A stretch of 64,000 bases of DNA from assembly GCF_001447785.1 (NCBI RefSeq), contig NW_015160208.1, positions 357,655 to 421,654 on the forward strand, given 5' to 3'. Both the position numbers and the translations under genes were made by a program. This document shows, piece after piece, positions 1-64,000 of the stretch; position 1 is the first letter of the stretch, and each line of letters begins with the position of its first letter. Source of the stretch: Gekko japonicus (lineage: Eukaryota). The notes beneath the pieces are model-generated. The model ran no database searches. It was not told the DNA's origin and worked only from the letters and a program-made list of their open reading frames with translations.

Positions 1-234
1 CGCTGGCGGGAGCCGCGGTCGCCCGGGCCGAGATTGGGGGGGCAAGGCGGGCGACAGAAGGCCGATGCCTCCGTCGCCCGGCCCTCTACAGAATCCACCC
101 CCCAAACCTCCAGGTATTTCCCTCCTTAGAGCTGGCAACCCTACATTCCCCTCAGTGCCTGTTGGTAGGCAACTAAGCTTGGTCCTGTCACCTACTTTGG
201 CCTTTGGGAGAAAACACATTGGGGCCAATCCTGA

Positions 235-780
235 TAGGGTTGCCAACTCCAGATGGGAAATTCCTGGAGACTTGAGGGATGGAGCCTGAAGAGGGTGAGG
301 TTTGAGGAGGGGTGGGACCTCAGACAGGTACACTGCCATAGACTCCACCCTCCAAACCAGTCAGTCTCACATAGGGAACCATTGTTGCCAATCTCCAGGT
401 GAGGGCTGGAGAGCACTCAGTATTACAACTGTTCTGCAGAAGGGAGGGCAGAAGTCAGCTGAAGTCAAAGGGGCAGATAATGGTAGGTTGGTGGCTAGCT
501 GGGAAGGAGATGGGGTTGCCAACTACATGCTGACAAATTCCTGGGGATTTGAGGGGTGGAGCCTGGAGAGGGTGGGGTTTGCAGAGGGGTGGGACCTCAG
601 ACAGGTAGAATGCCATAGACTTCACCCTCCAAACCAGCCATTTTGTCCTGGGTAACAATTGTTGCCAATCTCCAGGTGAGGGCTACAGATTACTCACAAT
701 TACAACTGCTCTTCAGGTAGCAGAGATCAGTTCCTCTGGAGAAAACAGTGGACTCTGTCATTATACCCTGCTGAGGTCAC
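235..780. mobile_element. Tandem fragments of a TAGGGTTGCC-ended non-autonomous DNA element (MITE)
   Basis: tagggttgccaactc / ggggttgccaac starts at about 235 and about 512 with repeated internal blocks; the reciprocal end ggcaacccta lies at about 134-143. Confidence 0.55.
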
Positions 781-1144
781 CACAGCAAATTGACACTGTT
801 TGCCCAAAGCCAGAGCACTGCCCCAGAGCCTCTTTCTAGATCCCGTTGTATTGCTTTCACAACGGGCTTTACTGCTAGTTACAAGATAAGTGCTATTGCT
901 GTACTAGGCTCTTCTGTGGTAGATAAATTAAGAAGGCTGAAATGAAATTTATACACACCCAAGCACTGGCCATTGTGGCTGAAATATAGCTATGCTGTTC
1001 AACAAGAGGATCACTTAGCACTAGAAGGGCATTTTGCAGTGTGCAGAACCTCTGATCTGTAGTCCAATGATTAAGGGCTTGATTTGGAACTCTAGAGCAC
1101 ATGCCAACAATATGTTGGTTGCATGGCTGTAAGCAAATCATTAT

Positions 1145-1472
1145 TGTTGGAAAAAGCAATGTCTGGTGTACAAAGAAGAGAAGAAGACTCTGCAGGGGGC
1201 AGCAAGAAGTCAATTAAATAGGAAAGTGAGGTCAGCACCTTCTCTCCTGGTAAGTGTCATTTCTTTTCTGTCTCCAGATTGCTACTCTTAGGGCAATTTC
1301 CCCCTTCTTCTTGGAAGTGCCACACTCAGTCTTACCCTCTCTCTCAGCTAGAGATGTAGTTAGGAACATATCTCTGTCTCTCCTCTTTCCTATCAAGTAT
1401 GTTGATTCCTAAATAAACCTTTATCTACTCTTTAATCAGGTTGTGCACCGTTGCTGTGTTACTTTGCCAACA
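1145..1472 (+). mobile_element. Solo LTR
   Basis: TGTTGG...CCAACA termini, perfect 5-bp TSD attat (1140-1144 and 1473-1477), AATAAA near 1412. Confidence 0.75.
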
Positions 1473-2369
1473 ATTATCACTCAACTTCAGTAGTCTTACA
1501 GGACTATAATGAGGATAACCATTGTACAAAACATTCCTTATGGTAGACATTCTACACTTGTGATAATTCAGCTGTTAACTAAATAGGTTGTCTCTCTACA
1601 AAGCAAGGCAATCTTCAATTCTGTCAGTAGGACTAGACAATCCAGGAGATTTTGAAGCGATGAGCATGGCACATTTTTATTGGCTAACATTATTCTGGCA
1701 TGTTATGCATCAGTGATAGCTTCTTGGATATTTACCAAGAGATTTCAAAAAGCATCTGTAGCCATGTCAAAGAACATAAACCAGAATCTTCCAGGAAGAA
1801 TATTTCCAGGAACTGCCTAAACAAATCTAAAATACGGAAGCTATGAACCTAGGCATATTTACTTGGAAGTATAAACTATTGATGCCAAGGAGACTTACTG
1901 TCTAGTAAATGTGCTTAGGATGACGATAACCAAAAGATGGGGAATGGGCTGCATTGAAAACGAACAAAAAAGGCAAACTCCTTAAAGATGCAGTAGTGAT
2001 TTAATAGGTAATTCCTAACACATTTCACTGATCTTCAACAAGCGAATTTGTTGAACAGTTAGACATGTTATATTTCCTTCTGGTGAGCCATGTACAGTTC
2101 TGTATAGAGGAGCTGCATCTCCAGAAACAAATGTCTGAAAAAGATGCAGCATGTATCTTAACTAATAGTTGAACACATTTCAAGACCAATGAAATACATG
2201 GAGAGTTATCAATTAAAACACAACTGCACTTTTTTTTGCCCTTTGTATTTTTTCCTTAGGATTATACTGCAAGTGTAATTTAATAAAGGACATATCCAGT
2301 GTTAAAGTTCATTAGCCTAACTTTCAGAAGGCACTCTAGTTTTTTTGGCTGAATTCAGATGTTATAGTG

Positions 2370-2690
2370 TTTTTTTTAAACGCATTTGTAAGTTTTGTTA
2401 TTTACAAAAGAAAAGAAAAAACAAATTGATATACATAGTTCATTCTTTGGAGTTTACATTAAACATTCTTTCCAAACCATTTATACACTCTATACCATCT
2501 TTTAAAAAAAGTTCTTGCCTTTCCCTTGCAATATCGTGTTCAGTTTATCCATTTCTGCAATTTCATATATTTTTGTAACCAACTCATCCCTTGCCAGCAG
2601 TTTTTCAGATTTCCAACATTTGGCTATACGTATTCTTGCTGCAGTGAGAATATATGTCAAAATATGTGTATAGTGGCAATCCAGGAATGT
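2370..2690 (-). mobile_element. L1/Tx1-like LINE ORF2 3' fragment
   Basis: Minus-strand translations AARIRIAKCWKS and EIAEMDKLNT...KRWYRVYKW, typical of the ORF2 C-terminus. Confidence 0.55.
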
Positions 2691-3209
2691 ACTACATGCT
2701 CAGACTTTCACTCACTCTTCCTCATCTTGGAGCTTCTCCTTGTCCCCTTTTATGGGTTGTTGAGGTCAGCCACTGCTCATGTCCATTTTTTTTCTGTGGT
2801 GGCATCTACATAATGGAATGACCCTCCTGGCTTTGTGAGCAAGAGCCCCATGCTGTTGAATTTTAGAAAGTTATGCAAGGCCAAACATTTTTAAGGGCAT
2901 TTGGTTAATGTTTTTATATGGATTTTAAATGTTTATTGATTATAATGTATTGGCATTTGCTGTCGTAAAAACCAAAAGCGAGTAACCTTAAGCCCTGTTT
3001 TAGAAGAAAGGCTACATACAAATTCTTTAAATGAAGTAGGAAATGTCTTTAAATAAATAAATAGTAGAATTGTGTCAAAATGGCTGAAATTCCATGTAGC
3101 AGATTCATTGCTACAAAAAAACCCTTTTAAAGTCTATATTGAGAGCTGCATCTTTTGGAGGAGGTGAGAATTCGGAAACAATTCCATCTGGGCCAGTTAT
3201 ACATTCAAC

Positions 3210-4517
3210 TTATAACTCAATGAAAATGTTGAGACAGTGTGCAACTGCAATAAAAAAGGCCAACGCTATGCTGGGTATTATTAGGAAGGGAACTGAAAAC
3301 AAATCAGCCAGTATCATAATGCCCCTGTATAAATCAATGGTGCGACCTCATTTGGAATACTGTGTACAGTTCTGGTCACCACATCTCAAAAAGGATATTA
3401 TAGCATTGGAAAAAGTGCAGAAAAGGGCAACTAGAATGATAAAAGGGTTGGAACACTTTCCCTATGAAGAAAGGTTAAAGTGCTTGGGACTCTAGCTTGG
3501 AGAAATGATCGCTGAGCTGTGACATGATTGAGGTTTATAAGGTTATGCATGGGATAGAGCAGGTAGAGAAAGAAGTACTTTTCGCCCTTTCTCACAATAC
3601 AAGAACTTGTGGGCACTCAATGAAATTGCTGAGCAGTCGGGTTAGAACAGATAAAAGGAAGTACTTCTTCACTCAAAGAGTGATTAACACATGGAATTCA
3701 CTGCCACAGGAGGTGGTGGCAGTTACAAGCATGGACAGCTTCAAGAGGGAATTAGATAAGCATATGGAGCAGAGGTCCACCAGTGGCTATTAGCCACAAG
3801 GTATAGGTAGGAACTCTTAGGCTGGGGCAAGTGATGCTCTGTATTCTTGGTGCCTGGGGGGGGGGGGGCAGGGCCGGCTCACTCACTAGGGGTGCCAAAC
3901 TGGCGCACAGACACCCTGTTCTGGTTCTGCTGCGAACACTACTGAGTTTTAAACATGTTATGATCTTTCTGATGATACAAACACCAGTTCCACCAAAGAA
4001 CTTAGCCCTCTGGGCACAGAAGGGTCACTCCGCTGAGTCAAAGAAGAACCTAAGTAGGAGGGCTATTACATAAGGACACTCAAGTTGCAACTGACTTAAT
4101 GGCAACCCCAGCAAGGAACTGTCAAGGCAAGTGAGAAGCAGAGGTTTTTTGCGACTGCGAGTGCCTTTCTTTGTAGTCTTCCTTGGTGGAAGCCAGATGT
4201 GCAAAGCAGGCAAAGTTACAAAAGCGAGTGTTAAGAGCATGGGTGCCAGGGGAACGGGAGGTCCCGGGTACAGATCCAATTAATGGGTCCGAGCCATGGT
4301 GGGCGCAGGGGGGGCCGCCAGAAGGGATCCTTGCCTAGGGTGCAAAATAATCTGGGGCCGGCCCTGGGGGTGGGGCAACGGTGGGAGGGCTTCTTCTAAT
4401 GTCCTGGCCCCACTGCTGGACCTTCTGATGGCACCTGGTATTTTTGGCCACTGTGTGACAGAGTTGGACTAAATGGGCCATTGGCCGGATCCAACATTAG
4501 CTTCTCTTATGTTCTTG
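3210..4517 (+). mobile_element. 5'-truncated CR1 LINE interrupted by a hAT MITE
   Basis: CR1 ORF2 C-terminus (PLYKSMVRPHLEYCVQFWSP; WNSLPQEVV) and 3' UTR ending tcttatgttctt; same family as 26797-28431. Confidence 0.9.
3869..4366. mobile_element. hAT-type MITE inserted in the CR1 3' UTR
   Basis: TIRs CAGGGCCGGC...GCCGGCCCTG; 8-bp TSD gggggggg / ggggtggg. Confidence 0.75.
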
Positions 4518-4679
4518 CGAAAATACAAAGATAATTAAAAATATTTTAACTGTTATTTCTGGCAAAAGTGTCTCTCTGGCTAACTAATGCTCAGAGGAAG
4601 CTTAATGCGCTGTTTCTGCAGAATACTTTTCACTCCGGATAATTTTGGGGAAAGTACAAATTTCAGCGGGGAAGTAAGC

Positions 4680-5120
4680 TAGCTTTAAAATCAACCGGCT
4701 TGTTGCTTCCGGGCACTTAGTCATGTAAAACTCGCTCTTTTACTAGATTCTCCACAGTCTACGAATACGAGGGTGAGAAGATAGATCCAGACGGTCAGCC
4801 GTGAGAAGAAGCAGCCTTCCCTACCCGGCGGCAGAGGGGTCTGAGTCTACCAGGCAAGAAGACACCGAGGGACGAGGAGGCGGGGCTACCGTCGGACTGA
4901 TTCTACCCGGAACCTAGTTGGCTGTGGCTGCGTTACCAGGCGGGAACGGTGACGCGGCAGTATTGGCGGAGCACGAGCGCGCGAGAGGGCGGGCAGGAGG
5001 CGGCGCCGCCGGAGCCGGGGCAGGAAGCGAGTCGGGAGCGGCTGCGAGGACATGGCGGAGACCATTGTAAGTTGGGGTTGAGGGGGAGGCACGCAGGGGG
5101 CCCGCGGCTGTGAGGCCTGT
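4680..5120 (+). promoter_or_regulatory. NPLOC4: CpG-island promoter / 5' UTR of NPLOC4
   Basis: CpG-dense, GC-rich stretch immediately upstream of ATG 5052, with ETS-like CCGGAA/TTCCGG motifs, GC boxes and an ARE-like GTGACGCGGCA at 4949-4959. Confidence 0.8.
5052..5066 (+). CDS. NPLOC4: NPLOC4 coding exon 1 (MAETI)
   Basis: gacATGGCGGAGACCATT|gtaagt; matches the vertebrate NPL4 N-terminus (human MAESI); phase 0 into exon 2. Confidence 0.9.
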
Positions 5121-5576
5121 GTGGGCAGAGAAGGCCCCCTCCTTTCTCAGGGGGAAGGAAGTGGCGGGTCTGAACTGCGCCGCTTTGCCTTGCGAGTTTG
5201 TGGTCCCTCTCTCGGTCTTTACCTTCCCCTAAATCCTTCGCTGTTTTGCTGACACCTTTGCCCTTATCTCTGCCCGAACCCAGTGTAGGAGGCGCTTGTC
5301 TTCTTTTCCTCTCTCAGCGCCATACAAATTCTAGTTAAGGAGCTGATATTTTTAACTCCTCGGAGGGTCGTGGTTTGTCAAGTCCACAGTCCCATTTTAT
5401 TTTTCTTTCTGTGACGGATCGAATGGCTGTTTGTCTCTCGGCCCCCGCACCCCCATTAAAATATCGCTTTCATGCCCTACTTTCCCCAGGTTGTCTAAGG
5501 AATGTTGCCTTCGCCAAAAAGACAGAGGACATAGCTTACATCTCAGACTTGTTAAATAGTCATCCCCGCGGGAACA

Positions 5577-5658
5577 CTGGGGATTGTAGTTCGTGAGAGA
5601 ATACCACGGTTGTCTTAAAGAATTCAGCACCCTCACCAGACTACAATTCCCAGAATGC
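5577..5658. promoter_or_regulatory. Two oppositely oriented ZNF143/THAP11-type ACTACA(n)TCCCAG motifs in intron 1
   Basis: ACTACAATTCCCAGAATGC at 5640-5658 (+) and ACTACAATCCCCAG at 5577-5590 (-). Confidence 0.7.
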
Positions 5659-7151
5659 AACACCAGCTCTGTCTTTCCTCCCCGTTCGGTTTAGTCATTG
5701 TTTTATCTCCAGGTTCAGTATTAGTACTCTTTGCAACGCTTCAGTGTGGTTGTTGGGACATTTGGCTACCTGCCCACAAGCCATTATGTGTGGAATAAAG
5801 AAAGTGTGTGGAAGAAGAGAGATCAGAGCTTTAACTAGTTTTCAGAATAATAGCAGTGTTGTCTATAGTGGAACATACAGTGGTGAGACTCATTGTAATG
5901 CATTGCATTATGAGATCAGTACTGTGAGATAACAGCTAAGTTATTTTCCACTTCAGTCTTTGGAAACACTGAAGTTTATGTGCCGGTGTCCCAAATAAGT
6001 TAGGCAGAAGAATGCCCCAGGGGAAAACTTGCTATAGAAGATTCATACATGTTCTTGGCTTAGCTCCAGTTGTTAAAAGTAGAAGGCTAATGGTCCTAAA
6101 TGAACAAGAAAAGCTTAAGCATTAGTCCTGTGCACATTTCTAGTGAGTAAATCCCAAATGAACTCACTGAGTCTTGCATAGGATTGTCCATGACAGAATG
6201 AGCAAATGCTTGAACAGATGCTTTCCACTAAGTGGCTTATGTGAACAAGCCTTCACACTTTTTTCCTGCATCCAGATTTCAGAAGTGGGAGATTCTTCCT
6301 TGCCCTTCAAATCTGTGAGAATGCAGTCTTTATGGACTATGGAAGAAATTAGGGTATTGGTGATTTGAGGAATTTGTAAGAAAATAGTTTCATGGGCGGT
6401 GTTTTTAAAGGAATATCTGAACATGCTTTGTAAGCAGTTAATAACTTATATCTGAAGACTGAACTAAAGTACATTAAGTGAAAATGCATCCTGCACTGAA
6501 GCACTGCAGTTTTGTAAAGCTTAATATATTGTGTGCGTGTAATTAAAATACTTTTATTCTGTTTTTCCTGTAAAATGTCCTAGGTGGCTAGCTATAGTCA
6601 GAATGGTTATAATGAAATAACATGAAAAGCACAGTTGTCAAAAAAGGCAACTACTGACATGAAAACCTGATTGATGAACTGTTAGATCATAAATTCCCCA
6701 ATTTCTCCGAGTTCTGTTCTCTTTAGCAGCCTGATCCTATGCAGAGTTAATGACATTGATAAAATGCATTCTAACAGCATTCTTGTTAGCTAGCCCTGGC
6801 TTGAATGCTGTTGTTAACAAATAGTTGGTGGGGGTGTTTGTGACAATATTGATCAGCTGTATCTGAGGTGAAATATTGATAACAATTCTAGTAGCTATAC
6901 CAATAAAAGTGAGATGGCCTTCTTAGGACACAGTTTTGACATATGTTCAGAGCCTTCAGCTGTGGTGTAGCTTTAAAGTAATTCTAGTTAAACCTGTTTT
7001 TGGTAGAGTTGAATCAGCAATTTTGATCAGGGTTGAACAAAAGTTAAGCTGTACTATTTACTTAAAGGTAAGTTAGCCAACTGATGTTCTGTCTGGCAAT
7101 TACATGCTGCCTCCTTTGATAATGATGTCTAATTGTTAAGCAAGTTGTGTC

Positions 7152-7356
7152 CAATGCTCCCTCTAAGCAGTGGAGTCTGTGAGCAAAAATTCTACTTTGT
7201 GAGCTACCGGCATTAAAGTTGTGAGTGAGCGATTGGGCTGCTGCATAAATTAGTTTGCTCTGGAGCCCTCCTTCCTGAGCTAAGGCAAAAATGTGTGAGC
7301 CAGAGGCTAAAAAACTGTGAGCTAGCTCACCCTAACTCAGCTTAGAGGGAACACTG
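7152..7356. mobile_element. hAT-type MITE
   Basis: TIRs caatgctccctctaagc...gcttagagggaacactg; perfect 8-bp TSD gttgtgtc; second copy in opposite orientation at 22162-22367. Confidence 0.85.
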
Positions 7357-8734
7357 GTTGTGTCATATAACTGGATCAAAATACTTTTCTGCAGGGGGTA
7401 TGAATTTCAAGAAATATTGATGAAATGTACGGAAAATGCTCTTGTTTAGCTTCTTCTTTCAAAACTGTCAAGAAATGCCTATTCAGAAAACATGGTGACA
7501 TCACAATTTGCAAAGGTTGCAAACATGTCACTATTGAATAGGCAAAATTCTGGCTTTCACCTGATATCTAACTGGGCAGCCATCCATGATGATGATGTGT
7601 TTGTGCTCTGGGGCATCTGCTGAGGCAGCAGTTATCTTTTCATCCACATCTGGAAGTTGTAGTATTTCTGTTTTCCATTTATCAATGTAACAGACTTTCA
7701 AAAGACACACACTTTTTTTTAAAAAAGTCTCCTTGTCCATTTCTATATTTGTCACCATGATGGAGGTAGTAGGAAATGTCAGATCCAGTTTCAAGGTGAT
7801 CCTTGTAGATCTGCTATAAAACACACTGAAATTCAAGGGATTGTGCTTAGACTTCATAGCATGACTTGGCTCTAGGATTAATTGTTCTGCCGCCACTTCA
7901 GGGTAAAACACTGCAGGGAGTGGCAAGGAGGTAATGTTCTGGGGTACTGTAAGAATTATTCATAATAGCTGCTCTTGTTTCTTAACCATATGCAATGAAC
8001 CATTAAAGACTGAGAAACTATTATCAAAACAGTGTTTCAAACAAGCCTTTACTGTAAATCTAGCTACATTTGTAAATTTAATAAATCAAATGAAATCACC
8101 CTTCAGTTCTTTATAGTGCACCCATTCTTGGATTTCTCAAAATAAATATTCCCTTCATACCATCTACATATGCAAACTGGATCAAACTTAACTCTTGCAT
8201 AGCACTGAACTTGTCATCCACTAATTATGAAACTTCTCTAAGTCAGAGCTCATGTGAACAGCTATACATTAAACATTTTCAGTATGATTTTTCATTTTAA
8301 ACAAGCAAAACAAAGATTAACTCATATGTCTTTAAAGTGGGATTATGTACTGTGGTGCATATGATACAGTACTGTGTGAAAAAATGGTAACAATTTGTTA
8401 ACACAGCATCGCAACAAGGGGAGCAATAATTTTTTCCTTAGCCGTTTTAGATACACTGGCAGCCAAGTGTTACTGTGTGTCCAATCTGGTATGTGTTTAT
8501 ATATAATTTTAGCATTCTCTGTTAACTTCTTATCTGGCTTGCATATATGTTGTAGTAACCTCTTTAAAGTGCTAGACAGTTTTACATGCAAGCTACTGAT
8601 TCAAAGCCAACTTCATATTTTTTTAGGATTATCCAAGGCTGCTGTTTTCCAGTGTAAATAGGTGTCTTCCTTGCTTCTCCGCAAAAAGTTGCTCCACAGC
8701 TGTATGTCTTACAGGGCTGGAGTGGTGTGATACA

Positions 8735-9280
8735 CTTATTTATTTATTGTCAGATTTATACCCCGCCCTCCCCGCAAAGCAGGCTCAGGGCGGCTTCCAA
8801 TGACATATACATGATAAAAACATACATAATACAAATTAAAACATAACAGTTGAAATTAATACATTACAAAGTGCTGGCGGCAATTAAAATTCAGTCAGAA
8901 GGAATGCTTTCAGATGCGTTTCCAGCTCCCAGCATAAAGTGCTTAGATGTTATTCTGCTTGTCACTCTTATGGCAGCTGCTCAATGATGACTTTGCGGGC
9001 TTTGCACTATGGCGGTGGCCCCTAATTATATGCCTGGCGGAAGAGCTCCGTCTTGCAGGCCCTACGGAACTGCGAAAGGTCCTGCAGGGCCCTGATCTCC
9101 TCCGGGAGCTTGTTCCACCAGGTAAGGGCCGCCACCTAAAAGGCCCCGGCCCTACTAGCAGCTAGCCTGGCCTCCCTCAGGCCAGGGAGGGTCAACCGAT
9201 TTTGAGACGCAGACCGTAGTGCTTTCTGGGGTATATACGAGGAAAGGTGGTCCCGTAGGTATGTTGGACCCCGGCCATAC
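8735..9280 (-). mobile_element. L2-clade LINE 3' fragment
   Basis: (TTTA)n tail and minus-strand WNKLPEEIRALQDLSQFRRACKTELFRQAY-type ORF2 end. Confidence 0.7.
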
Positions 9281-9712
9281 TAGAGGTAGATGGCTGTTAT
9301 CAATTAAAATGAGAAGGGGCTGGTAATAATGCAGTCTGATAAAAATGTTAACAAAGGCACTAAATCTGAAGTTTGACTAATTTTCCACCTGAACTTGTAT
9401 ATAATAATTCCCGCTGGGTTTGATTTCTAAATTGAAAGAGGCTCTTGTACAGTAATCTTTCAAGTACTGCCAATGCTGTGCACCTTTAAAATAATGTGGA
9501 GATGGTGAATTTACCTAATACTTTTTATCTTCTTTCGCTCATCAATTATTCTAGAACATAAAATAACTTCCAGTAATAATCAAATTAATTTTGAGCCATG
9601 TGCTGATTTTCAAAAGCCAGTCTCTTTTGCTTAGCCTACTTTTTTGCCTCAGAAGCCAGAACGTGAGATTGGTTGTGTTCTGTTGTTTATTCCTGTTTTT
9701 GCTTCTTAACAG

Positions 9713-9793
9713 ATAATCCGTGTCCAGTCACCAGAGGGAGTCAAACGTATCACAGCCACGAAGCGGGAAACTGCTGCAACATTTCTGAAAAAG
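9713..9793 (+). CDS. NPLOC4: NPLOC4 exon 2 (IIRVQSPEGVKRITATKRETAATFLKK), ubiquitin-like domain
   Basis: ag|ATAATC...AAAAAG|gtattc, 81 nt, in frame. Confidence 0.95.
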
Positions 9794-11257
9794 GTATTCT
9801 GGCTTGGTATGCATGCATACTTCAGAGTTCTTCTAGGGCAGTAGCAAAGGTTCCTGTCCTGCAGGTCGCTCAGAACACAGCCAGTCTGTGGACTGCCCAG
9901 TAGGATTTGCTGTGGTGATAATTTAATATAATTAGAAGAGAGTGGGGATAGCTGATTGGCTGTACAATTTGGCATTGAACAGAATGCTAATCTCTTCAAA
10001 ATTAAACTGCAGCTTTCTTTTGTCTTAAACCCACAATTGACATCATCACCCAAGCCTAACCTAACTCATCCTGACATGTCACAGGTGGTGTTTCTTATCA
10101 AGGAAGAATTTTCTATAGGAGAAGGCCAGACAAGCTGGTTCAGTACACCTGAAAACAACACACTGCACAGGGAGTAGGGTGATATCTCCATGCTGATTGC
10201 TGCTAGCTGAGAGACAAGTAGGATTTGCACTGGGAGGAAGGTGCAGTCTAAAAGTACATTTGTAGTGCAAGATTGCTTTTCTTCCTTCACTGTGGGGTAG
10301 TCATGTGAGAAACAATATAGCTGTCATTATATTGCCTAAGGCTGCTCTCTCATATTTATGAGGGACTGACTGATTCCTCTTGAATTCAGTGNNNNNNNNN
10401 NNNNNNNNNNNNNNNNNNNNNNNNNNNNNNNNCTCAATAGAAATCACATTTCTTGATTTCTTTTCTACTCAAATTGTACCAAAGTGATGCAAAATGTAAA
10501 AATAAAAATAACAGCTGAAATGAATACCCAGTATGAGCCTCATAAATACAGCTTAAAATCTCAGTGTAACAGACAGGAAGAAAAGAAGAGCAGGAAGAAA
10601 AGAGCAGTGATTCAAACCCCCATAAGAGATTGCACTAAAACACGGGGAAGTCTTTCCAATAGGGCAAGATCTTCACATGCCAGCAACAGCTGGTAAATGG
10701 AAGTGGGTAGGTGATTCTTCCCTGTAGTCAAATTCCATAAACAAATTAGGAAATTTCATATGCAATTACACAGCACCTGATGATCCCACTGTAATTTTTG
10801 TCTATTTTGGAAATCACTGAGAACAGTTTAAAGCTTTTAGATATATTTTTTACTACTATATTTGTATCTTAGTCATTTTTAGCTGATGCAGAGGTAAAGC
10901 TGCCACTTCTGCTTACTCATAGTTAAGCATCTGAGAGCAGGCTGTGCAATTGTATGCTCCTTTCTATCCCTGTCTGTCTGGAATGCAGTCTGTCCCCCTG
11001 GCCTAACCATGATTAACTGTTAAATCAGACACATTGATAACCACGGGTGGGTTTAACAATAGTTTCTGCTTAATTTGAAAAAGGCACCTATACAAGACCC
11101 CCCTTTTTATACATAGTGTCCTATAGATCGTACATTTCAGAAGCTCTACTGCATTTCGACAAAACATCTGCAGCAGAAGTGTTGTAGTGTCTTGGTATAT
11201 TTATCCCTGCAGCACACATTCCAGATGTTATAGTCTCTCATTCTTTTATTTTTTCAG

Positions 11258-11370
11258 GTTGCAAAAGAATTTGGCTTCAGAAATAATGGTTTTTCTGTGT
11301 ACATCAATAGAAATAGGACTGGTGAGATCACAGCATCTCCCAACAAGTCCCTCAACTTACTAAAAATCAA
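11258..11370 (+). CDS. NPLOC4: NPLOC4 exon 3 (VAKEFGFRNNGFSVYINRNRTGEITASPNKSLNLLKIK)
   Basis: tttcag|GTT...ATCAA|gtaagt, 113 nt. Confidence 0.95.
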
Positions 11371-11586
11371 GTAAGTACTTAGCAAAAGACAAGCCACTGT
11401 TTGATTATAATAGGTTCTGCTGCTGTTTTGACAAGCCTGTCTCATTTCTCATCCATGTCTACCTGATAACTGGACAGAAATGTTCCTTATGTGGTGTCAG
11501 CTTTTCCATTTATGCCTAAAGCTGCCTGTGAAGCTTACTCTGTTAGAAGTAAGAGCTGTTGTTTAGTACTCTGTGTTGGGCTATAG

Positions 11587-11779
11587 CAGAGGTTCCTAAA
11601 CTTATTTGGCCTACCACCCCCTTTTCAGAAAAAAAATTACTCAGCGCCCCCCTGGACATCTACCTTCAAGAAGTGGACAAAAAGATGCAGTTTGTGGATC
11701 TGCACGTGGATCGTTCCAGCCCACCTGGATCGTTCCAGCACCCCCCAGGGGGTGGTATTACCCACTTTGGGAACCAGTG
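11587..11779. mobile_element. hAT-type MITE
   Basis: cagaggttcctaaac...tttgggaaccagtg with perfect 8-bp TSD ggctatag. Confidence 0.8.
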
Positions 11780-12149
11780 GGCTATAGGAAATAAATTTTC
11801 TGTGCTTATTGCTCACAAAATTTTCTTTTTCCATCCACTGTGTGAGTGTGCAAAACTTGTAAATTAACTTGCCATTTCATAGCTAATAGAAGTGCTGGTC
11901 TCTTCAGAATAGCTTGAAATGTTATTGTTTAGTGTGTGCATGGTTCATAAAAAGGCAGGGACTTGTCAGCAAAACAGCATTCTGTGTGTCAGCAACTTTA
12001 GCATGAAACATGTTCAAGAGCAGCTTTCCCTGGTGATACTAGTCTGCTACTCATTCCCCACTGTTGTCAAAGCTACTTTCAAGAAGTATATGACTACTAA
12101 TATAGGAAAGTTTCCAACTAGCCTTTTAATCTCCTGTATAGCAGGAGAT

Positions 12150-12298
12150 TCCGTGTGCCTCGGTGTTTAGTCATGCCGGCCACATGACCACGGAAATGTC
12201 TTCGGACAGTGCTGGCTCTTCGGCTTTGAAACGGAGATGAGCACTGCAACCCTAGAGTCGGACTTGACTGGCTTTTGAGCAAGGGAAACCTTTACCTT
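12150..12298 (+). mobile_element. 5'-truncated Sauria SINE
   Basis: gtcatgccggccacatgacc...ccctagagtcggac...cctttacctt tail; near-identical to the 3' half of 16834-17187. Confidence 0.85.
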
Positions 12299-12885
12299 AT
12301 AGCACTTTGTCCTCTTTTTTAAATCCAGCCTTGATAAAAGTTCTCTTTTTGCTTCTTCTATTGTACAGAGGCAACCCCCCTATATCCTTTAGGTTCTTCA
12401 GTCATCTCCTCTGTTGTTATGAGTGGAAAGGTTAGTCCTGATGGGTGTAGATGGCTTATCAACTTGCTATTGAATCAGTCTTCCCTCTTATGGCTGGTCT
12501 TATAGCAGGCTGATAATTATGGATGAGGAGGAAGAAGAAAAGATATTTAGCAGTAAAGTTCAGAAACTTGTCACCCTTTACTTGACATCTCTGTTCTTCT
12601 CCTGACTGGGGAGTGGAGGGAGGACAGCATTTCAGTGATGTTGCCATACTTGTTCATTGGAATGGATTGTCACAGAATAAATGCTTATTTAAAAAGTACC
12701 AGTGTTGATTGCTTTGAGGTAGAAAGAAATGACACCAGCAACCAGAAGATTATATTTGTGTTGCTGAAATAATATACAATGATAATGTTGCACTATTTTA
12801 CTCCTGTAGAGTGATATCTCAGAATAAAAGTGGCATTCATCAACTGTAATAGTTGTTTGATCATGTCTTTTGTCTCCTCTTGTAG

Positions 12886-13065
12886 ACATGGAGATATGTT
12901 GTTCCTCTTTCCTTCAAGCCCTGCTGGTTCTTCCTCTGAGAACATGGATACCTCATTGTCTCAAGGAACACGCCACATAGGTGTTCCCCAGGTGGTAGAA
13001 GATGACATTGACCAGTACCTAATAAAACAAGATGGGAAGATTTACAGGAACAGAGACCAGCAACT
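12886..13065 (+). CDS. NPLOC4: NPLOC4 exon 4 (HGDMLFLFPSS...DGKIYRNRDQQL)
   Basis: tgtag|ACATGG...CAACT|gtaaat, 180 nt; phases match the neighbouring exons. Confidence 0.95.
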
Positions 13066-15195
13066 GTAAATACTATTGTGTTTTGCTCTCTGGACTTTAT
13101 GGAACAGAAGCTCTCAAAGTTTCATAGCTTTTCTTTACACTGGCAGGTTTGCAGTTTGTGCCTCCTCTTACACACTGTTGTTAAGCAAATGTACCAGATG
13201 AAGGTGGTTCACCAGGCAGGACTCTTTTCCTTGACCCAGGGGAAAATGAATTATGTGACTGGTGTGGGACTAGATGGATATGCTGCCTACTTCAGAGTTT
13301 CTGGGTGGGGGACAGAACCTAGCCTGTGTTCATCCCAAACTGTAACATACCACAGAGACTATATTACCAGAGAGCCTGTGCAATCCTAAACAGAGTTACT
13401 CCTGCCTGAACACATTAACTTCAGTGGATGTAATGTAGGGTAACTGTGCATAGGATTGCACCCAGACAATTCTTCTAAAATTCTCACAAATTCTCACAAA
13501 AGAAAGCAGTTTCAGAAAGTAGTTTCACAATTCTGCCTTGGCTCTAACCGTTGGCTTGTTCCTCCATACAGTATGCTTCTTGATTATTGTCTTGTCCTTC
13601 ATGTTTCATAACTCTGGCTCCCCCTTTTTCTAACACCTAACTGTTGGTTGCATACTGGTTTCTAGGAGGTAAAGGTAGGTCCTGGGTCTGGAAGAATTTA
13701 AGACTGCTGTTCTAGGGATAGTAGACATAAATAATGATGGCAAGTTCTGGGTTCCAAACCTCTTTTCAGTCAGTCCTGCAGCTAGATATAAGAACCAGCA
13801 AGTAACATACCGCAGGTTTTATTTGCCCCTGTACATGGAACTTCTTAACCTGTTTCAGTGGCATTGTTGCCTTATCCAAAAAGTATTTGTATTTTGGGGT
13901 ACAATAAGATGGCTGGGCTTGCTGATGGTGAAGTAGAAGTGGAAAAACAAACTCAGTTACAGAGAGACGTTTAGTCCTAAGAACAATGGAAGGCGGTATC
14001 AAAGACAGTATGGAAGTGAAATCTTGTAAATTAAGCAGCAGGTACTATGATTCTGGATTTTCTGCCTGGTTTTTGTATTGCTGTTCTTTGTGCGTCTCCT
14101 TATCCTTTTGTGAATTGAAATGACTGCCTATCTTTGCAGGGACATCACAAGGTTTAGGGTTTGTCAGTTACATTGAGTCTCCAACCCAGGATTGCTCTTG
14201 TTAAGCACAATTTCCTTTCAGAAAGGTTTAAAGAAGTTTCAAAGGGACAAATCTCATTGGTATAGTGAAAATGTCCTAGAGTTTGGCATGTGTCTGCTAA
14301 AGGGGCATTATAAATATCTGATGTTCATTTTAATAATCAGTTTTGAGAGTACTACTTCTAGAAATATTCCCTGAGTCTGATTTAAGCTTTTAAAAATACA
14401 CTGTTTATCTTAAAATTTAATAGTTCCATCTTGCTCCTTTACATGGCGTTTCCATGCGTATGAAAAATCGCTTTGGTTGAGAGGGAGATCAGAAAGCAAG
14501 AGCCTTTGGCCACTGAAGTGTAATCTTGACTTTTCAAATAAGAACTTCACGGATTAAAAATTGTCCTTATTAAAGTCATCAAAAACAAAAGTTGTTGCTG
14601 CTTTGTTAACAGCAGTGAGTAAATCTTGGTGCATATATCCCAATCTAGTTCCTAGCCATTTTGTTGTTATTGTAGAGAATGGCACACTAATATTTTGAAA
14701 GGAAGGAATCAACAGTGGGTCAAAACAAAGAGTGGGGGTAGTTATGTTGCAGGATAGAAATTGGGCTTTCTGAATCCTTGCCCATCTACTGTAACATGTG
14801 AAGTGAAGCCAGGAAGGGTATTGCAAACAGATGTTTAGTATTGCAGCTTCATCATATTAAATAACGTGTTCTTTATTGTCCTTAAACAACTGGTAGTGGA
14901 ACAGAATGATGTGGACTTTTTCTTCAAAAGGAACCCTTTTGAAGGATAAATTTATAAATTTATGCATTGTAAAGAACTATTGTACCTTAATTTAACACTG
15001 TGGGCAAGTTTACAGCTGGGTGGAAAGTGATAGATATGTTAGTGTCTGATCACAGTGTTCTTTTAAAAAATTGATTTACTGGTACTTTGCTAATACATTA
15101 TTTTCCTTGTTACTTCGTTCTGTTCATGCCAAATTCCTGAATTGTATAAAACTATACATTTTAGCAAGTACTAATTCTTGTTTCTCTTGGCACAG

Positions 15196-15244
15196 ATGTC
15201 GACATGGCCCATTGGGTAAATGTGTGCACTGTGTACCATTAGAG
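15196..15244 (+). CDS. NPLOC4: NPLOC4 exon 5 (CRHGPLGKCVHCVPLE), zinc finger 1
   Basis: cacag|ATGT...GAG|gtaaag, 49 nt; CHCC zf-NPL4 motif. Confidence 0.95.
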
Positions 15245-15966
15245 GTAAAGAGTTAAACAAAAGGCTGTTGTGTTAGTTAGCAATTGAGAGGATGCTGCTG
15301 AAACATGAATGTGTCCTGCCTGTGCTGACAATGGCCAAAGAGGCTAAATATGTCCCTTAGATACATCTGTCTGGAGCATCAGGCTTCTGACATCTGTTTT
15401 CCCTGCAGTAATGGATTTAACAGGATATACTTCTAAAGGTTCAAGCAAAGCTGTATGTATGCATTTTGTACCACCCACTTTCATTGTGGCTCTCCCTCTG
15501 CTTTAGAACTTCATCCAAGAACCATTCTTGTGTATTTTGATAGTTTGAGCTTTTTAAAAACGATTTTGTGCAGTGAGGATCCTCTGAAAGGCCTTTTCAG
15601 TTGTGTGCAGATTCTTCTTTTTTTTAGCCTGGGCCAGAATTTTCCCATTATGTTTGATCAGCTAGCCTTCAGCTCTGCCATCTTTTTTTTTTTTTTAAAG
15701 ACTATTATAATACCCATGAGGCAGGCTGGGTTTCTGAAGCCATTTTGAGCAAGGCTAAAAATGCCATACTGTGCAAAAAGAAGAAAAGCTTCTCTGTTAC
15801 TCTCAAAGTAGTAACTGCTGTGGAAAAGAGCACAAAGCTTCCTAATTGTTTCCACACTGAATGCCAGCAGAGAGTTCATATGAAAACATCCATTTGTTCA
15901 GTGATCAATATATTATCAAGCAGGTGTCTGACCTGGTTTTCCTTTGTGTATGTGGGTTTTTGGCAG

Positions 15967-16061
15967 CCTTTTGATGAAGATTATTTAAACCATCTGGAAC
16001 CTCCTGTGAAGCATATGTCTTTCCATGCCTACATCAGGAAGCTGACCGGAGGCGCAGACAA
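15967..16061 (+). CDS. NPLOC4: NPLOC4 exon 6 (PFDEDYLNHLEPPVKHMSFHAYIRKLTGGADK)
   Basis: ggcag|CCT...GACAA|gtatga, 95 nt. Confidence 0.95.
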
Positions 16062-16271
16062 GTATGAAACTTGTTCAGTTTCTTTGGGGGATCTCTGTAC
16101 AGGTGATGGAACAAAATTTGGGTAAACTAGAGGCCTATTTACAGGACAAAAACAAATTTGCTTCAAATAGTAGCAAGGTCATAACTTAAAAACTAATTTG
16201 GCAGATGATGAGAAGAGTGAGAACTTCATAGTTATTTTTCTCACTTAATTGGTACATCTTACTCCCCCCCC

Positions 16272-17402
16272 GTTTATTTATTTAATTAAATTTCTATCCT
16301 GCTCTTTCCTGCATTGCAGGGGTCAGAGTAGGGTACAACAGTAGGTATATACAATAGATATAAAACGTAATCTACACAATATTAAAACAACTCACATCAT
16401 GGCAATAAGATACAAGTTGACGAGTGCTCTCAAAAACTTTCAGTGCGTGTACCCATAGGCGAAAACCAGATACTGAGCAAGTGGCAGAAAAGCAGCAACA
16501 GTCGCACCAAATAAATAGTGCAAGACCAAGTAAGGGAGGCCAATATAGTGAGATCTCCACCATCTCAGCCATAAGCCTAGCAGAACATCTCCATTTTACA
16601 GACCCTGTGGGATTGCAACAAGTCCCGCAGGGCCCTGATCTCACTTAGGAGAGTGTTCCACCAGGCTGGGGCAAGACCCGAAAAGGCTCTGGCTCTGGTC
16701 GAGGCCAGGGACCAGCAGTAGATGTTGATCTGTGGAGTATAAAACTTTTCAAGGGACATAAGGCGAGAAGGTCGTGCAGATATGTTGGTCCCAGACCACA
16801 AAGGGGTTTAAAGGTTAGTACCATAATCTTGAAGGAGCTGCAGTGGCTCAAGTGGTTAAGACGCTGAACTGCAGGCTGTGGAAGGTCAGTAGTTCAGCAG
16901 TTCGAGACCCGGGTGCCGCATGACGGAGTGAGCTCCTGTCTCTAGTTCCAGCTCCTGCCAACCTAGCGGTTCGAAAGCAAGAAATTGCAAGTAGATAAAT
17001 AGGTACCACTTCAGTGGGACGTTAACAGCGTCCCGTGCGCCTTGGTGTTTAGTCATGCCGGCCACATGACCATGGAAACTTCTTCGGACAGCACTGGCTC
17101 TTCGGCTTTGAAATGGAGATGAGCACCGCAACCCTAGAGCCGGACTTGACTGGCTTTTGAGCAAGGGAACCTTTACCTTTACCTTTTTACCATAATCTTG
17201 AACTTGATCCGGTATTCAACTGGGAGCCAGTGCAGCTGGTGGAGCACTAGTTGTATATGGGCTCTTAAAGGTATCCCAGTAAGGACTCATGCTGCTGCAT
17301 TGTGGACCAGCTGAAGTTTCCTGGTCATTCTCAAGGGCATCCCCATGTAGAGCAATTTACAGTAGTCGAGACTGGAGGTGACCATTGTATGGATCACCAT
17401 GG
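16272..17402 (-). mobile_element. L2-clade LINE fragment split by a Sauria SINE
   Basis: Minus-strand ARAFSGLAPAWWNTLLSEIRALRDL; the sequence resumes after the SINE. Confidence 0.7.
16834..17187 (+). mobile_element. Full-length Sauria SINE
   Basis: tRNA-like head with A/B boxes, (ACCTTT)n tail, perfect 15-bp TSD taccataatcttgaa (16819-16833 and 17188-17202). Confidence 0.92.
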
Positions 17403-17961
17403 CTTTCCCCCAAACCAGGATCTCAGACTGATGCATAGCAGCATTAGCAAAGAGGGTAGCATTTATTTCAGTCAGTGATTTGTCATCTCATCAGTACTGC
17501 AAAACTGAAAGCCTCTCCTTTAACACCCTAGCTCAGAAGCTTAACCGTTCCCCTTCATTGCATTAGGAGTTCACAGAACACTATGCCGTACCTGAAGGTG
17601 TACCTATTTTATTAGTGCTTTCCTATTGTAAGGGCTTTGACCTGGAAAAAAAGATGGATGAAAGTCAGCCACTTGCCAAATAACCATGTTGTTGATTTTT
17701 TTCATCATCAACATCAGTTATAGTTTCTATGTTGTTGAATCCAGTAGAATTGTTACTGCCTGTCTGATGTTTTTGTTAAGACCAGCATTCACAGAGGATA
17801 TAGGCAGGTTGCCATCAGAAATCCGTTGCTGGTTTTGCTCCCAGATTTCTACTCTAATCTGATGTCTGCCCTACGCTGTAGTAGAGGAATTTGTTTTGTC
17901 TTTTTGAAAAATAAATCTTTGAGCATTTAGAATATGGCATGATCTTTTTTGTTTGTTTTAG

Positions 17962-18085
17962 GGGGAAGTTTGTTGCCCTTGAAAACATTAGCTGCAAGAT
18001 TAAATCTGGGTGTGAGGGACATCCTCCGTGGCCAGAAGGCATATGTACGAAGTGCCAGCCCAGCGCCATCACACTCAACAGGCAG
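17962..18085 (+). CDS. NPLOC4: NPLOC4 exon 7 ([41 protein letters not shown]), zinc finger 2
   Basis: tttag|GGGG...CAG|gtgaga, 124 nt. Confidence 0.95.
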
Positions 18086-18690
18086 GTGAGATCAACATCA
18101 GCCACATGTTCTTTGACTCTCTTTTTGGAAACAAGTGGCTAGCTTGGATTTGGCAGGGTTTTTCCTTGGGCAGTCTCTTGGTAAACAACTTACATAGAGA
18201 CTGAAGTATGGTTCAACAGTTTCCTTGTGAATGAGAGGACATCTGCTTGGGGCACATGCTAGAGAGCAGTTTTCACTTATTCGTAACCACCTGCTTAGAT
18301 TTCTGTAATACGCTCACCAAGGCTTGGGGGATTGAGATGAAGGCCAAATTAGCAGCTGGTGAAATGGGGTTCTGGGTGTGATTCCCTTAGTCTTCCTGCA
18401 AGGCACACTTGGTTTGGAACATAAGAGATGTTGTGGTTTGAGGCAGGGTAGAATAGTCAGATGAAGGGGGCAAACTAGTTCCCATTCTTTTCTCTTTTGA
18501 GGAATTTCTGACTCTGATCAATGGCACATACGTACACATTTGGAAAGTCTGTAGGCAGAGAAAAAGCATGTGACTGTGGGATAGAATGACATTTAGAAGG
18601 AACCTAGCTGAAGTTCAGATGTCACTGTGTTTAAACTTTCCTGAGTCTCATCTTGGCTTGATAAACTGTTATGTTTTTTTCATGTGGCAG

Positions 18691-18870
18691 AAATACAGGC
18701 ATGTGGATAACATCATGTTTGAGAACCATACAATTGCAGATCGTTTCTTAGACTTCTGGAGAAAAACAGGAAACCAGCATTTTGGATACCTCTATGGGAG
18801 ATACACAGAACACAAAGACATCCCTCTAGGTATTCGAGCTGAGGTTGCTGCCATCTATGAACCACCTCAG
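18691..18870 (+). CDS. NPLOC4: NPLOC4 exon 8 (KYRHVDNIMFENH...AAIYEPPQ), MPN-like domain
   Basis: ggcag|AAATAC...CCTCAG|gtaatg, 180 nt. Confidence 0.97.
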
Positions 18871-21347
18871 GTAATGGCTTCTCTGTTCTAGAAAGCTGTC
18901 CTGTTTAGAAATGTGGGAAGTTGAATGTTCATTAGCACATGATGATTTTGAAATGAAAAGTGTCATTACCATACTCTTATACTGAATTGCTGCTGTGGCA
19001 GTGAAGCGGTACTACAAACAGTGTGCATGTGTTGGTTTACAAGTAGAGAGGCAGGTCAGGAACTTTGTTACAGCATGCTCCTATGTAGGTATATCCTACT
19101 GAACTTAAGGGGCTTTACTCTCAATGTGTAACTCTGAATTGGATCATGACATTTACCTGTTTCATGCTACAGGAAGGATAGAAAACTTTCAGCAGTGTGC
19201 CCCCCTCCCTTTCCACTGACATTATTCTGTCAGGTCATCAGCATTTGCAGCTATTTTCCCCAGCACCACCTTCTGTCATGTGAGCCAGTGACAGTGCAAA
19301 ATGGCTTCTTTACAGAGTCAGCTGACTGAACTGCAGTGACTGAGGACTGGATTGGTTAATGATGGTGCGGGGGCACAGCAGTGGCTTCTTCTTTCCCTTC
19401 CGGACAGAGTGCAAAGTGATGGTAGCTCGGGTTACATTTAAGCTGAGATCCTGTACCCAGAGTCTGTGGGACTGGTTTCCAAGTAAATATGCTAGTTAGG
19501 AATATATCTGTGGAAACTTCACCAGGCAACACACTAGCTTCAGGTCTCTTTTCAGTTGTGATGTTAATGCAGCTGTTCATAGGAACACACTGGAAGTGTA
19601 AAACTCAAAGTATTTTGATCACACATTGTCATACTTTATTTTAACGACCCCCCCCTCCCCTCTGCCATGTACCTTTGCCAACGGTGGCTAATGTAGACCA
19701 TGACAACCTCAAATAACCTTTAGGCACTGCAAAAAAAAAAAGGTGACCGAGGACACATGAGTGACTTGTCTTCCTCATTTCACAACAGCCAGCAAAGCTC
19801 CCTGTTCCAGTATGCTGTCCTCTGCTGGGAGCAGTCCCTGGTGGCATGAGGGGAGCCTGTGTGTTTGCAGCCCTTGCAGTTTTGGAGCTGTGGGTGCCAT
19901 TTTGGTTTTTCCTGCGCGAGAGTGGATGGTTGGGACCTTGCCCAGCTCCCTACTTTGTACACAGATGTATACTCATAGTGTAACAGTTAAAGGCTTTGAG
20001 ACTGCCATTGGCCAGAATGTGTTGGGTGGTTGACACAAGTCATAGTGTCTCTGCCTGAGCCTCCCCACTTCCACTGATGTTTGGAGAAAACTGGCCTACC
20101 TTACAGACTTATTGTAAAAGTCATTGACCGAACATATGTGAAGTGACTAGAGCAGTTGAAATACACTAATATAAATGCTGAGACAGTATCAAGCGAAGTG
20201 AGCAGCTAACATGCTATGTGGAAGCAAACCCACAGTTGACAGTAAGGATATGCCCAGCCCTTCCCAGCTGTCTCTGATGAGTGTATCTGTATGATGCACA
20301 CAGCTTCAAAACTAGTTAGTCACATTTTTTAAAAGTATTTGATCATTTTTTGATCCAAACTGCACCTAAAGTATACAATGCAGAAAGAAGGCCTTGTGTA
20401 CTACTTGTAAATGAGAATGGACTGTGATTCTTTTAAAAAGTAAGATCACTTTAAGTCACTAGGTGGCACTACTCACTGAGTCCTCTTCCTGCAAGATAAA
20501 ATTGAGTGTTGTAGTTGAAATGAATGTTCAGAAAAAACATAATGCTAGATTTCACAGCAGTTACGGTGACGAGAAGTAGGATTTTATGCAGGTTGAGGTA
20601 GGCTGACATGGTGTAATCCAGTGAGATGTGTTCTTGTAGTTAAACTAGTTAACGTCCTCTTTTATTGTGGACTAATTAATACTCTCTAATGAGTACTGCA
20701 TCTAGCCAAGAGCTCAACAAGTCCCAGGTGCACAGGTCACCATGATAATTTTAAAAATTCATTGAGGCACCTGGTACTTTTTTTTACAAAAGTACACCTT
20801 TTGTCTCTTAATTTGGCCACTGTTGGTGATAGCTCTTACTCATTCTTCTTCATTCCATCTCTGTGGCCATACTGGGAAAGACTCAACTAGCTGCCATTCC
20901 TGTAACAATGAGGGTAGAGGGGACCTTTCCAATTACAGCTGAAGAGATGAGTGCACAAGAGATGCTGGGAACACTGGCACCCAAGCAAGAGACAAGCCCC
21001 CCTCCCCCGCTTGGATCTTGCAGAACGTTTCTGTTAATGAAAAGGGTTATCTTCTGTAGATTGGCATTCCTTGCTTCTTCAAAAGGAATAGAGGGCTCTC
21101 AGGAATAGCATGGGGAAAACTGGAGGTCTACAGTGGAAAAGGGGAATCAGCAAAAATTGACCTTCCCTTCTGTTTGCAGATATCCTCCACAGGATCCACA
21201 TTTTTGTCTCTTAGCCCAGCCAACTAAAAAGAGGGATTTGGCTAGCTTTGGAAAGGTCCACCCTGTCCTGATTTGGGGGGGAGTGCAGCAAAGATATTCA
21301 TGGCATGAAAAAGCATGATGTGACATTCATATTGCATTAATGTGCCA

Positions 21348-21469
21348 CAGGGCTCTTTTTGTAGCAGGAACTCCCCTATAAGAAGAGCTCTGTAAGCTCT
21401 TGGAGTATTGGCTACATTAGGGGTGTGTCGCCTAATATGCAAGGAGTTCCTGCTACAAAAAGAGCCCTG
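21348..21469. mobile_element. Short MITE with perfect 27-bp TIRs
   Basis: cagggctctttttgtagcaggaactcc at 21348-21374 and its exact reverse complement at 21443-21469. Confidence 0.8.
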
Positions 21470-22161
21470 AATTCTGAAGCCTGAGAGTAAATTCATGGAT
21501 GCTAAAGCTCCTTGGACATATTTCTAAGCTAACCCCTAGGTTCTACTTGATATTTTCTTCAAAAATTGGTGTTTTTGTGCTGGGTTAGAAGTTAACTTTT
21601 TGTTGTACTGATGACAACTAGGATTACTCCTGTATTTATATTCTTCAGCACTTTTGTCATAGCATTAATAAAATGACAAGAAAAGGTTTTGTAACAACCA
21701 TAATTAGAAAAAATAGTAATTAAAATATAAAACCCTGAAGGCTGAAAAATGCATCTGGCTCCTAAATTATTTGGCTGGTTTCAGCTCCAAAGAAAACTTG
21801 TTAAGGCCTCATCTCTCCTAATTGAATAGTAGTTGAATTTAGTTAAATCATCTGTTTTATAAGGTCATGGGGAGAGGGGATTGGATGGCTGTATGGATGG
21901 CTACAGCTGGAAAGGGGGGGGGAGCCAGGGGAGAGGGGCCTGGGCTTGGCCGCAAAGGATGCTGGGGGAGGCTTGCAGCTATATAAGGATGACCCAGAGA
22001 GTGGAACAACAGCCAGGGAAGGTGGGGGATTGGGATGAGTTTAAATCCCCCTCATCTCCAATTCTGGGGCCAAAGGGGGCAGACAGGCTCTAGGCAGCCA
22101 AGCCTTGCCAGTGGAGGGCAGAGGAGTGTGTGCCAGGTAGGGATCCCACTGTTAGGATCAG

Positions 22162-22367
22162 CAGTGTTCCCTCTAAGCTGAGTTAGTGTGAGCTAGCTCA
22201 CAGTTTTTTAGCCTCCGGCTCACACATTTTTGTCTTAGCTCAGAAAGGCTGGCTCCAGAGCAAACTAATTTATGCAGTAGCCAAATTACTTGCTCACAAC
22301 TTTAATGCCAGTAGCTCACAAAGTAGAATTTTTGCTCACAAGACTCCACAGCTTAGAAGGGAACATT
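22162..22367. mobile_element. hAT-type MITE (same family as 7152-7356)
   Basis: Reverse-complement near-identity to 7152-7356. Confidence 0.85.
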
Positions 22368-24149
22368 CAGCACCCTGCCTGCATTTCTCTGCATTGTGTT
22401 AGCCAAACTGCTTTATGTACAGCAGATGGCAACTAAATTTAACGTAAGTTCTTGCCAAAGTTTACGGAAGTCCAAATCCACCCCAGGTAGGTCCCAGTGA
22501 GAGAGAGACGAGACTGGTGTTTTCCAAAACAATTTGTCTTTTACTGAATAATATCAAAATCACATACACACAAAACAGAATCACTCACACTTAGGGCTGC
22601 CAAGTCCCCCGGGGAGCGGATAATCCCCCGCTTTGGAGGCCTGATTTCCGCCGCCACGGAATCGGGCCCTGGGGGGAACCCCACCCCTGCGTGCACGTCA
22701 GCCGGATGTGACGTGATGACGCCGGGCACGCTGGGGGCGGGGCCACAGCCATCACAGCCAAATGGCTGTGGCCCCGCCCCCAGCGTGCCCGGACTTAGGA
22801 GGTAGGTTGGTATACGTTCATACTTATCTTTCCTGAAGCCTTGTCTGATGCAATGAAGAATCGAGGGGTGAGAAAATAAGACCTAGGGATGTTTCTAATT
22901 CACACCTGCTAGAATCAGCCAGCAAAGTGTGGACCTCTTTGGCTGCGCACACCAAGAGATCAGAAATAGACAATAGGGTTGTTTGATAGAAAGCTGGACT
23001 TTAGGAGTAGAAAGCAGACAGGGGATGTTGAAGGGGATTGCGGCTAGCAAAGACCCATCACATGATCCCTGCTTTTTATAGTTGAATCTCCAGGTGGGTG
23101 GCAACCTTGCCATTCTGTAAACCCATCTACTTGCAAGTCCATCCCATAACCTCAATCATCGGTGCATGTAATAAGGGGCAGGTACCCTAGGGGTGTGGAC
23201 AATATTTGAAACTCTAAACTCTAACTCATGGAAAGCCATCTGGTCAGGTGTGAAGTTCTGGCATCCTGTATCTCCCTTGATGTGCAGATAGATCTTGGCT
23301 TTCCCAGGCAAACAAGGCACCATCCAACAGGAAATGGCAATTCAGATCCATATACTGCGTGACATCAGGTCCTTCAGCAATGGGGGAATTTCCTCTCCTT
23401 GGTTGTTGTTTCTGCTAACAATGGCGAAATGTGCTTCTCTTTCCCATAAGGCTCTGAGCTGAATGTGTTTACCAGCCTCATTAACATAAAATGCAGGCAA
23501 GTGTCCTCTCTGTGAAATCTCTCACAATAGGTAATGCAAGCAGCTTTCTCCATGCCTATGGGTATACATGTGTGTGCACAGTTCATATAGTGTGTGTGTC
23601 AGCAGATATAGAATCACAAACAGAAAATATCAATCTCTTTCTCAACAATTGTCCTTACTGGTGACCACCCTTGCTGTTCATTTTATTTTGGTTTATTTGC
23701 CCCTTTTAACTTCAGATTGTACACCATGTACACCATGTTTCCCCCTTGCAGTGAAGGGTACTAAATTGTAGTCCATGAGTTTTTTCAAAGAATATAAGGC
23801 TGTGATCCTTCTTAATTTGATTCTAGTGCCCTGGTGTCCCTTTGTCTTAAAGTTCAGCATTGGCCTCCTGTGCCCTTTACAGTGTTGATGGGCATCTCCT
23901 GCAACAGACATGGGAGAGGGGTTCTAGTTGGTTTTGCCTGATATGTTTAGCCACCAGTTAGCTGCTGCTTGCTTTGTTTATAATGTATATAATTTTATTT
24001 ATTTATAATGTATAATAAATGCATTATTTTATTTATTTATAAATAAATACTTTATTTATAATGTCTAATGTCAGGCAATTTGAGATGTACCGGCAAAAGT
24101 ATTCCATTATAACACACACTCAGGATCATGACTTTCTGTTAAGTTGCAA

Positions 24150-24466
24150 AGTAAACTTACATCAGCCCCCTTAAGCCTTCTGCACAGCAGGAAGTGTTGA
24201 TGACTTTTGATCTTTTGCCAGTTTCAGTGTGTTTTGATACTGTATCATGATGTGGTGAATAGAAATGGCCCTGCAGCAGTGTGTGTGTTTGTATGTATAT
24301 GGGGGGTAGAGTGCATTGTCCCCTGGCTTCCTTGCTATTATGTGAATTATCAGAGCTTGTTCTAAAATAGGTGATGTTTAACGCTGCTCATAAGCTTTGG
24401 AACTGACAAAATTGATTTTATTTATCTGCTGTGCAGAAGGCTTAAGGGGGCTGATGTAAGTTTACT
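24150..24466. repeat. Perfect 41-bp inverted repeat with a 235-bp spacer
   Basis: 24150-24190 is the exact reverse complement of 24426-24466. Confidence 0.85.
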
Positions 24467-25145
24467 GTGTCATTGGAACCTCCAGATCCTTAGGCAGTTA
24501 CCACTGATCCTACTGCATTGAGAAGTAAGAGTGGGGCGGCAGCATTGACAACTCTGACAAGTTGCCTCAATGCCACTCAAGCAGCCACAAGGATTGGGTG
24601 CTCCCCCAGTGACAGCCCCACAGATCTGGACCTTCCATCAGATGTGCATCCTCCTGAACAGCTTCTTTTCCTCCTCCATCCTGGAAATGCATCATCATTA
24701 AGACAGTGGGCAAGTGAACACCCTCAGTAGAGGTGATACATACTTGCTTGCTGAACAAGAGTTGCAGCAGGCAGAGGTGGCTTCTGCTGATCACACTGTC
24801 TCCCTGGGTGGTGGATGAGTAGATGATGCCCAGGAAGGCAGACACTGACCAGTTCCCACCTCAGCTATAACTCCCATGGCATTGGCATTATCACTGGCTG
24901 CTGCTCCCTGCCACCTGCTCGCTCACTGTCTTGGACAGTGGCTGGGAGACTCCTCTTCCTTGTTGGATGGCTGTTGGGATCATTCCTCACTTTCCTGTCT
25001 CTGCTGGCTGCTTGCTGGGAGGGGGTGTTGAGAGACAGGCTGTTGCCAGTGGGGGGAGCAAAGGCTCATAGTGCTGCTGCTTGCCCTCCTGTTCCAAGCG
25101 GTAAAAGGGAGGAGGATCAAAATCAGTGGCTGCAGAGTAGGGAGG

Positions 25146-25266
25146 AGTTGTTGTTCAGTCGCACAGTCGAGTCCGACTCTTCACGACCCCATGGACCACA
25201 TCATGCCAGGCCCTCCTGTCTTCTGTTGTGCTCCAGAGTTTGTTTAATTTCATGTTTGTTGCCTCG
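25146..25266 (-). mobile_element. RTE/BovB-like LINE 3' end
   Basis: gttgttgttcagtcgcacagtcgagtccgactcttcacgaccccatggacc resembles the BovB/RTE 3' terminus on the minus strand. Confidence 0.65.
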
Positions 25267-26516
25267 TAGAGTAGGGAGACATCCCACTAATTTGAGGGAA
25301 GACGTGTGTTTTGGGTTTGTGTGTGTGTGGAATACCAGAAGTTGTTTTGTCAGGTGTCCCTAAGCACCTGGAGTTGGCCATCTTTAATGCCTCAATTAGG
25401 AATGAGAGACAGAAAAGCCTTAAATCAAGTGATGGAATTCTGAGGTGGTAGAATGGATGGTTCTAATTTAGACAGCAGATGCGATCATATTCTTTCACGT
25501 TTTGGTTTGTAAAAACTCCCTGGAAGTATGAAACCAGCAGACAAGGAATGAGCTGGGCTAGTACCTTTCTCCCTGATACGCGCTCTTTATTTTCAGGGAG
25601 TTTTTCTATTCTCCACCAGCAGCCATACAGTCCATTCTGCCTCATCCAGATTGTACCACCTCATTTTGATGCGTTTGTAGCTCAGGTCTAGCAAGTAAAG
25701 AAGCTGACTTTCTTTTTTCCACTTGGGATATACAGAGAGAAATTCTGCCCCTTGTGGTACCTGATACTCTGCAATCTAGATAGAAGCCTGAGCATTTTCC
25801 TGGAATTCAGCTCTGAGCATACTTCCATGCTTTACAGAGTCAGGCCACTGGTGCATGCTCACCTAGTATGTGACTGGCTGTAACTCTGCTTGATCTCAGA
25901 CAGCCCTTTTCTCAGCTTTTTTATTTGCAGATCATGGGAATGGAGTCTGGGGTGATCTGCATGCAAAGTGTGTGCTTGACCACTTTTGCCTCTTCCTGTA
26001 AACCTATCGCTGATTTCTTAATAACTTAGGAAATCAGTTAATTACAGGCAAGAGGACTATGGATTGGAGGGTCGCTTTGTTAAACTTGATTGTTAACTTG
26101 CCACATATTCAAGCTGACATATAAAAACATTCCTGGGCTCCCTGCATAGGTCAACCATGCCTCTAATTTTCAGTGTCAAATACTGAACTCAATTTGTAAA
26201 GGATTTTGGGTTTTTTCTTGTGCTAGAAGATTTCACTACCAGGGCAAAATAAAAGCTTCTTGAAAGGAGGAGGTGGGGTGCAACTGATTCTGGCTCATTG
26301 TTTGGTTCTCAATAAATATTACTTGAAGTAGTAATAAATCGCCTTTTTGTTGTGTTGTACATGCTAATGCAGCTACAGTGAATAGGGCACAGCATCACGT
26401 TTATCCCAATTGCTTTGATATTGTCTGTTACAGTGTTTAAAATGAGACGTTCTGTTTTTATCAGGATGCTAACGATTCTTTGTGAACTAGTCCATTTAAT
26501 ATGTTTCTCTTTTCAG

Positions 26517-26603
26517 ATTGGTACGCAAAACAGTCTTGAGCTTCTGGAAGACTCTAAGGCAGAAATTGTGGATGAGATTGCTGCCAAGCTTGGCCTAACA
26601 AAG
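26517..26603 (+). CDS. NPLOC4: NPLOC4 exon 9 (IGTQNSLELLEDSKAEIVDEIAAKLGLTK)
   Basis: tttcag|ATT...AAG|gtagca, 87 nt. Confidence 0.95.
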
Positions 26604-26796
26604 GTAGCAAAACATGTTTGGATCGACATAATTTGGGATAGTCTTAATGTGCTGGGCTAATGGGAATCTTTTTTGGCACAACTGTTCTTCAGTCGTTAAC
26701 ATCAGATTAACATATGAGATATACAGTTTAATTCATTGATCATGTCTGATACAGATAGAGTGATGCAATCTGCCTTGAGTCTCAGTGAAAAATACA

Positions 26797-28431
26797 GGTG
26801 ATATATGAAGTAAACAGGGAAATGGCTGAGAAGCTAAATGCATTTTTTGCCTCTGTCTTCACTGTGGAAGATGAGAAGTGCTTGCCTACTCCAGAACCAC
26901 TGATTTCAGGAGGGGTGTTGAAAGACCTGAGTCAGATTGAGGTACGTCGATACCGGGTAAATTGGTGGAAACCATTATTAAGGAAAGAATTAGTAGGCAC
27001 ATAGATGAACAAAACCTATTGAGGCAGACTCAACATGGGTTCTGTAAGGGAAGATCTTGTCTCACTAACCTGTTAGTGTTCTTTGAGGGGGTGAACAAAC
27101 ATGTGGACAAGGGGGATCCAATAGATATTATTTACCTTGACTTCCAGAAAGCTTTTGATAAAGTTCCTCATCAAAGGCTCCTAAGTAAGCTCAAAAATCA
27201 TGGGATAGAAGGACAAGTCCTTTTATGGATCAAAAACTGGCTAGTTCATAGAAAACAGAGAGTGAGTGTAGGTGGGCAATTTTCTCAGTGGAGGGTGGTA
27301 AGCAGTGGGGTACCGCAGGGATCAGTACTTGGTCCACTGCTTTTTAACTTGTTCATTAATGATTTGGAGATGGGAGTAAGCAGTGAAGTGGCTAAATTTG
27401 CGGATGATACAAAGTTGTTCGGGGTGGTGAAAACCAGTGAGGATTGTGAGGCACTCCAAGGGGATCTGTCAAGGATGGGCGAGTGGGCGTCAACATGGCA
27501 AATGGGGTTCAATGTGGCCAAGTGCAAGGTGATGCACATTGGAGCCAAAAATCCTAAATATAAATACACATTGATGGGGTCTGAACTGGCTGAGACTGAG
27601 CAAGAGAGAGATCTTGGAGTTGTAGTAGATAACTCACTGAAGATGTCGAGACAGTGTGTGACTGCAATAAAGAAGGCCAATGCTATGCTGGGGATTATTA
27701 GGAAGGGTATTGTAAACAGATCAGCCAATATCATAATGCCGCTATATAAATCAATGGTGCGACCTCATTTGGAATACTGTGTGCAGTTCTGGTCACCACA
27801 CCTTAAAAAGGATATTATAGCTTTGGAAAAAGTGCAGAAAAGGGCAACTCGAATGATAAAAGGGTTGGAACACTTTCCCTATGAGGAAAGGTTAAAGCGC
27901 TTAGGGCTCTTTAGCAAAGAGAAACGACGACTGAGGGGAGACATGATTGAGGTTTATAAGATTATGCATGGGATAGAGCAGGTAGAGAAAGAGGTACTTT
28001 TCTCCCTTTCTCAGAATACATGAACTCGTGGGCACTCAATGAAATTGCTGAGTGGTCGGGTTAGAACGGATAAAAGGAAGTACTTCTTCACCCAAAGAGT
28101 GATTAACACACGGAATTCACTGCCACAGGAAGTGGTGATGGCTACAAGCATGGACGGCTTCAAAAGGGAATTAGATAAGCATATGGAACAGAGGTCCATC
28201 AGTGGCTATTAGCCACAAGGTATAGGTTAGGGGCTCTGGGGCAAGTGATGCTCTGTCTTCTTGGTGCTTGGGGGGGTCAACAGTGGGAGGGCTTCTAATG
28301 TCCTGGCCCCACTGGTGGACCTCCTGATGGCACTGGTATTTCTGGCCACTGTGTGAAACAGAGTGTTGGACTGGATGGGTCTTTGGCCTGATCCAACATT
28401 GGCGTCTCTTATGTTCTCATGTTATGTTCTT
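26797..28431 (+). mobile_element. Young CR1 LINE, 5'-truncated and internally deleted, with an open 353-aa RT frame
   Basis: ORF 26962-28023 with QHGF..GRSCLTNL, YLDFQKAFDKV, GVPQGSVLGP and FADD; (TTATGTTC)-like tail; probable TSD aaaataca. Confidence 0.95.
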
Positions 28432-29077
28432 AAAATACAAATAATATAGAAATTTATTTTGCCCATAGCACTAAGAACTTATCAATAGACCCATCTTTGT
28501 GGATTTGATCAGGCTCCTTCTCAGTTTAGTGCAAAAGTAATGGTAGCAGGAATCCACAATTTGGAGAGCTTTGGTGTGTGCTTCAACTACTACTAGGGCT
28601 GTGCTTTTCTGATACGATTGGTATAGCACAGGTTTCAACACTAGGGTCTTGGCCTTTTTGTTTGCAACTGTCAATTGATTTACAATTATGCAGGTCATAG
28701 TGTCATGTGTGCTAATGCAGCTACAGTGAATGGGGCTCAGCAACTTGTTAACGCCAGTTCCTGTGACTTTGACTTTCAGATCCCAACATTATTGCTTGTT
28801 TGAAGGCGTTTGTATTGGCAAAATATAAGGCTTAGCTAGATTATTTTCTTTTTCTCTTAAAAGTTGAATGTTTTCAAGCCTATGCTGTACTGATAAGTAA
28901 AGCCAATACAAAAATAATATTAATTCATTTGGGGGTTTGTAGATACCTTAATGCAGGGGTGTCGAACTCATTTGTTATGAGGGCCAGATCTGACATAAAT
29001 ATCACTTTGTCAGACCGTGCCGTGTGTGCCATGAAATGTAACACAAGATATTGGAGATATAAACTTTGTAAAGATGA

Positions 29078-29700
29078 TTTCAGATGCCAAATGGGAATAG
29101 GTGTGATTGGATTAGGTGTGATATATAGAGGCATGGAGATATCAGCATTGGTAATGAGACAGGAAACCTAGTTCTTAATTTGGTACAGGAGGATTCAGTC
29201 CAGGAGGATGCAAAGAATAAATGGAAATAAGTTTGAAGAAGTGAGCAGTGACGCACAAAAGCTCATACCCTACCACAATTTTGTTAGTCTTTAAAGGTGC
29301 TACTGGACTCTTAACTCTTTCTACCACTATTAGAAACCACAACATTAAAAAACCTGTGGGGGGACCTTTTAACCTTCCAGGACATTCAGTTGTTGACCTA
29401 AAAGTAGCAGTTCTATGACAAAGGAATTTCAAAGGGAGATTAGAAACAGAGACTGCTGAATTGCAACTGATTATGAAGCTCAAGACAATGTAGACTCTTG
29501 GACTGAATTGAGACCTAGGTTTCTTCTCTCATTACCAATGCCTGTTCTTGTCTTTTGGCATATGAAATCACTTCATTTTCCAAGATATAAGGACAAATGG
29601 ACTCACATTCCATCTGTATCTGAGGAAGTGAGCAGTGATTCATGAAAGCTCATGCCCTTCCACAAATTGTGTTAGTCATTAAGGTGCTGCTGTACTCTTC
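29078..29700. mobile_element. Penelope-like element fragments (GIY-YIG C-terminal region and pLTR-type repeats with hammerhead motifs)
   Basis: + strand NHNIKKPV..FNLPGHSVVDLKVAVL..RNFKGRLETETAELQLIMKL; gttagtctttaaggtgct terminal motif at about 29283 and about 29670; inverted segment at about 29078-29200. Confidence 0.75.
29616..29655 (+). ncRNA. Minimal type I hammerhead ribozyme motif (Penelope-associated)
   Basis: GTAT-CTGAGGA-A-GTGAG(cagtga)TTCAT-GAAA-GC-TC-ATGC; catalytic core intact, stems pair with G-U wobbles. Confidence 0.6.
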
Positions 29701-29819
29701 CTCCCTTTCACTAATAAGGAATGCAAGTTGTGCTGTTAGGTTTCTCTCCCCCCCCCAATCTGTTAGAAACAGAAGGGGGGATCTCCAAGTACTATGGGAT
29801 GGTCTCTCTCTCTCTCTCA

Positions 29820-30395
29820 TGCCTGGAATAAAACATTTTTTGGTCTTAAACAGAGGCCTCTTCCCCCCCATACCTGGAATAAAATGTTTTTGGGTCTAAA
29901 CACAGGACTCTTCCCCCCATACTTGGAATAAAACTTTTTTGGGTCTAAACACAGGGCTCTTCTCCCCCCATACCTGGAAATAAACGTTTTTGGGTCTAAA
30001 CACAGGACTCCCCCCCCCCCAATACCTGGAATAAAACGTTTTTGGGTCTAAACACAGAACTCTTCCCCCCCATACCTGGAATAAAACATTTTTAGGACTA
30101 AACACAGGACTCCCCCCCCCCCAACCGCAGNNNNNNNNNNNNNNNNNNNNNNNNNNNNNNNNNNNNNNNNNNNNNNNNNNNNNNNNNNNNNNNNNNNNNN
30201 NNNNNNNNNNNNNNNNNNNNNNNNNNNNNNNNNNNNNNNNNNNNNNNNNNNNNNNNNNNNNNNNNNNNNNNNNNNNNNNNNNNNNNAGGACTCTTCCCCC
30301 CCCCCCATACCTGGAATGAAACATTTTTGGGTCTAAAGTCAGGGCTCTCCCCCCACCCATACCTGGAATAAAATGTTTTTGGGTCTAAACACAGG
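29820..30395 (+). repeat. About 56-bp minisatellite spanning an assembly gap (N 30131-30286)
   Basis: Repeated unit ccatacctggaataaaacgtttttgggtctaaacacaggactcttcccc. Confidence 0.9.
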
Positions 30396-31357
30396 TCTGT
30401 CTTGCTGGCTGGCTGGCTGGCTCCCTCCCTGGTCTTCTGAAAAGTCCCATGAGATGCCATTTCCCTCCTCTCTCCCCAGAGGAGGAGGGGAAGGGGGGAG
30501 GAGCCCTCAGCCAATGTAGGAAAGTCTTGCTTTTTTTCCTCTTGAAGCAGGAAATAGGAGAGGCTGGGGAAAAGGAGCTGCAATATTACAAACAGGAACC
30601 AGGAAGCAGCACAGAGTCAGCTACTCTTGGGTGGGATTGTAGCCCTGCATGGCCGGATGCAGCCCACGGGATGTATCTTTGACACCCCTGTCTTAGTGTA
30701 TGTTTTGTTTCTATCAAAGAAGCAAAACACATTGGTTTTGTTGGAATCTAGTTTTGCTAAGGTTATTTATCTGTACATAATGACCACCGAGTGCTTTATA
30801 TTTGCAAAGCTCACTTGGTTTAACTCGTGACGTTAGTTGCACATGTAACAGCAGCATTCCTTAGACAAGTACTGAATGTTGGAAGGATGAGCTGCAAAGA
30901 AGTATTGGAATACAGAAGTACATTTCAGAAAACCTTGGGAGAACTATTTCAGCAATATCAAGTGGGACTCAGGAAGGGTGAGATTTGTGTGGGGGAAATG
31001 TTCCCTTTTAGATTAGCCAGCTCAGAAATAGAAGATCTTGAGAACAGTTTTGTAAACTGATTCTGCAGTATGCATGCTTGAAAAGCGAGTATCTTTTTGC
31101 GTGTGAGGGAGGGAGCCCTGCAGTCTGCAGATTTTTCCAGGAGGAGACATAAAGCTGCAGGTCTTACCAGTTGGCACTGCAAATGTGTAAATTGTATTCA
31201 AATGAGTTGTGTGCAGCTGGGAGAGTAATTTCCTTCAGGCTGCTATTGAGTAGGCTGCCTCAAAGAGATTCAGCTAGCCAAGAACATTTTGTACTGGTGA
31301 GGGGAAGAGTATCTTTAAAAATAAAGCAAAACTGTGAAAGTAATCTCTATCTTTAAG

Positions 31358-31429
31358 GTTGGCTGGATATTCACAGATCTGGTCTCTGAGGACACACGAA
31401 AGGGGACTGTCCGATACAGTCGAAACAAG
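31358..31429 (+). CDS. NPLOC4: NPLOC4 exon 10 (VGWIFTDLVSEDTRKGTVRYSRNK)
   Basis: ttaag|GTT...AAG|gtgaga, 72 nt; conserved VGWIFTDL motif. Confidence 0.95.
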
Positions 31430-32196
31430 GTGAGAAGCAAACAGTTTGGGTCATTTTCAGTTTATTTGGAATTTATATTACATCATACATGCTGATTTTG
31501 CCAAATAAAATCTTTCTAGAAAGAACATTATATGACGTTAAGCCATGTTGTTGAGGTTGGGGGTGGGTTTTGTTGTTGTAACTGGAATAATTCATGAGCC
31601 CATGGGGAATTTTGTGGGACTGTAAATTGCTTGTGACATTGACAAAGTTTTTGCATGAATGGAATGTGGAGTGGTTTGAAATTTGTCTAGACACCTAAAT
31701 ATGTGGCAGAGTGATTAACAGCTTTCTCTTTCCTTAAATAGAATTTCCTTAATTTTTTGTGTTTTTTTAAAGCATCCAGCAATGGTAATGCCATAAAATC
31801 TTTGTAATTTGTTTTGCTATCCAGCTAAATGTATCAGATAGCTTTTCCATATATGTACCTTCTTTCAGTTGAAGCCTCATCTTCCATGGCCAAAGAAAGC
31901 AGGCTGTCACTCTGCATGCAGTTGGTTTCCATCTAAGACATAGCCGCTTCTCATCATGTTTCTCTTAGCCTTTTGGAGGATATCCTAATCTCGTTTTTCC
32001 CCTGTCCTTGTATTCCTTATTTTTGGTCTCTTTTACACTTGTTGCTGTTTCCCAAGCCATGTACAGTTTTATTGTGATCTCCAACTAGCTCCTATTCTGT
32101 TGCCAAAAATGAATAGAATAGTTTGTCTTTTCACCCGCTTCTCCTGTGATGAAATTGAGAGACAAAGCCTGAACATCAAACAAACAGTAAAACTAA

Positions 32197-32475
32197 AGAA
32201 GAGAAGAAGAGGAGATTGTTTATACCCCGCCCTTCACTTGGAGTCTCAGAGCGGCTTACAAACTCCTTTCCCTTCTCCTCCCCACAACAGACACCCTGTG
32301 AGGTGGGTGGGGCTGAGAGAACTCTGACAGAAACTGCTCTTTTTCAAGGACAGCTGTGCCAGAGCTTGTGACTGACCCAAGACCACATCAGCAGGTGCAA
32401 GTGGAGGAGTGGGGAATCAAACCCAGTTCTCCCAGATTAGAGTCTGGACATTTAACCACTACACCAAACTGGCTC
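32197..32475 (-). mobile_element. tRNA-derived SINE (Squam3-like)
   Basis: Head gagccagtttggtgtagtggttaa on the minus strand with a (TTC)n tail; at least five similar copies in the window. Confidence 0.8.
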
Positions 32476-33208
32476 TTCATGTAATTTCCAAGCATTGACT
32501 TGTATTACCAAGGAAGGACCCATTGGTGAAATTAACCTTTCTGGGAAAGTCATTGGTTGGGCTGCAGCCCTCTTTTTGCCAGCTGCTATTTTTAATATCT
32601 GCCCAGTAAGAGTCAGTGGTCAGCATGAAGCCCCACACTAGATGTAGCATTCAAGACCCTGTTTCCCAGCTAGATTTTTGCTAGATCCTAGGCAATCAAA
32701 ACTTTCATAAAACTTAACGTGGATTTGCAAACCATGATTTGGATGTAACCCTGGTTACCACAAAGAACTTTCAGTAGTCATGGCTTTGGAGATAGATCAG
32801 CAACCAAATGAAGAGGCTTGAATTTATTTTTCTCTAACTTAGTTTTCCTGGTATGCTAGGAATTACTTGCTGAAACAAAAACTCTACACAAAACGCAGGT
32901 GTACAGCCTATGAATAAAGGCATTCAGACCCCCTTAAACTGGTGCTTCCACTATTCTGTAAGATAAAGACACATAGCTGCCTGCATGTGGAGTTGTAACA
33001 TATGTAATCTGATTGTGAAAATACGACTGAGTCATGTAGATTGCCTATGTCTCTAGGCTTTGGTAATTTCCCACCATGATGGTGAATTGTAAAGCTACTT
33101 TCTGAAATGAAGCCTTGATACTGGCTTCCATGGTGCAGCCCAGGGCAATGAATCCATCATTTTGCCTTTCATGTTCATCTTCTTCTCCCTCCTGCCTGCT
33201 TTTTTTAG

Positions 33209-33335
33209 GACACCTATTTCCTTAGTGCAGAAGAGTGCATCACAGCTGGGCATTTTCAGAATCAGCACCCAAACATATGCCGCCTGTCTCCAGATGGTCA
33301 CTTCGGATCCAAGTTTGTAACTGTTGTGGCAACAG
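33209..33335 (+). CDS. NPLOC4: NPLOC4 exon 11 ([42 protein letters not shown])
   Basis: tttag|GAC...ACAG|gtaaag, 127 nt. Confidence 0.95.
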
Positions 33336-36300
33336 GTAAAGAGAGAGAGAGAGCGCAGCAAAGTTTTTCAGGTTTCAAATCAGTCAAGTAAAGTAGTCTG
33401 TCTTTTGCCTTCTGTTCTGATTGCTGCTTTATACCTTTTTGAATGTAGCAAAATCAGTGTCTCCTTTCAGACATAACATTCCCAATTCTCCAAACTATCG
33501 TTTGGAATTCAGAAACGTACCATGGCCTTGCATGCTGCTTCTTCCCGTTTCCCCTTCCTAGTTTGTGTAACTGTAATCTGTTACAATGTATAATCATGTG
33601 AACTATCTTTCAACCAGAAAGTGCCTCCAAATTATATTTGAAATCTTGGTTTGAAGCGGGTTTGCATACCATGGTTTAGTGGTAACCCTGGTTACCACAA
33701 AGCACAGTTCGCCTTTTCTGGATGTCATGGCAAACCAGATGAAGAAGGCAGACTCCACATGTGAAAGGATGGGGTAGGGATGTGAACCTGTGACCTAGTC
33801 CCTTTTCTATAAACAATGAATTGAAGGATTGGTAATACAAGGTCTGAATTGAGTCTATAAAAGCTAAAGCAGTCAATTAAAAATCTCTGAAACTTTAACA
33901 GCGTCTGTCTTGAACTGCTTACAATCTGGTTTTACTAGATGAAAGTGCTAAGTGGTTGCACATTTGCTGTTAGGGCTTGTTAATGATAATTGATGATAAG
34001 CTACAAAGGTTGACCATCAAGTCAGCAGCTGGAGCAAATTTTTAGCCTCTGTGAAGGCAAGATTCCACCATTCATATAGTTAAGGGGAAAACAGAGCAGT
34101 AAACAAAAGCTGAGCAACCCTCTGTATTAAAGTGAGACAGTAGGTTGCATTCCATAATCCATCAGTGGAAGGCACTGGCAGAACTTTCTTGTGTTCCCTT
34201 CTCTTCAGCAGTGTTTTCCCACTCCTTGGAAATTTTATTCCTGGGGTTGCGGGACCCATGTGATCTAAAAGCCATGTAGTTTAGGTGGCTGCGATGGAGA
34301 GGGGTAAAGGGAATGCAATTGTCCTCTCTTTTGTCAGTGGACCTCTGCTGATGGAAGAGACAAAGTGATTTCATCCCTTTCCCTTCATCACTGCAGCCTC
34401 CCAGTCTGAGTCTATGTTGTTCATAATACAACTGTGTTATGTGGATGGGAGATGTGGCATAGAAGGTAGAGATCTGATAACAATTACAAGAAGAAGGTAG
34501 AAGGGCAATGGAAGAAAGAGTCCCTGAAATATGCTCATAATGCACGTTTTCCTCTTAGATCCAATTCACAGAACCCTTTTCCTTTGATGAAATGAGGGTT
34601 ACATGATAGAGTCTGAAACCATTCTGAACAGAGTCACTAGATTGCTGATCTGCCAGTAACTAAGAGGGGGGATAATCACTCAGCTTTTCAAGCAACTGGT
34701 GTACTATAATTTCATTACTCATTGCATCACCTACGTTTTGCTATACAAAAATGTGTTGTGTGAATTTCTCCAAGAAATATCTCAAAGGATCAAGTGAATA
34801 TGTGCATTTATTTTTAGTTTGTAAAACCAAAAGAGCGTTTCTTCCTCCTCCCTTTCTGAGATTTTCTGTTGGTGAGAGTATCCAGAGGTTTTAGTAGAAT
34901 TGTTACACATGGCATGCACATGGTCTCATAAATACTTGCTGTGGAAGCAGTCAATCTCTACCTTTGTTCCTCAGAAGCTTCTTTCTCTGGTTTAGGGGTC
35001 TATTACAACGAGGAATAAAATGTGAATGTGGAGCATTTTATTTAAAATATGTAGTCCCTAGGCTTTCTTTCCCTGGGAAAACCAAGGCATAGATATGTTC
35101 TTAAAGGTTTTAAAATAGCTTTTCTGTAAACCACTTGTGTGAATGGTATCACCTTATGGTTTCCTCCTGAATACCTTAAAAATTAGACCAAATGATACAA
35201 TTGTTCAACTGACGGAGAAGACAGAGATAGACAGGTTGAATTTGTGTGTGTGTGTAAAATTTTGTGTGCTTTTGCAGAGCTGTGTGTATCTGAGAATAGA
35301 AACTGTTTTTTGGAACGTCTGTTACAGATAATACCCTCTCCCCCTGGTTAAACCAGGGCCAGATATTTGGGCTCCATAATGTCTGTAAAATAAATGTGTA
35401 TGCATGATTTGTAATATTAAATTTTCATATATGTGTCTCATCAGCTCCAGTCTTCATAAATGCCACCCCCCTTTCCTATTTACATATGCTCAGTTTTCTT
35501 TGACATTGTGTCTCTGTCTCATGTGTAACTGGCTGATGCTTAAATTGCTCAAATTGAAAGCACTGTGATTGTGTCACCTGTGCAAAGAGCAGCTGCAGGT
35601 AGTCACTCATAATTTGTGTCACGCTTGTCCCTATCTATCCATTGCTGACAGAGATGCTCTATATTTGCGCACAGCTGACCTTGTTGCTAGACTAGCCTAA
35701 ATTAAATGAATTTGGAATAGTAAACACAATCCTCCTGCTTGATGCAATGAGGTAAATGCAGGGCAAATTTAAGTGGACGTTTGGGTTTGAGAACTGACTT
35801 TTGGGGATAGGGAGATTATTTTTTTTCCATGCTGAGCTGTGAAAATATTGCTGAAGAGTATTATGATGGCAAAATGTAGAACCTGGCTTAGCTTGTGTCA
35901 GGGTGACGCACTGCCAGTGGGCTCCATGCATTTTGAGTTTTTCTGATTCTCTAAGCTTTCCGTTAGAGATTTTGGCTTTCATAGTTGCAGAGAGACTTTA
36001 GAAAACAGGAGATCTGGAAAAAATATAACTGTTCAAATCTTAATTAGTGCATCTGGAGTATTAGTTAATAGATAGCAAACTCCAGTGTATACTGAAAACT
36101 ACTGCTTTTGATGTGCATTTAATCTGGAAAAATATTGAGGAAATTAAAATCCTGTAATCCTGTATACATATATCAATCAGCCTTCTTATTTATGTTGTGT
36201 GCCATACGTGTGTTGCTGCTGAAACAGTTGTAAACTTAGCCTGGGTTGGATCCTGCGATCCGTCAATGGAAGGTGCTGACGGTTGCATATCTTTCCTGCA

Positions 36301-36739
36301 TCCCCACCATCCATCTTTTCTGACAGTGGAGTTCCACTGACAGAAGAGGGGAGGAGAAGGCAGTTTCATCCCCTCCTCTCTGCACTTCCCAACCTACATG
36401 GTGATTAAATTGAACAAATCCTGCAACCCCATGATTAAACTTCTTTGGTCTGGAAAGGGCTTCTGAGGGGAGGGGAATATGGGATACAAGAAGGGGGCCC
36501 CGTGATACTCGTGGGGGGGGGGAGCTCCACGCGGAGGAGGAGGAAGCAGCTGCAGGTAAGCCTTCTCCCCCCTCCCCCAGCACCAACGGGGAGGCCCACA
36601 CGGCTTCTAGCTGCTGGGCCCACTAAGCCTTCTCCCTTGCCCCCCCGGCACCAATGGCGAGGCCTGCGCGGCTCCCAGCTGTCGGGCCTGCCAAGCTTTC
36701 TCCCCCCCCCCCCCCAAAGGGGGAGGGGGACAGCACTCT

Positions 36740-38095
36740 AATACAACAGTCAAACTAACTCAAATTAAATTACAACCACAAGCATAAATGAAATATATAA
36801 AATGAATATCAAATAGAGCATGCATGTAAAACCTGTTAAGTCCTGTAACAAATTTACATCTATTCATCTTTCACTAGGAGCTTTCTAGTCTAGTCTAGGA
36901 TTTGTTCAATTTGGCAAGTTTAGCTGTAACCTTGGGGCACCTACTTTCCAGAAGGTTCTTCAGCAATTGCATCTTTTGACTAGTTGAGGATAGAGTAGTT
37001 GTAGAGAGTGGGAGAATATCATGAAAGTGGCTATATGCCCTGCAGTCATATATAACATGCATTAAGGTTTCAATTCCGTCATTGCAGCAGCGACATAGAT
37101 GATCAGCAAGGTTTTTAAAAAAAAATTAAACCTCCCCTCTGTAACCGCTGAAGGGAGGGCATCCCACCTCATGAGGGTAAACGTTCTCCTTAACTCATGA
37201 TTTTCTAGATAAAAAAGATAGGGCATAGGCATATACAATGGTTCTAAGAGGGCTCGCCATTTGCAGGAGTTACTAAGATTATTATTATTACATTCTAAGA
37301 TACTCCTGTCTAGCTATGTCCTGGATTCTGTGTCTCACTAACTCTCTTGCTTTGTCATATGTGAGAGAGCTAAGAAATTGTTTTGAGAGGACAAGTTGAG
37401 AAAGTTGGGGGAACGAGCTCCTGGGGGAGATCCGGGCCCTGCGGGACCTTGCGCAATTCCGCAGGTCCTGCAAGACGGAGCTCTTCTGCCAGGCTTATAA
37501 GTAGGAGCCACCGCCGCCACTACCCCACCACCGCGGTAGTGTGTCATCGACTGCCCCCACTAAAGGAGGGTAAGCATTGCCTGGCAGGAGTTTACAGACA
37601 GGGTGTTGGAGACCGCGCTATCGAGATAGCTGGCCGCCAAAATTGGAGTGGTTGTTCCCATCATGGAAGAATTGACATAGGAAGATTACAGCACCGTGAT
37701 GTAGTATGGATTTTATTGTGGTTTTAAATGTTATTATTCTGTTATATTGTATTTTATATCTCGGCTTTGCCGCATGTGAGCCACCCTGAGCCTTTGGGAG
37801 GTCGGGATACAAATCAAAACATAAATAAAATAAAATGTATCCCATAAAATAACTCTAGAGACTGTGTCGAAGGCTGATTTAAGGTCAAGAAAGGCCGCAT
37901 AAAGGGATATACTTGACTTAGATGAATATTTGGTGATCAGGTGGTCCAAAACCATACAATGATCTAATGTGCTGCGACCTTTTCTAAATCCAGCTTGTTC
38001 GTCCACCATACAGAAATCATTTTCTAACCAGCCCCTTAATTTCTATAATAGATGATTTGCGTAAAGTTTGCTCACTATGCTGAGCAGGCTTATGG
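36740..38095 (-). mobile_element. Non-LTR retrotransposon fragments (RT plus C-terminal CCHC region; RTE-X-like), interrupted by an L2 3' end
   Basis: QAGFRKGRSTLDH...LYAAFLDLKSAFDTVSRVILW (about 37840-38009); minus-strand CRCCNDGIETLMHVIYDC near 37040-37100. Confidence 0.65.
37405..37836 (+). mobile_element. L2-clade LINE 3' end
   Basis: NELLGEIRALRDLAQFRRSCKTELFCQAY followed by a tgtgagccaccctgag...(TAAAA)n tail. Confidence 0.7.
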
Positions 38096-38923
38096 GTCTG
38101 TAATTATTAGGGTCTTCTGGGGGTTGCCCCAAATGTGCAGGAAAATCTCTGCCCCCAGGTGCCCCAGATGTGCGGATTTAGATATCCTCACACAGGGGGC
38201 GCCTTGGCTATTAATATATAGATATCTGTGATCCTTGTGTCTGTGGGTCACGGGCTCCATCTCCCTGCTTCGATTTTTAAACAAACCCCTGAAGCAAAGC
38301 AGATTGTTAACCAAAGTTTGCAAATGTTTGTATGTGGATGAGATTTTTAAAGTAGTATTCAGTGGCATTATTAGGCAAGACAAGGGCAATTGAAATGTAG
38401 CTAAGTCTCAACCATACCATGAAGATATAACATTTTTTAAAAAACGTGCAGTCTGTTAAAAATAGGCTAGCACTTTACATACCTACTCTACTGCCCTTAT
38501 TAGGCTGTTCTATGTATTTTTTTAAATTTCTCATACTAGACCTCAATATAAAAATAGCAAGGAAGCAGTTTGATAGCTGCTGCTCAGTGCTGCATGAATA
38601 GAAGAACCCAGTTAGCCACTATAAAACCATGTAAGCAAGAAAATTCATTATATCCAGAGATTTATGACAGAAAAACAAAGAGTCTATCTAGATGTCCCCT
38701 GAGGAAGGTATTGTAGTTGCCACCATTTGAAGTTTTGAAAGCCAAGACAGAATCTAGCAAAGAGTCTGCTGTGTCTGAGCTAGAACCTCTGGGTTTGATG
38801 TAGAGATTCCTGAAGAAATGATCTGCTTTTAGTTTATAAGTGCCGTGACGTTTGGAGCAACCTACAAGTGGTATACATCTGCTCTTTCCCTCTTTCGTTG
38901 CTCAAAGATATTTTTTTCCCCAG

Positions 38924-39084
38924 GTGGTCCTGACAACCAAGTCCACTTTGAAGGCTACCAAGTATCCAATCAGTGCATGGCCCTAGTACGTGATGAGTGC
39001 CTGCTGCCATGCCGTGATGTTCCAGAGCTTGGCTATGCAAAAGAATCCAGCAGTGAGCAGTATGTGCCTGATGTGTTCTATAAG
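38924..39084 (+). CDS. NPLOC4: NPLOC4 exon 12 (GGPDNQVHFEGYQVSNQ...EQYVPDVFYK), GC donor
   Basis: cccag|GTGGT...TATAAG|gcaagt, 161 nt; phase 0 joins exon 13. Confidence 0.93.
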
Positions 39085-39533
39085 GCAAGTATTGATAACT
39101 TGCTTCTTTGTTTGCATGTGGCTCTTGCCTCTTTCTGAAAATAGCAGTGATATGAAGATGCTTTTCTCTCTGTGCTGCTTCTCTCTGGGAATGAAGTAAC
39201 TCTTGCAAGCTCTACCCATTGTTAAGGACAGGAGGTTCCTTCTGCCCTGAAGGAAAGTGTAATTTTGGAGAGTTCTAGAGTAGGTTTATCACTATAAGTC
39301 TCTTATCCCCTTTCTAATCTCAGCACAGGCAGCAGTCTTTCTGGCTATTTCTCTCCTCTTGCCGGCTTTGGAAAGTATCTATGTGACTTACAGTGCACAA
39401 GAGTAAGATGTAATCACTGTGGCATATCCCATGCATACAACGAATAGTTGGCCTTCATTGTTCGTGATGATTCACTTCTGGGTTGAACTAATTCTGGAGT
39501 GTCACTCAAACTGAGATTCCCAAGTGATACAGT

Positions 39534-39808
39534 AGAAGAAGAAGAGATTGGCTTTATACCCCGCCCTTCACTTGGAGTCTCAAAGCGGCTTACAAACTCC
39601 TTTCCCTTCCCCTCCCCACAACAGACACCCTGTGAGGTGGGTAGGGCTGAGAGAACTCTGACACAAACTGCTCTTTTTTCAAGGACAGCTGTGCCAGAGC
39701 TTGTGACTGACCCAAGGCCACATCAGCAGGTGCAAGTGGAGGAGTGGGGAATCAAACCCGGTTCTCCCAGATTAGAGTCCGCGCACTTAACCACTACACC
39801 AAACTGGT
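39534..39808 (-). mobile_element. tRNA-derived SINE (Squam3-like)
   Basis: Near-identical to 32197-32475 and 59951-60241. Confidence 0.8.
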
Positions 39809-41391
39809 TCTTCTGCAGATTTTCCAGCATCTCTCTCAAGTCTTTGAGAAACCCTTTGCGCACCTCAAGAGGGGTGTGTGTGTGTGATCAGAGTATCATA
39901 GTAAAAAGCTGCATGGCGGAAGAGCAGCTGGAGTGTGAATTCTTATATGCAAAACCTAGCAACAGTAGTATGTATGGAAACAAGGTGTTCATAAGTTATT
40001 GCAAAAGCTCCATGTCTGAGTTATTGCATAAGCTCCATTTCCTATTTCCCAAAGTGCTCCTATCATTCTCCAGGCTCTGCACAGCAACAGCATGAGCTCT
40101 GTGGTGAGCGGCTTTGTGCCTTCTAGCAAGTCTTCTGAATTAGTGATACTACTCCTGTTTGGCTGCGGCTGCTACCCCTCAGTTGACTTTTATTCCCTTG
40201 CTAATGTCTGGTGTGTCTTCTGCCCAATTATGTTTAGGTGAGATGTTCATTGAAGCAAAATGATGCAGTAATAAAAGCTGCAGGTTTCTGACAGCCAGTG
40301 AGAATGGCTTTTGTTGTGTGGAATATACTTACAAAGCTGCCTGGTGAGCAGTGTCAGTTGCTACAGAATATAAAGCAACAAAATGGAAAACAAGGATTAA
40401 GTCAGCCCCAGGGGGGGTGGTAAGGAGAAGAGAGGTTGTAAGAGCAAAATATGCAAGATAAGGCATCAGTATATCCAGATTCCAGCAAGGAGTCTGAGTT
40501 CTGTTTTGCTATCAGCATTTTTCTTGTTATTGAAAACTTTCAAGTTGTATGCTTTGTATGTTACGGTTTGTGGAGCTGAAAATTGGAGGGTTTTTTTCCT
40601 CCACTGTTCAACTTTTTTCACTTTCTAAACCATAAAAGTTTGAAATAGGAAAGGTAAAACTTTATTTGACATTTCTATGCCATTTTTGTACAAATGGTTT
40701 CAAAGCAGCTTACAATTAAAACATGTAACATAAAGGTATAGCGGTAATTCAGATTTGGAGAAAAATAATGTTATCACTGTGATAGTAATAACTCCCAAGG
40801 CACACGCAAGACATAGCCAACAAAATATAGACAGTGGGGTCAAACTAATTTTTCTCCAGGTTGGTTTCCCTTGAGCTCTGATGGGCTGTCAGCCCACCCT
40901 CAGCTTTCTGCCTGAAAGTCTCCTAAAATAAAGCCATGGCACAAAATAGATATCCTCCCCCCTTGTCTTTTCTGCTGAGGCAGGTCCTATTGCCCAGCTG
41001 GGGCAATTTCTCTCCATGCCTGATATCACTTTCAAGCCTAATTTGAGGATGGGCAACTGTTCAAACCTGCTCATCCATTTCTTGATGGACTTAGTTGCTC
41101 CAAGAGTAGGCTGATCTCAGGTATTACTTATGCTTGAGGTGGGGTGGGGTGGGGCTGATGTTGGAGATAGTGTAGTCCCCTGCCCTGTGCTGTCTTTCTT
41201 GGAGGCAAACGTGTTTTCCTTCAAAACAGCATTTTCCTCCTGTCTTTCAGCAGAGAGTACAGGGGCATAAGTGTTTCAAATACATTTACCTGCTGTAGTT
41301 AGCATTTGCCACTTGCATCGTACCTTGCCTTTGGGTAGCTAATACTCACCGCCCCTATCTACAGCTGAGGTGGCTAACTTCCAGAATGAGA

Positions 41392-42415
41392 AGAGTAAAA
41401 GTCCAGTAGCATCTTAAAGATTAACAAAACTTGTGGTGAGGTATGAGCTTTCGTGAGTCATTGCTCTTCAGGTATCTGGATATCTGAAGAAGTGATCAGT
41501 GACTCAGAAAAGCTCATACCTTACCACAATTTTTAAAATTTTTAATCCATTTAAAGGCATGGGATATTTATTTTGCAAGTAGTATCTACACATGCACTTT
41601 GTAGTCCACACCATCATGATGCAGCATAAAGTCACTATTTGACAATTTCCATAGGACAACAGCTTCCAACACAAAATACCACCATTTTGACAGTTACCAA
41701 TTTTTATATTGTTACAGAATATCATGATTAAAGGCATATGTTAACTTGCACCACAGCAAATCTTGGTTGCCTGCAAACAGTTTAGGAACTATGTACAAAA
41801 AAGCTGCATATCAAAGTTAAACATTTGCAAATTTTAGAGTACTACAATCTTGTCTAGCCACTTAAACTTGGGCAAATTCTTCTGGAATCAATGGATATGG
41901 TGTTCTTTTGGACAATTCTGCTTTACTGGAGCATGTGTCTTTTGAAGAGCATGGCACCTTATCTGCTGTATTGCAGAATGCTGTTCTTCAGACAGTGGCA
42001 AGGTCCCAATCCCAGCATGCTGCTGTATCTTCTGAACCAGCCTCAGCGTTTTATTGAGGGTAGCATTGATAGAACGCATTGACTCTTGCTGCTCGGCAGA
42101 AGTCCTGTCAAGCCGCTCACACAACATTTTGTAACATGAATTCATTACCAATAGCTGCTGTATGAGAGCCAGAGGATCTTCCTCTTGACATAATTCACCA
42201 GGGATCCCTTTCATCATTTCAAACTCCAGCATGCTCTGAATGCTGTCCATATCAGATTCGGCCACCTGGAACATCGCCTTGAGAGTGTTATCCACTGCCT
42301 CCATGTTGAATAATTGATGCTTACCACAAATTTTGTTAGTCTTTAAGGTGCTGCTGGACTCTTACTGTTTTCTACTGCTACAGACAGACTAACATGGCTG
42401 CCCATCTTGATCTAT
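41392..42415. mobile_element. Penelope-derived inverted (palindromic) terminal-repeat insertion, split by the SKA2 retrocopy
   Basis: Inverted hammerhead-bearing repeat at about 41395-41520, completed at 42320-42415; flanked by the 13-bp direct repeat ttccagaatgaga (41379-41391 and 42416-42428). Confidence 0.75.
41888..42304 (-). CDS. SKA2: Intronless SKA2-like (spindle and kinetochore-associated protein 2) retrocopy with intact 138-aa ORF, antisense in NPLOC4 intron 12
   Basis: MEAVDNTLKAMFQVAESDMDSIQSMLEFEM aligns by eye to SKA2 (human [30 protein letters not shown]), and similarity continues (EQQES..I.ATL.KT...VQK.Q, PLSEE). Strong Kozak aacATGG, AATAAA at 41572-41567, degenerate poly(A) and a 15-bp TSD. 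Confidence 0.85.
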   Translation of the reverse strand: MEAVDNTLKAMFQVAESDMDSIQSMLEFEMMKGIPGELCQEEDPLALIQQLLVMNSCYKMLCERLDRTSAEQQESMRSINATLNKTLRLVQKIQQHAGIGTLPLSEEQHSAIQQIRCHALQKTHAPVKQNCPKEHHIH

Positions 42416-42677
42416 TTCCAGAATGAGATTCAGCAGACGTTTCAACTGTCAGTCTCGTTTGTGTGTACTTGTGTGGGATGTAGCCATCACTAGTGTATTA
42501 TATGTAGAAGTGTGTACACATGGTACATGATTCATTGTGACAGCATGTTTCTGGAGCTCTCCATTCTTGTGACTGTCCGTGTAAGCTTTCAGTTATGGCT
42601 TGCAGCTCAAAATAACATGGTTTCTCCAACATTCTCTATTTTTGAATATAAGAATACTTCCTAATTTAAGTAGTCAG

Positions 42678-43050
42678 CACCATCCAATTAAGTTGATGGG
42701 CAGTAGATTCAAGATGAACAAAAGGAAATACTTCTTTACATAATGAGTGATTGAAATGTGGAATTCTCTGCCAGCGAGTGTAGCAATGGCCACAAGCACA
42801 GACAGCTTTAAAAAGGGATTAGACAGATGAATAGAGGATAGGTCTAGAGGAAAACATTGGCTACTAGCCAATGGTGACTAGAAGGGGACCTCCACATTCA
42901 GAAGCAGCCAACCTCTGAATTCCACTACCAGAAGGCAACACCTTGGCCTCTATGCTCTATTGGCCCTTCATAGTAACTGGTTGGCCACTGTGTGAGACAG
43001 GATGCTGGACAAGATGGACCACTGGTCAGAACCAGCAGGGCTTTTCTTAT
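42678..43050 (+). mobile_element. Older CR1 3' fragment
   Basis: HPIKLMGSRFKMNKRKYFFT..WNSLP motif followed by the CR1 3' UTR. Confidence 0.75.
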
Positions 43051-43084
43051 ATTTGCCTGAATCAATCACCTCATTGGTGTAGTG

Positions 43085-43360
43085 GTTTGGTGTAGTGGCT
43101 AAGTGTGCAGACTCCAATCTGGGATAACCAGGTTTGATTCCTCACTCCTCCACTTGCAGCTGCTGGATGACCTTGGGCAAGCCATAGTTCTGTCAGAGGT
43201 GTTCCTGAACCTCCTGAAAAGAGCAGTTTCTGTCAGAGCTCTCTCAGCCCCACCTACCTCACAGGGTGTCTGTTGTGGGGAGGGGAAAGGAAAGGAGTTT
43301 GTAAGCTGCTCTGAGACTCCGAGTGAAGGGTGGGGTATAAATCCAATCTCTTCTTCTTCT
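43085..43360 (+). mobile_element. tRNA-derived SINE (Squam3-like)
   Basis: gtttggtgtagtgg head and ttcttcttct tail. Confidence 0.8.
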
Positions 43361-46300
43361 CTTCTTATACCTGGCCTCTTTGGCTGTTGTTTTTGCTGCT
43401 GTCTATGTGGTTTTCCAGGGAAATCTTGTAGTTTCTGTATTCTAAAGAGTTTTTGTGGTACATTGGGAGTGGAATGTATTATGAGTGTTTAGCATTTGAG
43501 TGTTCTCCTTTGCTTCTTAATGTTTCTGATTTTACATGTTGCTAAAAGCTGTGGAATGCCATTGAGCCAGATAGCATGATAGTTCCAGTAGTTTTTTCCT
43601 TTGCAAATCACTAGATCCCATCATGCTGTGCTCCAGGTCTTAGTCATTCTGTGCATTTCAGGCTTTCTTCACTCCTCCATTTGCTTTTATGGCATTGTAA
43701 AGACAGTGGCAAGTTCAGTTAAGTCTGCTCTTATGAGCAATTTGTATCTCAGTACATGTGAAGGACCTGGCTTTAGACACTGGTATAAAATCTAAATTGG
43801 GTTTTTAGATAGGTGCAGTTGTTGCTGAAGAGAACGCATTACATAGATTAGATGATTTATTGGAGCAAAGGCTTTCACAGTTTGGTCTCTTAAAATGTAA
43901 TAGCCTTTTTGGTCAACTTATTACTCCAAACTGGCATAACTGTTTTGCTCCAGTAGAAGGAAGGATCTGCACTGGAGGGGTTTGGGGAGGAGTTGTATAT
44001 TGGTAAGCACTTGGTTGAAAGCGCTTTTAGAAATGTTGGTTAGAACCCAAGAAGCCAATGTTTGTGTAATGTGGAGTACACTTACCTCTCAAGGTTAGCA
44101 GCAGTTTAAATTACAGCAGAAATTGTGTGGTCTAGCTGGGTAGGAGAACAGCTGCTCTTTTGGCTCCTGCAGTCAGAGAGAAGGTGATGTATGTAAAATT
44201 AGAGGCTTGAAGCAGCGTCTATACAAAAGCCTGCTCATTGCATAAGGTATGTGGTCCTAGTATGCCGTTTCTTTTTACTCTTGGAAAACAGTTTGAGAAA
44301 TTTGTCTGAATTAGTACTGCTGTGCAAACAGGAGCCCGGCATTGAGATCAAAGCTACTCAGCTGTGAAAGACCGCTGACAGGAGTTGCTGGATGCATGAA
44401 TTCAGTGACTGAAGAAGTGCTTAAAGTTGGTGTGGGTTTTTTTACGGCCTCTTCTCTCTTGAGCTGCCTTTGGTGTGGTGTGCATCAGTGTAAGTTTGTG
44501 GGACAATGCCAGAGACTGCTGTACTCATGACAGCCTGTTCCTGTCATTGCTGGTTCCCATGAGAACAAGTGTGATTCATCTGTGTCTTAAATATCACAAA
44601 AACAGGAAAACCAACAGCGCCAGTTTTGCCTCAACTTCCTGTAGCCAGGAATTTTTTTTCGGAGGCCTCTGGCATTGTAAGTCTTTTATGTCTTTACCAC
44701 TCTCTTTATTTTGGCCTTTTAAAGACCAAATCAGCACTGGCTGCAAGGCTGCTAACTCCATCTGGGTGCTCAGTCCATGGTGTAAGAGAGTCCAGAGGCT
44801 TATCCTAAGGTGAAAAAAGAGGAGCATTTGGAACCAAATTATTCTGCTTAAATAGTTTTTTCTCACCCTAGGCATGGAACATAGGCAGGGAATTACTTCT
44901 CGTTTGAATACTTTTCTTGGTTAGAGGTGCCTGCTGGCTATTGCAATACTACAACCTTTGGATTAGTGTCATATCGCTGACACCTAACTCTAAGCAAACA
45001 TCCCTCCTCTTTTCAGAAAACTTGGAGGTGCAGTGTTACATTAAGAGACCTTTCTTCCCATTTCAAGCACCTTTTGATAATTCTGTCTCTTGTAAAATTG
45101 AAATGTATCTGGCCCTTGTGAGACTGATTGTTTTTGAAAGAGAATTTTTGGACTTGATCAGGCCCTGTGTTCATGTATAGTACCTCTTTCAAGACTAGAA
45201 ATGCTAGAAAAGAAAGATAACCCCTCTGATGGTCAAAGTGTCTATGAATTTCTGTTATTCCTTCTGGCAACATATCAATGGTAGCTATGATGCCACAGTC
45301 AGATGAAATCATTGAAAATGCACAAATTACTGAACTTTCTTGATAGTTGGCCTGTGTGTAGATTTGTAATCCGTGTTTATGGCAAGCAGTTCTGCAATTT
45401 TGCTTTTCAGGGGGTGTTACAGACGCCTCCTCTTCTTCCTGAAGCCATATCCATGCCAAGTCTGGCTTTCCATTATCTAGCTGTCATATTATTGGGCACC
45501 CTGTGGGCTCCAGGCTGCGGTGTGCTCTTGAAGTTGGTTGCTGCACTGCAGGACTCCAGCTCTGGACTTATTTCATGGATGTCTCAACATTCCATCAAAC
45601 GTAGCACACCAGAAAATAATCCAAAGGGGATCTGAATTTTATGGATCCTTTGAAGCATTCAAAATAGCTGAGATTTAGTACTTTTGCAGGACTCTGTTCT
45701 CTTGTTGACTTTAGAAAAATACCTACGATCTTAGCACTGATGCAAAATGTCATCTTTTTGCAGTGAGGTATGTTTTTATTGATGTTCTAATGTCCAGGAA
45801 ATTGCTTGGGGATGGTAAAGACTTCCTTGATTTCACTCGTGTTACAAAAGGACCTTTGCCTAGGAGGCTAACTGGGTAAGAGTTTTGCATTTGGCCTATT
45901 GCTTCATCCGCCTTTGGTATGCTGGTCTGAAGAACTGCCAGCTGCTCAGTTTTAGTTTGAGCACCAGGTCTCATTTACATAGTTGTATTCTGTGAAGTTA
46001 CTCCAGTGGCAATACGTTTGCTGGTCCCAGTTGGGATTGCTAATATCCTCATCTTCTAAACGAATAATATTCATGGCATTGTAGATTTATGAGTGTTTAA
46101 TATATAGCAGCTGTTTTATTTCTAGGTTATCTTTCCCCAACATTGTGGGCGCAGCTAACTTTCTGCAAAACTTCTCAGGAGCTTTTTTTTTTTTCAATGT
46201 CCACTTTTCCTTTGGGTTACGAAACATTTTCTACTTTCCAGTTTCAGCTAGCCTTCTACAGACTGTAGGGTTATTTAATTCTCTTTGCCATCTCTCTTCT

Positions 46301-46441
46301 CCCCTCCCTCTCCCCTTTCCTGATCCCAGTGTAAATTCTTTGTGGTTCTAGTTTTCCTGTTTTGTTTTTTTTTATAAGGAAAGTTGAAAATAGGTTCATA
46401 CTTACTTCTGGTTAGACAGCTAAAATGGAGCTGTTTAGTCT

Positions 46442-46488
<47 letters not shown>
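46442..46488 (+). repeat. Compound (GT)n(GA)n microsatellite
   Basis: Read directly from the sequence. Confidence 0.95.
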
Positions 46489-49400
46489 AAACTTTCAAGT
46501 GCAGTAAGAGAAATTAAATTAATGGTAAGGCAAACAAAATGAAATTTTCAGAAACCAACATATTGCTAAAAACACTTCTTTAAACATATCAGGGAGCAGC
46601 TAGGGAGGAGATTCAGCCATTAGATGACAAAAGAGAGAGAAGATTGCTGAGGGAAGGTAGGGAGTTTTCAAAAATGGTGAAGAAATTTTGCATCAGTCTT
46701 TGCTATGAAAGACGTGAGGAGGTTATCCATCTGCATGAGGACTGTTATTTTTTTGGGAGGGCATCTGAAGAATGAAGGCACCAAAATTAAATTCCAGAAC
46801 TAGTTGACAGAGCTATCACTGTAGAAAACATCTACCTGAGGGTTTTTAATGTAATATTTGGTGCTCTTGTAACAATTATGTATAGCTTGTTACTAAAATT
46901 AGCCTTCCTACCAGAAGACATAGCAAAGAGCCATAGCATGTGACTTCCACATCCAAAACATGGTTAAAGATTGCAGGGTGGGGTGCTTTACCAGGTGCTG
47001 CTATTGCTGTCATGCCCAGTATGTGAGCTTATGGAGGTATTTGGTTTTTCTAGGTAGAACGCTAGACAAGATGAGCCTTGTTCTGATCCAGCAGATGCCA
47101 CTGCTTCATACGGCAGGATTTCTTTCCATCTTGAGCTGGTGTGGCATAGCGGTTTGACTAGGATGTTCTAGGAGGCATGGGTTCAGATTCCAACTCTGCC
47201 ATGAAACTCTCTGGATAACCATAGGCCAGTCTTTATCTCTCTGTGTAACAGCCACCTTGTGAGGAAAGTTAGCCTGAAGATAAAAGGGTGGGAAGGGTGA
47301 ACCATGTGTGCTACTTTGAGATTTCTGCAGGAAGAGTGAGATAAAATATATTAAATACTTCAAAGTGCTGTTGCAATCTATTTGCTCTCTAAATCTGAAA
47401 TTGCAAAGAGATTTTCTCCCACCCATTAGTGCTATTTCTACAATTTGCAAATAGATTCCTGTGCTAATTCATCTTGGACTCAGAGACCTTGTTTGTTGGG
47501 AGGATATTCTTCAATAGCAGCGGTTTAGTGTTGTCATATGTCCAAATACACCAGTAGCCACATATTAACAGTCTTTACGTACTGAAAATAATGAGTGGTT
47601 CTGCATACAGAGTTTGGCTACCAGTAAATAATCAGAAGTGGGTGTGTGATCAAAAGAACCCATAATGTGGAGGCTCCTGAAAACAGACATTTTAAACAGC
47701 AGATTTTTAGGTTTGACTGCTTTTGTTCAGAGCACCACACTCTTCTACCTAAACGGAGCCAACAGACTCAAGTGTCAAACTAGAGAAGGCACCTCTACCT
47801 ATCTACCCTGTTTCCATCATTCTTAAGACTTCTCTTATTCTCATGACAAAGCAGGGACCCCTTTTGAGTGGCAGAGATGTCCTATCAGATCATTGAAAGG
47901 GGGGATCACAGGCTAACCACTGAATGTGAACCAGAGGTCTTACTAATACTGGGGTGACAAGATTTTTTTCCTGCAAAAATATTAAGATATAGTTGGGAAA
48001 GTCTAATGTATGAACCGAAGACTTGTCTTTCTCTATGTAGAAACAAAAAAGGGAGAATGGTCTCCGATAGTAAAATCGGCTTCTTTTTAAAATGAGGATA
48101 TGTTTGGATATATATACCAACCAAACTTCATTTGTATTGTCCCTCAATGTCCCAGAATACATTTATGTATGTTCCTCATATATAAGCATTTCATCCTACC
48201 AGAATTGCAGCTGAGGGTTTATTAAGCCTGCATTAATTAGATACTTGCAGAACTCTATCCCTAGTACTTGTGATCCAGTTTTCTTGGGGGGGGGGGAGAT
48301 GGAGAGGAGATTTTATCAACAGCAGTATGAAGTAGCTAAGTTAAGTTGTTGCTGGGTGCAAGAATCTAATGGCATAAATTCAGCATAAATAAGAAGCCGT
48401 AGTAGTGGAAAGAGAAGGATGAAAAAAACAGTGGTCAGGAACAATTCAGTACCAGCTCTAATGGGTGGGAGAAAATCTGGTACATGAATTGCACAAGGTT
48501 TTTGTTCTCTAATGAGGCATAAGCTGTTTATAGAAGGGGGGAAGCAAGAAATGGAATGTGAACTGAGAAGGATCACAGGATGCTGTTTGGATTGCAGTGT
48601 TTCCCCTATGCAGCTATATGCAGCAGACCACAGTGAAAACTTAGTTTGAAGGTACACTGCCCTGAGGAATAGATGGCAGTCTTGCTGGCTTGACTCTCTT
48701 AACATGCCATTGCATCCTTTTGGACAGTTTCGTTCACAGTAGCTTTAAAAAACTGCAATATCTGGCCCCAGTATGAATTCAGTGGACTTGAGCGACTAAC
48801 CAAAGGTTATGACAGTCTGATATTCATGCTTTGCTCTGGTGCTGTGATGGAGTAATCACTTACCAGTTTGGAGGCACAAGGGCTTCTAACTTCATGTTAG
48901 ATTGTGTTTTATAGAACATACTAATTGAATGACCGATGTATGCTGGTTTAATGTGGCTCACTTTCTGCAGCATTCAAACAGATGTAGATTAACTCTACCT
49001 CTATTGGGGGGGAAAGAATTTAATTAGACATGGAGATGTTTCATACGGGCTAATTATATGTGCACTGGTGGAAGTTCCCTTTTTGCAGGGGTACGTTTTC
49101 AAGTTGGTTTCATTGGTTTTGGTTTTGCTCTTTGTGGCCTTTTTGTGATTAGGGCCGTTCCCGCACAACATCTGTTTATTATGTAGCTAGCTGGGTGCTG
49201 TTCTGCATAATCAGAAACATGGCAAGTGTACCTAAAAGACAGAATAGTTTTGAAGTAGACAGATTATCTAGATCCATTTTAGCCTGGATTTAGATGGGAA
49301 AGGCCTTGGCCACTCTTGACTGTCTTTACTAGAACAGTGAAGGGGGAATACAAGCCTTGTAATTCTCTGGACCTTTTAGTGGCAATGATACCATTGGTTG

Positions 49401-51012
49401 TGGTAACTTCCTGGAGAGTTGCCTGGATCTGTTGTGGAAGCATTGTACCTCAGTAGTTCTCCTTCAGTGGGGGGAAGTCATCCAGAAAGTGGTTAGGTCA
49501 TGCCTCTGCTCGCTCGGATAGGCTATGCAAATTTCTTTATTGCGTGGCTCCTATTGGAGGGACCTAGGCTGATCTCTCCAGTTCTTGCATAGCCCTGCAC
49601 CTTCGGCTGGCGCAGCGGCCAGCAGCGCGGGAAAGAAAAAATGCCGCGGGAACAACACAGGGTGAGCTCATTCCGACCGGGGGGGGGGGGGACTTGGAAC
49701 AGCCCTAATAAAGGCTAAAAGGGACCGATTCAACCCCAGCCCAGTGGCCCGGAACCAGCCGCAGCCCAACCAGGACCCACTATAGACCCAACGGGGCTGC
49801 TCCAAGCCAGAACAGCAGCACGGGACCGGCTCCAGCCCAACCGGGACTGACCCAAGTACAGCCCAGCGGCCCTTGGGGAGCCATGGGTCCACCGGGAATG
49901 TGGGCACCGGCAGGCAAGCTTGTGCACCCCCCAAGGCCAAAAAGGTTGGAACGCCCTCTCCCACCAGCTGAGGATTCGGAGGGCGGGAAAAATGGCCGTG
50001 ATGGAGGTCCTCGTGGATCCTCAGTCCCTTACCCCAGAGGAATTGGGGGTCAGGCAATACTGGTCGGAAGGGGAAGCTACACCAGTGCTGGGCTGGCTGA
50101 ACGCAATGAACCGGTCAATCCCCCCTCCCCCCCCTCCCATGCAAGTGGTCCAAGAGGACAGCGTGAAGGCTGTGGATGGAGCCGGAGACTCTGAGAGATC
50201 GAGACCTACAGGCTTCCACTTCACCCCAAGAAAAGGGCACCAGCGGAAGCGGCATGCAGCTAGAAGCCGGCAGGAGACACCGCCGGGCGGGTCGAACAGA
50301 TGAAGCCAGTAAGTCCCCCCCACCCCCGCACCCAAAGGAGGCAGCCAAGTAATCGGCTGGCGGCACGGGAGACACAAAGGGCCTCATGTGGTGGGCCCAC
50401 TCCGGCGGTGGGGGAAGGCCTCGTTGGGCATAGTCCCACAGCAGGTGCGCCTGCACCTACCCAGGGCTACGGGGGCAGGTTGGCCCCTGCTGCAGAACCC
50501 ACAGCAGCCATGATTTCACCACCAGCTGCAGCCGCTGCAGGGATCACCAGCTGCAACCGCTGCAGGGCCCAGTCGGCTTGGCACCGCGCCCATTCAGTCC
50601 CTCAGAGTTTCAGCTGGGACCTTTCTGGATCTGGCCCTTAATAGGGCCCCCTGGACAGCACCACAAGGACTTAGGCAGCACAAGGGCTTCAGGGCGCTGG
50701 AAGACAGGGGGGTGGGGTGGCAGCCCCAGCACACACCCAACAGCACGTACAAACTAGGGCCCATCTTGGCTCTGGCCCTTAATGGGAGCGGCCTCGGGTG
50801 ACACCCAACGGCTTCAGGACACTGGAAGCCAGAGGGGTTAGGCAGCAGCCCCGGCACAACCCCAAAAACTGCGCATGCAAGCAAGGAGCTGGGGGAAGGT
50901 CATCCTCCAAGGGGCTCCTGCAGGAAGGGAAACCACACCGCTTACCTAGTTTTTCAGGCTGAAATTACATCTACCATCATTTCCTTGGGTGGAGATACAG
51001 AGAAGGAAGAAA

Positions 51013-51285
51013 GGGCTGCGGTGGATCAGTGGTTAAGATGCTGAACTGCGACCAGAAGGTCGGTAGTTGGGCAGTCAAGACCTGGGGGCGGCGTGATGGA
51101 ATGCACTTCTGTCTCTGGTCACAGCTCCTGCCAACATAGCTGTTCGAAAGCTAGAAATTGCAAGTAGAGACACAAGTACCGCTTCAAGGGAGAGGTGGCA
51201 GCGTTCCATGCACCTCGGCGTCTCGTCATGTCATACATGACCATGGAGAGGTCTTCGGACAGCGCTGGTTCTTCGACTTGGAAAC
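51013..51285 (+). mobile_element. Sauria SINE inside the DIRS element
   Basis: cagtggttaagatgctgaactgc head and cagctcctgccaac...gtcatacatgacc body. Confidence 0.8.
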
Positions 51286-51687
51286 GGATTCGACTGGTTT
51301 TAAATCTGAACTTTTCCAAAGGCTGTCGAACAAGGGCGTTCCACACTGGGTTACCAGTTGGGAAGTGGCAGAAAAAACTGTATCTTCAGTTTCTGCAAAG
51401 CGGGAATTCAGAGGCTTTAAGAAACCAGTCTAGGTGCAGACTTTTGCACCATTCCCCTGCCTTCCTTGATAACATCATCAGAGCAGAGTGGGCTGTTCCT
51501 AAAGGTGGGAGCTCCCCTTTGTCTGTCACAAAGCGTGTGGGATCCTCAACAGAGGAGACCAGGGGGGACCTAAAGGCCTTTAAGGTCCCTTGATCAGCGC
51601 CACTGCGGTGGCTCCGCTTTAAGGGGCAGTGCTCCCCAGGGCTGGGGAGGCCTTAAGATGCCGGGGACAGAGGGACTCAGGCAGCAA

Positions 51688-52010
51688 GGGCCACGTTGGC
51701 TCAGTGGTTAAGGCACCAATCGGCAGTCCAGTAGGTCGGTAGATGGCGGCTCAAGACCCGAGTGCTCCCATCCCTGGTACCAGCTCCTGCCAGCATAGCA
51801 GTGCGAAAGCAAGGGGTTGCAAGTAGATAAATAGGTGCCGCTTCGGTGGGAAGGTAACAGCATCCCGTGCGCTTCGGAGTGCAGTCATGCCAGCCACATG
51901 ACAATGGAAACGTCTTTGGACAGCGCTACCTCTTTGGCTTGGGATTGAAGAGGAGCACCGCAACCCTAGAGTCGGGTTCATCCGGCTTTCATGCAATGGA
52001 AACCTTTATC
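51688..52010 (+). mobile_element. Sauria SINE inside the DIRS element
   Basis: ggctcagtggttaagg head and gcaaccctagagtcgg...accttt tail. Confidence 0.8.
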
Positions 52011-54788
52011 ACACTGTCAAGGAGTAATGAGCTACAGAGTAGCCCTCAGGCAGGTTTCTGTTCAGGACTCAAAATCGACGAGGTGTTAGCTGAGACGAAG
52101 ATGAAGAAGGCAATGGCATCACCTTCCCGCCACGGGGGAAACACCACAGGCATGCGATTCCATTCATGGGTTTCTCACCCCAGGTAGAGGAAGAGAAGGG
52201 AGACCCTTCAAGTTCAGTGTGAGATCCAACGCCTAACAAGTCTCATCCTTCAGGATTGAATAGGGCTGCCATAACCGAAAACAATAAGCATGGCTATCAA
52301 AATTGGCGGCCGGCTCCTGGCCTTCGCAAGGGTCGGGAGTTTACTCCACAAGACACCAGTGGGCCTTTGTCAGCCCCAAGACTAAAGGCAAGGCAACTTT
52401 ACTGCAAAGCCAAGTCGGCACCTGAAGGGCATAGGTGCCATAGAAGAGGTCCCCAAGGAACAGCACTGCAGAGGAGGGGGCACAGTGGTCTTTGTCATTC
52501 TAAAGCAGTCATGGGACTGGAGAGTCCTACTGAACTTGTGAGGTCGCAACAACAACAACAACAACAAAAAAGAAAGAAAAGGGAACATTCTGGACGAAAT
52601 CCCCGCACCATATCCTGCAGATACTACAGCAAGGGGAACTTCCTGGCCTCCCTGGACTCAAGGAGGATTATATGCATATCCTGGTGCACCCAGACTCCAG
52701 CATTTCCAGTACAAGGCTTTCCTTTGGCCCCCTCCTCAGCACCCAGAGTCTTTACCAGGATCTGGGATGCTATGGTAGCATCACTACACCTAGAAGGGAA
52801 ACTCCACATACACAAGGGTGGCAGCGTCCCGTGCACGCACAGGCCCCTCATCAACAGAGCCTTTCATCCCTACACAGGATCTTGCGCACCTGGGGGGGCA
52901 GCCTGAACACACATCAGGCCACCGTCTCTCTGCCAGAGGGAATAAAGCTAAACATATGGGACGGTGTACGGAGTGTCCAAGATAACAGCAGTCCAGCAGC
53001 ACCTGCCAGTCCTGCAGGGCCTACTAAAATCAATCCTAGATACGATCCCGGGGGCAGGACTCATGAGGGAGTTTGAATGATGGGCAGTACCATCAAACTT
53101 GGGGCAAGACCATCAGCTTCCTCCATTCTCAGCAACAAGGCGGCCCACAGCATCGCCTGCCTTTGCAAAACAGGCTGAGTGGTAGGGACCTGAATCCAGG
53201 AGAAGGGGCCTGGAGCGAGGAAGTCTTTACTCAGATCACACAAGTTTTCAGGACACCTGTGCGGGACCTACTAGCTAGCTCAATGAACTATCAGGTTGAG
53301 AGGTTCCTATCCGGATGCCAGGATCCAGCAGCGGGGCCAGAAGGCAGCCAGTACTCCTTCCTTCCCCCAGTTCTGTTAAGAAGGACGTTCAACAAGATCA
53401 CAAGGGACAGGGCAGAAGTGGCGTTCATGACCGCCCACCAGCAAAGAGGACCATGGGTTCTTGGATCCAGTATACCAGGAAGCTACCTCTGAGAACAGAT
53501 CAGCCGCACCTAGGGCCCATCCTACACCTAGAACCAGCATGGTTACAGTTGACTGCACAGAAATTGTACCAGGCAAGGGGGCCATCAACACAGCGCCCCT
53601 GCAGTCACCCATGGAAGACATTTCAAAATGGGCCTCCGCCAATGGAGTACAACCCTTGGCACCTCCAGTCAGACACAGGTTCCCGACATGGAGACAAAGG
53701 TCCCTGACACGGAGCCTTCTCCAAGGTGCTGCACACATTGACTAAAGCCGATTGTATTACCTCCTTCTGCTCCAATCTGAGTACCCTACAGTACAAACCT
53801 GGCACAACGGGGCGTACGGAGGAGCTCTCTATATTTACCTCCCTTTCACAGGTCAGACCCGCTGTTTGTATAAGAGGGCCCCGTAGACCATAGCGGTCTA
53901 CTGGATTGGACAGTGTATGGCCAAGGCCTACGATGGGGCAAGTACGGGCACTACCAGGTCAGGTGACTGCGCACTCCACAGGAGCATTCTCCAAGCGAGC
54001 AACAGCAGATGGATTCTGCAGAGAGGGTACCTGGGCCTTCTTGTCCACATTGGTGAGGCATTACAGGAGGGTCAGGCGGTGTCCGCTGACGTAGCCTTCG
54101 GCATACCAGTATTACAACAAGTTTTGGAGAGATAAGTCACCCACCCTAGAAGAGAAGCTTGGGTACAGCTAACCACTTCCTGGATGACTTCCCCCCACTG
54201 CAGGAGAACGTACATTGGACCTTACCTGAAGGTTCTTTCTCTTCAGTGTGGGAGAAGTCATCCACATCCCACCCTAGGATGGAAAACTACTAACTCTATT
54301 CAAGCCAAGGGTGGCACGTAGAACACGGAGTGATCGCTCCACTTAATAAATGCAGAAAGAAAGAAGGAGCACAAGAACTGAAATGAAAACAACACAGGGC
54401 TTGGACATAACTGGAGAGGTCAGCCTAGGTCCCTCCAATAGGAGCCACACAATAAAAAAATTTGCATAGCCTATTCAAGCGAGCAGAGGCGTGACCTAAC
54501 CACTTCCTGGATGACTTCTCCCCCACTGAAGAGAAAGAACCTTCAGGTAAGGTCCAGTGTACCATTTCACTTCATCGTGGCTGGCCCCTACTAAAGGGTG
54601 ATAATAGGGGACTGCTCATGGCCCAGGGATGAAACTTTGTTGACATGTTTTTGGTTCTTTGGCTACTAGAATAACAAAACATTCGAGCATATTTGAATCT
54701 TCAACTTTGAGGAAGTCTAAAGCTCTCCCCATTTTGGACCTTGGTTAGAATTTTCATCAGGGTTGAGGAGTGAACTATAAAGAGTCTG

Positions 54789-55462
54789 AGAGAGTCTTTT
54801 GGAATATCCAAAAATAGAAGACACTACCCTCACCCTCTCTCCTCTTGTGGGAGATTGTCATCAAAATCTGCGTGACAGACATTTCTGTCCCAGGGAATAT
54901 TAATTTGCTAGGGGACTTCGATTCTTTAGCAGCTGGAATGAATTCCTATATAAAAAACAAACACTAAAAAAGAAAACTAGTCCTGATGTAGGGATTCAAG
55001 ATTTAGTATTATCATTTCAGTCTTGGAATGATCTTGAAATACTTTTTGTGAGAGCAAATATCATGAAAGTGTGGTTTGGTGGTGAAAGTAAAAGTCTGTT
55101 GTGAGTTTCCCTTCCAGCGTCATAGAGAGTCTTTTGGATTATCCAAAAATAGAAGATACTACCCTCACCCTCTCTCCTCCTGTGGGAGATTGTCATCAAA
55201 ATCTGCGTGACAGACATTTCTGTCCCAGGGAATATTAATTTGCTAGGGGACTTCGAATTTTTTAGCAGCTGGAATGAATTCCTATATAAAAAAACAAACA
55301 CTAAAAAAGAAAACTAGTCCTGATGTGGGGATTCAAGATTTAGTATTATCATTTCAGTCTTGGGATGATCTTGAAATACTTTTTGTGAGAGCAAATATCA
55401 TGAAAGTGTGGTTTGGTGGTGAAAGTAAAAGTCTGTTGTGAGTTTCCCTTCCAGCGTCATAG
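54789..55462 (+). repeat. Direct tandem duplication of about 336 bp
   Basis: 54789-55125 is repeated at 55124-55462 with only a handful of substitutions and indels. Confidence 0.9.
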
Positions 55463-56504
55463 CAATTACTGTGGCCTTTTGCTGTCAGCACATGAGTGAC
55501 TGTGGTCAGCAGTCACATCTCAGCATCTTGCTTACAAAATTCAGGTACACATTTTGCAGCTGGAGTGGCAAGTTGCTCTTGACATTTCCTCTTGTACAAC
55601 ATTGGAGGAAATGAATAAATAGAAATGAATTAACGTGATCTGGATTTTTCTCATTCTTTCTGGAAGAAGTCACTAGCAATAAATGAGAGGCAAATCTGAG
55701 ATTTGAACCTGCAGCCTTCAGGATTTTAGCCATGCAATTCAGCCATGACGCCCATCTCCTTGGAGTGCAAATTGACACTGTTAATCAGATGTCCATCTTT
55801 GCCTTATACAACTTGCAATGCAGAGAGAGACGTGTGTGTGTGTATTCCCCCTCCCCTTCTCCAGGCAGTAAATCAAACACGTAGATTGACAGCAGTGTCC
55901 AAGTACTTGTCCTTGGGATCTGTCTCATAGACACACATGCTTTTGAAACCTTAGCAAATGTAAACTTTTATGTAAGGTCTCTGATTAAAATTACGAATGT
56001 ATAATTTATGTAGATCTGAGTGAATGATTTATATCCTGTTAAGTGGTGATTTAGGTGGAAAATACAGCCCCCACTTGCAGGATCTTTAATGAAAAGTGTC
56101 GCTTCTTATGAATTTATTTCTGAAGCAATGTTTGAGCTTGGCATGTTTGACATAAATCAAGCCTAATTGTCACTTTGTGATTAATGAACATATGCTGGCC
56201 ATTTTTTCCCAATAACTTGCATTCAGTTCATCAGACAAAGTGAAGCAAGTTTAGGCTTTGGCAGGTTCTGTGCCTTTCCTAGAAAAGACGGCAGGATTGC
56301 TTTGGTTTTTCCCTTTTTGTCGGTGCCAGCAGCTAGAGATCTGATTAGAGACTTAGCTCTGCAGATCCAACATGGCAAAGGTTCAAAAATACTGTGTCAC
56401 CGAGCTATTCTGTTACAAAAGCAGCATACTTGTGTTGGATATTGTGTTCTCCTTGCTACTTACTTCATCTGTGGTATTGAGCTTGTTGCTGAATATCTCT
56501 AGAT

Positions 56505-57396
56505 CAGTGATCTTCAGTGGCTTAGGAGCCACATGAGGCTCCCCCACATGCCACCTGTGGCTCTTCTGAGCACCCTTCCCCTATGTGGAATCCACCCCAT
56601 GTTTCATGGCCATTGCCTAGTGGGCTTGTGGGGGGCAGCTGGTTCCCATCATGAAACTGCCACCACCAGAGGGACTGCAGGACCAAGTAAGTTGTGAGCT
56701 TCTCTGAGGTTCAGGCCTCAAGCCAGAGATGTAATTAAAGGGCCCTTCTAACAGCTTCCTCCCTTTTTTGCAGCCTCTGTGCTACCATCCCAGCATCCAG
56801 GCAGTTGCCACAGAGCTGGGGTGGCTGCAGAAAAGAGAAAGTAAAGCCATTACTGCGGCCAGCTTCCTCTCCTTTGCAGTGGGAAGCCTGAGCACCCTTC
56901 ACTTCTTTCACTGCCTTCTCTCCCTCCCTCCCTCCCTGTCGTGAGGGAGACGTCTCACTCTCATCTGAGCTGTGAGCCTCATTCCAGGGAGAACAAGAAG
57001 ACAGCGAGGGAAGGGAAGGGGAGGGTGCAGAGGTTTCCCACTGCAGGGGCCTGCAGCAGTAGTGACTTCAGGCCTCCCGTCAGAGTGCTCATGGCCTGAC
57101 CTGAGCCGACTTCTGCAGTAGGCAGCCACGGCACCCCTTACTTCCCTCTCTGCCTCCTGGCTCTATTCCCACCACTCCATTTGCAAGGGCTAGTTATGGT
57201 TCAGCTGTGGTGGGGAGAGACAACCCTTTATGCTCACATGTAGGGTGCTGCAATGATTTAAATGGTCATAGTTACATATTTACTGTATGTATACGTTTGG
57301 GGTGGCACACACAGGGCATGCACTAGTCATGCGGCTCTCTTTGTTGACGAGAGGTGTGAATGTGGCTGTCCATGAGCTGTGGAGTGAGTACCGCTG
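56505..57396. mobile_element. Old hAT-type non-autonomous element
   Basis: cagtgatcttca...tgagtaccgctg ends; TSD ctctagat / ctctaggc. Confidence 0.6.
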
Positions 57397-58204
57397 CTCT
57401 AGGCCTTGTAAAAGATTCAGTAACCTTCTTTTCTTGGAAAAGCTTTGTAAACATCATCCCAGGGAGTGTGATGCCTGTAACTGTTTAGTCTACTTTCTGT
57501 TCGGCTTTTCTTCCTTGGGACTGGATCTTTACCTGAGCTGGAGTAGGAAATGGCCATGCTGAATACCTGAGGGAGCATCCTTTCATTGGTGAAGAGTGCA
57601 GAAATTTCCTTTGCCTAGCCCTTAGTATCTACAGAGGTGCAGGGAAACCACCAGGTGCTTTAGATACAAATAAATGCTTGCCTCATCTGTAATCTGCCAG
57701 TATTAAGGAAGAAAGGAAATCCCCACTGATCTGGAATGTCAACAAAAGTGCACCTGACTAGTTTTTGATCAAAGGTCAAATCAGATTTTACAGGGGATGA
57801 GCCGCCCACTCCCAGGCTTTTTTCTTAGCTCAGCTCACTCTCAGTAGTGGATCCGAGCTGCATAGGGATGTCTGAAACAATGGAGTGTGAAGAAAGCATT
57901 GTTGTTTTTTAAAAGCTTCTCACCCACACACCACATTCCATTTTAAGGTACATCTCACTGTGAACAGCACACTCTGTTTCTAGTTTGACCTGTAGAGAAG
58001 TGTGTAATGGGCAGAGTTTCAGGTAGGGAACAGAACACTAGGGAGGGGGGATAAATTCCCACATTAATATAGAACGAATGTGATTGAAAGTCCAGTCAGT
58101 TGTAACGTGTGATGTAGAAAGAATCCTTAATGATCAGTTTGAGCATGCTTCCCTGCCCCCCCCCCCCAGCAATCCTTCATTTATATGGGAGGCTGCAAGA
58201 ACGG

Positions 58205-58392
58205 GGTGCAACTGTGGCTCGGTGGTAGAGTAACCTGCTCTGCATGGCGAAGATCCCAGGTCCTGTCCCTGGCATGTTCAGTCAAGAGGGACAGGTAGAA
58301 GATGATGTGAGACCCTGCAGATCTGCTGCTAGTGAGAGTAAAGAATGCTGAGCTTCATGGTCTAACTCTGTATAAGGTGCCTTCAAGTGTTC
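58205..58392 (+). mobile_element. Degenerate tRNA-derived SINE
   Basis: gtggctcggtggtagag A-box head, cccaggtcc B-box-like motif, CR1-like tail. Confidence 0.55.
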
Positions 58393-58634
58393 AGTGGGCG
58401 CTGCAGTTGTGAATGCTGTGGCAACACAATCAAAGAAGGAAAGTTTTGGACCACAAGTTTATAATAACTGGGCTAGTGATTGCAATTTAAAGGTCTTATG
58501 TGCATATTTACTTTGTGCCTGGTGATTTTACTTTTGAACAATTTACTTTATGGTCTTCATTGAATCTGTACTTTGTATATATTTCTGATTGTGTTTATGT
58601 AAAAATAATTATTAACCATCTTGCCACATATGTA

Positions 58635-58677
58635 TGACCTCTGAGGAAGGCCTATTTGGCCGAAACGTGTAAGGTCA
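58635..58677 (+). ncRNA. Minimal type I hammerhead ribozyme motif in a Penelope-like pLTR
   Basis: TGACCT-CTGAGGA-A-GGCC(tattt)GGCC-GAAA-C(gt)G-TA-AGGTCA: perfect 6-bp stem I, 4-bp stem II, intact core, GUA cleavage triplet. Confidence 0.7.
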
Positions 58678-58968
58678 ACTTTGTAAGCCCTTGATATTGT
58701 TATATTTTATATACATTGGTTGTAAATGGGCCTCTATATATGTTTTAAAATTTGTTCTTATTATTAATAAATACATGTACCTCTTTTTATCTTTTATGGA
58801 AAGGTTTTAACATTGGCCCTCCTTTTCACTAACCTTTGCTTGGTTTTGGAGTTCATTGTTAGGTTCAGTGTTTTTTTCCCCCTTGGTTTCTGCTTGCAGA
58901 ATTATACAGCCCTGTGAATGCTGAAAATTTTCAATGCAATCTTGTACACGGAAGGTGCTGTGTGGAAA

Positions 58969-58974
<6 letters not shown>

Positions 58975-59022
<48 letters not shown>
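58975..59022 (+). repeat. (GA)n microsatellite
   Basis: Read directly from the sequence. Confidence 0.95.
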
Positions 59023-59027
<5 letters not shown>

Positions 59028-59099
59028 TGTTTTGCATGTCTGAAAATAGCCTGAAGGGAGTCTGATACTTGATGCCATTCGCTAACATCTAGTGTCAGC

Positions 59100-59308
59100 C
59101 TGCCCTGGATGGCCCAGGCTTGCCCAGTCTCATCAGATCTTGGAAGCTAAGCAGGGTCATCTCTGGTCAGTATTTGGATGGGAGACAGCCAAGGAATGCC
59201 AGGGTCGCTATGCAGAGGCAGGCAGTGGCAAAACCACCTCTGAACGTCTCTTGCCTTGAAACCCCTACAGGGCTGCCATAAGTCAAGCTGTGGCCAAAAA
59301 AAAAAAAG
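59100..59308 (+). mobile_element. 5S rRNA-derived SINE (SINE3)
   Basis: gatcttggaagctaagcagggtc...gtatttggatgggagac matches the 5S internal promoter region, followed by an RTE-like tail and an A-run. Confidence 0.8.
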
Positions 59309-59499
59309 TTCCAGTCAGCCAGCATCAAGTGGGTCACTATGCTAGATTGGCCAGCTGTATGATATATGAGGGTCAAGTTAAATAGCTCCTGTTTTTGTGT
59401 TACAGTTTTGTTTTGTTGTTGGTAAAAAGCCTACTTAGTTATAATAGAAAAAAGTATTTCATAGAACTGTGAAACATTATTTTTTCTACAGAAGCATTC

Positions 59500-59793
59500 C
59501 CAGTTTGGTGTAGTGGTTAGGAGCGTGGACTCTAATCTGGGAGAATCAGGTTTGATTCCCCATTCCTCCACATGCAGCTGCTGGTGTGACCTTGGGTCAG
59601 TCATAAGTTCTTTCAGAACTGTTCTCTCAAGGGCAGTTCTCGAGAGAGCTCTCTCAGCCCCACCTACCTCACAGAGTGTCTGTTGTGGGGACGGAAAGGG
59701 AAAGGGATCGTAAGCTGCTCTGAGACTCCTTCAGGTAACAAAGGGCAGGGTATAAATCCAATCTCCTCGTCGTCCTCGTCGTCTTCATCTTCT
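59500..59793 (+). mobile_element. tRNA-derived SINE (Squam3-like)
   Basis: ccagtttggtgtagtggttagg head; tail mutated to (TCG/TCC)n. Confidence 0.8.
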
Positions 59794-59950
59794 GGGGTGG
59801 GCTGACTTCTGTGTTGCATGGTCCATTTTTTTAAAAAATAAAAATTTAAATCCCTGTGCGCCACTGATGTGTATTAAGTTTTTGAAGCATTTCAACAGAT
59901 AAAGCATAACTGATATGTTTTAAGTAAGCCCAAGTGTGCTCTCTTGTTTA

Positions 59951-60241
59951 AGAGAAGAAGAAGAAGAGAAGAAGAGATTGGATTTATACCCCGCCCTTCA
60001 CTTGGAGTCTCAGAGCGGCTTACAAACTTCTTTCCCTTCCCCTCCCCACAACAGACACCCTGTGAGGTGGGTGGGGCTGAGAGAACTCTGACACAAACTG
60101 CTCTTTTTCAAGGACAGCTGTGCCAGAGCTTGTGACTGACCCAAGGTCACATCAGCAGGTGCAAGTGGAGGAGTGGGGAACCAAACCCGGTTCTCCCAGA
60201 TTAGAGTCCGCACACTTAACCACTACACCAAACTGGCTCTC
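59951..60241 (-). mobile_element. tRNA-derived SINE (Squam3-like)
   Basis: Reverse orientation relative to 59500-59793; near-identical to 39534-39808. Confidence 0.8.
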
Positions 60242-60477
60242 GAGGACAAGTGCCTCGCTGGATAAGGTCCAACTCTGCTCAGGACAGCCTATTCCTTGGG
60301 AGAATCCAATCCTGTCTTCCAGCAGGTACCTTTGCTGGATCAGATCCACTAAAATTTTGTCAGTGGTTTCATCCATAGGCAGACCACAATCTACCTTCTG
60401 CCCATTCTGGTCTGCTGTTCCTTAGTGGCTGTGCATTAATCGTTCTGTCTAACCGGTGGACTTCTGTTCATTTCCAG

Positions 60478-60549
60478 GATATAGACAAGTTCGGCAATGA
60501 GATCACTCAGCTAGCCCGTCCGCTCCCTGTCGAGTACCTAATAATTGAT
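60478..60549 (+). CDS. NPLOC4: NPLOC4 exon 13 (DIDKFGNEITQLARPLPVEYLIID)
   Basis: ttccag|GAT...GAT|gtaagt, 72 nt. Confidence 0.95.
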
Positions 60550-62375
60550 GTAAGTATCTACTGTGCTTGTCTGTTTCTTTTGCAGAAGAAAACATAAATG
60601 GAGCAAAATTCATCCCAAGGCTAAAACTGGAACTCTCACATTATTCTTTACTGTGCCCCGCTGTTAGCAGGCAGCTTGTGACTTGTTTGCAGGTTTTCCT
60701 TTGGGGTAGTGGCAGTATGAAACCTGAGGGAAGCATTTGGCTTTCGAGTTAGGCACTGTTTGGAGCATCTCCCACGGCTTCTATGAAATGATGTTTATCC
60801 ATTAGATGAGTAGAAACTGTCACACCCCCGCCCCCACAGAGATGCTGGCGATTACATCATCAGGAGCTTGTTAGTAAGTGTCTGCTGCGCCTTTCGCAGG
60901 AGTTTTGTAGTGACTGAGCCAGACAGGACTTGAATGCCTGTGGCATCTCTGCTGCCATCAGCCGAGTAAAATAACTTGGGTAAAATAGCTCACCTGCAGT
61001 ACAGTGGCAGGCTCCCTTCCACAGGGAAGTGGGCTCATTTCTGGCATCAAGTAAGGATGGGGTATGGTACCTCTCTGTGTATCAACGACCTTACCTTAGT
61101 TAATAAAAACATTGTAAATATAAACACATCTGTTAAGTTAGCATTAAAATGATGAAGGGGACAAAGCATTTTGCAGGATAGAAGAGTATAATACAACTGA
61201 GTTTACCAGCAGAAGATCAGATGGGGAGAGTAGCCACAGTAGTCTAAAATAATTGAATCCAAAGAGATCTGGTGCAGCAGCCTGTAGTGGGGGCTACAGA
61301 GTTTCCCTTGTTCTTCCTCCTTTCCCATTTAGTCACTTAAATTGCAGGCATAGTTAATTGGGGCTGAAGGCATTTCATGTCCAATTCATGCAGTTGAGGT
61401 ATTTTGCCTTTTGCAGCAGTGGTGGCCATTGTGTTGAGCCTGCCAATGTTCCATTTCAGCTGATAGCCCTGAAACATATTTATTACCCAAGCCGCAAAGG
61501 CATCTGTTTTTTGACTACCTGGGGTATAATTAAGATGAAAACAGATTGACAGAGCATGCATTTAGGAGGAGTTGAAAGAGAGATTAGAAACTGAATTTCT
61601 GAAGCTTCTTTACAATGTCTCACCTTTCTATTATTCTATTATAACTTGCACTGTTTCTGCACCTTTGGTGTCCGTTACAAATTGTGCCAATTCCTGATTG
61701 AAAAGCCCTTTGCTGGCAAGGCCTCCAGCTCAATAGAATCATGGTTGGGATATGACAGTGTTTCTCTGTGAAATGCAACAGCCTGTAATATTAGTCTTCC
61801 TCAGGCAACTTGTGTGGGATCAGCAAGCATGGTGTTCTTCCCGCTGAAAGAGAGTAGGAATACAAAAAGCTGGCAAAGCACCCAAACTGCCCGGAAGAAG
61901 GATGGTGGCTATGTGTCTGAATTTTAATATTTGGCAATGCTTTTTAGAGTCTGCATGGCCACTCTGGGAGGAGAGGAGCTTAAACTCCTCATGGGTTCAG
62001 CCCCAGCAATTGTAGCAGCATCTGTCTAAGGGAGGGTTGCTCTTGACTCCCTTGTGCAAGCCTGTATAATCCTGAGTAGCCCTAACTGTTTGAAATAGAA
62101 TTTCCTGTCGCAGTCTACTCTTTTCACCATGCATGTTGAAGCATCACTTGGGGAAAAGAGATGAGGATAAAATGTATGTAAATGAGAGTAAATGTGAGAA
62201 GCCTTAAGAAACATCACCTCTTGGTCTCCCACTGCCCTTCCCAGCTGGGTCCCTAGCTCTCAGCCAGGGAAAGCATTTGACTGAAGTCTACATCTGCCAC
62301 ATACCTGGCCATGGTTTCTTACACTTCATGGGCTATGCTTTGAATAGTCACCTTTTGTCTTATTTTTTTTTAAAG

Positions 62376-62471
62376 ATTACTACTACGTTCCCAAAGGATC
62401 CAGTTTATACATTTTCTATTTCTCAAAATCCATTCCCTATTGAGAATCGTGATGTGCTCGGAGAAACACAG
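62376..62471 (+). CDS. NPLOC4: NPLOC4 exon 14 (ITTTFPKDPVYTFSISQNPFPIENRDVLGETQ); the gene continues beyond the window
   Basis: taaag|ATT...CAG|gtaaga, 96 nt. Confidence 0.95.
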
Positions 62472-62707
62472 GTAAGAGGTTGGAGGGAAGGGATTAACAG
62501 CCCTACATAACAGAACTGACTTTTTCTTCAAAGGTACCGGGAATTGTACAAAAAAAATGATAAGCAGTCAAAAATCTAAGTGACTGTTCTAATCTCTGAT
62601 TCCCTTTTGAGTTTGTTTTGTTGCTGAATATGTTGGTGGGGAGTGGTTCAGTGGAGAGAAGCTGCTCTTAATTATCATGGCAAATACACTGAAAGGAAGA
62701 GGTGGTT

Positions 62708-63303
62708 TATAGAATCATAGAGTTGGAAGGGACCTCCAGGGTCAACTAGTCAAACCACCAGCACAATGCAAGGAAATTCACAAATATGCCCCCACGCCCC
62801 CAGTGACCACTGTTTCATGCCCAGAAGATGACAAAAAGCCTCCAGGATCTCCAGCCAAATTGGCCTGGAGAAAAATTGCTTCTTGACCCCAAAGTGGTGA
62901 TCGATATTTCCCTGGGCATGTAAGACAGGGCCACAAGAACTAAGCACTGAGGCAACCCGTCCTGCCCTCCCTCTCATGATCTGCCTAAATTCACAGAATC
63001 AGCATTGCTGACAGATGGCCATCTAGCCTCTGTTTGAAAACCTCCAAAGAAGGAGAGCCCACCACCTCCCAAGGAAGCCTGTTCCACTGAGGAATCACTC
63101 TAACTGTCAGGAAGTTCTTCCAAATGTTTAGCCGAAAACTGTTCTGATTTAATTTCAACCTGTTGGTTCTGGTCCAACCTTCTGGGGCAACAGAGAACAA
63201 TTCTGTATCATCCTCTGTATGACAGCCCTTCAAGTACTTATCATATTACCTCTCAATCATCTCCTCTCCAGGCTAAACAATACCCAGCTGCTTCAACCTT
63301 TCC
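62708..63303 (-). mobile_element. CR1 3' fragment
   Basis: atagaatcatagagttggaaggg terminus; minus-strand FRLNIWKNFLTVRVIPQWNRLPWEVVGSPSLEVFKQRLD. Confidence 0.9.
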
Positions 63304-64000
63304 TTTTTAAAAAAATTATTTTTTCCTAAAACACTACAAGAAAAATATGGTCGAGGAACTATAAACTACAGGCGAAAGTAAAGAAAAACCACTAAAAACG
63401 CAAGAGGTGGTGGTCGTACAATGGTTACAATACAAAGCTTATAATAAAAATAAAATATTGGTTACATTAAATGTGATCATTAAATTCGCTTATATGTTTC
63501 AAATCCAGAACTTCTGACTTCTTAAAGAACAATACAAAATAACTCTTATATGTTATTAACAAAGAATAAAAAACAGACTTCAGAAAAAATTAGCATCTCA
63601 TTTTTTGTCTTTTCTTTCCCTCAAACGAAGTCCAAGATAACAGATCCTCTTGTTTCCCTGTCCACTTTCTGGAAAATGAATTGTCAGCAAGACAAGGCAG
63701 GAATTTATTGGCCTTTTCATTTTTAGCACAGTTGGACTTACAACAGATATCCAGATAAATGAAATATCCCATGACCACCGTGTCTCATCTCTTTGAGAAC
63801 TCTGTAATCTGTTCTAGGAGTGTCTCAATCCAAGTCCTCTGTCTGGCTTGGTGGTCTACAGTAGACCCCCACCATAATATCACTATTATTTCTTACACCT
63901 TTTATTTTTACCCAGAGACTCTCAATTGGACTTTCATGCTCAGATTCACATATTTCCTCACAAGTATATACCTTCTTTACGTATAATGTGACTCCTCTGC

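What the first reader, a model, noticed from the sequence alone, without database searches (positions are those of the whole stretch)
41520..42334. Intact antisense SKA2-like retrogene hidden in NPLOC4 intron 12
Seen in the sequence: an uninterrupted 138-codon minus-strand ORF with strong Kozak context, a 15-nt 5' leader, about 345 nt of 3' UTR, AATAAA (41572-41567), a degenerate poly(A) and a 15-bp TSD (minus strand aaaatttgtggtaag at 42334-42320 versus aaaaattgtggtaag at 41534-41520). Established: the protein resembles SKA2 of the Ska kinetochore-microtubule complex, whose vertebrate gene has introns, so this is an mRNA-derived copy. Inference: it has many amino-acid changes relative to recalled SKA2 sequences but no stop or frameshift, while the TSDs are nearly intact. 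That fits a young but fast-evolving functional retrogene (for example a germline or meiotic Ska subunit variant) or a copy of an already divergent paralogue.
Basis: partly seen in the sequence, partly recalled or inferred. Interest (0 to 1): 0.85.

Follow-up and report, generated by a model that had tools for sequence, protein, structure and literature searches.

The report
SKA2 processed pseudogene in NPLOC4 intron
This is a real intronless copy of the kinetochore gene SKA2, pasted backwards into an intron of NPLOC4 in a Gekko-type gecko, but it changes like unconstrained DNA and the two RNA runs checked show no reads over its coding part, so it is most likely an ordinary processed pseudogene whose reading frame is still open by luck.

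Summary
There is a 138-codon minus-strand ORF (41888-42304) with a Pfam SKA2 match of 6.6e-19. It has a 15-nt leader, a 3' UTR of about 343 nt, AATAAA, a very short A-rich tail and a 15-bp target-site duplication (14/15).

It lies antisense in a 21-kb intron of an NPL4-family gene (NPLOC4). I did not verify the intron number.

DNA contigs of the same species hold the parental SKA2 as four separate exon pieces. The window copy runs straight across all four junctions, so it is a retrocopy.

A second species (organism B) holds a contiguous intronless copy that includes the same flank. The insertion is therefore older than that split, not young.

The functional reading is not supported:
- Sixteen amino-acid changes are unique to this copy, against two in Gekko japonicus SKA2 (P=0.001). 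Half of the sixteen hit residues that are identical from human to gecko.
- Polarised nucleotide changes on the retrocopy lineage are 9 non-synonymous to 1-3 synonymous (omega about 1 or above). The parent lineage shows 2 to 4-6.
- The CDS has changed as fast as its own UTR.
- In one RNA run with parental depth of about 75-290, no read carries the retrocopy's letters. A second run has a depth of about one read, in the UTR only.
- There is no CpG island upstream.
- Simulation gives a 5-15% chance of an intact ORF under neutrality.

Verdict: ordinary processed pseudogene, about 0.8.

The parts
42320..42334 (-). Upstream copy of the 15-bp target-site duplication (aaaatttgtggtaag)
   Evidence: D1: 14/15 identical to 41520-41534, spacing 800. 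table 5: joints skipping 800 nt in other copies of the host repeat.
42305..42319 (-). 15-nt 5' leader of the retrocopy (remnant of the SKA2 5' UTR)
   Evidence: Parental RNA reads still align in bin 42286-42316 (table 2).
41888..42304 (-). Intact 138-codon SKA2-derived ORF including the stop. It is continuous across the four parental exon junctions (near 42272, 42181, 42006 and 41917).
   Evidence: Parental exon pieces are table 8 (records 4, 5, 6, 2 and X6 record 11).
41545..41887 (-). 3' UTR copied from the SKA2 mRNA, with AATAAA at 41572-41567
   Evidence: It aligns to the parent's last-exon contig with 36 differences and 2 gaps over 310 nt (record 2).
41535..41544 (-). Degenerate remnant of the poly(A) tail (taaaaatttt)
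   Evidence: read directly from the sequence.
41520..41534 (-). Downstream copy of the target-site duplication (aaaaattgtggtaag)
   Evidence: D1.
41392..41519 (.). Host palindromic high-copy repeat, the part downstream of the retrocopy. It includes the intact second arm with the unoccupied target sequence at 41420-41451.
   Evidence: I1/I2. Word depth runs to the hundreds of thousands here (to millions on the other flank) in DNA runs of organisms A and B (table 2).
42335..42415 (.). Host palindromic repeat, the part upstream of the retrocopy. The whole repeat is bracketed by a perfect 13-bp direct repeat at 41379-41391 / 42416-42428.
   Evidence: D3 and I1.
38833..39135 (+). Open frame containing the NPLOC4 exon that precedes the host intron (...GGPDNQVHFEGYQ...VPDVFYK)
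   Evidence: PF05021 NPL4 8e-16, profile 127-180..
60379..60594 (+). Open frame containing the NPLOC4 exon that follows the host intron (DIDKFGNEITQLARPLPVEYLIID)
   Evidence: PF05021 NPL4 1.5e-05, profile 175-206..

Best explanation
A spliced, polyadenylated SKA2 mRNA that used the proximal AATAAA was reverse-transcribed and inserted by a LINE-type target-primed mechanism. It landed in one arm of a high-copy palindromic repeat inside a 21-kb intron of NPLOC4, in antisense orientation, and duplicated 15 bp of target. This happened before the species of the window (organism A, a close relative of Gekko japonicus) split from a second species (organism B). Since then the copy has drifted without detectable constraint and without a promoter of its own. 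It is a processed pseudogene, and its short 138-codon frame has not yet been hit by a stop or a frameshift. Shown: the retrocopy anatomy, the intron-containing parent, the presence in a second species, a substitution pattern compatible with neutrality, and the absence of retrocopy reads over the CDS in two RNA runs. Inferred: the LINE machinery, the lack of function, and an age of very roughly tens of millions of years.
For: Anatomy. Parent with introns: in the DNA contigs of organism A the matching exons lie on separate contigs flanked by unrelated sequence (records 2, 4, 5, 6). In organism B two exons lie about 1040 nt apart on one contig (record 11). The window copy and exact-match contigs (records 1 and 3, 0 differences) are continuous. 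Shared insertion: organism B record 9 is one 687-nt contig covering 41482-42177, from the flank through the UTR and across two exon junctions, with 45 substitutions. Protein rates: 16 residues are unique to this ORF, against 2 for G. japonicus SKA2, with four other geckos as outgroups (Tajima chi2 10.9, P=0.001). Eight of the 16 (V5D, E9K, L19M, N43D, S52L, K55N, R57C, E100G) hit residues that are identical in human SKA2. Nucleotide changes in codons 55-138, polarised with organism B: the retrocopy lineage has 9 non-synonymous and 1-3 synonymous, the parent lineage 2 and 4-6. Parental-strength constraint (omega 0.11) is rejected at P<=0.0014, and omega 1 fits. Rates: the retrocopy-lineage CDS rate of 4.0-4.8% is not lower than its UTR rate of about 3.2-3.6%. 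Expression: in RNA run X16 the parent has a summed depth of about 75-290 over most of the CDS (about 47 at the first codons), 0 reads are 99% or more alike, and at the listed diagnostic places of the CDS only single stray reads lack the parental letter. In X14 a depth of about one read carries retrocopy letters, only in 41571-41843. Promoter: the upstream 1.5 kb has CpG o/e of 0.02-0.21. Chance: neutral simulation leaves the ORF intact with probability 0.05-0.15 at the observed divergence. The scan's unchecked notes for this genome list 17 retrocopy findings in 722 windows, so some intact short ones are expected.
Against: The frame, the ATG and the original stop are all intact after 4-5% lineage divergence (chance about 0.05-0.15). 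No indel is listed in the part of organism B's copy that could be seen (codons 43-138). Changes specific to the window's lineage are denser in the CDS (8 in 252 nt, 7 of them non-synonymous) than in the UTR (1-2 in 262 nt; Fisher P 0.02-0.17 depending on counting). That could hint at positive selection rather than drift. Three small runs of organism A (X3-X5) hold 12-20% of the copy's words, more than the roughly 4% of words I could show to be shared with the parental mRNA (a floor: 42141-42304 was not counted). The tissues of the two RNA runs are unknown, so a testis- or meiosis-restricted transcript is not excluded.
Confidence: 0.8

Rival explanations
1. A functional, fast-evolving SKA2 retrogene. 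The copy would be expressed in a tissue not sampled here (for example the germline) and would encode a variant Ska-complex subunit kept by selection, possibly positive selection, in at least two Gekko species.
For: The ORF is intact with a strong start context. The copy is retained in organism B with no indel listed in codons 43-138. The window-lineage N:S of 7:1 and the excess of CDS over UTR changes are compatible with omega above 1. Runs X3-X5 hold more of its words than the parent explains.
Against: No test shows constraint. Omega does not differ from 1. Half of the replacements hit residues conserved from human to gecko, including R57C, E100G and K55N. The listed diagnostic places of the CDS show no retrocopy reads in two RNA runs where the parent is well covered. 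There is no CpG island, and only repeats lie upstream. An intact frame is expected by chance in 5-15% of such copies. The excess of CDS changes shrinks to P=0.17 when the three adjacent changes at 41976-41978 count as one event.
Confidence: 0.12
2. A non-coding by-product with incidental activity. The copy would be transcribed only as part of the NPLOC4 pre-mRNA (as antisense SKA2 sequence), or would act as a source of antisense or small RNA against SKA2, with no protein made.
For: It lies inside a transcribed intron in antisense orientation. The depth of about one read with retrocopy letters in X14, confined to the UTR part, is what intronic pre-mRNA background would give.
Against: The level is trace and the library is unstranded, because parental reads fall on both directions. 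At 7-12% divergence from the parent, any antisense pairing would be imperfect. No evidence for regulation was sought or found.
Confidence: 0.05
3. An assembly artefact or cDNA contamination rather than a real genomic insertion.
For: None beyond the general possibility for intronless copies.
Against: A DNA contig of run X1 crosses the junction from the flank into the copy (41486-41873) with 0 differences. A second species holds the copy joined to the same flank. A TSD and a split host repeat are present.
Confidence: 0.01

Closest known systems
Processed pseudogenes / retrocopies made by LINE (L1-type) target-primed reverse transcription
   Same: It lacks all parental introns, starts near the mRNA 5' end, and ends about 20 nt after AATAAA in an A-rich remnant. 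It has a 15-bp TSD, sits at an unrelated locus inside another gene's intron, has no promoter of its own, and shows a substitution pattern compatible with neutrality.
   Different: The frame is still open. The poly(A) remnant is unusually short (five A's). The target was one arm of a palindromic high-copy repeat.
SKA2 (FAM33A), subunit of the Ska1-Ska2-Ska3 kinetochore-microtubule complex; Pfam PF16740; human structure 4AJ5
   Same: The SKA2 domain matches over its full length (residues 3-111). The length of 138 aa equals gecko SKA2. It is 86% identical to Gekko japonicus SKA2.
   Different: It has 16 private replacements, eight of them at positions identical from human to gecko. It is intronless and sits at a non-syntenic site, and no expression was seen. 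It derives from the SKA2 gene but is not an orthologue of it.
Functional retrogenes (for example testis-expressed retrogenes of mammals and Drosophila)
   Same: An intact ORF retained in more than one species.
   Different: The defining evidence is missing here: transcription, dN/dS below 1 on the retrogene branch, and a recruited promoter.

Membership tests
Processed retrocopy of a spliced mRNA | Continuous across positions where the parental gene has introns | tested here: met
   table 8. The parent's exons match 42181-42272, 42007-42183, 41918-42005 and 41564-41873 on separate contigs. In organism B two exons lie about 1040 nt apart. The window is continuous across all of them.
Processed retrocopy of a spliced mRNA | Polyadenylation signal followed by an A-rich tail at the 3' end | tested here: met
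   AATAAA is at 41572-41567, with an A-run at 41543-41539. The tail is short and degenerate.
Processed retrocopy of a spliced mRNA | Target-site duplication flanking exactly the inserted cDNA | tested here: met
   A 15-bp repeat, 14/15 identical, spacing 800. Empty paralogous sites skip exactly 800 nt (table 5). The unoccupied target sequence is present in the other arm of the repeat.
SKA2 family (PF16740) | Profile match above Pfam's gathering score | tested here: met
   68.2 bits against a cutoff of 30.1, E 6.6e-19. Human SKA2 chain 4aj5_K matches at 1.6e-19.
Functional retrogene | Purifying selection on the retrocopy branch (dN/dS clearly below 1) | tested here: not met
   In codons 55-138 the retrocopy lineage has 9 N to 1-3 S (omega about 0.8-2.4). 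Omega 0.11 is rejected (P<=0.0014), omega 1 fits, and omega 0.3-0.5 is not excluded. The protein relative-rate test gives 16 against 2, P=0.001.
Functional retrogene | Transcription of the copy itself | tested here: inconclusive
   Two RNA runs were laid. X16 has no retrocopy read at a summed parental depth of about 75-290 over most of the CDS. X14 has a depth of about one read, in the UTR only. The tissues are unknown and the libraries are unstranded.
Functional retrogene | Intact ORF in orthologous copies of other species | tested here: inconclusive
   Organism B's contig shows no listed indel in codons 43-138, but its private substitutions were not displayed and codons 1-42 are not on the contig.
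Functional retrogene | A promoter upstream of the insertion | tested here: not met
   CpG o/e is 0.02-0.21 and GC is 0.39-0.45 in the 1.5 kb upstream. The immediate upstream sequence is the host repeat. This is only a proxy: non-CpG promoters were not tested.
NPLOC4 (host gene) | zf-NPL4 and NPL4 domains encoded by colinear exons on the + strand on both sides of the insertion | tested here: met
   nine of the ten pieces hit zf-NPL4 or NPL4, with profile positions rising from 12.8 kb to 62.5 kb. The intron number was not verified.

The most novel reading that the evidence does not exclude
The copy is a lineage-specific SKA2 retrogene, kept open in at least two Gekko species and evolving under positive selection. 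It would be a variant Ska-complex subunit expressed in a tissue that the two RNA runs did not sample.
Probability: 0.1. Interest if true: 0.45.

Novelty: new member of a known kind. Interest (0 to 1): 0.12.

Why it matters
As a processed pseudogene it matters little. It is one more dated retroposition marker shared by at least two Gekko species, and an example of LINE-type mRNA retroposition in geckos. It also shows that a short intact frame is weak evidence for function. Only if the copy proved to be expressed and selected would it bear on how kinetochore subunits diversify.

Tried and rejected
The parental locus in G. japonicus could therefore not be fetched, and no full parental CDS was available.
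- The nucleotide differences in 42141-42304, and the changes private to organism B, could not be read. A full-length dN/dS and the state of B's ORF are therefore missing.
- Rfam found no family at gathering score in the whole window. At E<=1 around the insertion it found only sub-threshold miRNA-like hairpin matches. The 'hammerhead' label of the host palindrome from note s1-821691 is not confirmed here.
- Literature searches for SKA2 with retrogene, and for retrocopies with gecko, gave nothing relevant.
- 'Copy of a divergent paralogue' is rejected. The only relatives found are the ordinary gecko SKA2 proteins, and the parental reads and contigs match them.
- The raw pairwise pN/pS of 0.42 between copy and parent is rejected as evidence of constraint. 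Polarisation with organism B shows that most synonymous changes lie on the parent's branch.
- I did not run structure or complex prediction, because a fold would not separate a drifting copy from a functional one.

Full report
**What is there.**
The minus strand of 41520-42334 reads as follows:
- a 15-bp direct repeat;
- a 15-nt leader;
- ATG in the context ttcaacATGG;
- a 138-codon ORF (42304-41888);
- about 343 nt of trailer, with AATAAA at 41572-41567;
- five A's followed by tttt;
- the second copy of the direct repeat (14/15 identical, spacing 800).

The ORF matches Pfam SKA2 over its whole length (E 6.6e-19, 68.2 bits, cutoff 30.1). It also matches human SKA2 of the Ska core complex, 4aj5_K (1.6e-19). 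The best database relatives are the 138-aa SKA2 proteins of Gekko japonicus (86%), Heteronotia binoei (86%), Paroedura picta (82%), Euleptes europaea (80%) and Eublepharis macularius (80%). The 138-aa length and much of the distance from mammalian SKA2 are therefore simply the gecko form of the protein.

**Surroundings.**
Ten + strand open frames were tested and nine hit zf-NPL4 or NPL4, with profile positions rising from 12.8 kb to 62.5 kb. The copy lies between the exon in 38833-39135 (profile 127-180) and the exon in 60379-60594 (profile 175-206). That places it antisense in an intron of about 21 kb of the NPLOC4 orthologue. I could not verify that this is intron 12.

The insertion sits in one arm of a palindromic repeat (arms 41388-41440 / 42320-42372 and 41426-41466 / 41494-41534). 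That repeat is itself bracketed by a perfect 13-bp direct repeat at 41379-41391 / 42416-42428. The intact arm carries the unoccupied target sequence. The repeat is very abundant, with word depths up to millions in two species. Many of its other copies join the two flanks and skip exactly 800 nt, with up to 15 letters that fit both sides (tables 2 and 5). This confirms that the 15 bp are a true target-site duplication.

Rfam gives no hammerhead, or any other family, here.

**It is a retrocopy, and not a young one.**
Four runs were laid on 41480-42400 at 80% likeness.

In the DNA contigs of organism A (the species of the window) two kinds of sequence appear:
- exact copies (records 1 and 3, 0 differences), one of which crosses the flank junction;
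- a second, diverged sequence broken into pieces that each continue into unrelated DNA: 42181-42272 (6 differences), 42007-42183 (11), 41918-42005 (9) and 41564-41873 (36 differences plus 2 gaps).

The diverged pieces are the exons of the parental SKA2 gene. In organism B two of them lie about 1040 nt apart on one contig. The window runs straight across all four junctions (near codons 11, 42, 100 and 130).

Organism B also has one 687-nt contig that covers 41482-42177 without a break. It runs from the host-repeat flank through the UTR and across two exon junctions, with 45 substitutions and 17 gap letters. It also shares derived letters with the window copy. The same insertion therefore exists in a second species and predates their split.

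The parent of organism A has M88 and G127, like G. japonicus, but E63 instead of D63. Organism A is therefore G. japonicus-like but perhaps not that species. Run names are coded.

**Is the frame maintained?**

*Proteins.* With four other geckos as outgroups, 16 replacements are private to this ORF and 2 to G. japonicus SKA2 (chi2 10.9, P=0.001). Eight of the 16 (V5D, E9K, L19M, N43D, S52L, K55N, R57C, E100G) fall on residues that are identical in human SKA2. The changes do not avoid conserved positions.

*Nucleotides.* For codons 55-138 the list of differences to parent A is complete, and organism B's two sequences polarise them.

| Lineage | Non-synonymous | Synonymous | Omega |
|---|---|---|---|
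| Retrocopy | 9 | 1-3 | about 0.8-2.4 |
| Parent | 2 | 4-6 | about 0.1 |

Constraint of parental strength is rejected (P<=0.0014). Omega of 1 fits. Weak constraint (omega 0.3-0.5) cannot be excluded with so few events. The raw pairwise pN/pS of 0.42 is the mixture of these two branches.

*Rate.* The retrocopy-lineage rate in the CDS (4.0-4.8%) is not lower than in its own UTR (about 3.2-3.6%).

*Chance.* Simulating neutral substitutions, with indels at 0.08-0.12 per substitution, leaves the ATG and frame intact in 5-15% of trials at 4.5-5.5% divergence. The indel ratio agrees with the three indels seen between the two species' UTRs. The scan's own unchecked notes list 17 retrocopy findings in 722 windows of this genome, one of them another 'intact' one. 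An open 138-codon frame is therefore unremarkable.

**Expression.**
Both RNA libraries are unstranded, because parental reads fall on both directions.
- In X16 the parental mRNA has a summed depth of about 75-290 over most of the CDS, falling to about 47 at the first codons. No read is 99% or more alike, and at the listed diagnostic places of the CDS only single stray reads lack the parental letter.
- In X14 a depth of about one read carries the retrocopy's letters, from 41571 to 41843 only, and none carries them in the CDS. This is what background from the NPLOC4 pre-mRNA would give.

The 1.5 kb upstream has CpG o/e of 0.02-0.21 and no GC rise.

Two caveats apply. The tissues are unknown. Three small runs (X3-X5) hold 12-20% of the copy's words, while about 4% of the words could be shown to be shared with the parental mRNA (a floor, since 42141-42304 was not counted). 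Their library type is only guessed, and their size (130-140 M letters, several samples of one study) would also fit reduced-representation DNA.

**Residual oddity.**
After the split from organism B, the window's lineage shows 8 changes in 252 nt of CDS (7 non-synonymous, including three adjacent bases at 41976-41978). It shows 1-2 changes in 262 nt of UTR. Fisher P is 0.02-0.06, or 0.17 if the triplet counts as one event. This is the only hint in favour of positive selection, and it is weak.

**Verdict.**
The 'young', 'paralogue-derived' and 'functional' readings are not supported. The best explanation is a processed SKA2 pseudogene shared by at least two Gekko species, with a frame that is still open by chance (about 0.8). 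A functional retrogene remains possible (about 0.1-0.12).

**Limits.**
Full-length dN/dS and the state of organism B's ORF remain open.

Noticed in passing
window 41379-41519 and 42335-42428: The host of the retrocopy is a palindromic high-copy repeat with its own perfect 13-bp direct repeat (TTCCAGAATGAGA). Its word depth runs to hundreds of thousands and millions in DNA runs of two species, and it is abundant in RNA reads too. It contains CTGAAGAG...CGAAAGC motifs, but Rfam gave no hammerhead at E<=1.
   Followed up: partly
window 41564-41572 (parental SKA2 of organism A, seen through reads): In the parental gene of organism A the proximal signal reads ACTAAA instead of AATAAA (41571 T>G on +). 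135 RNA reads run on past 41564 into different sequence, so the living gene now mostly uses a more distal poly(A) site. Organism B keeps AATAAA.
   Followed up: no
runs X3-X5: Three small runs of the same species (130-140 M letters, one study, library type not on record) hold 12-20% of the retrocopy's 31-mers, more than the parental mRNA can explain. They could be RNA or reduced-representation DNA.
   Followed up: no
window 26941-28020 (+): A 360-aa open frame with reverse-transcriptase-like motifs (…YLDFQKAFDKVPHQRL…) lies in an NPLOC4 intron, probably a LINE fragment. A similar tail (…RVRTDKRKYFFTQRVINT.NSLPQEVV…) recurs at 3509-3790 and 28024-28209.
   Followed up: no
window 32159-32368, 39487-40092, 43103-43489, 59465-59710, 59914-60422: A repeated element, present in both orientations, translates to the same peptide-like string (…SAPPTSQGVCCGE.KGKEFVS.SETPSEG.GIN…). 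It is presumably a SINE or other interspersed repeat. One copy lies about 800 nt upstream of the retrocopy.
   Followed up: no
window 49700-53750 (+): A block of about 4 kb carries many long overlapping open frames (up to 227 aa) rich in P, G and R. It is unlike the rest of the intron and was not identified.
   Followed up: no
window 58635-58677: Another note places a hammerhead ribozyme motif here. Rfam at gathering thresholds reports no family anywhere in the window.
   Followed up: partly
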